From NCBI GenBank assembly GCA_002843005.1, contig PHEX01000004.1:1-59898 (forward strand): DNA of 59,898 nucleotides. Direction: 5' to 3'. Position numbers and translations under genes: made by a program. The notes below the pieces were generated by a model that was not told where the DNA came from, did not search any database, and saw only the letters and a list, made by a program, of their open reading frames with translations. Shown here piece after piece: positions 1-59,898 of the stretch. Position 1 is the first letter of the stretch. Every line of letters begins with the position of its first letter. The stretch is from Candidatus Anoxymicrobium japonicum. Its GTDB lineage: Bacteria; Actinomycetota; Geothermincolia; Fen-727; Anoxymicrobiaceae.

Positions 1-1695
1 GTGGTTTCCTGGACCGACACCGAGATAGTAGTAGAGGTGCCCGCGGGAATTTCCGGTAAGACAGATGTCGTTGTCACAACGACGGGAGGGGCCAGCGACC
101 CCGAGACGTTCACGGTTCTCCCGATTTCCCCCGCTCCCACTGTGACATCCATCACATGCAACGCCAGCTTCAATAACGAGACGGTTTCCATCACCAACCT
201 CGCTGGGACCAACTTCAAAAGCGGTGCCATTGTCCGGCTCAAGAGGGCCGGACAGCCCGACATCATCGCAACGAACGTGAACGTGGTTTCATCGACCATG
301 ATTACCTGCAGATTCAACCTGAACGGCACGCAGGTCGGCACCTACACGGTCATGGTCACCAACCCCGACGGCAAAAGCGGGAGCAAAGCCAACGCGTTCA
401 CCGTAATGAGCGAGGTCGCAACCCTCGCCTGGTACCTCGCAGAAGGCACTACCGACTGGGGGTTCTCCACCTACATTACCATCCAGAACCCGAATGCGAG
501 CGCGGTCACGGCTCTTGTCACCTACATGCCGACAGGAAAAGCGAACAAGACAGAGACTGTATCTCTTCTACCTAACTCACAGACCACTCTCACAAACGAT
601 CATCTGATATCGGTTATGGGGGGAGCAACGGACTTCTCCACAAAGGTGGAGTACACGGAAGAAAAACCAATAGCCGTGGATCGCACCATGACCTGGACTG
701 GAAAGGGCGCCGCCTCCCCGGAGGGCCACTCTTCAGTTGGAGTGACAGCGCCGGCAAAGACGTGGTACCTGCCTGAAGGCTCCTCTAAGTGGGGGTTCGA
801 GTGCTGGCTTCTCATACAGAATCCCAACACCACGGACGCAACGGCGACCGTCACCTACATGATAGAGGGAGAAGGGCCAAAGACGATCACACACAACGTT
901 CCTGCCTCCTCCCGCGCCACCTTCAACATGGAAACGGATATTGGGCAGAAAGACGCCTCTATCAAGGTGGTAAGTAACCAGCCGGTAATCCCCGAGAGGG
1001 CGATGTACCGCAACAACCGACGCGAGGGCCACGAATCCATAGGGACAACAACACCCGCAACTGACTACTACCTAGCGGAAGGCGCGACAGGCTATAACGT
1101 GAACTACATAACGTACGTGCTCGTGCAGAACCCGCATGACGATCCAACTGACGTTTCTCTCGCCTACCAGACGTCCGCCGGCGAGGTTGAGGGTCCATCG
1201 TTCACAATGCCCGCCAACTCCAGAAAAACCGTAAAGGTAAACGACCAGCTCTCCCACAACACGGACGTCTCGACTCACGTGCACGGATCACAGTCTATAA
1301 TCGCCGAGCGCGCCATATACTGGAACAACGGAACAGGAGAGGCGTGCCACGACTCTATAGGGATGTCATCCCCTCACACCACCTTCTGCCTCCCGGATGG
1401 GCAGACCTCAGAAGGAAGAGAGACGTGGACGCTCGTGCAGAATCCGAACGACACTTCCGTCTCGGTGGAGATCTCCTATCTCACCCCGACTGGCGCGGGC
1501 AACGTCACAAAGACAGAGACAATTCCCGCGAGATCACGCAAGACGTTCAACATGGCCGAGCACTCGGGTGTACAGGGCAGGGCCGCCATCAAAGTCACCT
1601 CAAAGACCCCGGATAAGAAGATCATGGTCGAGCGCGCCATGTACTGGAACGCAAAAGGCGCGGGTACAGACACAATTGGCGGCTTCGCGGATTAA
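1..1695 (+). CDS. Secreted/cell-surface protein, 5' end cut by the window edge: two IPT/TIG-like Ig-fold modules followed by four tandem ~100-aa repeats
   Basis: Frame is open from base 1 to TAA at 1693-1695. aa ~143-564 form 4 repeats sharing W-Y-L-[AP]-E-G ... [VI]QNP[NH] ... ER-A-[MI]-Y-[WR]-N. The N-terminal ~140 aa look like IPT/TIG beta-sandwiches. No catalytic motif recognised. Confidence 0.7.
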   Translation: MVSWTDTEIVVEVPAGISGKTDVVVTTTGGASDPETFTVLPISPAPTVTSITCNASFNNETVSITNLAGTNFKSGAIVRLKRAGQPDIIATNVNVVSSTMITCRFNLNGTQVGTYTVMVTNPDGKSGSKANAFTVMSEVATLAWYLAEGTTDWGFSTYITIQNPNASAVTALVTYMPTGKANKTETVSLLPNSQTTLTNDHLISVMGGATDFSTKVEYTEEKPIAVDRTMTWTGKGAASPEGHSSVGVTAPAKTWYLPEGSSKWGFECWLLIQNPNTTDATATVTYMIEGEGPKTITHNVPASSRATFNMETDIGQKDASIKVVSNQPVIPERAMYRNNRREGHESIGTTTPATDYYLAEGATGYNVNYITYVLVQNPHDDPTDVSLAYQTSAGEVEGPSFTMPANSRKTVKVNDQLSHNTDVSTHVHGSQSIIAERAIYWNNGTGEACHDSIGMSSPHTTFCLPDGQTSEGRETWTLVQNPNDTSVSVEISYLTPTGAGNVTKTETIPARSRKTFNMAEHSGVQGRAAIKVTSKTPDKKIMVERAMYWNAKGAGTDTIGGFAD

Positions 1696-1701
1696 ACTTC
1701 G

Positions 1702-1783
1702 GGGATCCGGTCTGAATAGTTGCATTTTGCTTTACAGTTGCTGTGTCGACAGTCAGAAAATGCAACTATTCAGACCTGATCCC
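1702..1783. terminator. Long inverted repeat (27-nt arms, 1 mismatch, 28-nt loop) after the surface-protein gene; repeat family D
   Basis: GGGATCCGGTCTGAATAGTTGCATTTT (1702-1728) pairs with AAAATGCAACTATTCAGACCTGATCCC (1757-1783). Related units lie at 23446-23509 and 38601-38637. Confidence 0.6.
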
Positions 1784-1848
1784 AGTTGCATCCTGATATA
1801 CTTCCCGCGTGAAAAGTTCACGAAACACGGATGATATACGAGGTTGGC

Positions 1849-2064
1849 ATGCCGATATATGAGTACCGGTGCAAGGAGTGCGGGACTAAATTTGAGAAGC
1901 TTGTTCGCTCGCGGGAGAAGGTAACTTGTCCGAAGTGCGGAAAAGGCAAGCTGGACAAGCTATTCAGCGTTTTTGGAGTCAAGTCCGGCGAGAAGTTCAC
2001 TCCCAGCAGTGGAAGCAGTTGCGGAAGTTGCTCCAGTTCTTCATGTGCGACGTGCAACGACTAA
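1849..2064 (+). CDS. FmdB-family zinc-ribbon protein (CxxC...CxxC, Ser/Cys-rich tail)
   Basis: Starts MPIYEYRCKECGTKFE...CPKCG and has an SSGSSCGSCSSSSC tail. GAGG lies 5 nt upstream of ATG 1849. The track ORF begins at 1831, but 1849 fits the family N-terminus. Confidence 0.8.
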   Translation: MPIYEYRCKECGTKFEKLVRSREKVTCPKCGKGKLDKLFSVFGVKSGEKFTPSSGSSCGSCSSSSCATCND

Positions 2065-2070
2065 TGATTG

Positions 2071-2134
2071 CCCACGTCTACCGCGTAGCGGTAGACGGAA
2101 AGGTAGACGGAGCGGTAGACGGTGCCTGACCCCT
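2071..2134. repeat. Family A mosaic repeat, short form: small hairpin plus three 12-nt-phased GGTAGACGG units ending TGCCTGACCCC
   Basis: Sequence is CGTCTACCGC-GTA-GCGGTAGACGG-AAA-GGTAGACGG-AGC-GGTAGACGG-TGCCTGACCCC. Confidence 0.85.
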
Positions 2135-2226
2135 GGCTTTGGCTTTGCCTGCCTTTGCCTTGACGGGCTTCTTGCTCTCAAGTACTCTTTGTGAAGTGTT
2201 TCAGTTGACCGAAGGATTGATGAAAG

Positions 2227-2403
2227 ATGGCTGTTCCCAAACGAAAAACGTCAAAGTCGAATAGAGATTCCCGCAGGTCGCATCACGCGCTCAAGGTCGC
2301 CGTGCCCGGCAGGTGCCCGCAGTGTCATCAAGCCAAGTTGCCTCACCGGGTTTGCAGAGAGTGTGGCTATTACGACGGTCGTCAGATCTTCGAGGTTGAA
2401 TGA
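2227..2403 (+). CDS. rpmF: 50S ribosomal protein L32 (Zn-binding C+ form)
   Basis: Not in the ORF track (58 aa). Translation is MAVPKRKTSKSNRDSRRSHHALKV...CPQC...CREC..., ending at TGA 2401-2403. Confidence 0.9.
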   Translation: MAVPKRKTSKSNRDSRRSHHALKVAVPGRCPQCHQAKLPHRVCRECGYYDGRQIFEVE

Positions 2404-2494
2404 CCGCACGCATGAGCAAGCCATTTTTCGCATCCCCGCTTGATAATTCCGCGTGCCCGGCCGCGTTTAAGATGAATTCTGGAGGGCAACGCGT

Positions 2495-3568
2495 TTGCCT
2501 GCGATAATAGTGGTCTCCTCGCAAAATTATAGCGGCAAGAGCAGCGTGGTAGTGGGACTCGCGCTCGAGTTTCGCGACAGGGGCTTCAAGGTCGGCTATA
2601 TGAAGCCGGTCGGCGCCTTCCCGATCAAGGTTGAAAACGAGAAGGTGGATGAGGACGCTTATTTCGCGCGGGGAGTGCTCGGCCTCTCCGACTCGTTATC
2701 AGATATCTCCCCTTACTTCCTAAACCGTGACACGCTAGTCAGGTACATGCGCAAGAAGCCCGAGAATCCACTTGTGAGGGTCGAGGCATCTTACAATAAG
2801 TTGTCTAAAGGCAAAGATCTCATGTTCCTGGAGGGAGCGCGGAACTTTCTGCACGGCAGGATGCTCAATCTTTCGGCGCTCGAGGTGGCTGGCGCTCTTC
2901 AGGCGAAAGTGCTGTTGCTCGACACGTTTGACGAGGAGTTGACCGTTGACAGAGTTCTCTCCGCGAGCGATTTTTTTGGTAAGTTGTTTCTTGGGGTTGT
3001 GCTCAACTGGGTGCCGCCTCGGCGCATGGAGTTTACCCGGAATCGGTTTGGCCGGTACATGAAAAGCAATGGCGTCAATATGTTTGGCTCTATCCCGGTG
3101 GATAACGCGCTTCGGTCGATAACGGTCAATGACCTCGCCGATGGGCTTGATGGCAAAATAGTATCCGCGAGGGACAAGGGCGACGAGCTTATCGAGTCGA
3201 TGATGGTAGGGGCGATGGGTCAGGAGCAGGCGTTGCGGCTGTTTCGAAAGCAAGCGAACAAGGTGGTCGTGACGGGTGGGGATCGCTCCGACATCCAGCT
3301 TGCCGCGCTGGAAACACCAACTAAATCGCTGGTCTTGACCGGGGGACATATGCCTGACTCGCGTGTTCTGAATCACGCCGAGGAGATTGGCGTGCCTGTA
3401 ATTCTGGTTGATTATGACACCGCGACCACCGTTGAGATGGTCGATGCGGTGATCGGACGTCAGAAAGTTCACAACCTGGAAAAGATAGAGCGGATGCGTG
3501 GTTTCATCAGGGAGGGGCTTGATCTCGACCTGATGCTCGAGCAAATCGGGATCGAGGCGCGCGGATAA
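2495..3568 (+). CDS. P-loop (AAA_26-like) plus DRTGG-domain protein resembling the N-terminal half of phosphotransacetylase, without a PTA catalytic domain
   Basis: N-terminus is IIVVSSQNYSGKSSVVVGLA...GYMKPVG. The C-terminal half carries VVVTGGDRSD...LVLTGG (DRTGG-like). TTG start. Confidence 0.65.
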   Translation: MPAIIVVSSQNYSGKSSVVVGLALEFRDRGFKVGYMKPVGAFPIKVENEKVDEDAYFARGVLGLSDSLSDISPYFLNRDTLVRYMRKKPENPLVRVEASYNKLSKGKDLMFLEGARNFLHGRMLNLSALEVAGALQAKVLLLDTFDEELTVDRVLSASDFFGKLFLGVVLNWVPPRRMEFTRNRFGRYMKSNGVNMFGSIPVDNALRSITVNDLADGLDGKIVSARDKGDELIESMMVGAMGQEQALRLFRKQANKVVVTGGDRSDIQLAALETPTKSLVLTGGHMPDSRVLNHAEEIGVPVILVDYDTATTVEMVDAVIGRQKVHNLEKIERMRGFIREGLDLDLMLEQIGIEARG

Positions 3569-3619
3569 CCTCAGATCAGCGCTCATCGGCGCATAAAAGT
3601 TATTGAAAGGCTTTTCTCT

Positions 3620-4333
3620 TTGACCGAGATCGAACACGTGTTAAAAGCAGTTGAGGATCTTATCGGATACACTTTCACCGACCGCTCTCTCCTTGCGCAA
3701 TCGCTCAGCCACAGGTCGTACGTCAACGAAAATGGAAGGCCTTCTATCGAGTCCAACGAGAGGCTCGAGTTCCTGGGCGACTCGGTTATCGAGCTTGCCA
3801 TCACGCGCGTTCTCTTTGAGGATTTTCTGGATTATCCCGAGGGTGAACTGACAAAGATCCGTTCCGCGGTGGTGCGCGCCGCGGCGCTTGCCGAGGCCGC
3901 GGAACGGCTTGGGCTCGGCGACTATATTTTGATTGGAAAGGGAGAAGAGTCGAGTGGTGGCAGAAAGAGGCAATCTATACTCGCGGACACCTTTGAGGCG
4001 GTGGTTGGGGCTCTCTACTTGGACGGTGGCTTCGACGTGTCGTGCGGCATGGTGATTTCATGCCTGACCCCTATTCTTCGCGATATCGTGGAGTGGGGCT
4101 CAAGTGATTTCAAGAGCGATTTGCAGGTGTTTTCCGTCAAGCGCATGGGGCTGATGCCCAGGTACGGGATGAAGGAAAAGGGGCCGGACCACTTCAAGAC
4201 TTTTTATGCGACGGTTCAAGTGGGAGACAGGAAGTTCGGCCCGGTGGCCGGCGCCAGCAAGAAAGAAGCGGAACAGGGCGCGGCGCGGGTCGCGATTATA
4301 AAACTCGGCTGGTCCTCCGGCGGGAAGCACTAG
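3620..4333 (+). CDS. rnc: Ribonuclease III
   Basis: Carries the ERLEFLGDSV signature and a C-terminal dsRBD (KSDLQVF...GASKKEAEQGAA). Confidence 0.9.
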   Translation: MTEIEHVLKAVEDLIGYTFTDRSLLAQSLSHRSYVNENGRPSIESNERLEFLGDSVIELAITRVLFEDFLDYPEGELTKIRSAVVRAAALAEAAERLGLGDYILIGKGEESSGGRKRQSILADTFEAVVGALYLDGGFDVSCGMVISCLTPILRDIVEWGSSDFKSDLQVFSVKRMGLMPRYGMKEKGPDHFKTFYATVQVGDRKFGPVAGASKKEAEQGAARVAIIKLGWSSGGKH

Positions 4334-4375
4334 AAAAGGTAGACTGCGCTGAAACACGAGAAGGACGGTTTATCC

Positions 4376-5395
4376 ATGGTGAAAAAACGCAAAAAAGAGT
4401 CTGACCCCTTTTTGCGTTGCGTCATCGGCGCGGACGCGGGTGGCACCAAGATAGCGGTTGGCGCCGTCGATGCGACCGGTTGTGTAATCCTCAGGCAGGA
4501 AACGCCATCACCTGTGCGCGATGGCGAGCGAATGGTCGCGAAACTCATGGATCTCATCAAATCGTGCGTTCACGCGGCGCGCGGTGAGGGTTTTGAAGCC
4601 GCCGCGGTCGGCATCGCGGCGGCGGGCTATATTTTGCACGAGAAAGGCGTCCTGCTGGAATCGCCGAACATCGCCTGGTCCATGGCGCCGCTCAAGAAGA
4701 TATCACGCGAAGCGACGGGCCTGCCGTCGTTCCTGGAAAACGACGCTAATGCCGCCGCGGCTGGTGAGCATTTCACGGGGGCGTGCAGAAGCGTGGACGA
4801 TTTTGTCTATCTTACCCTGGGCACCGGTGTTGGTGGAGGCGTATATATAGATGGAAATATCTACAGGGGGCATAGAGGAACCGCGGCCGAGCTGGGCCAT
4901 ATGGTGATCGACCCGAACGGGCCGGTTTGTGGTTGCGGCCGCCGTGGGTGCCTGGAGATTCTCGCGTCGGGAACCGCGCTCGAGCGGGAAGCGGCGGAAC
5001 TGTCATCAGGTTCGGACAATTCGCTTCTGCTGGATATGTGCGGTGGCGACACGTCTCTTATTACCGGCGAGATGGTCTCCGCAGCCGCGGAAAAGGGAGA
5101 CCCAAAGGCGCTGGAGGCGTTCAAGCGCGTTGCGTATTATCTTGGCCTTGGCATCGTCAATCTCATTCACGTGTTCAATCCGGAGATGGTGGTTCTGGGT
5201 GGTGGGGTCGCGCGGTCGGGCCACCTGCTGTTAGACGAGCTCGACCTGGTCATTGCCGAGCACGGCATAACCGTTCTTGTCGAGAACACGACCATAGTTC
5301 TCTCGACTCTCGGTGGCGACGCCGGCATTGTGGGGGCCGGAGCTATCGCGTGGGAAGGAATCAAGAAGGGGTTAGATTGTTTCTCAGATCGCTGA
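4376..5395 (+). CDS. ROK-family sugar kinase (glucokinase-like)
   Basis: Has the GADAGGTKIAVG ATP motif, ROK Zn motif GHMVIDPNGPVCGCGRRGCLE and DNDANAAA. Confidence 0.85.
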   Translation: MVKKRKKESDPFLRCVIGADAGGTKIAVGAVDATGCVILRQETPSPVRDGERMVAKLMDLIKSCVHAARGEGFEAAAVGIAAAGYILHEKGVLLESPNIAWSMAPLKKISREATGLPSFLENDANAAAAGEHFTGACRSVDDFVYLTLGTGVGGGVYIDGNIYRGHRGTAAELGHMVIDPNGPVCGCGRRGCLEILASGTALEREAAELSSGSDNSLLLDMCGGDTSLITGEMVSAAAEKGDPKALEAFKRVAYYLGLGIVNLIHVFNPEMVVLGGGVARSGHLLLDELDLVIAEHGITVLVENTTIVLSTLGGDAGIVGAGAIAWEGIKKGLDCFSDR

Positions 5396-8300
5396 CTATC
5401 AAAGGCTTCAAGTCCTTCGCCAGAAAAACCGTGCTCGAGTTCGAGCCTGGCATGACTGTAATCGTTGGCCCGAACGGGGTAGGTAAGAGCAATATCGCCG
5501 ACGCTGTCATGTGGGTGCTGGGCGAGCAGAGTCCCACGTCGCTTCGCGGCAATCGCATGGAGGACGTCATTTTCGCCGGCTCAATGAGCCTCAAGCCTGT
5601 CAACATGGCGGAGGTCTCGCTGACGCTCGATAACTCCAATAATGATTTTCCGCTGGATTATTCGGAGGTGGTCATATCTCGCAATGTCGTTCGCGGCGGT
5701 GACAGCGAGTATCGCTTGAACAACAGCCCGTGCAGGCTTCTCGACATTCAGGAACTCCTGTCGGACGCGGGAGTTGGACGAAGTGTCAACGCGGTCATCA
5801 GTCAGGGACAGCTTGACGAAGTTCTGTCGTGCCTTCCCGCGGAGCGGCGGAATTATATCGAAGAAGCTGGGGGGCTGCTCAAATATCGCAAGAGGCGTGA
5901 GAAGGCGATGCGAAGACTCGCCCGCATGGATGAGGAGTTTCTCAGAATAAACGACGTGGCCCGCGAGGTACGGCGCGCGTTGCGCCCGCTGCAACGTCAG
6001 GCGGGCAGGCTCGAGCAGTACACGACAGTGGTTGGAGAGATGAACGAGACGAAGTTGAGGTTAGACGTTGCGCGTCTTCGCGCGATGCGCGTGGAGCACC
6101 AGGGGCGCCAGGATAAGCGGGAGGAGTGCTCACGGCGGCTGGGGGAGATTGAAAAGACGCTCCGTGAAAAAGCGGCTGAAGCCTCGATGCTCGAGAAGGC
6201 GCAGTCGGAGTGGCAAACGCGAGAGGGAAGTTTGCGCGGCGGGCTGTACAGGCTCGTGTCGCTCCACGAGCAGTTGAAGGTCATGCTGTCGCTTGCCGAC
6301 GAGAAGTTCAGGCGGTTGAAGGAGGAGGACGCGGTGCCGCCGGCGGCGCTCGAGCAACTCACCGCCGAGAATCTGGCGCTTGATCGATCGCGCGCCGCGA
6401 TCCTCGAGAAGCTCGAGGAGTTGAGGAAACGCGAGACGGAGCTTGAGTCAAGCGTTTTGAAAATCAACAGCCACCTGAACGATCTTGCCAGGCGGAGGGC
6501 TACCATCGAGGCGCGGCTCGAGGTGCTTCGAGAGAGCGAGCGCGAACAGGCCGATCTTGCGGAGAAAGCGTTTGCCGAGAAGAAGGCCGAACTCGCGCGG
6601 CTCACCGGCGAGCGCGCCACGGCGGAAAGCGAGTTTGCCATTCTTCGAGAGCGGGAATCACTTGCTCACTCGAGGTTGGATGAGCTCTCTTCGAGTCTCG
6701 AGTCCCTTGACGCCGGGAGCGCCGGGGTGATGGATCAGTTGCGAGAGGCCGAGCGGCAACAGGCCGGCCTTGTCGCCACACTGAGTATTCTTACGCGGTT
6801 TGAAACCGAGACGTGTGGACCGGCGAGCGTGTCGGCGGCGTTGATCGATAGTGACCCGACCGGCGGGCGCCTTGAAGGAATGCTTGCCCCCGATTTGAAG
6901 ATAGATCCCTCACACGAGAGCGCGATCGTCGGATACCTTGGCCCATGGCTTTTTGGAATAGTCGCCTGCGACACGAACGCTATCGTCGTCGCGATAGAGC
7001 ATCTCAAGAAAAAAGGTCTCGGGCAGGGCCTGTTTTTCAGGCGCGGTGGCGAAGAACCGTCACATGAGCGCTCGAGCCCGCATGTTGAGGGCGCCGCGCG
7101 CGCGAGGGACGCGGTCGAAGCGCCTGATAGGTTTGGCGATGCTCTGGATGCCCTGCTGGACGGAGTGTATCTGGCGGATGACCTGAAATCCGCCGTCAAG
7201 CTTGCCGGGCGTTATCCGCAACAGACATTTCTTTCTCCCGCCGGGGATGTCATTGCGCCAGGGGGAATGATAAAGGGCGGCAGCCCGACGGTGAACCCAG
7301 CCGTAATTGATATGACAGCGGGCAGACGGCGACAGCTCGAGGATTCTCTCGAGGATTTGAGCGAGAATATCAACGCTCTCGAGTTGCGGCGGAAATATTT
7401 CACCGATGAAACAAGCCGCGCGAAAGCCGAGCTTTTGGATGCCGGGAGCGCTTTCTCAACCGCAAGAGACGCGCTCAAAGAAAAAGGCTTGAGGAACACT
7501 TCGCTTACCGCGCGTATCGAGGCGTTGAAGGCGGACGTGGAAGGATGTCACAAAACGCCGGCGGCGGCAAAGGGCAGGTCGCAGGTTGATCAAGCGCAAC
7601 TTGAGTCTCAAGCCGGGACGTTGATTGATGAGGAACGCCTGGCCACGGCCGAGCTTCAAAAATGTGAGAGCGCTCACAGCGCGCTCACCAGGGAGGCGCG
7701 CGCCGCCGTTTCGGAGATTGCCACGCTCGACAGGCGGTTGGAGACAGGCCGCGTCAAGGAGCGCTCCTTGCGCTCGAGGAAACAGGGCTGCGTCCTCCAT
7801 GCGATTGACGAAGATGATCTTGCCAACATTGTCGCGTTGCGCGATCGGCTTGTCATGCTGCTCGAGGCGGCCAGAGAACGCGCGAAGCGCGGGCTCGACG
7901 AAGGCGTTTTGAAGGAAAAGGAAGCTATGAATAGCGCGCGCGCTTTGCGCGGGGCGATTGACGGCCTTCAGGCGGAACGCGAGTCTCTGCGTGATCGGAT
8001 GCACGCCGAGGAACTATCGAACGCCGAGATGAAGGTCAGAGTTGAGCAACTGGTGGATCGCATTGTGGACGACCACAAAGTTCCACTTGAATTTGCGCTC
8101 AAGCATTATCCTGATGAGGCGCCGATGGGTGAGCTCGAGGCCAGAATAGAGGAACTGACGCGGCAACTCGAGGCGATAGGGCCGATAAATCCCAAGGCGA
8201 TAATAGAGCGCGAGACGCTCGAGCAGCGCAGTGATTTATTCAAGACACAGATAGATGATATCGAGCAGGCCCGCGCGCAGTTGAAACGCGTTGTTCATCA

Positions 8301-8784
8301 GGTGGATCGGGAGATAGAGCAGAAGTTCAGTGATACGCTTGACGCCATCAACCATCACTTCAAGGAAATCTTCATCACGCTTTTTCCGAACGGCGACGCG
8401 GAACTTCGCCTGACGGACCCCGACGACCTTTTGGGCACTGGAGTAGAAATCATGGCGCAGCCGGAGGGCAAGCGGTTGCGAAGATTATCACTGCTGTCGG
8501 GTGGGGAGACGTCCATGGCGGCGCTCGCGTTTTTTTTCGCGCTCTTCAAGGTGAGGCCGAGCCCGTTTTATTTTCTGGACGAGGTCGAGGCGGCGCTCGA
8601 TGATGTGAACCTGCACAAGTTTCTGAATCTGGCGCGTGAATTCAAGGGCGAGTCTCAGCTCGTGCTCATTACGCACCAGAAACGTTCCATGGAGATCGCC
8701 GACATTCTTTACGGCGTGTCCATGCAGGACGACGGGATGTCAAGGGTCATCTCCCAGAAAGTGGAACAAAAGGCGGCTTCCTGA
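5377..8784 (+). CDS. smc: Chromosome partition protein SMC
   Basis: The family N-terminus (M)FLRSLTIKGFKSF starts at TTG 5377. Has Walker A GPNGVGKSN, long coiled coils, a hinge, LSGGE signature and Walker B FYFLDEVEAALD. The track ORF start at 4927 is an upstream in-frame read-through across the ROK gene. Confidence 0.9.
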   Translation: MFLRSLTIKGFKSFARKTVLEFEPGMTVIVGPNGVGKSNIADAVMWVLGEQSPTSLRGNRMEDVIFAGSMSLKPVNMAEVSLTLDNSNNDFPLDYSEVVISRNVVRGGDSEYRLNNSPCRLLDIQELLSDAGVGRSVNAVISQGQLDEVLSCLPAERRNYIEEAGGLLKYRKRREKAMRRLARMDEEFLRINDVAREVRRALRPLQRQAGRLEQYTTVVGEMNETKLRLDVARLRAMRVEHQGRQDKREECSRRLGEIEKTLREKAAEASMLEKAQSEWQTREGSLRGGLYRLVSLHEQLKVMLSLADEKFRRLKEEDAVPPAALEQLTAENLALDRSRAAILEKLEELRKRETELESSVLKINSHLNDLARRRATIEARLEVLRESEREQADLAEKAFAEKKAELARLTGERATAESEFAILRERESLAHSRLDELSSSLESLDAGSAGVMDQLREAERQQAGLVATLSILTRFETETCGPASVSAALIDSDPTGGRLEGMLAPDLKIDPSHESAIVGYLGPWLFGIVACDTNAIVVAIEHLKKKGLGQGLFFRRGGEEPSHERSSPHVEGAARARDAVEAPDRFGDALDALLDGVYLADDLKSAVKLAGRYPQQTFLSPAGDVIAPGGMIKGGSPTVNPAVIDMTAGRRRQLEDSLEDLSENINALELRRKYFTDETSRAKAELLDAGSAFSTARDALKEKGLRNTSLTARIEALKADVEGCHKTPAAAKGRSQVDQAQLESQAGTLIDEERLATAELQKCESAHSALTREARAAVSEIATLDRRLETGRVKERSLRSRKQGCVLHAIDEDDLANIVALRDRLVMLLEAARERAKRGLDEGVLKEKEAMNSARALRGAIDGLQAERESLRDRMHAEELSNAEMKVRVEQLVDRIVDDHKVPLEFALKHYPDEAPMGELEARIEELTRQLEAIGPINPKAIIERETLEQRSDLFKTQIDDIEQARAQLKRVVHQVDREIEQKFSDTLDAINHHFKEIFITLFPNGDAELRLTDPDDLLGTGVEIMAQPEGKRLRRLSLLSGGETSMAALAFFFALFKVRPSPFYFLDEVEAALDDVNLHKFLNLAREFKGESQLVLITHQKRSMEIADILYGVSMQDDGMSRVISQKVEQKAAS

Positions 8785-9920
8785 TGGCAAAAGGTAAAAA
8801 GAGGTTGAAGGCGCCGGGAGAGCGCAGGCCTGGCCCGAGACGCGCGCCTTCCGCGCCTGAGGACGGCGCCGCGACGATGGCGGCCCGTGAATCTTCTTCC
8901 TTCGACGCGCGCCGGGCGGTTTCGACAGAAGATCTTTCAGAGCCGAAAGAAGATATCTCTTTTGAACTTGACGGTGTCGGCGAGGAAGAAGAGCTCGAGA
9001 CGCCGGTCGAAGGGCAGGATGAAGAGAAGCAGAAGTACCGCCGCGGCATGTTTCGCTCGCGAAGATTTCTCTCAAAGCCTTTTGTGAGGGCCGCGACGCG
9101 CAAGGCGATCGATAGTGAATTCTGGCGCGAAACCGAGGAGGCGTTGATAGCCGCCGACACGGGAGTCGCGTGCGCCGCGGAGATCGTCAAGGGCGCGAAG
9201 GACAGGATATTCTCCGCGGGAATAAGAGACCTCGAAGGCTTGAAGGATGCTTTCAGGGAGGAGGTCGCCGAGACAATTCGCTCGTTTGGCGCTTCCCCAG
9301 AGTTTGGCCTGGCGCGTCCACACGTAATTTTTATAGTTGGCATAAACGGCGTCGGCAAGACTACCACTTCGGCAAAAATCGGATATCTGCTCAAGGAACG
9401 AGGACACAAGGTCATCTACGCCGCGGCTGACACGTTCAGAGCGGCTGGCGACGAACAGATGGAGATGTGGGCGCACAGGGTCGGGGCGCCGGTTGTCCGT
9501 CACAAAACCGGCGGCGATCCCGGCGCGGTGGTTTTTGACGCTATCGAGTCGGCGCGCGCGCGCGGCATCGATTTCGTAATTGTGGACACGGCGGGCAGGC
9601 TGCATACCAGAAAGAACTTGATGGATGAGCTGGCAAAGATGTGGAGGGTCGCCGACCGGCAGATAGAGGGCGCTCCTGAGAGCATTCTGGTCATAGACGC
9701 CACTACCGGCCAGAACGCCGTAACTCAGGCCCGCATCTTCAGTGAGGCGTTTGAAATTGGCTCGATCGCGCTGACCAAGATGGATGGTAGCGCGAAAGGC
9801 GGCGTGGTGCTGGCGATCGGACGAGAGCTTGGGATACCCGTGTCTTACATCGGATGCGGTGAGGGGCTTTCGGACTTGCGGCCATTTGACTCGGATGAGT
9901 ACGCCCGCGCGCTGTTTTAG
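8784..9920 (+). CDS. ftsY: Signal recognition particle receptor FtsY with an acidic N-terminal extension
   Basis: Has [15 protein letters not shown] and [10 protein letters not shown]. Its ATG overlaps the smc TGA (TGATG). Confidence 0.9.
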
Positions 9921-9947
9921 CCTTGCAAGAGAGAAAGGAACGGTACT

Positions 9948-10961
9948 ATGCATTTTGACTTGAGGTTCTGGGAAGAGTTGCTTACCCCCGGCGAAATCGT
10001 AGAGAAGGCGCTCCCATTCTTGACTGAATTCTCGGCTTCTGTGGCGGTCGCAATGCATCCCGCTTCGCTTACGCGCAAGAACGCGAACGCCTTCAAGAAG
10101 CTCAAGGAAGCCGGGATCGAGTTCGCTTTCTGGCCGCTGATGGAAAAAGAGCGCGGTTACTGGCCGTGCGAGCGCAACATTTCCACGTACGCAGAGCTGG
10201 TGCGGAACCAGCTCGAGTGGGCCGAGCGGAACGGCATCCTGCCCGACATGGTAGCAGTGGATCTGGAGATGTCTCTCCTGCAGGTCCAAAAGATAATGTC
10301 GGCTACGAGCCCTGTGAAGAAACTGAGAGTTGCGCTTTCTCAAGTGTGGGATAACCTGGATCGCGAGCGCTACTATAAGGCCAGGGGGCGCCTGAGTGAG
10401 CTCAACGACGAGATTCAGGATCGCGGGATCAGAACGCTCGCGGCTGTGCTCCCATGGGTGGGCCTCGAGCTCGAGTGGGACGTGGAATTGATCCAGGACA
10501 TGGTCGAGACACCGGTGGCGGGTATCAGTTGGGACGTGATCAGCCCGACAGTGTATGTGAGCATGATCGCGGCGATGTCCGGTGGAACGATAACCCGACG
10601 CGACGCCAACTGGCTCGTCTATGAAAACTGCGGAATGCTGCGCTCTAAATACGGTGGCCGCGCTGGAATATCGCTTGGCGTGACCGGGGTGGGCGTCCTG
10701 GAGGATGAGCCGACATTTGATTCACCGGTTGATCTCGCGGTCGGTCTTGAAGCCGCGCTGGCCGCCGGTGTCCGGGACATCAGCATCTTCAGTCTCGAGG
10801 GGATCATCTCGAGGCCTGATCCGCGCGAATGGTTTGAGGCGATCAAGGCCGCTACCCCTCGAGTGCCTGAGAGGTCGAGAAAGATAGCCGGCGGCCTCAC
10901 GGCGGCCCGCTGTGTATATCCACACGTGGCGCGCCTTGTCGATTGGTACAGGAGAGTATAA
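9948..10961 (+). CDS. Hypothetical 337-aa cytosolic protein with no recognisable motif
   Basis: Long ORF in the sense direction filling the ftsY-ffh gap, with an AGGAA-type RBS region upstream. Alternating beta/alpha-like pattern, but no family assignable by eye. Confidence 0.6.
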   Translation: MHFDLRFWEELLTPGEIVEKALPFLTEFSASVAVAMHPASLTRKNANAFKKLKEAGIEFAFWPLMEKERGYWPCERNISTYAELVRNQLEWAERNGILPDMVAVDLEMSLLQVQKIMSATSPVKKLRVALSQVWDNLDRERYYKARGRLSELNDEIQDRGIRTLAAVLPWVGLELEWDVELIQDMVETPVAGISWDVISPTVYVSMIAAMSGGTITRRDANWLVYENCGMLRSKYGGRAGISLGVTGVGVLEDEPTFDSPVDLAVGLEAALAAGVRDISIFSLEGIISRPDPREWFEAIKAATPRVPERSRKIAGGLTAARCVYPHVARLVDWYRRV

Positions 10962-11035
10962 TCAGTCACAAAGGTATAATTCCGCAAGCGTCCAAAGTTT
11001 AGTATGTACGGTCAATGACTGGAAAAGGAGGAACG

Positions 11036-11182
11036 ATGGCTGAGGGTTACTGTGTGAAGTGCAAAGAGAAAAGAGAGATAAAAAATCCCGATGAAGTCGT
11101 AATGAAGAACAAGATGAAGGCAATGAAGGGCACCTGCGCGAAGTGCGGAACCAAAGTGTTCCGTATCCTCGGCAAAGCATAG
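11036..11182 (+). CDS. Small four-Cys zinc-ribbon protein (DUF5679-like)
   Basis: Not in the ORF track (48 aa): MAEGYCVKCKEKREIKNPDEVVMKNKMKAMKGTCAKCGTKVFRILGKA. A strong RBS (GGAAAAGGAGGAACG) precedes the ATG. Confidence 0.65.
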   Translation: MAEGYCVKCKEKREIKNPDEVVMKNKMKAMKGTCAKCGTKVFRILGKA

Positions 11183-11211
11183 CTCTCATCAACAAGTGAA
11201 AAACGCATAAC

Positions 11212-11350
11212 GGGGTCAGGCACCGTCTACCTCTCCGTCTACCTTTACTGCGTAGAGGGGTCTGGCAACGTCTACCGCGCAGCGGTAGACGGTGCCTGAC
11301 CCCTGGTTGCGTGGTTGCGGTAGACGGAAAGGTAGACGGTGCCTGACCCC
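11212..11350. repeat. Family A mosaic repeat, long form (L, L', rc-L, rc-L with linkers)
   Basis: Exact GGGGTCAGGCACCGTCTACC at 11212. L'/rc-L hairpin at 11257-11303. A second GGTAGACGGTGCCTGACCCC ends at 11350. Confidence 0.9.
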
Positions 11351-11383
11351 TGATCTGATCTGCGTTTTTTTAGAGGAGAAACG

Positions 11384-12715
11384 ATGTTTGAGAGTTTGGG
11401 CGACCGGTTGCAGGATGTGTTTGCGAAACTGCGCTCTCGCGGGAAGCTGTCCGAGAAAGATGTGGACGTGGCGATGCGCGAGATACGCCTCGTGTTGCTG
11501 GAAGCCGACGTCAACTTCAAAGTAGTAAAGCTGTTTGTCGATCGTGTGCGAGAGCGCGCTATCGGAGAAGAGGTCGTAAAGAGTATCACCCCCGCGCAGC
11601 AGGTGGTGAAAATAGTTTACGACGAGATGACGGAAATCCTCGGCGGCAAAAAGCGGGAGCTCGAGTTCGCGCCCCACCCGCCATCGATCATCATGCTCGT
11701 CGGGCTCCAGGGAAGCGGCAAGACTACAGCCGCGGCAAAGCTGGCGGTGTTGTTGCGCAATCAGGGCAGGAACCCGATGCTGGTGGCGGCTGACGTTTAC
11801 CGTCCGGCGGCGGTCGAGCAGCTTCAGGCTCTTGGGTCGCAAATAGGCGTTCCGGTCGCGTACTTCAAGCACAAGAGCGCCCTCGAGATCACCGAGGAGG
11901 CTGTCCGTGAAGCGGCGCGGGCGGGCAACGACGTACTGATACTCGACACCGCCGGCCGCCTGCACATCGACGAAGAGATGATGCAGGAGCTCGCGGATAT
12001 CAAAGATTCAGTGTCGCCGAGCGAGACCATGCTGGTGGTCGACGCGATGACCGGTCAGGACGCGGTAAACGTCGCGAACGCTTTTCTCGAGAAAATAGGC
12101 TTCGAGGGCATCCTTGTCACCAAGATGGACGGCGACGCCCGCGGTGGAGCGGCGCTCTCGATGAAGTCCGTGACCGGCAGGCCAATCAAGTTCGCGTCCA
12201 CCGGCGAGAAGATGAACGATATCGAGGTTTTCCACCCGGACAGAGTCGCTTCACGCATCCTGGGCATGGGAGACGTTGTCACTCTGGTTGAGAAGGCCGA
12301 GGGGTTGATGACCGAGGAGAAGGCGCGCAAGATGGAGGAGAAGCTGCGCAAGCAGAAGTTTGACTTCAACGACTTTCTGGATCAGATGCAGCAGCTTAAA
12401 AAGATGGGAGGCCTCTCCAAGGTTCTCGAGATGGTTCCTGGAATGAGCGGGCTCTCCCGCGCGCAAGGGATCAATGTGGACGACAACCATCTGAAAAAGA
12501 TCGAGGCCATCATTCACTCGATGACCAATGAGGAGCGCGCCCATCCCAACATGCTCAACGGAAGCCGCAAGCGTCGCGTCGCGGCCGGCAGCGGCACGTC
12601 TACGCAAGATGTGAACCAGCTCACCAGGCAGTTCGCGCAGATGCAGAAGATGCTGAAAACGTTTTCGGGCAAGGGAGCGAATATGGGCGCTCTCAAGCGG
12701 CTGTTTCCTTTCTAG
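11384..12715 (+). CDS. ffh: Signal recognition particle protein Ffh
   Basis: Has GLQGSGKTT, DTAGR, TKMDGDARGG and a Met-rich M domain. Confidence 0.95.
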   Translation: MFESLGDRLQDVFAKLRSRGKLSEKDVDVAMREIRLVLLEADVNFKVVKLFVDRVRERAIGEEVVKSITPAQQVVKIVYDEMTEILGGKKRELEFAPHPPSIIMLVGLQGSGKTTAAAKLAVLLRNQGRNPMLVAADVYRPAAVEQLQALGSQIGVPVAYFKHKSALEITEEAVREAARAGNDVLILDTAGRLHIDEEMMQELADIKDSVSPSETMLVVDAMTGQDAVNVANAFLEKIGFEGILVTKMDGDARGGAALSMKSVTGRPIKFASTGEKMNDIEVFHPDRVASRILGMGDVVTLVEKAEGLMTEEKARKMEEKLRKQKFDFNDFLDQMQQLKKMGGLSKVLEMVPGMSGLSRAQGINVDDNHLKKIEAIIHSMTNEERAHPNMLNGSRKRRVAAGSGTSTQDVNQLTRQFAQMQKMLKTFSGKGANMGALKRLFPF

Positions 12716-12753
12716 CCAACAGTTGCTAAAATAATAAAATCAAAGGAGGAGTA

Positions 12754-13020
12754 TTGGTTAGAATAAGATTGAGGAGAGTGGGAAAGAAGAAGCAACCGTC
12801 CTATCGAATCGTGGTCGCGGACTCGCGCGCGCCGCGGGACGGCCGGTTCATCGAGAACCTCGGCTTTTATGATCCCATGACTGAACCATCGACAATAGAG
12901 CTCAATGGCGAGCGGTCGCTTTACTGGCTCGGGCAGGGCGCGCAGCCATCGCGACAGGTGCAGAATCTAATGAAGATCAAGGACGTGTGGGAGCAGTTTC
13001 AGAGTTCCAAAAAAGAGTAG
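12754..13020 (+). CDS. rpsP: 30S ribosomal protein S16
   Basis: Starts (M)[36 protein letters not shown] start after GGAGGAG. Confidence 0.9.
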
Positions 13021-13057
13021 CGGTATCCCGTGCGCGTTAATAGATGGAGGCTCGACA

Positions 13058-13288
13058 GTGAAAGATCTCCTTGAATACCTTGCCAGGGCGTTGGTTGATA
13101 ATCCTGATGACGTCCATGTCGAAGTGATAGAAGGAGAGAAGTCCGTCATACTGCAGCTCAAGGTGCATCCTGACGATATGGGAAAAGTCATCGGCAAGCA
13201 GGGCAGGATCGCGCAGGCGGTGCGAATGCTGGTCAAAGCGGCTGCGGCCAGGCAGGGAAAGAACGTAATGGTAGAGATATTGGATTGA
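13058..13288 (+). CDS. KH-domain RNA-binding protein (YlqC/KhpA-like)
   Basis: Has the KH motif DMGKVIGKQGRIAQAVR and sits in the conserved position between rpsP and rimM. Confidence 0.85.
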   Translation: MKDLLEYLARALVDNPDDVHVEVIEGEKSVILQLKVHPDDMGKVIGKQGRIAQAVRMLVKAAAARQGKNVMVEILD

Positions 13289-13295
13289 AATTGGA

Positions 13296-13835
13296 TTGAA
13301 CAAAAACGATGTCGCGCCGGGCGGCGATGATCTCCTGGCGGTTGGAAAGATAGTGAAGCCTCACGGGATTCGTGGGGCTCTTGTCGTAGAGGTTCTGTCG
13401 GATTGGCCCGAGCGCTTTGCGCCCGGAAGCAAATTGCTCGTCGAGGTCGGGAATCAGGAGTTCCGTGAAGTAACCGTCGAGTCAGCGGCGCCTTACGGCA
13501 AAGGCATGCGCGTATTTTTTTTCGGGGTGACAGACCGTGAAGCCGCTCTGAATCTTCGCGATCTGTATTTATTGGCGCCGGCGAGCAATGCGGCCCCACT
13601 GGCGGAGGGAGAGTACTGGGCACACGACCTCAAAGGCATGAAGCTGGTCGAGGAGGATGGCAGCGAACATGGCGAGGTCCTCGAGGTGGTGTGCCGCGCC
13701 GCGCAGGATCTGCTGATGGTGACCGCCGCTGATGGCACGGAGTTTGGAGTGCCGCTCGTGTCAGAGTTTATCAGGGGCGTTGACATGGAAAAGAGAGTTA
13801 TCACAGTGAACCTGCCGAACGGAATGGCGCCTTGA
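13296..13835 (+). CDS. rimM: 16S rRNA processing protein RimM
   Basis: Has [16 protein letters not shown] plus a PRC barrel, with conserved synteny. Confidence 0.85.
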
Positions 13836-14527
13836 CTGTTTGCGCGCACGTGTTTTGCGTGCTGCCGGAGATGCTCCTCTCGCCAATGGCCGCCGGAATC
13901 CTTAAAAAGGCCGTTGACGCGGGGGCGCTCGAGGTTCGCGTTCATGACCTGCGCGCGCTTTCTCCCGACCCGCATCACAAGGTAGACGACTGTCCGTTTG
14001 GCGGCGGACCCGGGATGGTGCTACGCGTGGACGTGGTTGCGCATGCCATGCGATGTGTTTTTGGCGCCGACGCGGAAAGCTTGCGCGACCGCTTTCCTGT
14101 CATCTTGCTTACTCCACAGGGCGAGCGTTTCGACCAGGGACGCGCCCGCGCGCTTGCTCAAGAAGAGACTCTGGTTTTTATCTGCGGCAGATACGAAGGT
14201 GTGGACGAGCGCGTAAGAGAGCATATCGCCGGCTCTGAGATTTCTCTTGGAGATTTTGTGCTTTCTGGAGGAGAGATAGCGACCGCGACCATTCTTGAAG
14301 CGGTGGCGAGGCTTCTGCCGGGCGTTCTCGGCAACGAGGAAAGCCTGAAGGAGGAATCTTTTTCCCGTGGTCGCCTCGAGTGTCCGCAGTACACGCGACC
14401 CGCGGAGTTCCACGGTTGGAAGGTGCCAGACATTCTTGTAAGTGGCGACCACGGCCGTATTGGCAAGTGGCGGCAGGAGCAGGGACTCGCGCGTACTCGC
14501 GAGCGTCGGCCTGACTTGCTGGAGTGA
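13832..14527 (+). CDS. trmD: tRNA (guanine37-N1)-methyltransferase TrmD
   Basis: Has VLPEML..., FGGGPGMVL and RYEGVDERV. The start could instead be GTG 13850. Confidence 0.9.
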
Positions 14528-14597
14528 TATCTGATAGCTAACCGGCTCTTCTGCTATAGTTTATCGAGTTCTTGCGTACGATGATTTGGAGAAGAAG

Positions 14598-14972
14598 ATG
14601 AATGAGATAGAGACAATCGAGAGAAGCCAGCTTCGAGAGGACATTGTCGAGTTCCAGCCTGGCGATACGGTAAAGGTGAAAATAGAGATCAAGGAATCCA
14701 GCGGTGTTGGAGAGAAGCGCACGGTGCGTACGCGCACACAGGCGTTCCAGGGGCTTGTCATCAAGCGTCAGGGCGCGGGCGCTCGTGAGACTTTCACTGT
14801 GCGGAAGATCTCCTTCGGGGTTGGCGTCGAGCGCACGTTCCCGGTTCATTCGCCGATAATCAAAGACATTCAGATAGTCCAGGAGGGCGATGTCAGGCGG
14901 GCGAAGCTCTACTACATCAGGGACAAGGTCGGCAAGGCCGCGCGCGTCAAGAATAAAAAAATCAAGAACTGA
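14598..14972 (+). CDS. rplS: 50S ribosomal protein L19
   Basis: Starts MNEIETIE... and contains [16 protein letters not shown] lies upstream of ATG 14598 (track ORF starts at 14586). Confidence 0.9.
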
Positions 14973-14991
14973 CATGGCGATGGCTCGATAG

Positions 14992-15684
14992 ATGGCCGGC
15001 GAAGGCAACAACGGTTTTGTGAAAGATAATCATCCCGCGGAAAAAGTCGGCGAACCTTTTCGCAAGAAAGGATCGCTCTGGCTGGCTATCCGGGAGTCGA
15101 TGATTATTCTCGTGATGGCAGCTGTTGTCGCCGTTGGCGTCCAATCATTTTTTTTGAAGGCTTTTATCATTCCGTCGTTATCCATGAGTCCGACATTGCA
15201 GGTAGGCGACAGGGTTATGGTGGACAGGGCGACCTACTGCTTCAGAAAGCCCCGCAGAGGCGATGTAGTCGTCTGGCGATACCCGCCTTCCGGTCAAAAC
15301 TCAATGAATACCAGCAACCCGCTTTACTGGCCTTTTGAGGAAATCGGAGAGACTCTCCACTTGACACACGAGGGCGTGACGCCTTATGTGAAGAGGGTAG
15401 TAGCGACTGAAGGCGAAACTATTCAATTGAAGGACGGTCAGCTTTATATAAACCAGAAGCGCGTGAACGAACCGTATGCAGTGAAAAACAACTGTAATTT
15501 TGGGCCTGTAAAGACGCCGAAGGGGATGTTTTACGGTTTCGGGGACAACCGCCCCAACTCGCGAGACAGCCGTTCCTTCGGACCGATTCCGTACCGTAAC
15601 GTCATAGGGAGAGTGTTTCTCAGATGGTGGCCCCCGAACCGCTTTGGCAAGCCTCAAGGACAGGATGGTTCCGCGCCGGGCTGA
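14992..15684 (+). CDS. lepB: Signal peptidase I
   Basis: Has an N-terminal TM segment, the catalytic Ser box IPSLSMSPTL, the Lys box YVKRVVA and GDNRPNSRDSR. Confidence 0.85.
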   Translation: MAGEGNNGFVKDNHPAEKVGEPFRKKGSLWLAIRESMIILVMAAVVAVGVQSFFLKAFIIPSLSMSPTLQVGDRVMVDRATYCFRKPRRGDVVVWRYPPSGQNSMNTSNPLYWPFEEIGETLHLTHEGVTPYVKRVVATEGETIQLKDGQLYINQKRVNEPYAVKNNCNFGPVKTPKGMFYGFGDNRPNSRDSRSFGPIPYRNVIGRVFLRWWPPNRFGKPQGQDGSAPG

Positions 15685-16337
15685 CGATTGGCGGGAAGAA
15701 CGACATTGTGGCGAACGAGGATCTGTTCCGCGAAGATGCGGTGAATCTGATAGCGGGGGCGGACGAGGCGGGGCGCGGAGCGCTGGCTGGTCCGCTGGCG
15801 GCCGCCGCGGTCATGTTCGAGCCAGGGGTAGAGGTCGAGGGTGTAAACGATTCGAAGGCTTTAGCGCCAGGGCGGCGTGAAGAGCTTTATCTCGAAATAC
15901 TGGAAGCCGCGACAAGCGTATCGGTGATTTTTACGGACTCGTGCTTGATAGACAGCTGGGGGCTGCAGACCGCCAACCTGAAAGCTCTGGCGGATGCGCT
16001 TGCGGGAATCGAACCCGCCTGCGATTGTGGCATCTGCGATCACTACTCTCCATCGGGCTTGCCGTTTCCGACCTATGGAATACCCCACGCCGACAGTAGA
16101 TTCCACTCAGTTGCCGCGGCGAGCATTGTGGCGAAGGTGGAGAGGGACAGGGTAATGCGTTCCATGCACCGTCGCTTCCCGCGTTACAACTTTGAGCATA
16201 ACAAAGGATACGGCTCACGGGAGCACATGGAGGCCCTTGTCGCGCACGGCCCCTGCGAGATACACAGGCTCTCTTTCTCGGGCGTCGCGGACGCCGCCGT
16301 TGAAATGCCGTTGTGGGAGAACCAGGTTGAGCTTTGA
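15624..16337 (+). CDS. rnhB: Ribonuclease HII
   Basis: Has the GADEAGRGALAGPL motif. The start is uncertain: 15624 overlaps lepB by 61 nt, and GTG 15708 is an alternative. Confidence 0.85.
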   Translation: MVAPEPLWQASRTGWFRAGLTIGGKNDIVANEDLFREDAVNLIAGADEAGRGALAGPLAAAAVMFEPGVEVEGVNDSKALAPGRREELYLEILEAATSVSVIFTDSCLIDSWGLQTANLKALADALAGIEPACDCGICDHYSPSGLPFPTYGIPHADSRFHSVAAASIVAKVERDRVMRSMHRRFPRYNFEHNKGYGSREHMEALVAHGPCEIHRLSFSGVADAAVEMPLWENQVEL

Positions 16338-16686
16338 CGGAAAGGCTATCGGGCGGCTGGGAGAGGATGCCGCGTGCGCGTTTCTCGAGAAAAACAGTTT
16401 CGAGATCGTGGAGCGCAACTGGCGTGTGCGCGCGGGCGAGATCGACATCATAGCGAGACGCGCGGGGCTCACTGTCATTGCCGAAGTGAAAGCGCGAACG
16501 AATACCACGTTCGGAGAACCGGAGGAAGCCGTAACGCGCGGCAAGGCGCACCGCCTGCGGATGCTGGCGAGCGAGTACCTGTCGGGGATCCCGGAGCACG
16601 GCGAAATACGCTTTGATGTAATCGCGGTCATGCTCGACCGATCAGGCGCGGTCACCGATATAAAACATATCCCGGACGCATTCTAA
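16327..16686 (+). CDS. YraN-family (UPF0102) endonuclease-like protein
   Basis: Contains GRLGEDAACAFLEKNSFEIVERNWRVRAGEIDIIA. TTG 16327 gives the typical ~119 aa and overlaps the rnhB stop. The track ORF start at 16192 is an in-frame upstream extension. Confidence 0.75.
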   Translation: MSFDGKAIGRLGEDAACAFLEKNSFEIVERNWRVRAGEIDIIARRAGLTVIAEVKARTNTTFGEPEEAVTRGKAHRLRMLASEYLSGIPEHGEIRFDVIAVMLDRSGAVTDIKHIPDAF

Positions 16687-16706
16687 CTTATACACGAAAC
16701 AACCCA

Positions 16707-16803
16707 GGGGTCTGGCAACGTCTACCGCGCAGCGGTAGACGGTGCCTGACCCCGCCGCGTCTACCGCGCAGCGGTAGACGGAGAGGTAGACGGTGCCTGA
16801 CCC
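16707..16803. repeat. Family A mosaic repeat (L'/rc-L hairpin plus the short form)
   Basis: Sequence is GGGGTCTGGCAACGTCTACCGC-GCA-GCGGTAGACGGTGCCTGACCCC, followed by CGTCTACCGC-GCA-GCGGTAGACGG-AGA-GGTAGACGGTGCCTGACCC. Confidence 0.9.
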
Positions 16804-16828
16804 AAAGATCATCAATCAGAGTAGGGCT

Positions 16829-18574
16829 ATGGGCCTTGCAATCATAATCGTGTTTCTTGTTCTGTCGTGTGTGTTTACCAGGCCGATGATCAGCAAGGGC
16901 AACCACGCTACGTACAAGGATCCATACGATCCGACCTTTGAGGCGTGGACGCTCGCGTGGGACGTGAAAACGCTCACCAGCAACCCGTTTAACCTCTTCA
17001 ACTCCAATATTTATTTTCCTAATCCGCATACGCTGTCCTACTCGGATTACCAGTTCACAACAGCGTTTATCGGCGCGCCGCTGATGCTGCTGACTGGCAA
17101 TCCAGTTGAGACCGCCAACCTCATGTTGATATTCAACCTGTTTCTCTGCGCTCTTGGGGCGTACCTGCTCGCCAAACACCTGACGGGCAACCGCATCGGG
17201 GCGTTTGTCGCCGGTGTCGTTTTCGCGTTTGCCGCTCCCAGAATGGCGCACATGGGGCACCTCCAGCTCTCGACGGCCGGGTGGATACCGCTATGCCTTC
17301 TTTTTCTTCACAAGTACAGCGAAGAAGGAAAATGGAAAGACGCCGCCATGGCCGCGCTCTTTTTTGTGTTGCAGACGCTGGCTACGTGGTATTACGGGAT
17401 TATGCTGTCGGTCGCTATCATGCTTTTCCTGCTGGTCAGGCTCATGTTGAACAGGAAAGGTTTTACTCTCCGCTGGACATTGATTTTGCTGATCGCCTTT
17501 GCGCTGGCCGGTTGCGTTATCGCGCCGTTCGCGCGTCCTTATCTAGAGGTGCAGTCAAAAAACCCCCGCTTCGTCCGAACTATCGAAGAGGTCGATATCT
17601 TTTCAGCGGACGTGCGTGATTTCGCGATAGCGTCTGAAGAGAACATGGTCTGGGGCAAGCTCACCGCGGGTTTGCGGGAAAGCACCGTGAAACGGGGCGG
17701 CCCGACAGAGCGCTCGCTCTTTCCTGGGTTGCTGCCGCTTGTCCTTGGCATTGCCGGAGCGTGTGTTCTCTTTGCGAAAGGGCGCGCTCGCGAGCGGTTT
17801 TACGCGCGTTTTTACATTGCGTTGGCGGCGTTGGCGGTAGTACTGTGCCTGGGGAGCAGGCTTTATTTCTTTGGTCACACCGCGGACATTCCAATGCCCT
17901 ATGATCTTTTTTATTACTTTTTCCCCGGTTTCAAGGTGATCCGGGTACCGCCGCGCTTCATTATCCTGATTTTACTGTCACTGGCTGTTCTGTCGGCATT
18001 TGCCGTGCGGTTCTTCTTATCGTGGCTGGGGCGCAGGAGGTCTCCTGCCCTTGGAGCGCTGGCGGCTCTGGCAATCGTTGGATTGCTCTTTCTTGACTTG
18101 ATGTCCGTGAGCCTGCCGATGTACACGATACCTCTCAAGAACGAGTTTCCTCCAGTCTACGCCTGGTTGAAGCAGCAGCCGGGCGACGCGCCGACAGCGG
18201 AGCTTCCGCTCGCGGACTACGTTCCCCGGACGTTCAAGGACGGCCTGCAGTACGAGGAAACGTGGCTTGCCCGCGAACCGTGGCGGGTCTATTACTCCAC
18301 TCTGCACTGGAAGAAGTTGTTGAACGGATACAGCGGGTTCATCCCGGACTCGTACTATGAATCGGTCAAAGCGCTGGCCGGGTTCCCGTCGAAAGAATCC
18401 GTCGCTTACCTCAAGGCGCTTGGCATCGAGTACGTTATCGTCCACGCGAACCTGTTCAACCCGGTCACTCTTCAAAAGGTGTTTGCGTGGTCATTGAAGC
18501 ATCACGGCCTCCAGCCGTGGAAAGTGTTCGATGCCAATCGAGATGACATCGACTACGTTTACAGGTTGCGATAG
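16829..18574 (+). CDS. Large polytopic membrane protein, possibly a GT-C-fold glycosyltransferase (ArnT/PMT/YfhO-like architecture)
   Basis: About 12 predicted hydrophobic helices followed by a ~170-aa soluble C-terminal domain. ATG 16829 (MGLAIIIVFLV) is preferred because the 16793 start lies inside the family A repeat. Confidence 0.65.
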   Translation: MGLAIIIVFLVLSCVFTRPMISKGNHATYKDPYDPTFEAWTLAWDVKTLTSNPFNLFNSNIYFPNPHTLSYSDYQFTTAFIGAPLMLLTGNPVETANLMLIFNLFLCALGAYLLAKHLTGNRIGAFVAGVVFAFAAPRMAHMGHLQLSTAGWIPLCLLFLHKYSEEGKWKDAAMAALFFVLQTLATWYYGIMLSVAIMLFLLVRLMLNRKGFTLRWTLILLIAFALAGCVIAPFARPYLEVQSKNPRFVRTIEEVDIFSADVRDFAIASEENMVWGKLTAGLRESTVKRGGPTERSLFPGLLPLVLGIAGACVLFAKGRARERFYARFYIALAALAVVLCLGSRLYFFGHTADIPMPYDLFYYFFPGFKVIRVPPRFIILILLSLAVLSAFAVRFFLSWLGRRRSPALGALAALAIVGLLFLDLMSVSLPMYTIPLKNEFPPVYAWLKQQPGDAPTAELPLADYVPRTFKDGLQYEETWLAREPWRVYYSTLHWKKLLNGYSGFIPDSYYESVKALAGFPSKESVAYLKALGIEYVIVHANLFNPVTLQKVFAWSLKHHGLQPWKVFDANRDDIDYVYRLR

Positions 18575-18593
18575 ACGGCCACGCCCGTCCCGT

Positions 18594-18622
18594 TTGCTTT
18601 CTTTGCTTGTAATGCTTATAAT
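18594..18622 (+). promoter_or_regulatory. Candidate sigma-70-type promoter for comM-dprA, flanked by two 13-nt direct repeats
   Basis: TTGCTT (18594-18599), a 17-nt spacer, then TATAAT (18617-18622). GCTTGTAATGCTT occurs at 18605-18617 and 18625-18637. Confidence 0.4.
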
Positions 18623-18654
18623 GAGCTTGTAATGCTTCAATCCGTGGAGGTTTC

Positions 18655-20208
18655 TTGTTCGCCAAGCTTTTCGGCTCAACACTCGTTGGAATGGAGTCCC
18701 ACCGTATCCAGATAGAGGTTGATATCACCAGTGGATTACCCGGCCTGGAGATAGTCGGCCTTCCAGACGCCGCTTTGAAGGAATCGCGCATCAGGGTAAA
18801 GTCGGCTGTCAAGAACTCCCAGTTTGAGTGGCCGAAAACCAGGGTTCACATAAATCTCGCCCCGGCGGACGTCAAGAAGGAAGGGCCGTCGTTCGACCTC
18901 CCGATCGCGCTTGGCATACTTCGGGCGATGGGCCAGTTGAGTCTGGCGCGGACGAGCTCGAACTTCATCGCGGTAGGTGAACTCTCGCTGGATGGCCGTG
19001 TGCGCGAGGTGAAGGGCGCTCTCTCGATTGCTATAGGCGCCAGGGAATGTGGCGCTGATTTTCTGATTGTGCCTGAAGGGAACACGCACGAGGCGGCTTT
19101 GGTCGATGGGCTCGATGTCTATGGCGTTGAGAACCTTCGGCAGGCTGTGTCTTTTCTCGAAGGCGCGCGCGCCGATCCGGTCCGCGTTAATCCCGAGGAC
19201 ATGCTCATTGAGAACGCGGATACGGTTGCCGACCTTGCCGACGTGCGCGGTCAGGCGCCGGCCCGCCGGGCGCTCGAGGTAGCCGCGGCCGGAGGTCACA
19301 ACCTGCTGATGATTGGGCCTCCCGGCTCGGGGAAAACTATGCTGGCAAGACGGCTCCCCGGCATCCTGCCGCCACTGACGCTCGAGGAAGCTCTCGAGGT
19401 GACGCGTATTCGCGGCGTCGCCGGCATGGTTTCTCCCGGTGGATCGCTTGCGGGGGCAAGGCCTTTCCGCGCCCCCCACAGCTCTATAAGCGCGGTTGGT
19501 CTGACGGGTGGAGGCGTTCCTCTGCCGAAGCCTGGCGAAGTATCACTTGCCCACTGTGGCGTGTTGTATCTGGATGAGCTTACTCTTTATCCGCGTAACG
19601 CCCTCGAGTCGTTGCGCGTTCCGCTAGAAGACAGGTGTGTCACCATCGTTCGCTCGATGATTGCGGTCGCATATCCCGCGCGCTTCAGCCTTATCGCCTC
19701 GATGAACCCGTGTCCATGCGGATACCTCGGCGATCCGCAACACGAGTGCGCTTGCTCTGTCGGGGATATTGTTCGTTACCGTTCGCGGATATCCGGACCT
19801 CTTCTTGATCGCATCGACATACAGATCGAGGTACCGCGCTTGACCCGGGCGCAACTGATGCAAAGAGAAGGAGGAGAGCCGTCGGCGGCCGTTCGCGAGC
19901 GCGTAGTTGCGGCGCGAAAAATGCAGGAAGCGCGCTACGCCGGCTCGGGAGTATATTTCAACTCCGCCATGACCAATTCGATGCTGGACGCGCACTGCCG
20001 TGCGACGAGCGAAGGCGAACGTTTTCTTGGCGTTGCGGTTGAGCGGCTTGGCCTGTCCGCGCGCTCATATCACCGGGTGCTCAAAGTGGCGCGTACAGTC
20101 GCGGATCTGGCGCGAAGCGAGCGGGTTGAAGTGGAACACCTTGCCGAGGCCGTGCAGTATCGTTGCCTCGAGAGAGACGCCCGTTTTACCGGAGCGGCTG
20201 TGCACTAA
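18655..20208 (+). CDS. comM: Mg-chelatase-like AAA+ protein ComM/YifB
   Basis: Has a Lon-protease-like N-domain, Walker A GPPGSGKTMLARRL and a C-terminal ChlI-like domain. TTG start after GGAGG. Confidence 0.9.
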   Translation: MFAKLFGSTLVGMESHRIQIEVDITSGLPGLEIVGLPDAALKESRIRVKSAVKNSQFEWPKTRVHINLAPADVKKEGPSFDLPIALGILRAMGQLSLARTSSNFIAVGELSLDGRVREVKGALSIAIGARECGADFLIVPEGNTHEAALVDGLDVYGVENLRQAVSFLEGARADPVRVNPEDMLIENADTVADLADVRGQAPARRALEVAAAGGHNLLMIGPPGSGKTMLARRLPGILPPLTLEEALEVTRIRGVAGMVSPGGSLAGARPFRAPHSSISAVGLTGGGVPLPKPGEVSLAHCGVLYLDELTLYPRNALESLRVPLEDRCVTIVRSMIAVAYPARFSLIASMNPCPCGYLGDPQHECACSVGDIVRYRSRISGPLLDRIDIQIEVPRLTRAQLMQREGGEPSAAVRERVVAARKMQEARYAGSGVYFNSAMTNSMLDAHCRATSEGERFLGVAVERLGLSARSYHRVLKVARTVADLARSERVEVEHLAEAVQYRCLERDARFTGAAVH

Positions 20209-20222
20209 GAAGGAAAGTAACC

Positions 20223-21365
20223 GTGAACGAGATTGCAGACGATTCCCGCGTTAGGGATCCAAATCCATGGCTGGCGCGGGAGAAGGCTGAATTGATAGCG
20301 TTACTGTCCCTGCCGGACGCTACGACACAGCGCGTGGGCAAGATGCTCGCGCTTTTTGGAACGCCGGCGAGCGCATGGGAGGCTCTGAGAAACGGCGCTT
20401 ATGATGGCGGTGATCCGACGATGGGCGACTGGCGAGGCGAGGCTTTGCGCGTTGAACCCGCGAAGATTGTCGATCGCCTGGCGAGTTCCGGTATCGATAT
20501 TGTGGCAAGGGGTGAACCGGGTTATCCCGCTCGGCTTGCCCAGATACACGATCCTCCTTACGCGCTTTTTTGCCGGGGCGAGCTCCCCGGCGACCGGGTT
20601 TGCGTTGCTATTGTCGGTTCGCGAAAGGCCACGCCATACGGGCTCGAGGTGGCGCGCTGGCTTGCTCGAGGATTATCCGATCAGGGTCTGTCAATTGTCA
20701 GCGGCGGCGCCTACGGCATCGATTCCGAGGCGCACGTTGGAGCTCTTGAGGCCGGCGGCCACACGTGCGCGGTTCTTGGTTGCGGGGTAGATGTCGTTTA
20801 TCCACGGAGCAACGCCGGGCTTTTCAAGAGAGTGGTCGAAAAAGGATGCCTTCTCTCGGAGTACGTTCCGGGCACGCAGCCAAGGCCGTACCAGTTTCCC
20901 GCGCGAAACCGTGTCATCGCGGGCCTTGCGCGAGCGGTCGTGATCGTCGAGGCGTCACAGAAAAGCGGCGCTCTTATCACAGCCGACTTCGCGCTATCCG
21001 AGAACAGGGAAGTGCTTGCGGTGCCTGGGCAGGTGCTGTCTCCTAACAGCTCGGGGACGCACGCTCTCATTCGCGCGGGTGCCGCGCTGGTCACGTGCCC
21101 TGAGGATGTCCTTGCTGAAATGGGAATGATCACAAACCCGCCGCCGGAGGCGTTTAGCGTAGAGAATCGCGGTGAAAGTCTTTCCCGCGACGAGAGGAAA
21201 TTGCTCGAAGCGCTTGACGGTGGACCGTGCGACATCGAAGATCTTGCCCGAAAGGCGGCGTTTACGGTACGGCTCGCGATGGTGACGCTCAGTTCGCTGG
21301 AGGTAAAGGGACTCGTGACGCGCTCGGCCGGCGCCTCTTATCAGAAATGCCGCCCCAGGGCATAA
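20223..21365 (+). CDS. dprA: DNA-processing protein DprA
   Basis: Has VSGGAYGIDSEAH, the FPARNRVIAGL Rossmann-fold motifs and a C-terminal winged helix. GTG 20223 follows AAGGAAAG. Confidence 0.85.
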   Translation: MNEIADDSRVRDPNPWLAREKAELIALLSLPDATTQRVGKMLALFGTPASAWEALRNGAYDGGDPTMGDWRGEALRVEPAKIVDRLASSGIDIVARGEPGYPARLAQIHDPPYALFCRGELPGDRVCVAIVGSRKATPYGLEVARWLARGLSDQGLSIVSGGAYGIDSEAHVGALEAGGHTCAVLGCGVDVVYPRSNAGLFKRVVEKGCLLSEYVPGTQPRPYQFPARNRVIAGLARAVVIVEASQKSGALITADFALSENREVLAVPGQVLSPNSSGTHALIRAGAALVTCPEDVLAEMGMITNPPPEAFSVENRGESLSRDERKLLEALDGGPCDIEDLARKAAFTVRLAMVTLSSLEVKGLVTRSAGASYQKCRPRA

Positions 21366-21475
21366 TGGGGTCAAACCAAAAGGCATAATGGGGTCAAACC
21401 AAAATATGCGTTTTTGCGGGCGCTTTCATCATTTATCTGTTACAAAACGCATATTTTGGTTTGACCCCATTATGC
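21360..21475. repeat. MITE-like element, family C copy 1, with ~35-nt terminal inverted repeats and a partial duplication of the left arm
   Basis: GCATAATGGGGTCAAACCAAAA is duplicated, then ...TATGCGTTTT...AAAACGCATATTTTGGTTTGACCCCATTATGC follows. The dprA TAA (21363-21365) lies in the first bases of the element. Confidence 0.8.
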
Positions 21476-21522
21476 CTTTTTGCCGTTTGGCAGACAGGCG
21501 CCCACAACCCAAACAACAATAA

Positions 21523-21558
21523 TTGACAACGTTATAAACAACTGCTATATAATATAAT
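21523..21558 (+). promoter_or_regulatory. Near-consensus sigma-70-type promoter in an AT-rich island upstream of xerC
   Basis: TTGACA (21523-21528), a 17-nt spacer, then TATATA (21546-21551). Overlapping TATAAT hexamers lie at 21548-21553 and 21553-21558. Confidence 0.45.
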
Positions 21559-21662
21559 CTAGCAACAAACAGTGAACCCGTTTGTGTGCTGGCTTCTGTC
21601 ATTTCAAGGAGATATCCGCGGATCATGGTATATATCTCAATGATGCAAATTACTGAGGCGAG

Positions 21663-22589
21663 ATGATAGCTATCGAACATGATCAGCAAAGTGATGTACG
21701 TAAAAATATTGAAGCTTTTCTTGAGCAGCTCAAGACGGGCAGAAACCTGTCACCTAACACAATTGCCGCATACAGGAAGGATCTTGCGCGCCTCGAGGAG
21801 TTTCTCGATCGCGCGGGCGTTTCTGATCTGTCCACTGTCAATCACAGATTGCTGCGGAGTTTTCTGGCCAACCAGCAGTCCAGGGGTTACGCGCGATCGA
21901 CCGTCGCGCGGAGGTGCGCGTGTGCCAGGGCTTTCTTTCATTTTTTGGCGGAGTCCGGCGCGCTTGCCTCTGATCCCGCGACAACGCTGTCGTTCCAGGT
22001 CAAAGGTCATCGGCTTCCACATTATCTGACGGAGGCAGAGACAGAGGCGCTCTTCGATGCTCCCGCTTGCGACACCGAACTTACTCGCCGGGATCGCGCG
22101 ATAATCGAAGTGCTCTACGCGACTGGAATCAGGGTAGGTGAACTCTGCGGCTTGAAGCTCTCGGACATCAATCTCGATGCTGGTATGATACGTGTTGTGG
22201 GCAAGGGCGACAAGGAGAGAGTCGCCCTGGCGGGCGAACCGGCGATGCGCGCCCTGTTGATCTACATAACAGAAGAGCGTGGAGAGCTTGTTGCGAGGTC
22301 GGGGTACGGTGGGGAAGCCGTGTTCCTGGGCAAGCGAGGAGCGCCTATCGACCAGCGCCAGGTGAGAAGGATCGTACATCGCGAGGTAACGGGCCTGGCC
22401 GCGGGAGAGAGTGTGAGCCCGCACACGTTCAGGCATACGTTCGCTACGCATTTGTTGTCCCATGGGGCCGATCTGCGCTCTGTCCAGGAGTTGCTCGGGC
22501 ACAGAAACGTTGCTACCACGCAGATTTACACGCACCTGACAAAAGCGGAGATCAGGAAAGCATATGAGAAGAGTCACCCGCGCGCATGA
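21663..22589 (+). CDS. xerC: Tyrosine recombinase XerC/XerD family
   Basis: N-terminal SAM-like domain (LSPNTIAAYRKDLARL). Catalytic residues in ATGIRVGEL, HTFRHTFATHLL and LGHRNVATTQIYTH. Confidence 0.85.
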   Translation: MIAIEHDQQSDVRKNIEAFLEQLKTGRNLSPNTIAAYRKDLARLEEFLDRAGVSDLSTVNHRLLRSFLANQQSRGYARSTVARRCACARAFFHFLAESGALASDPATTLSFQVKGHRLPHYLTEAETEALFDAPACDTELTRRDRAIIEVLYATGIRVGELCGLKLSDINLDAGMIRVVGKGDKERVALAGEPAMRALLIYITEERGELVARSGYGGEAVFLGKRGAPIDQRQVRRIVHREVTGLAAGESVSPHTFRHTFATHLLSHGADLRSVQELLGHRNVATTQIYTHLTKAEIRKAYEKSHPRA

Positions 22590-23446
22590 CAGGCGCCTGT
22601 AGCATGGCACGACCAACCGGCGCCGCGAAACCCAGGAGTTCGGCTCGCAAATCAGCGAGCGTGGACAAGGCCGAGGAAGAGACGGCACAACTTTGGGTCG
22701 AGTACAAAGATCTTCACTCAGCCGACGCTCGCGAGCGGTTGATACTTCATTATTCACCGTTGGTCAAGTATGTCGCGGGCCGTGTCTTCTCCGGCCTCCC
22801 GTCTTCAATAGAGTTTAGCGATCTGGTGTCTTACGGCGTATTCGGGTTGTTGGATGCTATTGAGAAGTATGACCTGGGGCGTGGCATCAAATTCGAGACC
22901 TATGCTATAGCGCGGATCAAAGGCGCCATAATCGACGAACTCCGCGCGGATGATTGGGTGCCGCGCTCGGTGCGTCTCAAGGCGCGTGAGATTGAGAAAG
23001 CGTATGTGTCGCTCGAGAGCAAACTGCGGCGCGAACCGACCGACGAGGAAGTCGCAGGGGAACTTTGTATCGAACTCGACGAATACCTGAATCTTCTGGG
23101 CAATCTTACTCCCATCTCGATCGTAGCGCTCGATGAGCTCTGGACGGTTACGGGCGATCGTCCAGACAGGATCAGTTTCGCTGAAACTATTGAGGACGTA
23201 AAGGTGAAGGATCCGTCCAAGACCTTTGAGGTCGAGGAGATAAAGGACATGATCGCGTCGGCGATCAATCATCTGCCGGAGAGGGAGCGCACGGTTGTGA
23301 GCCTTTACTACTTCGAGGGTCTGACGATGAGAGAAATCGGAGAGGTCCTGTCCGTCACGGAATCGCGTGTCTGTCAGATACACACAAAGGCGATTCTTCG
23401 CCTGCGCGCCAGGCTCGGCAATGCGCTGGGCATCGATTACGCGTAG
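22586..23446 (+). CDS. FliA/WhiG-family (group 3) RNA polymerase sigma factor
   Basis: Region 2 is DLVSYGVFGLLDAIEKYD. Region 3 is present. The region 4.2 HTH is LTMREIGEVLSVTESRVCQIHTKAI. Confidence 0.85.
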   Translation: MTGACSMARPTGAAKPRSSARKSASVDKAEEETAQLWVEYKDLHSADARERLILHYSPLVKYVAGRVFSGLPSSIEFSDLVSYGVFGLLDAIEKYDLGRGIKFETYAIARIKGAIIDELRADDWVPRSVRLKAREIEKAYVSLESKLRREPTDEEVAGELCIELDEYLNLLGNLTPISIVALDELWTVTGDRPDRISFAETIEDVKVKDPSKTFEVEEIKDMIASAINHLPERERTVVSLYYFEGLTMREIGEVLSVTESRVCQIHTKAILRLRARLGNALGIDYA

Positions 23447-23509
23447 GGTCAGGTCCGAAAATGCAACTATTGAGACCTGACCCTAAATGCAACTATCCAG
23501 ACCTGCCCC
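23446..23509. repeat. Family D repeat: GGGTCAGGTC/GACCTGACCC hairpin plus two direct AAATGCAACTAT-N2-AGACCTG units
   Basis: Sequence is GGGTCAGGTCCGAAAATGCAACTATTGAGACCTGACCCTAAATGCAACTATCCAGACCTGCCCC. It starts 1 nt into the sigma-factor TAG stop. Confidence 0.75.
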
Positions 23510-23644
23510 TCTCTGATACACTTATCAGGATTTGCCTGCTGTAGCAGGTAAAAATACACACCTCGCACGACTTCGCCGTGGGTGCCTTCGGGTTAGCGGT
23601 GGGGAATGAATGCGGGGGAGGAAAAATCAAATTGGAGGTAGAGA

Positions 23645-24586
23645 ATGACTCAGCCTGTAGTCACGATGAAGGAGCTCCTTGAAGCGGGAGTTCACTTCGG
23701 GCACCAGCGTCGCCGGTGGAATCCCAAGATGAAGCAATACATCTTCACCGAGCGGAACGACATCTATGTCATTGACTTGCAGAAGACACTTGTCATGACA
23801 GGGACGGCCTATAACGCTATACGGAACGCTGTCGCGGATGGCGGCAACGTGCTCTTCGTGGGAACCAAGAAGCAGGCGCAGGAGGCGGTTGAGGAACACG
23901 CGACACGGTGTGCAATGCCTTTTGTTACCCAGCGCTGGCTCGGTGGCACGCTCACGAACTTCTCGACAATCCACTCGCGAATCATGCACATGGACGAGTT
24001 GGAGCGTCGTGATCGCGATGGCGAGCTCGAGCTAATTCCCAAGAAAGAGGCGCTCCAGATACGTCGCCAGATAGACAAGCTACGCCGCAACCTCGAGGGG
24101 ATCCGGAACATGCACGCGTTACCCTCCATGATCTTCGTTATCGATCCGCACAAGGAGAGAATCGCGGTCGCCGAGGGCCGCAAACTCGGGATACCGATAG
24201 TCGGACTTGTTGACACCAACTGCGATCCCGAAGAGGTTGATCTGGTCATTCCAGGCAACGACGACGCTATCCGCGCGATTGGCCTGCTTTGCAGGGTAGT
24301 GGCGGATGGTGTTATCGATGGCATGGGCGCGCGCGACGCGCGTCTGGCCGATGAGATCGCACAGCAGGCTGATATCGCCCGCGAGAAGTGCGAGAGAGCT
24401 CCGGTTAGAGTTGGAGGGGCCGTGCCGGCATATAGCGCCTCGCCGGATGACATAAGCGGGCCTGCGATAACGCCCGGATTCCCGGGAGATGTCAAGAAAG
24501 AACTTACGGTAGATGCCGTCGAAGAGCCGGTCGTGCTCGATCCAGAAGGCGTTTCTCTCGCCGAGCAAACACCTGACGGCGGGTAG
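23645..24586 (+). CDS. rpsB: 30S ribosomal protein S2 with a C-terminal extension
   Basis: Contains [19 protein letters not shown] and [33 protein letters not shown]. Confidence 0.95.
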
Positions 24587-24620
24587 TTTTTAAAAGTCAA
24601 AAAAGAGCAGGAGATAAACG

Positions 24621-26597
<1,977 letters not shown>

Positions 26598-26601
26598 TTC
26601 A

Positions 26602-26723
26602 GGGGTCTGGCAACGTCTACCGCTCCGTCTACCGCAACCAGTGGTCAGGCACCGTCTACCGCTAAAGCGGTAGACGTTGCCAGACCCCCCTACGCAGTAA
26701 AAGTAGACGGTGCCTGACCCCTG
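26602..26723. repeat. Family A mosaic repeat (L', L/rc-L' hairpin, linker, rc-L)
   Basis: GGGGTCTGGCAACGTCTACC at 26602. Hairpin at 26643-26688 with a TAAA loop. CTACGCAGTAAAAGTAGACGGTGCCTGACCCC follows. Confidence 0.9.
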
Positions 26724-26745
26724 GCGTAGGCGCAAAGGGAGAAAA

Positions 26746-27636
26746 ATGAAGAGAACGCGAGCGCGAAGAAGATCGATCGAAGACGGCTTCTCTCACAGGA
26801 TTGTTGGCGCGTTGCTTTTCGGCGTTGTTTTTCTTGGAGCGCTGGTGTGGGGCGCCGTGCCGTTCACTTTCGTGGTGGCGGCGGCAGCGGTCATAGGATC
26901 GGTCGAGCTTTTCAGCATGTTCGAGTCGAAAGGCCAGGCGACGCCTACGGCGGCTGTGCTGGGCATAGGAGGCTCGATCGCTTATGTGCTGCTGGCGCAT
27001 TACAAGCCTGTAGAGAGCTTCGGCTACGTTACGATCAGTCTTATATTCTTGAGTTTCATATGGTACGTGTTCGTGCTGCGCCACGTGAAACCGACCAAGG
27101 CAGTAGCGCTTACGGTGTTTGCGCCCCTCCTTTCGGGTTTTTGCCTGAGCTACCTTGTTCTCATAAGGGACTTCGCCTGCAAGCACGCGGCGCACCCCAA
27201 CAGAGGCTGGTGGATACTTCTGTTCATGATCGCGCTCATCTGGGTTTACGATATCTGCGCGTGGGCCGTCGGCCGCAAGATCGGATATCACAAGATGGTG
27301 CCGGACATCAGCCCGAAGAAGAGCTGGGAGGGAACTATTGCCGGCGCAATCGGCGTGATGGCGGCGTCGGTGCTGTTCAGGTTCATTATTACGGTTATCG
27401 TTGGAAACAAGGAGTTTGTCTGGTTCTCGTACGGTGTCGCACTGGCAATCGGGGCGCTGGTGGTGATACTGGGGCCACTAGGAGACATCGCGGAGTCGCT
27501 CATGAAGCGCGATTACGGAGTCAAAGACATGGGCGCTGTCATCCCCGGCCACGGGGGTATCATGGATCGGTTCGACTCGACTATATTCACGGCGCCGGCC
27601 GTTTTCTACTTCCTTTTCTACTTCGTTATCAAATAG
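26746..27636 (+). CDS. cdsA: Phosphatidate cytidylyltransferase (CDP-diglyceride synthase)
   Basis: Has the signature SLMKRDYGVKDMGAVIPGHGGIMDRFDS and multiple TM helices. ATG 26746 is preferred because the 26710 start lies inside the repeat. Confidence 0.85.
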   Translation: MKRTRARRRSIEDGFSHRIVGALLFGVVFLGALVWGAVPFTFVVAAAAVIGSVELFSMFESKGQATPTAAVLGIGGSIAYVLLAHYKPVESFGYVTISLIFLSFIWYVFVLRHVKPTKAVALTVFAPLLSGFCLSYLVLIRDFACKHAAHPNRGWWILLFMIALIWVYDICAWAVGRKIGYHKMVPDISPKKSWEGTIAGAIGVMAASVLFRFIITVIVGNKEFVWFSYGVALAIGALVVILGPLGDIAESLMKRDYGVKDMGAVIPGHGGIMDRFDSTIFTAPAVFYFLFYFVIK

Positions 27637-27654
27637 CAATGACACGGTGGTAAC

Positions 27655-28821
27655 TTGAAAACAGTCGCTATCCTCGGTTCAACAGGGTCTATCGGCACAC
27701 AGGCGGTTGAAGTCGCGCGGCGACTTCACGGCACTATCACGGTCACCGCTCTGGCTGCCCATTCCAACGGCGAGCTCATGGCTGAACAGGCGCGCGTCCT
27801 CGGCGCGCGGCGCGCGGCGCTTTCCTCCCCGGACGCCGCAACCAGATTCGCGGGCGTTTTTCGCGAGATAGGTGTTGAGCTGCTCGCGGGGCCTCAAGGA
27901 GTGGTGGAGCTGGTCGAGTCAGGGAAGCACGACCTGGTGTTGAACTCGATCGTGGGCTCGGCGGGACTCGCGCCCACGCTGGCCGTCCTCGACAAAGGCA
28001 CGACACTCGCGCTTGCCAACAAGGAGAGCCTGGTAGCCGGAGGCGCGCTTGTGCTCGACGCCGCGCGGGCGTCAGGCGCGAGAATAATACCGGTTGACAG
28101 CGAACATTCGGCGATATTTCAGTGCCTGCAAGGTGAGGATCGCGAGGGGGTTCGGCATATCGTGCTGACAGCCTCGGGAGGGCCTTTTCGCGCCAGATCT
28201 TCGGGTTCGCTCGATGAGGTGACGCCTGAGGAGGCGCTGGTTCACCCTACGTGGAACATGGGCCCGAAGGTGACAATTGACTCCGCGACGCTCATGAACA
28301 AGGGGCTCGAGGTTCTCGAGGCGCACCATCTCTTCAAAATCGCGCTGGAAGATATTGACGTGCTGATTCACCCGCAGAGCGTCATCCACTCGATGGTTGA
28401 GATGGTTGACGGCTCAGTGCTGGCGCACATGGGCGTGCCCGATATGCGGATACCGGTACAGTACGCGTTTACATATCCCATGAGGGCGCCGTCGCCGGCG
28501 GACTTCCTTTCTCTCACGGAGTATGGGAATCTGTCATTTGAGAAAGTTGACACAGTTCGTTTTCCGTTGCTGCGTCTCGCTTATGACGCGGGGAAGAGTG
28601 GTGGAACTTACCCCGCGGCTATGAACGCCGCAAACGAAGAGGCGGTCGCGGCGTTTCTCTCGCGGCGTATTGGTTTTAAGGGAATCGCGTGTGTGGTTGG
28701 CGACGCGCTTGAGCGGCATGAGCCGCTCGAGGGTAAGACGCTCGATGAGATAGAAGACGCTGAAGCGCGCTCGAGGCGGCTTGCGCTGGATGTAATTAAG
28801 GAATTGGAGAACAAGGTTTGA
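27655..28821 (+). CDS. dxr: 1-deoxy-D-xylulose-5-phosphate reductoisomerase
   Basis: Contains ILGSTGSIGTQ, LANKESLV, VDSEHSAIFQC and HPTWNMG. Confidence 0.95.
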   Translation: MKTVAILGSTGSIGTQAVEVARRLHGTITVTALAAHSNGELMAEQARVLGARRAALSSPDAATRFAGVFREIGVELLAGPQGVVELVESGKHDLVLNSIVGSAGLAPTLAVLDKGTTLALANKESLVAGGALVLDAARASGARIIPVDSEHSAIFQCLQGEDREGVRHIVLTASGGPFRARSSGSLDEVTPEEALVHPTWNMGPKVTIDSATLMNKGLEVLEAHHLFKIALEDIDVLIHPQSVIHSMVEMVDGSVLAHMGVPDMRIPVQYAFTYPMRAPSPADFLSLTEYGNLSFEKVDTVRFPLLRLAYDAGKSGGTYPAAMNAANEEAVAAFLSRRIGFKGIACVVGDALERHEPLEGKTLDEIEDAEARSRRLALDVIKELENKV

Positions 28822-29933
28822 TGGTTTTCTGGGCAATAGTCGCTGTTTTTTTCATAGCGTTCATGATATTGACACACGAACTGGGGCACTACTTTGCCGC
28901 GAAAGCCGTGGGGATCAAGGTTCAGCAGTTTTCTATCGGCTTTGGCCCGGAGATCGCTGGGTTTGACCGTGGCGAGACGCGCTACTCCCTCAAGTGGTTT
29001 CTGGCGGGGGGCTCCGTGAAAATACTCGGGATGAACCCGGACGAGGAGATTCCGCCCGAGGATCTTCCCCGCTCTTACTACAAAGCCCCGGCGTGGAAGC
29101 GCGCGATAGTGATTGTAGCGGGTTCGTTTGTGCATACACTCATCGCGTTTTTGCTTTTTTTCCTTCTCTTCTGGCCCATCGGCTATACCGTGTTGACGGG
29201 AAAGATCGAAGAGGTTCAGAAGACGGTCGAGGTACGCGCCGGTCAAAAGACGCCTGGCCCTGGTTATATTGCGGGCTTGCGCAAGGGAGATCTCATTAAG
29301 TCGGTTGACGGGCATGCGGCGCGCGACTGGTCCGATATGGTAAATCTAATCTCAGAGCGGCCCGGAAAACATGTTGTGCTGCAATACGAGCGCCTCGCGG
29401 AGAAGCGAACGGCTGTCGCAACGCTTCTGAATGTGAATGGCAGGGGCATTCTCGGGGTACGCGCGGATACCGCGAGTACCGCCGTCCGAAAGTCGAACCC
29501 GATTGCCGCTATAGGACAGGCCTCAAAAACGATCGGCCAGGTGGCGGTCGCGCTCGTCAAGGGGCTTTGTTCGCTGTTCTCCGCAAAAACCGCGAAGATG
29601 CTGGTCGGCGTTGTTCCGAGGAGCCAGGATGGCCCCAGGAGCGTTGTCGGCGCCACGCAGCTCACGTTCCAGGCGGCGGGGCAGGGGGCATCTGTCTTTA
29701 TCTACATAATTGCTCAACTGTTTTTGTTTCTGGCGATATTCAATCTTGCGCCGTTGCCACCGTTTGACGGCGGCCACCTGATGGTGATCGTGATTGAAAA
29801 ACTTTTGAAAAAGAAAATTGATGTGCGCAAGATCGTTCCTGTCGCCTGGGCTGTTATCGTCGTTTTATCGCTGATCGCTCTGCGGCTTGCGCTTCTGGAC
29901 ATCTTCAATCCGTTGCGCAACCCGTTCAAGTAA
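28818..29933 (+). CDS. rseP: Site-2 (M50) zinc metalloprotease RseP/Rip
   Basis: Has HELGH in TM1, a PDZ-like insert (GLRKGDLIKSVDG) and NLAPLPPFDGG. Confidence 0.85.
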   Translation: MMVFWAIVAVFFIAFMILTHELGHYFAAKAVGIKVQQFSIGFGPEIAGFDRGETRYSLKWFLAGGSVKILGMNPDEEIPPEDLPRSYYKAPAWKRAIVIVAGSFVHTLIAFLLFFLLFWPIGYTVLTGKIEEVQKTVEVRAGQKTPGPGYIAGLRKGDLIKSVDGHAARDWSDMVNLISERPGKHVVLQYERLAEKRTAVATLLNVNGRGILGVRADTASTAVRKSNPIAAIGQASKTIGQVAVALVKGLCSLFSAKTAKMLVGVVPRSQDGPRSVVGATQLTFQAAGQGASVFIYIIAQLFLFLAIFNLAPLPPFDGGHLMVIVIEKLLKKKIDVRKIVPVAWAVIVVLSLIALRLALLDIFNPLRNPFK

Positions 29934-29960
29934 TTAGAAGGTGACGTCACTGTCTGTGCC

Positions 29961-30063
29961 AGTAGAGGTAGACGGTGCCTGACCCCAGGTGTTGCGTTGG
30001 GGCCTGACCACAGTGTTGCGCGACGCGCAGCGGTAGACGGAAAGGTAGACGGTGCCTGACCCC
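29961..30063. repeat. Family A mosaic repeat with an embedded GCAACAC...GGTCAGGCCCC hairpin (family E-like)
   Basis: Sequence is AGTAGAGGTAGACGGTGCCTGACCCC, then AGGTGTTGCGTTGGGGCCTGACCACAGTGTTGCG, then GCGGTAGACGGAAAGGTAGACGGTGCCTGACCCC. Confidence 0.85.
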
Positions 30064-30079
30064 AATTAATGGAGGGCGG

Positions 30080-31171
30080 ATGATCGAGAGAAAAAAGACA
30101 AAACGCATAATGGTGGGGGATGTGCCTGTAGGAGGCGGCGCCCCGGTGAGTGTTCAATCCATGACTAATACCGACACGGGCGATGTTGCCGCGACAGTGG
30201 CGCAGATACGCGAGTTGGAGAACGCCGGTTGCCAGATTGTCAGGGTCGCAGTGCCGGACGCTCGGGCGGCGGAAGCGTTGCCAGCCATCATCGCCGGAAC
30301 AAGGATGCCAATCATCGCCGACCTCCACTTCGATTGGCAGCTTGCCTTATTTGTGATGGAGCAGGGAGTGCATGGCATTCGCATCAACCCTGGAACTATC
30401 GCAAAAAAGGAGAGGGTAAAGGAGATCGGAAAAGAAGCCGCCAGGCGTGGAGTGGCAGTCAGGGTCGGCGTCAACGCCGGATCTCTGGAGAGGCGCCGAC
30501 AGGTCGAAGGCGTTACGCCCGCGGCGTCCGTCCTTGCCGAAAGCGCGCTCGCGGGGGCTCATGTGATGGAGGAAGCGGGCGTAGAGAATCTGAAGATTTC
30601 AGTTAAAGCCTCCGATGTCCCGCGCACGATTGACGCGTATCGCATGGTTTCCGAGCGCACCGATTGGCCGCTTCACATCGGGTTGACTGAAGCCGGCACG
30701 CTCTCCTCGGGCACGGTGAAGAGCGCGGTTGCCATTGGAGCGCTACTTGCACAGGGCATTGGAGACACCATACGTGTTTCGCTCACCGCGTCGCCTGTCG
30801 AGGAGGCGCGCGTAGGACGCAAGATACTGGGCTCGCTCGGCCTGGCGGAAATCGGTCCGCAAGTGATATCATGCCCCACTTGCGCCCGCGCCGAGATTGA
30901 CGTGATAACTCTGGCGATGGGAGTCGAACAGGCACTGGAGGGGATCCGCGCGCCGCTTCGCGTTGCAGTCATGGGGTGCGCGGTCAATGGCCCGGGGGAA
31001 GCGCGCGAGGCTGATATCGGTATTGCGGGCGGCAAGGAAAGCGGGTTGCTTTTCGTTCGAGGTGAAATGATACGCAAGGTAGCATCCGAGGAGATGATGG
31101 AGGAACTGGTCGCCGAGGTCAAGAAACTGGCGTTGGATGCGGTGGCCTGCCCGGGCGATAAGCAGAAGTGA
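30080..31171 (+). CDS. ispG: 4-hydroxy-3-methylbut-2-enyl diphosphate synthase
   Basis: Contains VQSMTNT, the Fe-S Cys residues in ISCPTCAR and VMGCAVNGPGEA. GGAGGG RBS. Confidence 0.95.
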   Translation: MIERKKTKRIMVGDVPVGGGAPVSVQSMTNTDTGDVAATVAQIRELENAGCQIVRVAVPDARAAEALPAIIAGTRMPIIADLHFDWQLALFVMEQGVHGIRINPGTIAKKERVKEIGKEAARRGVAVRVGVNAGSLERRRQVEGVTPAASVLAESALAGAHVMEEAGVENLKISVKASDVPRTIDAYRMVSERTDWPLHIGLTEAGTLSSGTVKSAVAIGALLAQGIGDTIRVSLTASPVEEARVGRKILGSLGLAEIGPQVISCPTCARAEIDVITLAMGVEQALEGIRAPLRVAVMGCAVNGPGEAREADIGIAGGKESGLLFVRGEMIRKVASEEMMEELVAEVKKLALDAVACPGDKQK

Positions 31172-31192
31172 AGAGTGAGAGGATAACGGAGT

Positions 31193-32899
31193 TTGAAAAT
31201 ATCGCGAGTGACCGTCCCGACGTTAAAGGAAAAGCCGGCGGAAGCGGAGGTGACGAGCCACGAACTGCTGCTTCGCGCGGGGATGATGAGGTCGTTCGCG
31301 TCCGGTATCTACACGCTCCTGCCGCTTGGCGCCCGCGCCCTTCAGAAGATAGAGGAAATCGTTCGCGAGGAGATGAACTCCGCGGGCGCTCTCGAGGTGG
31401 CGCTTCCATTTCTTCATCCGAGCGACCCCTGGATGCGCAGCGGCCGCTGGCACGCGTACGGCCCCGAGATGATGAGGCTCACGGACCGCCAGGGCCGCGA
31501 GTTTTGCCTTGGGCCTACCGCCGAGGAACTCATGACCATGACGGTCGCCCGCGGCGCGCCGTCGTACCGCGAGCTGCCCGTCAACCTTTACCAGATACAA
31601 ACCAAGTTTCGCGATGAAATGAGGCCCAGGTTCGGTTTGCTTCGCGGGCGCGAGTTCCGCATGATGGACGCTTACAGTTTTCACACATGCGAGGAAGACC
31701 TCGAGTCTATGTACGAGGCGATGCGGGTCGCGTACCTCCGGATCGCGGATCGTTGTTCGCTCGAGATATGTGTAGTCGAGGCCTCGACGGGGCTTATAGG
31801 CGGCAAAGTATCACACGAATTCATGGTTGTGTCCGAGGTCGGAGAGGATATCCTTGTTTACTGCCCCGGTTGCAATTATGGCGCTAACGGTGAGCTGGAG
31901 CGTCACAAGCCCGCGCGCGAGTTCGGTGGAGCGCCCGCGCCTGTGGAGGAGGCGCACACTCCTGGAATGGTATCAATCAGCGAACTCTCGGCGTTCCTCG
32001 ATGTGACACCGGATTCGGTTCTCAAGTGCGTGCTCTATGTTGTGGAGGGCGAGGCGCTCGCGGTGTTTGTCCCCGGTTACCGCGATGTCTCAGAGCCCAA
32101 ACTTGCCCGCGCGCTTGGCGTCGACAATTTTCACGTCATGAGGGATGATGAGCGCGGCCTTTATCCAGCGATAACGCCCGGCTTCACCGGCCCTGTCGGG
32201 CTTGCCGGCGCGCGCGCGCTGTTTGACGTGGAGGTCAAAGGCGCTTGCGGTCTTGTAACCGGCGCGAACAGGGTGGACTATCATCTTCGTGGCGCTGAGG
32301 AAGGTCGGGACTTTACGACGGCGCCACTCGCGGATGTCGCGGGAGTGGTGGATGGCGATCTTTGCGTGGCGTGTGGAAGTGAACTCGTGATAGCGCGCGG
32401 TATCGAGATAGGGCATATCTTCAAACTGGGGCTTAAGTACAGCGAGGTTCTCGATGCCGGCTTCACAGACACCGATGGGCGCGCAAAGCCTATTGTCATG
32501 GGCACTTACGGCATTGGAACCTCGAGAATGTTGCAGACAATTGTCGAACAGCATCACGACGAAGGTGGCATCAAGTGGCCCAGAGCGGTCGCTCCCATGC
32601 CGGTGGAGATCATCGTCATAGAGACCACGGGCGGCGCTCAGCGCGATGCGGCCCGGGAGATCGAGGTTGAGCTTTCGCGTCGTGGAATCGAGACTCTCAT
32701 CGACGACCGCGATGTAAGCCCGGGGATTAAATTTAACGACGCCGACCTCATCGGGCTCCCGATCCAGTTGATCACAGGAAAGAAGCTCCCGGCCTCGGGC
32801 GATGTGGAGCTCAAGATGCGATACACCGGCGAGAGAAGGGATGTGCCTGTTGGAGAAGCGGCGGTCGCTGTTGAGCGGGCTCTTCGGGAAGCGCGGTAA
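31193..32899 (+). CDS. proS: Prolyl-tRNA synthetase (bacterial type with INS editing domain)
   Basis: Contains TLKEKPAEAEVTSHELLLRAGM, class II motifs (FRDEMRPRFGLLRGREF) and a C-terminal anticodon-binding domain. Confidence 0.95.
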   Translation: MKISRVTVPTLKEKPAEAEVTSHELLLRAGMMRSFASGIYTLLPLGARALQKIEEIVREEMNSAGALEVALPFLHPSDPWMRSGRWHAYGPEMMRLTDRQGREFCLGPTAEELMTMTVARGAPSYRELPVNLYQIQTKFRDEMRPRFGLLRGREFRMMDAYSFHTCEEDLESMYEAMRVAYLRIADRCSLEICVVEASTGLIGGKVSHEFMVVSEVGEDILVYCPGCNYGANGELERHKPAREFGGAPAPVEEAHTPGMVSISELSAFLDVTPDSVLKCVLYVVEGEALAVFVPGYRDVSEPKLARALGVDNFHVMRDDERGLYPAITPGFTGPVGLAGARALFDVEVKGACGLVTGANRVDYHLRGAEEGRDFTTAPLADVAGVVDGDLCVACGSELVIARGIEIGHIFKLGLKYSEVLDAGFTDTDGRAKPIVMGTYGIGTSRMLQTIVEQHHDEGGIKWPRAVAPMPVEIIVIETTGGAQRDAAREIEVELSRRGIETLIDDRDVSPGIKFNDADLIGLPIQLITGKKLPASGDVELKMRYTGERRDVPVGEAAVAVERALREAR

Positions 32900-33119
32900 T
32901 GTCCCCTGTGGTTGGGTCGAAGTGGCAAGCGCGCCCAACCAGATTGCCGCGGGTATGCTCGAGGGCGCGCTCAAAGAAACTGGTATTCCGGTAATCATGA
33001 ACAGACTGTTTGTGTTTCCTTATTTTGGGATCGGGGGAATACACGGGGTGATAGTTCCCGAGGATCGCGCGGATGAGGCGCGCGAGATTTTGAAAGAGAT
33101 TTGGGAAATACGGGAGTGA
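32871..33119 (+). CDS. Small DUF2007-like protein (putative signal-transducing fold)
   Basis: Contains WVEVASAPNQIAAGMLEGALKETGIPV...PEDRADEAREIL. The start is uncertain: TTG 32871 or ATG 32841, both overlapping the proS 3' end. Confidence 0.45.
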   Translation: MSGLFGKRGNVPCGWVEVASAPNQIAAGMLEGALKETGIPVIMNRLFVFPYFGIGGIHGVIVPEDRADEAREILKEIWEIRE

Positions 33120-33757
33120 TGCTGGTGGGTTGTCCTTCAAGCGAAGAGTTGACGCGCGGGCAGGAAAGAGAAAAAGGCTTGCGCCGGTTCGGCGAGTGGT
33201 TTTTTCACCCGGTTCTGTGGGCTTTTTCCTCGTCGGGGATTTCGCCCAACATGATCACGGTATTGAGCATGTGCTTTGCCATGGCGTGCGGTTATTTCAT
33301 TGCTACCGGGCACGTGCTGTTGGGCGCGGCGCTTTTTGTGATTTCCGGCGTGCTGGACATTGCCGACGGCTACGTCGCAAAAAAACTGGACCGTGTGTCA
33401 GTTTTTGGCTCTTTCCTGGATTCCCTGCTTGACCGTATCAGCGACTCCGCGGTCTACCTCGGTGTCGCGGCGTTTTATCTTCGCTGTGACGAAGGCGTCT
33501 ATGTCGGTCTTGTGTTGGTGATGCTCGTGGTTTCCTTCCTTATAAGCTACACGCGATCCAGGGCTGAAACGCTTGGGGTGACCTGCAGGGCCGGCTTGAT
33601 GGCCAGGGCGCCAAGGTTTATCGCGCTCAGCGTGGGATTCTTTTTCAACGGGCTGTCGCCATGGGTGTTGCGGAGCGTTCTCTGGATAGTTGTGGCGCTC
33701 ATGGTTGAAACGTTTATAGCGCGATTTGTCGAAGTGTGGAAGAAGATTGATAAATGA
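33119..33757 (+). CDS. CDP-alcohol phosphatidyltransferase (context suggests phosphatidylinositol-phosphate synthase)
   Basis: Has the motif DIADGYVAKKLDRVSVFGSFLDSLLDRISD (DxxDGxxAx8GxxxDxxxD) and 5-6 TM helices. ATG 33119 overlaps the upstream TGA. Confidence 0.8.
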   Translation: MLVGCPSSEELTRGQEREKGLRRFGEWFFHPVLWAFSSSGISPNMITVLSMCFAMACGYFIATGHVLLGAALFVISGVLDIADGYVAKKLDRVSVFGSFLDSLLDRISDSAVYLGVAAFYLRCDEGVYVGLVLVMLVVSFLISYTRSRAETLGVTCRAGLMARAPRFIALSVGFFFNGLSPWVLRSVLWIVVALMVETFIARFVEVWKKIDK

Positions 33758-34629
33758 AGATCGTTTATTACATGTTCGTGCTCGGGGAAAAGGTGGTTTC
33801 CGCTCTACCAATCGGGTTGACGCGCGCTGTCGCCCGCGCCTGCGGCGTTGTTTACTTTTACGTGTTTCCGCGCAAGAGGCGTCTGGTTTTGAGGAACATG
33901 AGGCGTGTGCTGGGGCCGGATGCCACCAGTGCCGCGGTGAAGCGCGCCGCTTGTCGCGCGTGCCGTTCCTACGCTGACTACTGGGTGGACGTCATCTGGC
34001 TGCCTACCAGAACCCGCGATTATGTGCTCGAGCGTTTCGACACGATAAACGTGACAGCTCTCGAGGAGGTAATGGCCGGTGGCAAGGGCGCAATATTTGT
34101 GTTGCCACATTACGGCTCGTGGGAGGTAGGCGCCGTATATGTGTCCAGCCTCGGCCCGCTTGTCGCGGTCGCCGAGGCGCTCAAGCCCCCGGAGCTTTTC
34201 GATATGTTTTGCCGGTTGAGGGCCGATGTCGGCGTAGAGATCTTCCCGTACGATCGCAGATCTGAGACCAGGGACAAACTGGTGGAGGTTTTGAAAAAAG
34301 GAGCGGCAATCGCCCTGCTTTGCGATAGGGATTTGAAGGGCAGTGGTGTACCGGTGGAGTTCTTTGGTGAGCAAACTACACTGCCGCCTGGGCCCGCCGT
34401 GCTGGCGATGCGAAGCGGCTCGCCGATATTCTGTGCTGCCGTAAGAAACCTGAAGGGCAACAGGTGGTCGGGTCGTGTACTGGATCCGATCTACGTCGAC
34501 GGATCCGGCGACAGAGAAGAGATCGTTCAGGCGACGATGCAGCAGATTGCCGGAAACCTCGAGGTTCTGATCCGCGAGGATCCCACGCAATGGCACATGT
34601 TCATGCCAGCCTGGCCATCCGACCGCTGA
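33754..34629 (+). CDS. Lysophospholipid/lipid A-type (HtrB/LpxL family) acyltransferase, PIM acyltransferase-like
   Basis: Has an HX4[DE]-type box LPHYGSWEVG and the family-typical GAAIALLCDRD...FFGE...PPGPA. Overlaps the upstream stop (ATGA). Confidence 0.8.
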   Translation: MKIVYYMFVLGEKVVSALPIGLTRAVARACGVVYFYVFPRKRRLVLRNMRRVLGPDATSAAVKRAACRACRSYADYWVDVIWLPTRTRDYVLERFDTINVTALEEVMAGGKGAIFVLPHYGSWEVGAVYVSSLGPLVAVAEALKPPELFDMFCRLRADVGVEIFPYDRRSETRDKLVEVLKKGAAIALLCDRDLKGSGVPVEFFGEQTTLPPGPAVLAMRSGSPIFCAAVRNLKGNRWSGRVLDPIYVDGSGDREEIVQATMQQIAGNLEVLIREDPTQWHMFMPAWPSDR

Positions 34630-34724
34630 ACCCCCTCGCCCTTGATAAGCGAGGTGGATGAGAAAAGTGGAAAGTGACTGACGCTTTATCCTACTCGAGC
34701 GCGTCGGCTATCGCATTCAGGACG

Positions 34725-35135
34725 TCAGTCTGCCGCGCGAGCGTCGCGGGATCGTTGAATCAGGGCGCGCGCCAGCCCGGCGAGTTTCGCCATGACGCAC
34801 TGGACAATCGTAGCGCCCGCGAGCGCCAGCGCCAGCACGAGCAACGTCTCGACGCCCTCGAGGTCGGGGGATGCGAAGTGCCCTTTGCCTGAGAAGTACC
34901 AGGCGCATGAGGCGATGATGATAGTGGCGCCGAGGGTGTAGCTCGCCCATCTCCTGTCGGGGTAGCCTGTGACCGAAAGGCTGTTCAGGTGTTTCCAGGC
35001 GACCACGATCTGCCACAGCCCGATGAGGAGAGCCAGAAGAAAGAGGAACATCCCCGCAAAGTCGCCACGGAAGTGAATGAGCCTGGTCAAACGTCCACGC
35101 TTCTTTCGCGCTCGACGCGCGCGGGTGTTTTCCAT
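34725..35135 (-). CDS. Small hypothetical membrane protein (about 3 TM helices)
   Basis: Minus-strand ORF directly downstream of the PAP2 gene with hydrophobic segments FLFLLALLIGLWQIVVA, YTLGATIIIASCAWY and LLVLALALAGATIV. The start is uncertain (35135 or 35051). Coding status is not proven. Confidence 0.4.
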   Translation of the reverse strand: MENTRARRARKKRGRLTRLIHFRGDFAGMFLFLLALLIGLWQIVVAWKHLNSLSVTGYPDRRWASYTLGATIIIASCAWYFSGKGHFASPDLEGVETLLVLALALAGATIVQCVMAKLAGLARALIQRSRDARAAD

Positions 35136-35770
35136 GACGCGAGAAGCCGGTCGGCGCCGGAGTTGAGCCATCTGGCGGTTGGGGCGTAGATGGGCTCGGC
35201 GGCTTTGACTGCCAGTACGCTCCCCAGTCCCAGCAGCAGGCCTCCGACGATGTCCAGCGGGTAGTGGATGCCCGAGGTGATTCTCGCAAAACCAATGTAT
35301 GCGGCCATCGCCAGCATGACGGCGCCGGGCTTTCGCCAGTGCGCGAACACGCCGAATGCGAGGGCGAATGCCAGTGTCGCGGCGTTGGAAGGGAACGCCG
35401 AGTCGGTGTTATGGTAGAAAAGCATGTGGACCGTCTGAGTCGTAAAAGGCCGGGGTCTGAAGAACAGGTTGTTGAGCGCGAAAAGGATAATCATCGACGC
35501 GATCGCGGCCATGAGCGCGCAGATGATCGATCGGAAGGCCACTTCCCTTCCCTGGTGGTTTTTTGCTATAAGAAGCGTGGCGAGTGTCAGCAGGGTGAGA
35601 ACTATCATCACTATGTGGTCGTCCGAGCCGACGCGGATGAGCCAGTCGAGCCATGAGTTCCTACCCGCGATGGAGTTGAGAAAGTGGAACATGGATCTGT
35701 CGAGCCTTATTATAAACTGAAAGATGGCTGTCATGTTCTTCATGATATCTGATTTTTCATACATGCGCAT
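35087..35770 (-). CDS. PAP2-superfamily membrane phosphatase, divergent
   Basis: The C3 motif is present (ARITSGIHYPLD = SRx5Hx3D-like). The C2 position reads PSNA instead of PSGH, and C1 has RP without the upstream Lys. Six hydrophobic helices. The start could be 35743 or 35734. Confidence 0.7.
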   Translation of the reverse strand: MRMYEKSDIMKNMTAIFQFIIRLDRSMFHFLNSIAGRNSWLDWLIRVGSDDHIVMIVLTLLTLATLLIAKNHQGREVAFRSIICALMAAIASMIILFALNNLFFRPRPFTTQTVHMLFYHNTDSAFPSNAATLAFALAFGVFAHWRKPGAVMLAMAAYIGFARITSGIHYPLDIVGGLLLGLGSVLAVKAAEPIYAPTARWLNSGADRLLASWKTPARVERERSVDV

Positions 35771-35782
35771 GGAGGTGGAGCT

Positions 35783-36877
35783 GTGAAGATAGCGATTGTG
35801 TCGCCGTATTCATGGGCTTATCCCGGTGGTGTCAATAACCATATCGAGGGTCTTGCGCGGCAGATGGCCGTTCGCGGGCACGAGGTTGTGGTGATCGCGC
35901 CGGACGAGGGAACTGCCGTAGATGGCGCGCGCTTCATCAGCGCGGGGCGCTCGCTCGCGCTCCGGGCCAACGGCTCGATAGCCCATGTCGCAGTGGCGCC
36001 AGGAACCAGGCGGCGGGTCTGCCAGGCTCTTCTGTCGGAAAGCTTCGACGTGGCGCACGTGCACGAGCCGCTTGTCCCAATGGTTTCAACCTCAGCCGTC
36101 CGCGCCGCCAGGTGCAAAGTTGGAGGGACTTTTCACGCTGGACGCGAGAGCGCCTCGATTGCCTACCGGTTGGGGAGCGCTCTGTTTCGCAGGCGAATCG
36201 AGCGCCTTGACTTCCGCATTGCCGTCTCAGAGCCCGCGCGCCTGACGGCTTCGCGTTACATGCCGGGAGAGTACGAGATAGTTCCGAATGGTGTGGACAT
36301 GTCACGTTTCAATCCACGTACCGACGTCGCGAAGTCACGCGGTGGCGATCGCGAGATACTGTTCATCGGACGTAATGAGCCCAGGAAGGGATTGGACACA
36401 CTGCTCGAGGCGTTTCCTCTCATTTGCGATGAGGTTCCCACCTGCCGGCTGTCGGTGATTGGCGCCGGATTTACTTCAGAAGGCGTCCGGCGCTCTTTGC
36501 CTCACGGGTTGCGCGATCGGGTCACTGTTCTTGGCTATGTCAATAACGAAGAGTTGCAGGCGCATTACGCGTCCTCCGACATCTTTTGTTCGCCCGCGCA
36601 TGGCGGCGAGAGTTTTGGCATCGTGCTGATCGAGTCGATGGCGTCCGGGACGCCGGTGGTGGCGTCCGACATACCGGGTTACAGCGAAGTTGTCAAACAG
36701 GCGCCCGGGGGCCTGCTGTTCAAGAACGGGGACTCGCGGGATCTTGCCCGGGTTACTGTCAACATACTGCAAGACGACGCCTTGCGCGCGAAACTGCGAG
36801 AGGCCGGGCTCGAGGGTGTGCGCCAGTTTTCCTGGGAGCGCCTCGCCGAACGCCTGGAGCGAATCTATTCCGCTTAA
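35783..36877 (+). CDS. pimA: GT4 glycosyltransferase, phosphatidylinositol alpha-mannosyltransferase PimA-like
   Basis: Colinear with my recollection of mycobacterial PimA: MKIAIVSPYS..PGGV, FDVAHVHEP, IAVSEPAR, IVPNGVD, EPRKG and the EX7E box GGESFGIVLIESMASGTPVVASD. Confidence 0.75.
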   Translation: MKIAIVSPYSWAYPGGVNNHIEGLARQMAVRGHEVVVIAPDEGTAVDGARFISAGRSLALRANGSIAHVAVAPGTRRRVCQALLSESFDVAHVHEPLVPMVSTSAVRAARCKVGGTFHAGRESASIAYRLGSALFRRRIERLDFRIAVSEPARLTASRYMPGEYEIVPNGVDMSRFNPRTDVAKSRGGDREILFIGRNEPRKGLDTLLEAFPLICDEVPTCRLSVIGAGFTSEGVRRSLPHGLRDRVTVLGYVNNEELQAHYASSDIFCSPAHGGESFGIVLIESMASGTPVVASDIPGYSEVVKQAPGGLLFKNGDSRDLARVTVNILQDDALRAKLREAGLEGVRQFSWERLAERLERIYSA

Positions 36878-37008
36878 CTTTGGGGTCAGGTCTTTTTAAA
36901 GTTTAAGAGGGGTCAGGCACCGTCTACCTCTACGCAGTAAAGGTAGACGTTGTCAGACCCCTCTGGACGGACGATTGACTTTAAAAAAACCTGACCCCAA
37001 AGTTAAGC
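36874..37008. repeat. Nested composite repeat: family B outer 24-nt inverted arms ending in TTAA, enclosing a family A hairpin
   Basis: TTAACTTTGGGGTCAGGTCTTTTT (36874-36897) pairs with AAAAAAACCTGACCCCAAAGTTAA (36983-37006). The inner L/L'-like hairpin lies at 36909-36961. The pimA TAA lies in the left arm. Confidence 0.85.
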
Positions 37009-37053
37009 GATTTGTTGTATTATAATGTTGAAATTAACTTAGAGGAGGTTTTT

Positions 37054-37611
37054 ATGTGGGGGATAATAGCAGTTGTCGCGCTGGTCGTCCTGTTCGTCGG
37101 TGGCATCATCCTGCTGTTCAACAAGCTGGTGCGGTACCGCAACAGGCTGGATAACGCGTGGCATCAGATAGACGTCCAGTTGAATCGAAGGGCGGATCTG
37201 ATTCCAAACCTCGTGGAGACGGTGAAAGGTTATGCCGCTCACGAGAAGAGCACCTTTGAGATGGTCACCAAGGCGCGCTCCGCTCTGATGAGCGCGGGCA
37301 GCGTCGGTGAGAGCGCTAAGGCCGAAGGCATGGTTTCAGAGGCTCTCAAGTCACTGTTCGCGGTTGCGGAGGCTTATCCGGAACTGAAGGCGAATCAGAA
37401 CTTTCTCGCTCTTCAAGAGGAGCTCTCCGGGACGGAGAACAAGATTTCTTATGCCAGGCAGTTCTACAACGACTCGGTGATGGCGTACGATATCGCGCGC
37501 CAGAAGTTTCCGGCAAACGTGATCGCGGGTATTTTCCGCTTCAATGAGCCGCGTGAATACTTCGAACCCGAGACGCCCGGATACAAAGAGGTTCCGAAAG
37601 TCGATTTCTAG
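37054..37611 (+). CDS. lemA: LemA-family membrane protein
   Basis: Has an N-terminal TM segment, then [50 protein letters not shown]. Confidence 0.85.
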
Positions 37612-37664
37612 AAAAGACGTCAGGTATTTCAGGGCGGGTTATATCGGTGGAGGAGCACTAAGAG

Positions 37665-38627
37665 TTGTACGAAGCGATATCTTCCAACAAGTGGAAATCT
37701 TTTCTGATGCTGTTTCTTTTCATCGTTTTTGTGGTGGGGATGGGTTACGTTATCGGGCTTGCGTGGGGAGGCACAACACACCCGGTGTTTGGCTTCGTCG
37801 GGCTTGGAGTCGCGGGGATCGTCGCTATTGGCATGGGGTTCGCCAGCTACTATAAGAGCGACAGTGTGGCGTTATCAGTGTCGGGCGCGCGGCCGATAGG
37901 GGATGACCCGCAATTCATAAGGTACCGGAATACCGTCGAGGGCATTGCCATTGCCGCAGGGGTTCCGACACCGCGTATCTACGTGATAGACGACGTCGCG
38001 CCCAACGCGTTTGCGACGGGACGCAACCCGCAAAACTCGGCGATTGCCGCGACTACCGGCTTGCTCGACATGATGAACGATCAGGAGCTGGAGGGCGTAA
38101 TCGCTCACGAGATGTCACACGTGAAGAATTACGACATACTTTTTCTTTCCATGACAATCGTGCTTGTCGGTATCGTGGTAATGCTCTCGGATATTTTCTT
38201 GAGGACGTTCTGGTTTTCCGATAACGACAGTGACAGTGACAGCGGCGAAGCCGGGCTCATACTGATAGTCATTGGCATAGCGCTTGCCATTATCGCGCCG
38301 ATAATCGCGCAGCTCATCAAGCTCGCTATCGGCAGGAAGCGAGAGTTTCTGGCGGACGCCAACGGGGCGCTTCTGACAAGGTATCCGTTGGGGCTCAGCT
38401 CCGCACTCGAGAAGATAGGCGGGGATGACCATCGTATGCGCAGAGCCAATAAGGCCATGGCGCACCTGTATATAGCGCAGCCGCTGAATCTCAGAAGCGG
38501 CAAGGGCAGCCGCATGAACAGGATGTTCGACACCCATCCGCCAATCGAGGAGCGCGTCGCGCGGCTAAACCGGATGGCAGGCAACTTTCAGGAAACCAGT
38601 GCAACAGGGGTCAGGTCTCAATACTGA
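37665..38627 (+). CDS. htpX: Zn-dependent membrane protease HtpX (M48)
   Basis: Has HEMSHV (HEXXH), 4 TM segments and the NAFATG motif. Confidence 0.9.
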   Translation: MYEAISSNKWKSFLMLFLFIVFVVGMGYVIGLAWGGTTHPVFGFVGLGVAGIVAIGMGFASYYKSDSVALSVSGARPIGDDPQFIRYRNTVEGIAIAAGVPTPRIYVIDDVAPNAFATGRNPQNSAIAATTGLLDMMNDQELEGVIAHEMSHVKNYDILFLSMTIVLVGIVVMLSDIFLRTFWFSDNDSDSDSGEAGLILIVIGIALAIIAPIIAQLIKLAIGRKREFLADANGALLTRYPLGLSSALEKIGGDDHRMRRANKAMAHLYIAQPLNLRSGKGSRMNRMFDTHPPIEERVARLNRMAGNFQETSATGVRSQY

Positions 38628-38637
38628 CCCCTGTTGC
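38601..38637. terminator. Hairpin GCAACAGGGGTCAG...CTGACCCCTGTTGC overlapping the htpX stop codon (family D/E related)
   Basis: 14-bp perfect stem with a 9-nt loop. The htpX TGA (38625-38627) lies inside the 3' arm. Confidence 0.6.
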
Positions 38638-38653
38638 ATTTATTGGATGGATC

Positions 38654-39769
38654 ATGAACTCTCGTAGCAGGGCAATCATCATAGCGGTGCTGTTGGCCGC
38701 GCTTGTCTTTGCCGGCGGCTGTTCGTGGTTCCACAAGAACGACAAGTCTCTTAAGAAAAAGGGCGCGCGGGCGACAAAGCCCAGGCTCGCTAAATGTCCG
38801 CTCTGTGGCCTGACGCCCGTCGATCCTATCTTCATCCAGCGCCGTCCGGTCGCTATCAAGATAGAAAATGATCCGGCGGCGCGCCCGCAATCAGGTCTCG
38901 GCAGCGCGTGTGTCATCTACGAGGAGGAGTGCGAAGGTGGAATAACGAGATTCCTGGCTATCTTCCTTGACAGGGACGCATCCGCCGCCGGGCCCGTCCG
39001 AAGCGCGCGACCGGCGGATCTGGATATCACGTTCCCGTATGATGCGCTTTTTTGTCACTGCGGGGGCAGCCCTCCGGTACTGGCCATGGTCAAGCAATCA
39101 GGTATTGCCGATCTCGATCAGTTCGCGTATCCGGGCGCATACTGGCGTTCAAGCGATAGACGCGCGCCACACAATCTCTACAGCACGACCGCAAGGCTTA
39201 GAGAGGCGGGCGACACTCTTTGTCCGTATGAGGAAAACGCGATTTCTCCTTTCAGATTTTTTGCGGATGAGGAACAGGCGAAGATGGAGCGGGACAGGGC
39301 CGATGAAATAAGGCGCTCGGCGGCGAACGCGGCAAACCCTTCACCGGAGTACAAGCCTTCAATGACAGTTGTTCAAAATATCCACATACCTTACCTGTCG
39401 ATCTGCGCCGTCGATTACGCTTATGATTCAACATCCGGCAGGTTCATGCGGCTGGTAAAGGGCGTGCCTCATATAGACAGGAACACGGGTAGCCAGCTTG
39501 CGGCCGATAATGTGATCGTTCAGTACGTGACGACCACGCCTTCCGGGCTGGTGGATTCACGCGGCGCCGACATGTCAAACCTGGGGATCGTCGGCAGCGG
39601 CCGCGCGCAGGTATTTGTCCGTGGCGCTTTGATAGACGCGAACTGGCGGAAGTTGTCGCGCGCCGATCACACTGCATACACCGACAACTCCGGCAAGGTG
39701 ATCCGCTTCAAGCCTGGAACGACCTGGATCGAGCTGGTTCCGACAACAAAACAAGTCACCTTCAACTAA
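38654..39769 (+). CDS. DUF3048-family lipoprotein (YerB-like)
   Basis: Has a signal peptide with the lipobox LVFAGGC, then IKIENDPAARPQSGL..VIYEEECEGGITRFLAIF, which is typical of DUF3048. Confidence 0.8.
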   Translation: MNSRSRAIIIAVLLAALVFAGGCSWFHKNDKSLKKKGARATKPRLAKCPLCGLTPVDPIFIQRRPVAIKIENDPAARPQSGLGSACVIYEEECEGGITRFLAIFLDRDASAAGPVRSARPADLDITFPYDALFCHCGGSPPVLAMVKQSGIADLDQFAYPGAYWRSSDRRAPHNLYSTTARLREAGDTLCPYEENAISPFRFFADEEQAKMERDRADEIRRSAANAANPSPEYKPSMTVVQNIHIPYLSICAVDYAYDSTSGRFMRLVKGVPHIDRNTGSQLAADNVIVQYVTTTPSGLVDSRGADMSNLGIVGSGRAQVFVRGALIDANWRKLSRADHTAYTDNSGKVIRFKPGTTWIELVPTTKQVTFN

Positions 39770-39815
39770 AAACGCAACAGTAGGGGTCAGGCCCCTTTGT
39801 TGCGTTTTCGCGTTG
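39768..39815 (+). terminator. Family E hairpin terminator (AACGCAACAG-TAGGGGTCAGGCCCCTT-TGTTGCGTT followed by T-rich tail)
   Basis: Stem AACGCAACA/TGTTGCGTT with an inner GGGG/CCCC pairing, immediately after the DUF3048 stop. Confidence 0.6.
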
Positions 39816-39887
39816 CAGATAACACACGCTATTGGATATTATGACATTGTTGGCTGATACACTGATGCGTACAGATAAAGGTGAATC

Positions 39888-40781
39888 ATGGAAAGTGGTG
39901 TCGAAAAAGGTACGGACGCGGTAAAGAGAGGCCTCGCGGAGATGCTCAAGGGAGGCGTCATCATGGACGTCACCACCGTCGAGCACGCGAAGATCGCCGA
40001 GGATGCCGGGGCCGTCGCGGTCATGGCGCTCGAGCGCGTGCCGGCCGACATAAGGGCGGATGGCGGTGTTGCGCGCATGGCGGATCCAAACGTGATCCAG
40101 GGGATAATAGAAGCCGTGACGATACCTGTCATGGCGAAGTGCCGCATTGGTCATTTTGTCGAGGCGCAGACGCTCGAGGCTATGGGAGTAGATTACATAG
40201 ACGAGAGCGAGGTTCTCACACCCGCCGACGAGGCGCATCACGTGGACAAGTGGAAATTCAAGGTTCCTTTTGTGTGTGGCGCGATCAACCTGGGGGAAGC
40301 GCTCCGCCGTATCGGCGAGGGCGCGGCAATGGTTCGTACCAAGGGCGAAGCTGGAACCGGCAACGTCGTCGAGGCGGTTCGCCATATGCGCGCTATTACC
40401 AGTGAGGTCGCGAGGCTTGCGACGCTTCCGTCAGAGGCGCTCATGAGCGCAGCGAAGGATCTCCAGGCGCCGTACGAGTTGGTGATCGAGGTCGCGCGAA
40501 CGGGCAAGTTGCCGGTGGTAAATTTCTCCGCCGGAGGGATCGCGACTCCCGCGGACGCCGCTTTGATGATGCAGTTGGACGCTGACGGCGTTTTTGTAGG
40601 CTCGGGCATCTTCAAATCGGAGGATCCGGCAAAACGCGCGAAGGCCATCGTGCGGGCAACCACGCACTTCGAGGACGCTAAAGTGATCGCGGAAGTATCA
40701 CGGGGTCTGGGTGAGGCGATGAAGGGTCTCGAGATAGGCAAGATAGACAAGGAGAACCTGATACAGTTCCGTGGCTGGTAA
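39888..40781 (+). CDS. pdxS: Pyridoxal 5'-phosphate synthase subunit PdxS
   Basis: Contains [32 protein letters not shown] and FVGSGIFKS. Confidence 0.95.
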
Positions 40782-41391
40782 CAACTTCACCATCGGGGTT
40801 CTCGCTTTGCAGGGAGCGGTGCGCGAGCACCTCTATATGATCGAGCGGTGTGGCGCCCGGGGGACAGGCATCAAGCGCCCTTCCGGGCTCTCGTGCGTGG
40901 ATGGACTCATCATCCCTGGAGGAGAGAGCACTACGATTGGAAAGCTGATTGATGAGTATGGGTTCGCGGGCCCGATCAAAAAGCTCGCGGCTCTTGGTGT
41001 CCCAATCTACGGGACGTGCGCCGGGCTCATTATCGTATCCAGACGCGTGAGCGGAAAACACGAGATGATACTTGGTCTTGCGGACGTGGCTGTCGAGCGC
41101 AACGCTTTTGGAAGACAGGTGGATTCGTTCGAGAAAGACATTCATATACAGGGCATTCCTGATGAGGACATTTCATTCAGGGCGCTCTTTATCAGGGCGC
41201 CGGTGATAAAGGAGATGGGCCCGGGCGCAGTTGAGATGTCGCGCCTGGAGCAGGGCGTAGTGATGGCGCGTGAGGGCAACGTGCTCCTTGGGGCGTTTCA
41301 TCCGGAGTTGACGGATGACACGAGGGTGCACCGGTATTTTCTGGACATGGTGGCGTCGGCGCGCGGCGCCAAGAGCGACACGGGGGTATGA
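40771..41391 (+). CDS. pdxT: Pyridoxal 5'-phosphate synthase glutaminase subunit PdxT
   Basis: Contains IGVLALQGA, the catalytic Cys in YGTCAGLI and FHPE. Confidence 0.9.
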
Positions 41392-41392
41392 G

Positions 41393-42142
41393 ATGTCAGG
41401 GCATTCCAAGTGGCACTCCATCAAGCACAAGAAGGGCAAGGAGGACGCGAAACGCGGCCAGCTCTTCAGCAAGATGTCTCACCGCATCACGATAGCCGCG
41501 CGCGAGGGTGGAGGGAACCCCAACGCCAACACCGCCCTCGCGACTGAGATCGACGCCGCGCGCAAAGTCAGCATGCCCATGGAAAACATCAAGCGAGCTA
41601 TCGCCAAAGGAACCGGTGAGCTCGCGGGCGGGCAGCTCGAGCACATGACTTTTGAGGGATACGCCGAGGGCGGCGTCGCCGTTATCGTTGACGTGCTGAC
41701 CGACAACCGAAATCGAACCAGCGCCGAGGTGCGCAGGTCGTTCACGCGGGCGAACGCCAGGCTTGGCGAGACCGGGTCCGTGGCGTGGATGTTCGAGAAA
41801 AAGGGCGTGTTTCTGTTTAAGAAGTCTGTCGAGCATGACGAGGAGGAGTTGCTGAACATCGCGCTGGAGGCGGGCGCGGACGACCTCGATGGCGAGGGTG
41901 AATACTGGGAAATAGTCTGCGATATCGAGAACTTCGCGACAGTGAGGAACGGCCTCAAGGCGGCCGAAATCGAGACGGAGAGCGCCGAGCTCACAATGGT
42001 TCCCAAAACGACGATCCTGCTGGAGAAAGATGACGCGAAGAAGGTGTTGCGCCTCATTGACGCGCTCGAGGAGATAGATGACGTAAACGATGTGTACGCG
42101 AACCTCGATATCCCCATAGATGCGCTCGAGGAATCGGTTTGA
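41393..42142 (+). CDS. yebC: YebC/PmpR-family transcriptional regulator
   Basis: Starts MSGHSKWHSIKHKKG at ATG 41393, overlapping the pdxT TGA. The track start at 41315 is an upstream extension. Confidence 0.9.
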   Translation: MSGHSKWHSIKHKKGKEDAKRGQLFSKMSHRITIAAREGGGNPNANTALATEIDAARKVSMPMENIKRAIAKGTGELAGGQLEHMTFEGYAEGGVAVIVDVLTDNRNRTSAEVRRSFTRANARLGETGSVAWMFEKKGVFLFKKSVEHDEEELLNIALEAGADDLDGEGEYWEIVCDIENFATVRNGLKAAEIETESAELTMVPKTTILLEKDDAKKVLRLIDALEEIDDVNDVYANLDIPIDALEESV

Positions 42143-42654
42143 CCGGAGAATTCAAAGCACTGGGCATAGACCCCGGGATAACCAACACCGGCTATGGCCT
42201 CGTAATCGAGAGTCGTGACAAAATGAGGGCGGATGTCCACGGCGCCATTCGAACCTCCAGCGCCGCGGACATGTCGGATCGGCTTGATAAACTATACAGT
42301 GAGTCGAAGAAGATTATTCTCGAACTCGAGCCTGATGTGGTGGTTATCGAGCAGCTCTTCTTCAATGCCAATCAGAAGACGGCGATGGCGGTGGGCCAGG
42401 CGCGGGGCGTTATACTGCTCGCCTGCAACCACGCCGGCGCTCGATGGGTAGAGTACACGCCTCTTCAGGTCAAACTGGCTGTTGTCGGCAACGGGAACGC
42501 GTCCAAGGAGCAGGTTCGGTATATGATAATGACGCTTCTACAGATGCATGAGCCGCCCGTGTCGCTTCACGCTTGCGATGCGCTTGCGATGGCGATATGC
42601 CATCTGCACTCCCGAAGAATCCGCGAGCTCACCGGGACGCAAGAGGAACGGTAA
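42139..42654 (+). CDS. ruvC: Holliday junction resolvase RuvC
   Basis: Contains LGIDPGITNTGYG and acidic catalytic residues (IEQLFF, CDALAMA). Confidence 0.9.
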   Translation: MTGEFKALGIDPGITNTGYGLVIESRDKMRADVHGAIRTSSAADMSDRLDKLYSESKKIILELEPDVVVIEQLFFNANQKTAMAVGQARGVILLACNHAGARWVEYTPLQVKLAVVGNGNASKEQVRYMIMTLLQMHEPPVSLHACDALAMAICHLHSRRIRELTGTQEER

Positions 42655-42657
42655 CAG

Positions 42658-43245
42658 ATGATCGCGTACATCAACGGCAAAATAATTCAGAAGAACCCGG
42701 ATCGTCTGGTCGTGCTGGTTGGTGGTATCGGCATAGAGGTCAGGGCGCCGGCTGGAACAATAGACCAGGCGCCGGGGGTGGGTGGCGTGGTCGCGCTTCA
42801 CACATATCTTCACGTCAGACAGGATGTGTTGCAGTTGTACGGGTTCGATTCGCCCGCGTCGCGAGATTTATTTGTCAAACTCATGTCGGTATCAGGGTTT
42901 GGCGCCCAGAAGGCGCTTTCTGTGTTGTCGATTTTCCCGCATGACAGGTTTGAGACGGTGATAAGGATGGGAGACGCGGACGCTCTCACGATCATCCCCG
43001 GGGTTGGGAAGAAGGGCGCCGAGCGCTTGCTGCTCGAGATGAAGGACAAGGTTGACCCCTCGATCGAGGACGTGACGGGCCTTCCCCCCGATGGCCGGTT
43101 CGCGTTTAACGAAGCTGCCATGGCCATGGCGCAACTCGGATACTCGCGGCTCGAGGCGCACGAGGCGCTTAAAAAATACCCGTTCAAGGGCGAGGAGGCA
43201 ACCGTCGAGGAGCTCTTGCAGTTTGCCATGAAGCAAATGGCATAG
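42658..43245 (+). CDS. ruvA: Holliday junction DNA helicase RuvA
   Basis: Starts MIAYINGKI and carries the HhH motifs LMSVSGFGAQKAL and IPGVGKKGAERL. Confidence 0.9.
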   Translation: MIAYINGKIIQKNPDRLVVLVGGIGIEVRAPAGTIDQAPGVGGVVALHTYLHVRQDVLQLYGFDSPASRDLFVKLMSVSGFGAQKALSVLSIFPHDRFETVIRMGDADALTIIPGVGKKGAERLLLEMKDKVDPSIEDVTGLPPDGRFAFNEAAMAMAQLGYSRLEAHEALKKYPFKGEEATVEELLQFAMKQMA

Positions 43246-43326
43246 GGTCTACCTTTACTGCGTAGAGGGGTCAGGCACCGTCTACCTCTCCGTCTACCGC
43301 TAAAGCGATAGACGTTGCCTGACCCC
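43245..43326. repeat. Family A mosaic repeat starting on the ruvA TAG stop
   Basis: Sequence is GGGTCTACCTTTACTGCGTAGA-GGGGTCAGGCACCGTCTACC-TCTCCGTCTACCGC-TAAA-GCGATAGACGTTGCCTGACCCC. Confidence 0.85.
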
Positions 43327-43349
43327 TAACATGAAACGGAGTATTAAGG

Positions 43350-44372
43350 ATGTCTGAACAGCACGGGAAAGGTCTCGCCGGTGAGGCGATATCGTCCGAG
43401 GAGAAGGCGATCGACCTTACCTTGAGGCCGCGTACACTATCCGAGTTCGTGGGTCAGGCCGCCAACAAGGAACAGTTGCGCATCTTTATCGAGGCCGCCA
43501 GGAACCGGGGCGAGGTTCTCGATCATGTGCTTCTGTCAGGCCCGCCGGGTCTCGGCAAGACAACTCTTGCCGGCATCATCGCCGCGGAGCTTGGAGTCGG
43601 CATGCGCTCGACTTCCGGTCCCGCCCTCGAGCGCCAGGGCGACCTCGTGGCCATACTTACCAATGTCGAGAAGGGCGCCGTCATGTTTATCGATGAGATA
43701 CACCGGCTACCGCGAGTTGTTGAGGAGATCCTCTACCCCGCCATGGAAGATTTCCAGGTCGACATCATCATAGGGAAAGGCCCTGGCGCGCGTGATGTCC
43801 GCCTTCCGCTGCCGGAGTTTACGTTGATCGGCGCGACTACCAGAACAGGGTTGATCACGGCGCCGTTGCTTACGCGCTTTGGTGTGTCCTGCCGGCTTGA
43901 TTATTATCCCCTGCTTGAGATGGAGGCTATCGTCAACAGGGCCGCGAGCATACTCGACATCCGTGTCGACGATACGGGCGCTCACGAGATCGCCCGCCGG
44001 GCGCGCGGGACTCCGCGCGTGGCGAACCGGCTTCTCCGCCGCGTGCGCGACTACGCTGAGGTGAAAGCCGATAGCGTTATCACCGGAGATGTGGCCGCGA
44101 GGGCCATGGAGATGCTGCAGATAGACGAGATGGGGTTGGACGTTCTCGACCAGGCTGTGCTTTGTGCCATAGTCGATAAGTTCTCGGGAGGGCCGGTCGG
44201 CCTCAAGACGCTTGCGGCTTCTATCGGTGAGGAGTCCGACACGCTTGAGGACGTTTACGAGCCTTACCTGATGCAGATCGGGTTTCTCAAAAGAACTCCA
44301 AGGGGACGGGTAGCGACCCCCCGCGCTTATGAACACCTGGGGCGCCAGCCCGAGGGCGGTGGCCTGTTCTAA
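43350..44372 (+). CDS. ruvB: Holliday junction DNA helicase RuvB
   Basis: Has Walker [19 protein letters not shown] and the sensor [10 protein letters not shown]. Confidence 0.95.
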
Positions 44373-44916
44373 TGCCCTCGATCCTGCTGCACACGTGTTG
44401 CGCTCCATGTCTCATATACCCGCTGGCTCTCCTGGAAGAGCGTGGACTGGTTGTCACGCCTTTTTTCTATAACCCTAATATCCATCCATTTCGCGAGTAC
44501 AGAGCAAGATACTTTGCCGTGGTGGATTACTGCGACGAGCACGGCCTGTCCTTGAAAGTGGGCTCGTACGAGATGGAGCGGTTTCTCGCGAGCGTCGGCG
44601 TTATCGAGCCACCAGAGCGGTGCGCGCGCTGCTTCGCTTTGCGCCTCTCGCGCGCCGCGGCCGAAGCCCGCGCGCATGGCATCGCCAGCTTTACAACCAC
44701 TTTGCTGGTAAGCCCGCATCAGAACCAGCAGCTTATACGCGAGGCCGGTGAAGCCGCGGCTGCCGAGCACGGTGTTCGCTTCGTGTTCGAGGACATGACG
44801 AGCGGATACCGTGAGGCCACAGAGAAATCCCGGGAGGCCGGCATGTACCGTCAGGGCTACTGCGGTTGCGTCTACAGCGAAAAGGAACGGTATCAGAAAA
44901 GCGACCCGCCCCGCCG

Positions 44917-44920
<4 letters not shown>
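44372..44920 (+). CDS. queH: Epoxyqueuosine reductase QueH (DUF208)
   Basis: Has LLHTCCAPC and C-terminal GYCGCVYS Cys clusters. Its ATG shares 1 nt with the ruvB TAA. Confidence 0.8.
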
Positions 44921-47007
<2,087 letters not shown>

Positions 47008-47009
<2 letters not shown>

Positions 47010-47055
47010 GGTAGACGGAGCGGTAGACGGAGCGGTAGACGGTGCCTGACCCCTG
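47008..47055. repeat. Family A repeat, non-palindromic form: three GGTAGACGG units at exact 12-nt spacing plus TGCCTGACCCC
   Basis: GGTAGACGG at 47010, 47022 and 47034, separated by AGC. It abuts the tgt TAA (47007-47009). Confidence 0.9.
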
Positions 47056-47156
47056 CGTTTGGGTTAAATGACAAAGAGCAACCGATACATTATGATATGT
47101 GAGATTTGCGCCTGACTGACGGTGAGGACTCGATATTTGGAAGGGATTTGGCGAAA

Positions 47157-47555
47157 GTGACATTTTTAAGTGTTTTGGCGGCTGTTCATCCAGGTGTTGC
47201 GCTGGCCGCGGCGAGCTCTACCAAGAAACCGGTGACGGGCTTTGGGGCGTGGGGAATGTGGGTGATACTCGGCCTCATGTTCCTGGTGATGTACTTCGTG
47301 CTCTACCGTCCTCAGAAAAAGAGGGCGGCTGAGGCGCAGGACATGTTAGCCGAACTCGAAAAAGGTGACGAGGTAATGACTATCGGCGGCATTCACGGGA
47401 TCGTCAAGAAGCTGTCCGATGACACTGTGGTCGTCGAGGTTGACAGAGACGTGCGCATGACCTTCAGCAGATCCGCGATCGCCCGCAACTTGACCGTCCG
47501 TGAGGCGGTAGAAGAGGAAGAAGAGTCTGCCGAAGAAGATGAAGAAGACGAATAA
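47157..47555 (+). CDS. yajC: Preprotein translocase subunit YajC with an acidic C-terminal tail
   Basis: Contains FLVMYFVLYRPQKKR and GDEVMTIGGIHGIV. The start is uncertain (GTG 47157 or an upstream codon at 47106). Confidence 0.75.
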   Translation: MTFLSVLAAVHPGVALAAASSTKKPVTGFGAWGMWVILGLMFLVMYFVLYRPQKKRAAEAQDMLAELEKGDEVMTIGGIHGIVKKLSDDTVVVEVDRDVRMTFSRSAIARNLTVREAVEEEEESAEEDEEDE

Positions 47556-47585
47556 GACGAAAGGCCGACGTCAGATGGAGAATTC

Positions 47586-48962
47586 ATGAGCAAAAAAACG
47601 AAAAACGTGATTTCAGTTGGCGTGATGATACTGATACTCGTGGGTCTCTATGCCATCAAGTTCGGCTTCGATATGAAGCCGCGCCTGGGCCTTGACCTGC
47701 AGGGAGGCATCAGCCTCGTGTACGAAGCCAGGCCTTCTAAGGGCAAGGTTCTCGACGCGGGAGTGCTCGAGAAGACCGTTGAGAAGATCAGAACCAGGGT
47801 TGACAAAATGGGAGTTGGCGAGCCTGACATTACGACGCAGGGGACAAAAAACGTTATTGTCCAACTTCCGGGCATTCACGATAAAAAAAGAGCGATCAAT
47901 CTGATCGGTCAGACCGCGCAGTTGCAGTTTCGAATCGTTTCTGAATCCAAGTCCGAGAGTGAGGCCAAAAAAGACCCTGGCTGGAAAGTGACACCGGACG
48001 ATCAGCGTCGGGAGGACAAGCCGGTGACGCTTGCCGGTCCTGATAAAGAAAAGGAAAAAGTCATCCTCAAGCTTGGGCCGACCCTCCTGACCGGTGACGC
48101 CGTTAAGCGCGCGGAGGTTTCGGTGCAGGAAGGCGCCTCGCAGGTGGATTTCGAAATGACCGGCGATGGCGCCAGTAAATTCGCGGATATTACAAAGGCG
48201 AACGTCAACAAGCAACTTGCCATAGTGCTGGATTACAAGGTCGAATCGGCGCCGAACATCAAGGAAGCGATTACAGAAGGCAAGGGAAATATTACCGGCA
48301 ACTTTACGGACCAGGAAACCAAGGATCTTGTGATTGTGATCAACACGGGCGCGCTTCCCGTCGAGCTTACGCGCCTTACAGAGAACGACGTCACAGCGAC
48401 ACTGGGCCGCGACTCGCTGAAAAAAGGAGTCATCGCAGGATTGATCGGTATTGTTGTGGTGGTGCTGTTCATGCTGGTTTACTATCGCGTGCTGGGGGTC
48501 ATCACATGCCTGGGACTGATGGTCTTCGGTGGCTTGATGTTTGGGTTCATCTGCGTGCTTGGTAGCTTTTGGACTCTGACGCTGGCCGGTGTCGCCGGCA
48601 TTATCGTTTCTATAGGCATCGCGGCGGACTCGAGCATTGTTTTCTTTGAGCGGCTGAAAGAGGACGTCAAAGCTGGCAGGAGTATGCGCTCATCGGTGGA
48701 TACCGCTTACAAGTCCGCGTTTCGCACTATCATAGCAGCCGATACGGTCTCGTTTACCACCGCCGCGATCCTGTATCTGTTCGCGATCGGGTCGGTGAAA
48801 GGATTCGCGTTGACCCTTGGGATTGCCACTATTTTCGATGTTTTCATCTCGTACTGTTTTGTGAGGCCTCTGACGTCTCTCCTGGCGGGCTGGAAGTTGC
48901 TGGAGAGGCCTGGCGCCATCGGTGCCTGTGTCGAGGCGGACTTGAAGGGAGGTGAGGCATGA
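47586..48962 (+). CDS. secD: Protein translocase subunit SecD
   Basis: Has an N-terminal TM segment, LGLDLQGG, a periplasmic domain and six C-terminal TM helices with the IGIAADSSIVFFERLKE motif. Confidence 0.9.
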   Translation: MSKKTKNVISVGVMILILVGLYAIKFGFDMKPRLGLDLQGGISLVYEARPSKGKVLDAGVLEKTVEKIRTRVDKMGVGEPDITTQGTKNVIVQLPGIHDKKRAINLIGQTAQLQFRIVSESKSESEAKKDPGWKVTPDDQRREDKPVTLAGPDKEKEKVILKLGPTLLTGDAVKRAEVSVQEGASQVDFEMTGDGASKFADITKANVNKQLAIVLDYKVESAPNIKEAITEGKGNITGNFTDQETKDLVIVINTGALPVELTRLTENDVTATLGRDSLKKGVIAGLIGIVVVVLFMLVYYRVLGVITCLGLMVFGGLMFGFICVLGSFWTLTLAGVAGIIVSIGIAADSSIVFFERLKEDVKAGRSMRSSVDTAYKSAFRTIIAADTVSFTTAAILYLFAIGSVKGFALTLGIATIFDVFISYCFVRPLTSLLAGWKLLERPGAIGACVEADLKGGEA

Positions 48963-50197
48963 TGAGGCTCATCCCGAGACGCGCGAAAGATCTCAATATT
49001 ATTGAACACAAGTACGTCTGGATCTCTGTGTCAATTACACTCATTGTCGTGTCGATAGTCGGACTGTTCATCCTCGGCCTCAATTTCGGAATCGATTTCA
49101 CTGGCGGTACCGAGTTCAATCTCAGGGTCAAGCCGAAAACGAACATTTCAGTTGTAAGGGCGGCAACCGGGTCGGTCGGGTACGCCAGCGCGCAGATACA
49201 GTCCTCGGGCAATAACCAGTTTCTCGTGCGAGTGCCAAAGCTGGACGACGCGAAAACAGCACAGCTCACCGAGGCACTGAAAAAAAGCGGTAACATGGAA
49301 GAGTTGCTTGCGGAAAACAGTGTCGGTCCGGGGTGGGGTGGCCAGGTGACCCGGCAGGCGATTGTTGCGCTGATTGCCTTTCTGGTGGCGATCCTCATCT
49401 ACATCAGCGTTCGTTTCGAGTTCAAGATGGCGATCAGCGCCATTATCGCCGTGTTGCACGACCTGGTGGTTACGGTGGGAGTTTACGCGCTCACCGAAAA
49501 GCAGGTGACGCCTGCGACTGTGATTGCGGTTCTGACGATCCTGGGATACTCGTTGTACGACACGATTGTGATCTTTGACCGCATCAAAGAGAACTCCGAT
49601 CTGCTTACCAGACAGAGCAAAAAGACGTACTCACTGGTTGTGAACGAGTCCATAAACCAGGTGATGGCGCGTTCGATCAACACCTCGTTGACCACCTTGA
49701 TGCCTGTTGTCACAATTCTTTTCTTTGGTGGGGAGACACTGAAAGCGTTCGCCTTCCCGTTGTTCATCGGAATTGCCGCTGGAACCTATTCGAGCATCTT
49801 CGTCGCGAGCCCATTCCTCGCGTTGTGGAAGGAGACTGAGCCTAAGTACAGGGCGTACATCAGCCAGGTCGAGAGGCGCAATATCCGCGACGCGCGCGAA
49901 TCCGGCGACGCAAGCGCGGTAACGCCTGTTTTGAAAAAGAGTGCTGGAGCAAGGGCCTCTTCGGCGAGCGCTGGCGCTCGGAAAACGGTAACAGGAGCGC
50001 GAGACAAGAGGCCGCCTCCCTCGAAGCCGCAACCAAAACCCATGCCTAAAACTTCAACAGGTGAATCGGGCGAATCAACGCATGCGAGCAAGCCCGTGCC
50101 GAAGCCAAAGCCGGCGCAGGGCGGTCAGACGTCCAAGAACCTGGCGAAGTCGCGGACCAAAGGCCCCGGGAGCGGGAAGAAGAAAAAGAAGAAGTGA
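48959..50197 (+). CDS. secF: Protein translocase subunit SecF with a ~110-aa Lys/Pro/Ser-rich C-terminal tail
   Basis: Contains LNFGIDFTGG and YSLYDTIVIFDRIKEN. The tail ...KPQPKPMPK...GKKKKKK follows the last TM helix. ATGA overlap with secD. Confidence 0.9.
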   Translation: MMRLIPRRAKDLNIIEHKYVWISVSITLIVVSIVGLFILGLNFGIDFTGGTEFNLRVKPKTNISVVRAATGSVGYASAQIQSSGNNQFLVRVPKLDDAKTAQLTEALKKSGNMEELLAENSVGPGWGGQVTRQAIVALIAFLVAILIYISVRFEFKMAISAIIAVLHDLVVTVGVYALTEKQVTPATVIAVLTILGYSLYDTIVIFDRIKENSDLLTRQSKKTYSLVVNESINQVMARSINTSLTTLMPVVTILFFGGETLKAFAFPLFIGIAAGTYSSIFVASPFLALWKETEPKYRAYISQVERRNIRDARESGDASAVTPVLKKSAGARASSASAGARKTVTGARDKRPPPSKPQPKPMPKTSTGESGESTHASKPVPKPKPAQGGQTSKNLAKSRTKGPGSGKKKKKK

Positions 50198-52371
50198 TGA
50201 CGGAACGGTCGCCTGGCGCTGAGAAGTTGTTCTCGATGACAGGGCGCCTTTTCTCGAAGAGCGGGCAGCGCCAGATCGAGAAGGCATACCGGGTCGCCTT
50301 GAAGTCGCACGGTGACCAGTGCCGGAAATCCGGCGAGCCGTATATTGTTCATCCGATCGCCGTGGCATCCACCCTCGCGGAGTTGGAGCTGGATCAAAAC
50401 ACCATCAGCGCGGCGCTTCTCCATGACGTGGTCGAGGACACTGGTCTCTCGATAGCCGATGTCCGCGATCAGTTTTCTGCGACGATCGCGGACATCGTCG
50501 ATGGCGTTACAAAGCTCGAGCGGTTCAAGTTTGATTCGCGCGAAGAGCAGCAGGCTGAAAACATGCGCAAGATGCTCATCGCAATGGCTGGCGACGTGCG
50601 CGTCATGCTTATCAAGCTGGCTGACCGCCTTCACAACATGGAGACGATCGGCGCGTTGTCTCTCGCGCGCCGTCGCGAGATCGCCCAGGAAACCATCGAT
50701 ATCTACGCGCCGCTGGCGCACCGCTTTGGCATATCCCAGATCGAGTGGCGGCTCGAGGATCTTTCGTTCGAGGTTCTGCACCCCATGCGGTATGAGCAGA
50801 TAAAGAGAATGGTCACTGAACGGCGTGTCGAGCGCGAGAAGTACATGCAACGCCTTACCGGACACATTTCGGACGAACTCAAGAAAAATAAGATAAAGGC
50901 GGACGTTTCAGGGCGCGTCAAGCATTTCTACAGCATCTACGAAAAGATCGTGAACCGCGGCATCGAGTTTGACGAGATCATGGACCTCTCCGCCGTGAGG
51001 GTTACGGTCGACTCGATCCGCGATTGCTACGCGGTTCTTGGAGTGATCCACGCTATGTGGATGCCGGTGCCGGGGCGCTTCAAGGACTATATCGCGATGC
51101 CGAAGCTCAACATGTACCGTTCCCTGCACACTGTCGTGATCAGCATGGAGGGTTGGCCGCTGGAGATTCAGATACGCACCCATGAGATGCACCGTACCGC
51201 CGAGTGCGGGATCGCCGCGCACTGGTTGTACAAAGAGCGCTTGCGCCGCGACCAGGGGGGCCGCAACTGGCTCAAGCAGGTGATGGAGTGGCAACAGGAG
51301 ATCAAAGACCCGGCAGAGTTCATGAAGAACCTCAAGGTGGATATGTTTCAGGACGAGGTGTTTGTCTTTACTCCCGGCGGAAAACTGCTATCGCTTCAGG
51401 CGGGCGCGACACCGATAGATTTCGCTTACAGCATACACACCGAAGTCGGGCACAGTTGCGTGGGGGCGAAGGTGAACGGGAAAATGGCGCCGCTCTCCTG
51501 TCATCTCCATAACGGCGACATCATAGAGATCATGACTTCAAAGAACGCTTCCGGCCCCAGCCGTGACTGGCTCAATATCGTCGAGACGTCTCGCGCGCGC
51601 AACAAGATCCGTCAGTGGTTTTCCCGCGAGCGGCGTGAAGATGAGCGCAACGAGGGCAAGGAGGCGCTCGACCGGGCAATGCGAAAACTGGGCGTCCCGT
51701 TCAAGCGCAGGGAGGTTGCCAGAGTACTGACACAGTTTGCCGAGGATCAGCGCCTGACCGGGCTTGATGATCTCTACAGGCAGATAGGCGCGGGCCACGT
51801 TTCCGCGAACGTGATTGCCGGCAAGGCGTCGCAATGCCTGGCGGGTCATGAGAAAAAATCAGTAATGATCCCGGAGAGCGAGCCTTTGCCGAAGCAGAGG
51901 TTTGATGTGGAGGCTCGCGACGCGCGCTTGATCCAGCGCATAAAAGTTCACGGGATAGAAAACGCGCTGGTGCAGGTAGCTCGTTGCTGCTGTCCCGCTC
52001 CCGGAGACCCGATAGTAGGGTTTGTCACCAGGAGCAGGGGTGTTTCTGTCCACCGCAAGGATTGTAAGAATGTTCAGGATTTCTCACGAGAGTTAGACAG
52101 GCTTATCGAGGTCACATGGGAGAAAGAAGAGCCGAGGATCAAGGTGGTCGAGATATGCGTCGAAGCCTGGGACAGGCCCAGGTTGGTCAGGGACATTACG
52201 GCTGTTCTTGGTGATCAGGGCGTAAACATTCTCTCGGCGTCGTTTTCTTCGGACTCACAGCGCCTCTCGAGGAGCAACCTGATTTTTGAGATAGGCTCGA
52301 ACACCCATCTGAAGGATATTTTCAAGGACATCAAAAAAATCGACTCAGTCATCGACGCCTACGACATTTAA
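50194..52371 (+). CDS. relA: Bifunctional (p)ppGpp synthetase/hydrolase Rel (RelA/SpoT family)
   Basis: Has the HD hydrolase domain (HPIAVA, LLHDVVEDT), the synthetase domain (RVKHFYSIYEK, DLSAVRV, YRSLHT), TGS and a C-terminal ACT-like domain. Confidence 0.95.
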   Translation: MMTERSPGAEKLFSMTGRLFSKSGQRQIEKAYRVALKSHGDQCRKSGEPYIVHPIAVASTLAELELDQNTISAALLHDVVEDTGLSIADVRDQFSATIADIVDGVTKLERFKFDSREEQQAENMRKMLIAMAGDVRVMLIKLADRLHNMETIGALSLARRREIAQETIDIYAPLAHRFGISQIEWRLEDLSFEVLHPMRYEQIKRMVTERRVEREKYMQRLTGHISDELKKNKIKADVSGRVKHFYSIYEKIVNRGIEFDEIMDLSAVRVTVDSIRDCYAVLGVIHAMWMPVPGRFKDYIAMPKLNMYRSLHTVVISMEGWPLEIQIRTHEMHRTAECGIAAHWLYKERLRRDQGGRNWLKQVMEWQQEIKDPAEFMKNLKVDMFQDEVFVFTPGGKLLSLQAGATPIDFAYSIHTEVGHSCVGAKVNGKMAPLSCHLHNGDIIEIMTSKNASGPSRDWLNIVETSRARNKIRQWFSRERREDERNEGKEALDRAMRKLGVPFKRREVARVLTQFAEDQRLTGLDDLYRQIGAGHVSANVIAGKASQCLAGHEKKSVMIPESEPLPKQRFDVEARDARLIQRIKVHGIENALVQVARCCCPAPGDPIVGFVTRSRGVSVHRKDCKNVQDFSRELDRLIEVTWEKEEPRIKVVEICVEAWDRPRLVRDITAVLGDQGVNILSASFSSDSQRLSRSNLIFEIGSNTHLKDIFKDIKKIDSVIDAYDI

Positions 52372-52505
52372 CTTTTGGGTCAGGCACCGTCTACCGCTAA
52401 AGCGGTAGACGTTGCCAGACCCCCCCTACGCAGTAAAGGTAGACGGTGCCTGACCCCTCTGGACGGACGATCGACTTTTAGAAAAAAGACCTGACCCCCA
52501 AAGTT
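52369..52505. repeat. Nested composite repeat: family B arms enclosing family A modules, with the left arm fused to L at the shared core
   Basis: Left side is TTAACTTTTGGGTCAGG-CACCGTCTACC. Hairpin at 52377-52423. rc-L at 52438-52457. Right side is ...CTCTGGACGGACGATCGACTTTTAGAAAAAAGACCTGACCCCCAAAGTT. The relA TAA lies in the first bases. Confidence 0.85.
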
Positions 52506-52557
52506 CAATTGTTGTTTACTCTGTTACTATTAGGGCACATCGACAGGAAGTTCACGC

Positions 52558-53211
52558 GTGGAAAAATTATTCGTCAAGACGTTGGAAGTCGGGATGTTTC
52601 ATACGAACTGCTATATCGTCATGGACAAAAGCTCATGTGATGGTTTTGTGATCGATCCTGGCGCCGAGGCGCGCAAGATAATCAGCGCGGTCACGGACGC
52701 TGGCGTCAAGTGCAAGGCCATACTGTGCACGCACGGCCACATGGATCATGTCGGCGCCGCCGGGAAAGTGGCGGAGGCTTTGAACGCTCGTCTGTTTGTC
52801 TCACGGATCGACTCGGGTGTTCTTGATGGATCGGCACGGGGCATAGGAGGAAGGCTAAGCTCGATGATTGCGGGGATGAAGTCGGGTGATGTGGAGCATC
52901 TCGAGGCTTCTCAGATTTTCGAGTTTGGCGCCCGCGAGATCAAGGTTGTGCCCACGCCGGGCCACACACTCGGCTCGATGAGCTTCATTGCGGGCGACAG
53001 CATCTTCTGTGGCGACCTGGTCTTTCAAGGTTCCATCGGGAGGACTGACCTCTCCGGTGGCTCGCTTTCGCAACTGCTTGCTTCCGTGCGGAAGCACGTC
53101 TGGACTCTTCCCGGCGACGCGCGAATATTTCCGGGCCACGGCCCCGCCACGACGGTGCGTGCCGAAAAAGCGACAAATCCGTATCTTCATGGCATCGAGA
53201 GGGAGTGCTGA
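52558..53211 (+). CDS. Metallo-beta-lactamase-fold hydrolase (glyoxalase II-like)
   Basis: Has the HGHMDHVG motif, TPGHTLGS and downstream His/Asp ligands. GTG start. Confidence 0.85.
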   Translation: MEKLFVKTLEVGMFHTNCYIVMDKSSCDGFVIDPGAEARKIISAVTDAGVKCKAILCTHGHMDHVGAAGKVAEALNARLFVSRIDSGVLDGSARGIGGRLSSMIAGMKSGDVEHLEASQIFEFGAREIKVVPTPGHTLGSMSFIAGDSIFCGDLVFQGSIGRTDLSGGSLSQLLASVRKHVWTLPGDARIFPGHGPATTVRAEKATNPYLHGIEREC

Positions 53212-54518
53212 TGAAGTACCGCGCGCCAAAAGGAACTTTTGATCTCGTCTATCCAGATTCGGAGAAGGCAAACTGGCTTGTGCGCTCGGCGTGCGAAGTC
53301 ATGGCTCTCTACGGCTATGAGAGGATAATCACGCCGATCATAGAGAGCGCCGACCTCTTCCGGCGCGGCATCGGCGATGATAGCGATATTGTCACCAAAG
53401 AGATGTATTCGTTTGAGGATCAGGGGGGTGAAAGCCTTACGTTGCGCCCAGAGGGGACGGCGCCTGTCGCGCGCGCGTTCATAGAGCGCGGGCTCGCCTC
53501 GCGAGGCCTTCCTCAGAAGTTGTATTATGCCGGCCCGATGTTCAGGCGCGAGAGGCCGCAGGCGGGGCGCTTCAGGCAGTTTTTCCAGGTTGGGGCGGAG
53601 GCGATTGGAAGTGTTGATCCTTTCATCGACGCTGAGATCATCGCGATATCCGATCACCTGTTCAAGCGCCTCGGACTATCCGGCTACACCCTTTTCTTGA
53701 ACAACGTGGGTTGTGGTGAGTGCAGGCCGAAGTACATGAGCCGCCTCTCCGAGTTTTTAGGCGCCGTGATTCCTGCGCTTTGCGGGGAGTGCCAGAGGCG
53801 CGCTTCCTTAAACCCGCTGCGCGTTCTGGATTGCAAGAATGGGTCTTGCCGGCGCGCGGTTGCGGATGCGCCGACAATGGGAAGCTATCTGTGTGGACGG
53901 TGCCGGGAAAACTTCGACGCCGTGATGATGAGTCTTGATCGTTTGAGTATCACGTTTGAGATCGACGAGCGCATGGTGAGAGGACTCGACTACTACACAG
54001 GCACAGCGTTCGAGTTTCAGTTTGAAGGATTGGGAGCGCAAAATACGGTCTCGGCCGGAGGGCGCTACGATTATCTGATCGAGCAACTCGGAGGCCCGCC
54101 GACCCCCGGGGTCGGGTACAGTCTGGGGGTGGAGAGGCTTGTAATGGCGTTGGACGCTCAAGGCCTGGATCCGTGTGAGCGCTTGCGTCTCGACCTGTTC
54201 ATAGCCGGCGCGCCGGGGGTGGATCGTGACCGCCTGCTGGATATCCTCGCCCGCGCGCGGGAAGAGGGCATCTCCGCGGACACCGATGTCATGGGACGCG
54301 GGCTAAAGGCGCAGATGAAGCAGGCCGACCGGATGCGGGCGCGTCTCGTTCTCATCATTGGGCCGGACGAGCTCGAGCGCGGAGAAGTGACAGTGCGCGA
54401 CCTCGACGCGTCAGAGCAGTGGCAGATCCCGGTTGAGATGGTAATCGAAAAAGTGATCGATTTCCTAAAACGCATAATGGGGTCAAACCAAAATATGCGT
54501 TTTGTAACAGATAAATGA
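53211..54518 (+). CDS. hisS: Histidyl-tRNA synthetase; the last ~15 codons and the stop are supplied by a family C repeat
   Basis: Starts [11 protein letters not shown]. Has class II motifs ([30 protein letters not shown]) and an anticodon-binding domain. The C-terminus ...[16 protein letters not shown] is encoded by element C (54467 onward). Confidence 0.9.
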
Positions 54519-54570
54519 TGGGAGCGCGCATAAAAACGCATATTTTGGTTTGACCCCATTATGCGTTTTT
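54467..54570. repeat. MITE-like element, family C copy 2 (inverted relative to copy 1)
   Basis: AAAACGCATAATGGGGTCAAACCAAAATATGCGTTTT ... AAAACGCATATTTTGGTTTGACCCCATTATGCGTTTTT. The central segment is the reverse complement of the one at 21415-21450. Confidence 0.85.
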
Positions 54571-54606
54571 GCCTCCCGCTGTCGGGATCGAAAGGTGAAT
54601 GAGAAG

Positions 54607-56412
54607 ATGACAGATACGCAACGCTCAAACACACAACGCTCAGACACGCAGGTTTCCTTCCGGCTCAAGAGAGATGTCTTGTGCGGGGACGTGGATCTTT
54701 CGTGGGAGGGCAAGGATGTGACCGTGAACGGATGGGTCGCCAGGCGCCGCGACCACGGCGGTTTGATCTTTATCGATCTGCGTGACACAAATGGGGTTGT
54801 CCAGGTCGTGTTCAACCCCGCCGTGTCTGCGGAGTGTCACGCGATTGCCGGGGATGTCAGGCCGGAGTACGTGCTTGCCGTGCGCGGCGCCGTCTCTCGC
54901 AGGCCCGCGGGGACTGAGAACACCGAGTTGTCGACAGGAGCGATCGAGGTGCTGGCAAGAGATGTCGAGGTTCTGAACACCTCGCAAACGCCTCCATTTG
55001 AGATACGGGATGACATCAACGTTGACGAGAAGGTCAGGCTCGAGTACAGGTTTCTCGACCTGAGACGTTTTGACGCGCAACGCGCCATCAAGCTGAAGCA
55101 CCGCATTGTCAGGGCGACTCGCGATTACCTGGACTCGCAACGCTTTATCGAGATAGAGACTCCACAGCTCTGCAAGAGCACGCCGGAGGGCGCGCGCGAT
55201 TACCTGGTGCCGAGCCGCGTTCAACCGGGAAGGTTCTATGCGCTTCCGCAGTCCCCGCAGTTGTTCAAGCAACTGTTGATGATCGCCGGCTTCGACCGGT
55301 ACTACCAGATAGCGCGTTGCTTCCGTGACGAGGACCTGAGGGCGGATCGTCAGCCGGAGTTTACCCAGGTGGACATGGAGATGTCGTTTGTTGACGAGGA
55401 CGACGTCATCAACGCCGTTGACGAGCTTCTGGCAGGTGTTTTTGAGGCCGCGACAGGCGCCGCGATAGAGACGCCGATTGCCCGCATGCCTTACGACGAG
55501 GCGATTGAGAGCTACGGCACGGATCGCCCCGACCTTCGTTACGGGCTTCGCATGTCCACGCTGAATGACGTATTTAGAGGTACGTCTTTCAAGGTTTTTT
55601 CAAGCGCCATCGAGTCGGGCGGAGTCGTGCGTGGGATGCGCGTCGAGGGCGGAGGAAAGATGTCCCGCTCCCAATTGGATAACTGGAACGAGCGGGCCCG
55701 GGAGCTCGGCGCCGGTGGGCTCGCATGGTTCATCGTTGAGGACGATGGCCTGCGCTCGCCCGTTGCCAAATTCCTCTCTCAAGATGAAAAAGATGGGTTA
55801 TCGAGCGTGATGAAGCTCATACCGGGTGACGCCGCGTTCTTGCTGGCCGGGGATCGCGGCGCGTGTAACGACATCATGCATCACCTGCGAGGTGGCGTAG
55901 CGGACGCGATGGGTTTGTGTGGCGCGGAGTTCAAGCTTGTGTGGATAGTCGATTTTCCGCTCCTCGAGTACGACAGTGTAGAGAAGCGATACAAGTCGCT
56001 CCACCACCCGTTCACGAGCCCCACGGCTGGGTCTATATCCACGCTCGACACGGATCCGCTTTCCGTGCGGGCACGCGCCTACGACATAGTGATAAACGGG
56101 ATGGAGATTGGCGGCGGCTCAATCCGAATCCACCGCCATGAGGTACAGGAGCGCATGTTCCGCGTCCTGGGGATAACGCCCGACGAGTATGAGGCCAAGT
56201 TTGGATTTTTGCTTTCCGCGTTGCGTTACGGCGCGCCTCCGCATGGCGGCATCGCGCTGGGGCTCGATCGCCTGGTCATGCTGCTCGCTGGAAAAGACTC
56301 CATCAGGGACGTTATCGCGTTTCCCAAGACGCAGTCGGCTTCCGATCTGATGACCGGCGCGCCTGACGAGGTTTCGCCCGAACAGTTCCGCGACCTCGGC
56401 CTGAAACTATAG
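54607..56412 (+). CDS. aspS: Aspartyl-tRNA synthetase
   Basis: Has an OB fold ([23 protein letters not shown]), [28 protein letters not shown] and [15 protein letters not shown] 54607 follows GAAAGGTGA. The track start at 54550 lies in the repeat. Confidence 0.95.
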
Positions 56413-56929
56413 CAGGGGTCAGGCACCGTCTACCTTTCCGTCTACCTCTACGCAGTAAATTTATCAACTCCGCGCCGCGCTCGAGCGCTGATTCCAGGTT
56501 AGTTTGCTCGAGCCTTCGGGCGAGCGTCCACCACTCTTTGTCGTCGAGACGGATGCCGCGATCCTCGAGCAGCGACTCTATAACGCCGTTGACTTCGATT
56601 ATCGAGAAGCACTTTTGCCGGTGGGCGGGGGAGATCCTCGCGAGCGCGTAGCATTGCCAGCGGGTCATAGTCAAAACCAGATCCGACGCGGACAGGCGGG
56701 TTTCGTTCACCGGAGAGGAGGTCGTGTCGCATGCCGGGATTCCGAGTTTTTCGAGCGACCTCAACGTTTCCGGATGAGGGGGCGAACCAGGCGCCGCTTC
56801 GATACCGCACGACTCCGATGTCAGGGCGACCGCCCGGCAGCCAAGGAGTTCCTCCGCCCGCCTGCGCAACACGCACTCGGCGATGACGCTTCTCATGATA
56901 TTTCCAGTACAGATGAACAAAATACGCAT
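56312..56929 (-). CDS. Low-molecular-weight protein-tyrosine/arsenate-reductase-type phosphatase with a repeat-derived C-terminal tail
   Basis: Starts [14 protein letters not shown] (CX5R-S P-loop). After about aa 155 the frame runs through the family A repeat ([15 protein letters not shown]) and 100 nt antisense into aspS before the first stop. Confidence 0.7.
56415..56460. repeat. Family A repeat (L plus CCGTCTACC plus CTACGCAGTAAA linker) between convergent aspS and the phosphatase gene
   Basis: Sequence is GGGGTCAGGCACCGTCTACCTTTCCGTCTACCTCTACGCAGTAAA, starting 2 nt after the aspS TAG. Confidence 0.85.
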
Positions 56930-57012
56930 CGTGGCAACGAGCATAACATACGAGTCCGCGGACTCGGATACACTTAACTTTTGGGGGAAACTCCAGAAGT
57001 CAAGGAGGGCAG

Positions 57013-57666
57013 TTGAAGATTATCGCGCACCGGGGCGGCCGTGGATTTGGCGCCGACAATACGCTCGAGGCGATGGAGAAAGCCGTTCGCGCTGGCGTGC
57101 GGATGATAGAGACGGATGTACGATCGACTGTCGACGGCAGGCTCTTGATATGTCACGACGGCACAGTCGGTGGCCGCGTCATCCGCCATACACCGTACGA
57201 CGAGATCAAGAAGCACGCCCCGGATCGCCCGTTGCTGGATGACATTCTGGAGAGATTGGCCGGCTGGGTTGCCTTCAACTTAGAGATAAAGTGCGCGAAC
57301 GCGCGAGATACAGGTGAAACGCTCGAAGCGTACGGCATCCTTAACGATACCGTCGTGACGTCGTTCAACAGAGACATTGTCCGCGAATACAAACACAACT
57401 ATCCGACGGCGCCGACCGGGCAACTCTACCGCATGCCTTACGGGAACGAGAGAAAACTCCATCGCGCTCTTGACATCGGCGCGGAGTTCATCGCGCCGCA
57501 CTGCAGCACCATAGACGAAGACCTGGTGCGCAGGGCGCATGAGTCAGGGCTGAAAGTCATCGCGTGGACGGTCAATGACGAGGACGAATTCAGCAGGTTG
57601 TACGGCTGGGGGGTTGACGCGATTATTACGGATCACTACTTCAAGATGCGAGATTTGTTGAAATAA
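57013..57666 (+). CDS. Glycerophosphodiester phosphodiesterase (GDPD family)
   Basis: Contains IIAHRGG, IETDVR, LNLEIK and VIAWTVND. TTG start. Confidence 0.85.
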   Translation: MKIIAHRGGRGFGADNTLEAMEKAVRAGVRMIETDVRSTVDGRLLICHDGTVGGRVIRHTPYDEIKKHAPDRPLLDDILERLAGWVAFNLEIKCANARDTGETLEAYGILNDTVVTSFNRDIVREYKHNYPTAPTGQLYRMPYGNERKLHRALDIGAEFIAPHCSTIDEDLVRRAHESGLKVIAWTVNDEDEFSRLYGWGVDAIITDHYFKMRDLLK

Positions 57667-57702
57667 CGCAACAGTGGGGTCAGGCCCCAGTGTTGCGTTT
57701 TT
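57665..57702. terminator. Bidirectional family E hairpin terminator between the convergent GDPD gene and galE
   Basis: AACGCAACA-GTGGGGTCAGGCCCCAG-TGTTGCGTT is flanked by an A-rich 5' side and a TTTTT 3' side. Confidence 0.65.
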
Positions 57703-58681
57703 CGTAGCCCGAGGGGTGCGACGAGTGCCACTCCCACGCGGTCTTCACGATGTCCGCGAGCCCGGGGTGCGACGGCGACCATCCCAGCGTTGATTTGATG
57801 CGCTCCGAAGAGGCGACGAGTTCCGGGGGGTCTCCCTCGCGGCGGGGTTCTTCGACTATCTCAAATTTCTTTCCCGATGTCTCTTTGACCGAATCGATTA
57901 CCTCGCGCACCGAGAACCCGGCGCCGTTGCCGAGGTTGAAAACACCGCCATCGCCGCCCGCTTCCAGGTGTTGTACCGCGAGAATGTGGGCGCGCGCGAG
58001 ATCGACGATGTGGATGTAATCGCGAACGCACGTGCCATCGGGGGTCGGGTAATCCGTGCCATATATTGACACCCGGGGCTCGAGGCCAAGCGCTGACGCA
58101 ATCACCCTTGGGAGGAGATGGGTCTCAGGCGTGTGATCCTCGCCAAGGTTATGGACTGGATCGGCTCCGGCCGCGTTGAAATACCGCAAGGACGCGTGCC
58201 TCATTACTCCCGCCCGCGCCAGCTCCTCAAGCATCCACTCGACCATGAGCTTTGTGAGCCCGTATGGGTTGATCGGTCTGGTTGGGTCGGTTTCGAGAAT
58301 CGGGGAGCGCTCTGCCGCGCCGTACGTGGCCGCGGATGAGGAAAAGACCATTGCCCGGCAGCCGCACTCGACAAGCGCGCGCATCAGGTTGACGCTGCCC
58401 GACACGTTAGTCCGGAAGTAATTGAGCGGCTCGGCCATCGACTCGCCAACCAGGCTACGCGCGGCGAAATGAATGCAGGCGTCAGGCTTGAATTGTTCGC
58501 ACGCGCAGAGAAGCGCCGAGGCGTCCTCGATGTCGAGAATCTCGAGATCGAGCCCTTGAACGGCTTGCGGGTGTCCTTTGGAGAGGTTGTCCACCACGAG
58601 GATGTCATGCCCCTCGTCAGCCATTATGCGCGATGTGACTGAGCCGATGTACCCGGCGCCGCCTGTGACAAGGATTCTCAT
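57680..58681 (-). CDS. galE: UDP-glucose 4-epimerase
   Basis: Starts MRILVTGGAGYIGS at 58681 and has YGLTK (YxxxK). The track start at 58792 is an upstream extension overlapping galK. Confidence 0.95.
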   Translation of the reverse strand: MRILVTGGAGYIGSVTSRIMADEGHDILVVDNLSKGHPQAVQGLDLEILDIEDASALLCACEQFKPDACIHFAARSLVGESMAEPLNYFRTNVSGSVNLMRALVECGCRAMVFSSSAATYGAAERSPILETDPTRPINPYGLTKLMVEWMLEELARAGVMRHASLRYFNAAGADPVHNLGEDHTPETHLLPRVIASALGLEPRVSIYGTDYPTPDGTCVRDYIHIVDLARAHILAVQHLEAGGDGGVFNLGNGAGFSVREVIDSVKETSGKKFEIVEEPRREGDPPELVASSERIKSTLGWSPSHPGLADIVKTAWEWHSSHPSGYEKRNTGA

Positions 58682-58685
58682 GGCG

Positions 58686-59891
58686 CTATAGTACCTTATG
58701 AGCGCCGTCGCCGGGCGTTGTGACGATGAACTCCGCGTCGCAGTGCGTCGCCTGCCAGTAAAGTCCAGGGACGCGTCGCGTGTAGCGCTCAACGTTCTCG
58801 CGCCTGATGAGCGCCACCACGCACCCGCCGAAGCCCGCTCCGGTCATGCGGCATCCGATTACTCCCTGCTGCTCGAGAGAGATTTCCTGAAGCGCGTCCA
58901 GCTCCTCACACGAGACTTCAAAAAGGTCGCGGAGGGACTCGTGAGAACGGTTCATTAGATGGCCGAGGGTAACGGCGTCGCCTCTTTCCAAGCAACGGGC
59001 GGCCTCCTCGACCCTGGTGTTCTCATAAATGACGTGTTCGGCCCGATGGGCAAGCGTTTCCGGCAGCGAGTATCGGGCGCGCTCGAACTCGGAGATTGTC
59101 ACTTCGGACAGGTTGCGTTTCGGGCCGAGCCGCTCGGAGAGAAGGAGCAGCGCTTCTGAGCACTCGCGCCTGCGCGTGTTGTAATTCGAGTCGGTGAGCG
59201 AGCGCCTGACGCCTGTGTTGCCGATCACGACAACGATGTCCTTGAGGTTGTACGGGATATGGCGGAAATCCATGGTTCCGCAGTTCAAGAGGATTGCGTG
59301 GCCTTTCCTTGCCATTGCCACGGCGAACTGATCCATTACACCGCAGGACACCCCGACGAAGTCGTTTTCCGCCCGCCTTCCGAGCCGCATTGCGTCAATT
59401 GGGCTCATCGGACAGCCAAGACTTTCCATGCCGATAGCGGTCACCACTTCAAGCGAGGCGGAAGAGGAAAGCCCCGAATCGAGCGGGACGTCGCCGAAGT
59501 ACAACGCGTCAAACGACGGCAGCTCACCGCGGATCTCGCGGGAGTAGAAGTAGACTCCCCTCACGTAATCCGCCCAATCGCCTTGTTTGCTGATATCCGC
59601 GAGGAAAATGCGGGACTCCGTATCGACGCTGGCGGAGTAGAGCCTAGCGGGAGACAGATCGGACTTCCTGATGAGCATGTAAGTCCCCTGCTCGATTGCC
59701 ATGGGAAGAACGGCGCCGTCGTTATAGTCCGTGTGCTCGCCGATGAGATTCACGCGCCCGGGCGCGAAGTATGTGTCAATGGCGCCGCCGCGCCCGAACC
59801 GCGCCTCAAATTCCAGTAGCATTTTTCTGTTTTCCATCGCGTCAAACACTCGCTCTCCCGACATAAAGAGATGTTCTTTAGATGATGACAT
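58686..59891 (-). CDS. galK: Galactokinase
   Basis: Contains GRVNLIGEHTDYNDG and the GHMP motifs LDSGLSSSASLEV and GAGFGGC. The start may instead be an internal Met (e.g. 59837). Confidence 0.9.
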   Translation of the reverse strand: MSSSKEHLFMSGERVFDAMENRKMLLEFEARFGRGGAIDTYFAPGRVNLIGEHTDYNDGAVLPMAIEQGTYMLIRKSDLSPARLYSASVDTESRIFLADISKQGDWADYVRGVYFYSREIRGELPSFDALYFGDVPLDSGLSSSASLEVVTAIGMESLGCPMSPIDAMRLGRRAENDFVGVSCGVMDQFAVAMARKGHAILLNCGTMDFRHIPYNLKDIVVVIGNTGVRRSLTDSNYNTRRRECSEALLLLSERLGPKRNLSEVTISEFERARYSLPETLAHRAEHVIYENTRVEEAARCLERGDAVTLGHLMNRSHESLRDLFEVSCEELDALQEISLEQQGVIGCRMTGAGFGGCVVALIRRENVERYTRRVPGLYWQATHCDAEFIVTTPGDGAHKVL

Positions 59892-59898
59892 ATATTAT

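Follow-up and report, generated by a model that had tools for sequence, protein, structure and literature searches.

Mosaic repeats of REP/BIME style at gene junctions of Candidatus Anoxymicrobium japonicum

Ten clusters of short repeat modules lie between genes in a 59,898-nt stretch of DNA (the window) from Candidatus Anoxymicrobium japonicum. The genes flanking the clusters are all co-directional and are functionally unrelated housekeeping genes. Intergenic DNA amounts to 3,353 nt, or 5.6% of the window, in the gene table built for it, and the clusters occupy 25% of this DNA.

Results

In the basic unit of the family, 12-nt tandem units of the form NNN-CCGTCTACC follow an 8-nt head, GGGGTCAG. 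The tandem units keep a fixed 12-nt phase, and their copy number varies from 1 to 3. The 20-mer GGGGTCAGGCACCGTCTACC (L) or its reverse complement occurs 12 times exactly in the whole 60-kb window and four times with one mismatch (16785, 26641, 26702, and 52376). A variant, GGGGTCTGGCAACGTCTACC (L'), has five exact copies, at 11257, 16707, 26602, 26669, and 52404. These are the counts given in the original prediction, each of which proved right. Allowing up to three mismatches, 23 L-like units are present, a local density of 23 units per 60 kb, against none in 100 dinucleotide-preserving shuffles. The words GGTAGACGG and GGTAGACG occur 26 and 35 times in the window. Every L-like unit and 34 of the 35 GGTAGACG 8-mers are located in intergenic DNA.

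Modules are joined by TCT, TTT, or GCT, by GCGCAGC, by GCTAAAGC, and by a K linker, TTTACTGCGTAG. The K linker is the 12-nt core of a longer linker, CTACGCAGTAAAGGTAGAC; the core has six copies, and the longer form has five at one mismatch or fewer. K linkers are divided two forward to four reverse and doublets two to three, so there is no usable strand or replication bias. All ten loci listed originally are present, with the right end of cluster 3 and the left end of cluster 9 each moved by one base (Table 1). Tokenization into modules gave ten architectures for ten clusters, and no architecture is common to two loci, as first claimed. Directly 3′ of cluster 3, the window carries a 43-nt deletion relative to public assemblies.

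Table 1. Repeat clusters and related palindromes in the window. Arrows give the orientation of modules, and a dagger marks an inexact copy.
Feature	Position	Strand	Architecture or sequence	Setting and remarks
N palindrome	1700–1790		arms GGGATCAGGTCTGAATAGTTGCATTTT	related copy at 23446–23510
Cluster 1	2071–2134		s> gcgtagc <S aaa <S agc <L	between Zn-ribbon gene and rpmF; starts 6 nt past stop codon; half cluster, no significant fold
Host terminator-like stem	11198–11372	+	AAAAACGCA...TGCGTTTTTTT	encloses cluster 2
Cluster 2	11212–11350		L> tct S> K> a L'> gcgcagc <L tggttgcgtggttgc <S aaa <L	between DUF5679 and ffh
Doublet D	11257–11303	+	L' + GC-gca-GC + reverse-complement L	22-bp hairpin, two conserved mismatches
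Cluster 3	16707–16804		L'> gcgcagc <L gccg s> gcgcagc <S aga <L†	between UPF0102 and DUF6311
M palindrome	21359–21480		arms AAAACGCATAATGGGGTCAAACCAAAATATGCGTTTT	GGGGTCA-headed; between dprA and xerC
Cluster 4	26602–26723		L'> gct S> gcaacca L>† gctaaagc <L' c <K <L†	between frr and cdsA; starts 4 nt past stop codon
Cluster 5	29961–30063		agtaga <L, halves of GGGGTCAGG-type terminators, then <S aaa <L	between rseP and ispG; ends 16 nt upstream of ispG ATG; no significant fold
O palindrome	36871–37009		arms CGCTTAACTTTGGGGTCAGGTnTTTTTAAAGT	encloses cluster 6; left arm overlaps GT4 gene stop codon
Cluster 6	36909–36961		L> t <K <L'†	in O palindrome loop
Hairpin	38600–38638			similar to 39770–39812
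Intrinsic-terminator-like hairpin	39770–39812	+	AAAACGCAACAGTAGGGGTCAGGCCCCTTTGTTGCGTTTT	plain hairpin, same core
Cluster 7	43245–43326		gggtctacc K> a L> tct S> gctaaagc GATAGACGTTGCCTGACCCC	within ruvA-ruvB junction; begins at ruvA stop codon
Cluster 8	47008–47055		<S agc <S agc <L	between tgt and yajC; begins directly past stop codon; unstructured (z +1.8)
Cluster 9	52376–52457		L>† gctaaagc <L' cc <K <L	between relA and MBL-fold gene; followed by O palindrome right arm (52458–52505)
M palindrome, second copy	54467–54569		inverted	hisS-aspS junction
Cluster 10	56415–56460		L> ttt S> t <K	starts 2 nt past aspS stop codon; half cluster, no significant fold
Hairpin	57664–57702			similar to 39770–39812

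Seven of the ten clusters begin 0–6 nt from the upstream stop codon. At the end of nine, the CCCC head faces the downstream gene. Start codons lie 16 to 92 nt beyond the ends of clusters. A U-run follows cluster 2 only and, weakly, the O palindromes. One strain variant has an L unit that appears to supply a gene with its ribosome-binding site and start codon. Together with the ordinary terminators of the window, L belongs to a larger set of GGGGTCA-headed palindromes, of which it is one subfamily.

The 20-mer L is not itself palindromic, and neither L nor the L-S unit folds (z +1.2). Stable imperfect palindromes are the core CGTCTACCGC-N3-4-GCGGTAGACG and the 47-nt doublet D. As single-stranded DNA, doublet D folds at -26.9 kcal/mol (z -7.7), with an unpaired GTAG 1 nt 5′ of the foot. 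Each of the six short hairpins is a heteroduplex of L and L', and the same two mismatches recur in all of them. A C12 arm pairs with an A12 arm in 6/6 short-range hairpins (binomial P = 0.006), and L' is never alone, being found only as the hairpin partner of L. The mismatched doublet is therefore inherited as a unit. The copied unit is an imperfect inverted doublet consisting of L', a short loop, and reverse-complement L, with two fixed mismatches; as in REPINs, the inverted doublet is what is replicated.

The original prediction stressed that every unit contains GTAG. This is literally so but trivial in units copied from a single sequence. What is relevant is narrower, namely a GTAG located 1–3 nt 5′ of the foot in four of the six doublets (11253 and 43263, and on the minus strand 26689 and 52424); the doublets at 16707 and 36909 have no GTAG at the foot. 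GTAG also lies inside every S unit and is hence uninformative there.

L clusters nest within other hairpins, as a hairpin in a hairpin in a host stem. Positions 11190–11380, comprising cluster 2 and its host stem, form one triple-nested hairpin (RNA MFE -126.8 kcal/mol, z -14), and positions 36870–37015, with cluster 6 in the O palindrome, reach -88.9 kcal/mol (z -15.6). Clusters 1, 5, 8, and 10 have no significant fold (z -1.1 to +1.4 on the plus strand; cluster 1 minus strand -2.0). Hairpin formation is not universal in the family, because the 20-mer is non-palindromic and these four clusters lack a significant fold, and for the latter reason the L loci are not merely plain terminators. Target-site duplications of 2–9 bp were sought at all complete clusters and none were found; the flanks differ (for example ATAAC/TGATC, TTCA/TGGC, and AAGA/TCTG). 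Insertions of L thus show no target-site duplication, and the elements occupy gene junctions and the loops of existing hairpins.

The loci have alternating orientation, few conserved linkers, and a locus-variable architecture, which are the features of BIMEs. With the same modules in both orientations, an extragenic position, and no target-site duplication, they fit the REP/BIME-style mosaic first proposed. As the original prediction also held, they are not a CRISPR array, since their spacing is irregular. Integron attC sites were rejected on unfit core sites, dif/Xer sites on a sole resemblance of 8 nt between the M family and GCGCATAA, and promoters on the absence of a -10/-35 arrangement. 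DNA uptake sequences (DUS/USS), short motifs enriched all over a genome with its coding regions, were rejected because coding DNA holds just 1/35 GGTAGACG and 3/21 GGGGTCAGG.

The NCBI MAG contig JAEMOG010000309.1, two JGI contigs (sample 3300029891), and Logan contigs from SRR3546457 all carry the clusters without a single base change. Logan short-read contigs terminate within the repeats. Junction occupancy varies between related genomes. A comparison of orthologous gaps, proposed with the original prediction, found L units absent from the gaps in four relatives. The DUF5679-ffh and UPF0102-next gaps in three relatives contain ordinary terminators and no L units. In an L-free relative, the ruvA-ruvB gap is 5 nt, versus 104 nt in the window; this relative has other GGGGTCA-headed palindromes in ruvC-ruvA, ruvB-queH, and queA-tgt, all of them closed junctions in the window. 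Even the nearest relatives share just ~83% identity in Ffh, so mobility is deduced from gap occupancy and not observed. No empty/filled pair of one site was found among closely related strains.

Scans of genome and metagenome contigs, a set without the MAG of the window, revealed the identical 20-mer only as solitary copies in other genera, where the copies abut stop or start codons and keep 20/20 bases. In relatives, the exact 20-mer occurs about once per 24–73-kb contig, versus 17 exact L/L' copies in the 60-kb window; L density differs between genomes roughly 15-fold or more. One element in a relative has GTCTACC changed to GTCCACC in all four units. A related palindrome, GGTGCCAGGCAC, adjoins L-S at two unrelated loci of relatives. 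A scan of viral contigs with the 20-mer gave 0 matches, and cluster 2 had no blastn match to plasmids and phages. Rfam gave no gathering-score match; at E ≤ 1, miRNA-like chance matches fell on other palindromes and none on the L loci. The 20-mer was not found in the literature searched, in which 'Anoxymicrobium' is not mentioned. As originally suspected, the consensus matched no described family in these searches.

A search for a RAYT gene had also been proposed, and it returned no RAYT-like ORF in the window and ~40 fetched loci (tblastn with E. coli RayT from NC_000913, best E = 0.44). In the host genome, the search covered ~65.5 kb (the window and 5.6 kb upstream) of a 68.5-kb contig. Pfam tables of neighboring genes contain no Y1_Tnp domain or RAYT-like gene. 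No transposase lies beside any L copy in relatives; judged from their translations, the adjoining ORFs resemble ordinary enzymes (acyl-CoA synthetase-like, nucleoside hydrolase-like).

Discussion

The L loci resemble the REP/BIME elements of E. coli and other proteobacteria, which are associated with RAYT/TnpA-REP. Both are extragenic and dense, with alternating units, a small set of conserved linkers, and variable mosaics. Both lie between co-directional genes just past stop codons, without target-site duplication, and both have GTAG near the hairpin foot, in the case of L in part of the copies. REP/REPIN-RAYT systems are characterized by GC-rich imperfect palindromes of 20–40 nt, by more than 100 extragenic copies per genome, and by a cognate RAYT (Y1 HUH) gene between repeats, the REPtron. 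A 5′ GT[AG]G tetranucleotide at the hairpin foot is another feature of theirs (PMC6006769, PMC3733652). Unlike REP/BIME units, the L 20-mer is non-palindromic and built of an 8-nt head with 12-nt tandem tail repeats. Its head is GGGGTCAGG and not GT[AG]G, and it is without a RAYT gene in the window and fetched loci. The host also differs, being an actinobacterium of a Geothermincolia-related clade; two surveys neither list Actinobacteria with the phyla that have tagged REPs (Di Nocera 2013) nor name them as RAYT hosts (Quentin 2018). As described in PMC6006769, which cites Bertels & Rainey (2011), the REPINs of Pseudomonas are, like L, inverted doublets that form a long imperfect hairpin and inherit their mismatches with the doublet (6/6 for L), and singletons and clusters coexist. 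Unlike REPINs, L doublets are nested within other palindromes and combined with tandem 12-mers.

With BOX elements, the L loci share a modular build, a variable internal tandem module between conserved ends, an intergenic location, and the capacity to form hairpins. BOX modules in Streptococcus pneumoniae are 45–59 nt long in a fixed order, A-Bn-C, whereas L modules are 8–20 nt long and permuted.

We give an even chance to the reading that the L loci are non-autonomous REPIN/BIME-like elements mobilized in trans through single-stranded hairpins. In its favor are the enrichment and extragenic confinement of the units, the ten architectures, the common mismatches of the doublets and the GTAG at the foot of four, the nested folds, the absence of flanking direct repeats, the breaks of short-read contigs in the repeats, and the differences in occupancy and copy number between genomes. 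Against it are the negative RAYT search, the two surveys without Actinobacteria, the non-palindromic 20-mer and the four clusters without a fold, and the failure to find an empty/filled pair. The L-free orthologous gaps, the solitary 20-mers, and the other palindromes in relatives together indicate a clade-wide superfamily of GGGGTCA-headed hairpins that is gained and lost, and they point to L as a subfamily amplified in a burst in Candidatus Anoxymicrobium japonicum. Under this reading, an enzyme acting in trans would excise or copy the elements and re-insert them in the form of single-stranded DNA hairpins. The likeliest candidate would be an HUH/Y1 nuclease, RAYT- or IS200-like, that reads the head and the hairpin foot. 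Slippage of the 12-nt units and recombination between common GGGGTCAGG cores may subsequently diversify the clusters into mosaics and half clusters. The elements would be transcribed, because all flanking genes are co-directional, and those that form hairpins probably double as 3′-end or processing barriers in polycistronic mRNA. Against mobility, perfect conservation of 20 nt across genera with 57% versus 62–66% G+C exceeds what selfish repeats usually show and would also fit a selected function.

Such a function is the core of a rather unlikely explanation, in which L and the other GGGGTCAGG hairpins are lineage-specific conserved terminators or 3′-end hairpins, recognized in RNA or DNA by a host factor, kept by selection, and spread by gene conversion between terminators rather than by transposition. 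The precedent is the TRIT (Tuberculosis Rho-independent terminator) hairpin of Mycobacterium, a palindrome conserved in sequence and structure, with 147 copies narrowly at the stop codon and genus-wide conservation, for which a dedicated factor was suspected (Gardner et al. 2011, PMC3152330). Like L, TRIT is actinobacterial, multi-copy, conserved, tight against stop codons, and found beyond one species. The position of L clusters at stop codons, the facing of their CCCC heads, and the codon-abutting solitary copies in other genera agree with such a signal. The hairpin-plus-U-run terminators of the window share the GGGGTCAGG core (38600, 39770, 57664), AAAAACGCA/TGCGTTTTTTT closes cluster 2, and the mosaic includes halves of GGGGTCAGG terminators. 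Narrow placement is found (7/10), but a hairpin in every copy is not, as the four clusters without a fold and the solitary L-S units show. Most clusters lack a U-run. Several lie within operon junctions that are conserved (ruvA-ruvB, tgt-yajC, rseP-ispG) and that in relatives span 5–100 nt with no such element, and orthologous positions in relatives carry unrelated terminators. The density difference of at least ~15-fold resembles a burst and not a conserved signal. Unlike the single-hairpin TRIT, the L loci are mosaics, many of them non-folding, that lie within operons and are missing from the orthologous sites of relatives.

Two other accounts are improbable. The clusters could be classical TIR-MITEs, deletion derivatives of a DDE transposon with terminal inverted repeats CAGGGGTCAGGCACCGTCTACC, mobilized by a full-length copy elsewhere, with the 12-nt subterminal repeats as putative transposase-binding sites. 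Inverted L-S ends bound the complete clusters (31/32 nt in cluster 2) with GGGG tips outward, and the subterminal units are tandem with a 12-nt period. The GGGG tips resemble Tn3-family inverted repeats, and L' presumably shares GGGGTCTG with the Tn3 tip. However, target-site duplications are missing from all clusters, many copies consist of one end alone, and the palindrome runs on beyond the GGGG tip both around cluster 2 and in the M family. Genome and metagenome scans gave no inverted L pair at a transposon-like spacing, and no copy has a transposase nearby. Correia/CREE elements and other TIR-MITEs, Tn3-derived TIMEs included, have target-site duplications (TA or 5 bp) and a defined length. 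They are, like L, small, intergenic, and co-transcribed with their neighbors, with inverted ends; the L clusters differ in having neither target-site duplication nor defined length. An iteron-like array merits similarly little credence. Here the 12-nt periodic GGTAGACGG units and the GTGCCTGACCCC head would bind a regulatory or nucleoid-associated protein at the borders of genes, and the hairpins would be incidental. All copies, unstructured ones included, conserve sequence rather than pairing, and the fixed phase of one to three tandem units, the concerted GTCCACC change in one relative, and the recurrence of the GGTGCCAGGCAC palindrome beside L-S are in keeping with binding sites. Position relative to promoters and start codons is inconsistent (16 to 92 nt to the start), architecture is unconstrained, orthologous sites in relatives are without units, and the neighboring genes have no common function, all of which argue against it. 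A chimeric or mis-assembled repeat confined to one contig would fit with the source being a metagenome-assembled genome; its likelihood is negligible, given that three independent assemblies (NCBI, JGI, and Logan) agree base for base over the clusters, that the genes on either side are intact and share synteny with relatives, and that contigs of other organisms also hold the 20-mer.

Beside the REPIN/BIME-like reading, we consider it possible, at rather low probability, that L, M, N, O, and the terminator-like hairpins are an undescribed actinobacterial class of mobile hairpins that inserts preferentially into hairpin loops and gene junctions. The enzyme would then not be a classical GTAG-reading RAYT, or the head would serve a host factor as a mark of gene boundaries. 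On this view, the 20/20 identity across genera of differing G+C content would be explained.

About one quarter of the intergenic DNA is taken up by L repeats, which fragment the short-read assemblies of this clade. The elements probably affect mRNA processing in the ruvAB, tgt-yajC-secDF, and rseP-ispG operons, because they lie inside conserved operons. REP/REPIN systems are known mainly from proteobacteria, and the way they spread has yet to be settled. Their range would widen with a dense, cleanly modular family from an uncultured lineage of actinobacteria. With its non-palindromic head, 12-nt units, nesting, and cross-genus identity, the L family is a compact system for finding the responsible enzyme.

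Results

In the window, the repeated 20-mer L (GGGGTCAGGCACCGTCTACC) or its reverse complement occurs in 12 exact copies and 4 copies with one mismatch, and its variant L′ (GGGGTCTGGCAACGTCTACC) in 5 exact copies, the same counts as in the original prediction. At ≤3 mismatches, 23 L-like units are present, compared with none in 100 dinucleotide-preserving shuffles. The positions proposed for the ten loci held, apart from one-base adjustments at 16804 and at 52376, and module tokenisation confirmed that the ten loci have ten differing architectures. The window also contains 26 copies of GGTAGACGG, 35 of GGTAGACG, and 6 of the linker core TTTACTGCGTAG. L is best read from its sequence as an 8-nt head, GGGGTCAG, and a 12-nt unit, GCA-CCGTCTACC. 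Extra in-phase 12-nt units (S), TCT/TTT/GCT-CCGTCTACC, follow L; most copies have one, and clusters 1 and 8 have two. The base 5′ of the head is usually A, mostly as CA-GGGG (CCCC-TG on the opposite strand). The linker TTTACTGCGTAG(A/G) is always preceded by GTCTACC, and what comes after it is either another head or a unit in inverted orientation.

Coordinates of repeat clusters, palindromes and terminators in the window
Feature	Position	Setting
L cluster 1	2071-2134	
L cluster 2	11212-11350	
L cluster 3	16707-16804	
L cluster 4	26602-26723	
L cluster 5	29961-30063	
L cluster 6	36909-36961	
L cluster 7	43245-43326	
L cluster 8	47008-47055	
L cluster 9	52376-52457	
L cluster 10	56415-56460	
O palindrome	36871-37009	around cluster 6
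O remnant	52370-52505	cluster 9; right arm and left-arm remnant only
M palindrome	21359-21480	opposite orientation to other M copy
M palindrome	54467-54569	opposite orientation to other M copy; overlaps called ends of hisS and aspS
N palindrome	1700-1790	after BNR/TIG gene
N palindrome	23446-23510	after sigma-factor gene
Hairpin-plus-U-run terminator	38600	GGGGTCA(G/A)(G/A) core
Hairpin-plus-U-run terminator	39770	GGGGTCA(G/A)(G/A) core
Hairpin-plus-U-run terminator	57664	GGGGTCA(G/A)(G/A) core

L′ is marked by T7 and A12 and is never solitary in the window. In each of the six short-range hairpins an A12 arm faces a C12 arm, and the two mismatches are identical (binomial P = 0.006), so the mismatched L′/L doublet is inherited as a unit. 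Hairpin loops are GC-gca-GC, GC-taaa-GC, or GC-gta-GC. The doublet 11257–11303 forms a single-stranded DNA hairpin of −26.9 kcal/mol (z −7.7) in which GTAG stays unpaired 1 base 5′ of the foot, and the minus-strand doublet 26641–26688 does likewise. Four of the six doublets have GTAG 1–3 nt 5′ of the foot. Neither the L-S unit nor cluster 8 folds (z +1.2 and +1.8, respectively), and plus-strand RNA folds of clusters 1, 5, 8, and 10 were not significant.

Positions 11190–11380 form a single folded structure (RNA MFE −126.8 kcal/mol, z −14), with a host stem, AAAAACGCA/TGCGTTTTTTT, outside, L-S...S-L within, and a doublet innermost. Positions 36870–37015 (RNA MFE −88.9, z −15.6) include O, a distinct 33-bp palindrome whose loop holds an L hairpin. 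By its sequence, cluster 9 is consistent with cluster 6 after deletion between two GGGGTCAGG direct repeats. No direct repeats flank any complete cluster. In relative L038 (553–634), an O-like 27-bp perfect inverted repeat lies between yceD and rpmF.

Gene calls and Pfam matches bore out the description of a tightly packed housekeeping region. Genes are compact and co-directional and include smc, ftsY, ffh, rpsP, trmD, rplS, rpsB, tsf, pyrH, frr, dxr, rseP, ispG, proS, ruvCAB, queA, tgt, yajC-secDF, relA, hisS, and aspS. Intergenic DNA totals 3,353 nt (5.6% of the window), one quarter of which (837 nt) is L clusters; among the 16 gaps of ≥70 nt, 10 contain one. Seven of ten clusters start 0–6 nt past the upstream stop codon, some overlapping it, and in nine of ten a CCCC head at the cluster end faces the downstream gene, 16–92 nt ahead of its start codon. 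The 186-nt gap between relA and an MBL-fold gene (52372–52557) contains cluster 9, the O remnant, and no dtd; relatives encode dtd (D-tyrosyl-tRNA deacylase) there (L041, 19404–19850).

Most gaps lacking L contain other long palindromes or plain terminators with the common core GGGGTCA(G/A)(G/A). M copies are perfect hairpins of ~100 nt with arms AAAACGCATAATGGGGTCAAACCAAAATATGCGTTTT and weak, miRNA-precursor-like Rfam matches; a shorter M-arm relative follows ftsY in relative L036 (7650–7720). N arms read GGG(A/G)TCAGGTC...AATGCAACTATT. Clusters 2, 4, and 5 include half copies of the U-run terminators with this core. A terminator-like hairpin of the same type, AAAAAACGCAAAAAAGAGTCTGACCCCTTTTTGCGTT (4385–4420), falls within the first codons of a ROK-family gene as called. 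This hairpin has either become part of the ORF or precedes a true start codon located further 3′.

The window corresponds to contig JAEMOG010000309.1 of MAG GCA_017973855.1, called Candidatus Anoxymicrobium japonicum in one source, and clusters are identical in JGI contigs (sample 3300029891) and Logan contigs (SRR3546457), the latter terminating within repeats. As NCBI, JGI, and Logan assemblies agree over the clusters, an assembly artefact is excluded for practical purposes. The window differs from public assemblies by a few SNPs and one 43-nt deletion. Position 26642 is T in the window and G in the NCBI contig, where the one-mismatch copy GTGGTCAGG... thus becomes exact L; this is a population polymorphism within a repeat unit. 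The 43 nt, CTGGTTGGTTGGCAAACATGGAGAACAGCGATATGAGAAGAGC, which both the NCBI and the JGI assembly have (L028, 5099–5141), are absent from the window at 16804/16805, directly 3′ of cluster 3. Their loss takes away the ATG annotated for the DUF6311 gene, and the window ORF starts at GTG 16793 within an L unit, downstream of an SD-like GGAGAGG at the S-L junction. In this strain variant, the cluster 3 repeat may therefore supply signals for translation start.

The closest Ffh and RuvB homologues share 83–84% identity. Orthologous gaps were compared as the original prediction had suggested: in three relatives (L036–L038, 60–66% G+C), the DUF5679-ffh and UPF0102-next gaps contain no L units and hold ordinary GC hairpin/T-run terminators. 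No L or S units were found in 21 kb of a fourth relative (L041, 1-Mb contig), where the ruvA-ruvB gap is 5 nt versus 104 nt in the window. L041 has other GGGGTCA-headed palindromes (52–109 nt) at ruvC-ruvA, ruvB-queH, and queA-tgt; in the window, the genes at these junctions are 3 nt apart or overlap. Occupancy of operon-internal junctions thus varies by genome, which is how gained and lost elements behave. No empty L site was found in a closely related strain.

In scans of species-representative genomes and JGI metagenomes, the exact 20-mer was found only as solitary L-S copies, one per 24–73 kb contig, in Anoxymicrobiaceae/Actinomycetota contigs of 62–66% G+C. Every copy has its GGGG end directly against a stop or start codon. 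The window, which has 17 exact copies of L or L′ in 60 kb, is at least ten times as dense. In Anoxymicrobiaceae DAIUEJ01 (L005, 4638–4760; L015, 781–900), canonical L is followed by a complete inverted variant-family element with GTCCACC for GTCTACC in all four tail units, which points to concerted change of the 12-nt units. L036 (8752–8820) and L014 have a common composite of L-S and the palindrome GGTGCCAGGCAC (see also L016 and L019). This palindrome is flanked by A- and T-runs, lies 25–35 nt from L-S at two unrelated loci in relatives, and has CGGTGCC in common with the L head region. It could serve as partner arm in a long-range hairpin. One exact L-S copy lies on a 2.4-kb contig of 63% G+C that was binned under Candidatus Bipolaricaulis (L001, JAGUVP010000166.1); the contig is probably actinobacterial and mis-binned, and the copy not a cross-phylum occurrence.

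L had no Rfam match at gathering score or E ≤ 1, and no paper in the library searched had GGGGTCAGGCACCGTCTACC, in agreement with the view that this is not a described family. Viral contigs, plasmids, and phages had no match to L repeats. No homologue of E. coli RayT was found in the ~65 kb of the A. japonicum genome that was searched, which includes the window, or in any other retrieved locus, and Y1_Tnp was absent from all gene tables examined. Canonical REPs have 5′ GT[AG]G at the hairpin foot (PMC6006769). That HUH Y1 phylogenomic study does not mention Actinobacteria, nor are they among the eight phyla in a survey of GTAG-/CGTC-tagged REPs (PMC3733652).

Discussion

There is about an even chance that L loci are REPIN/BIME-like non-autonomous elements mobilised in trans. 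This is based on the mosaic architecture and strictly extragenic position of the loci, inheritance of doublets together with their mismatches, GTAG at the hairpin foot in four of six doublets, nesting of L in other hairpins, lack of target-site duplications, and lineage-specific amplification with junction occupancy varying between genomes. Mobilisation would use a single-stranded hairpin intermediate, and an HUH/Y1 enzyme would act on L elements. Clusters would diversify by 12-nt unit slippage and recombination at shared cores, as suggested by varying S-unit number and the relationship of clusters 6 and 9. The missing target-site duplications also make an origin as DDE-type TIR-MITEs improbable, and a pure protein-binding array is very doubtful given the unconstrained architecture.

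The main rival, a TRIT-like role, is unlikely. TRIT of Mycobacterium is a sequence-conserved palindrome tight against stop codons and kept across the genus (PMC3152330). L has the same stop-codon placement and even stronger sequence conservation, and its head is also found in real terminators of the window. Unlike TRIT, four L clusters have no fold; the lack of a U-run in most clusters and the operon-internal location of several also argue against this role.

REP/BIME/REPIN-like intergenic palindromic repeats are already known as a general kind. Features that have not been described are the host lineage, a non-palindromic head joined to 12-nt tandem units, the nesting, the GGGGTCA head common to several families including terminators, and the base-perfect cross-genus conservation. 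The mobile and TRIT-like readings are compatible, as a mobile family that settles in terminators and becomes partly domesticated would combine the features of both.
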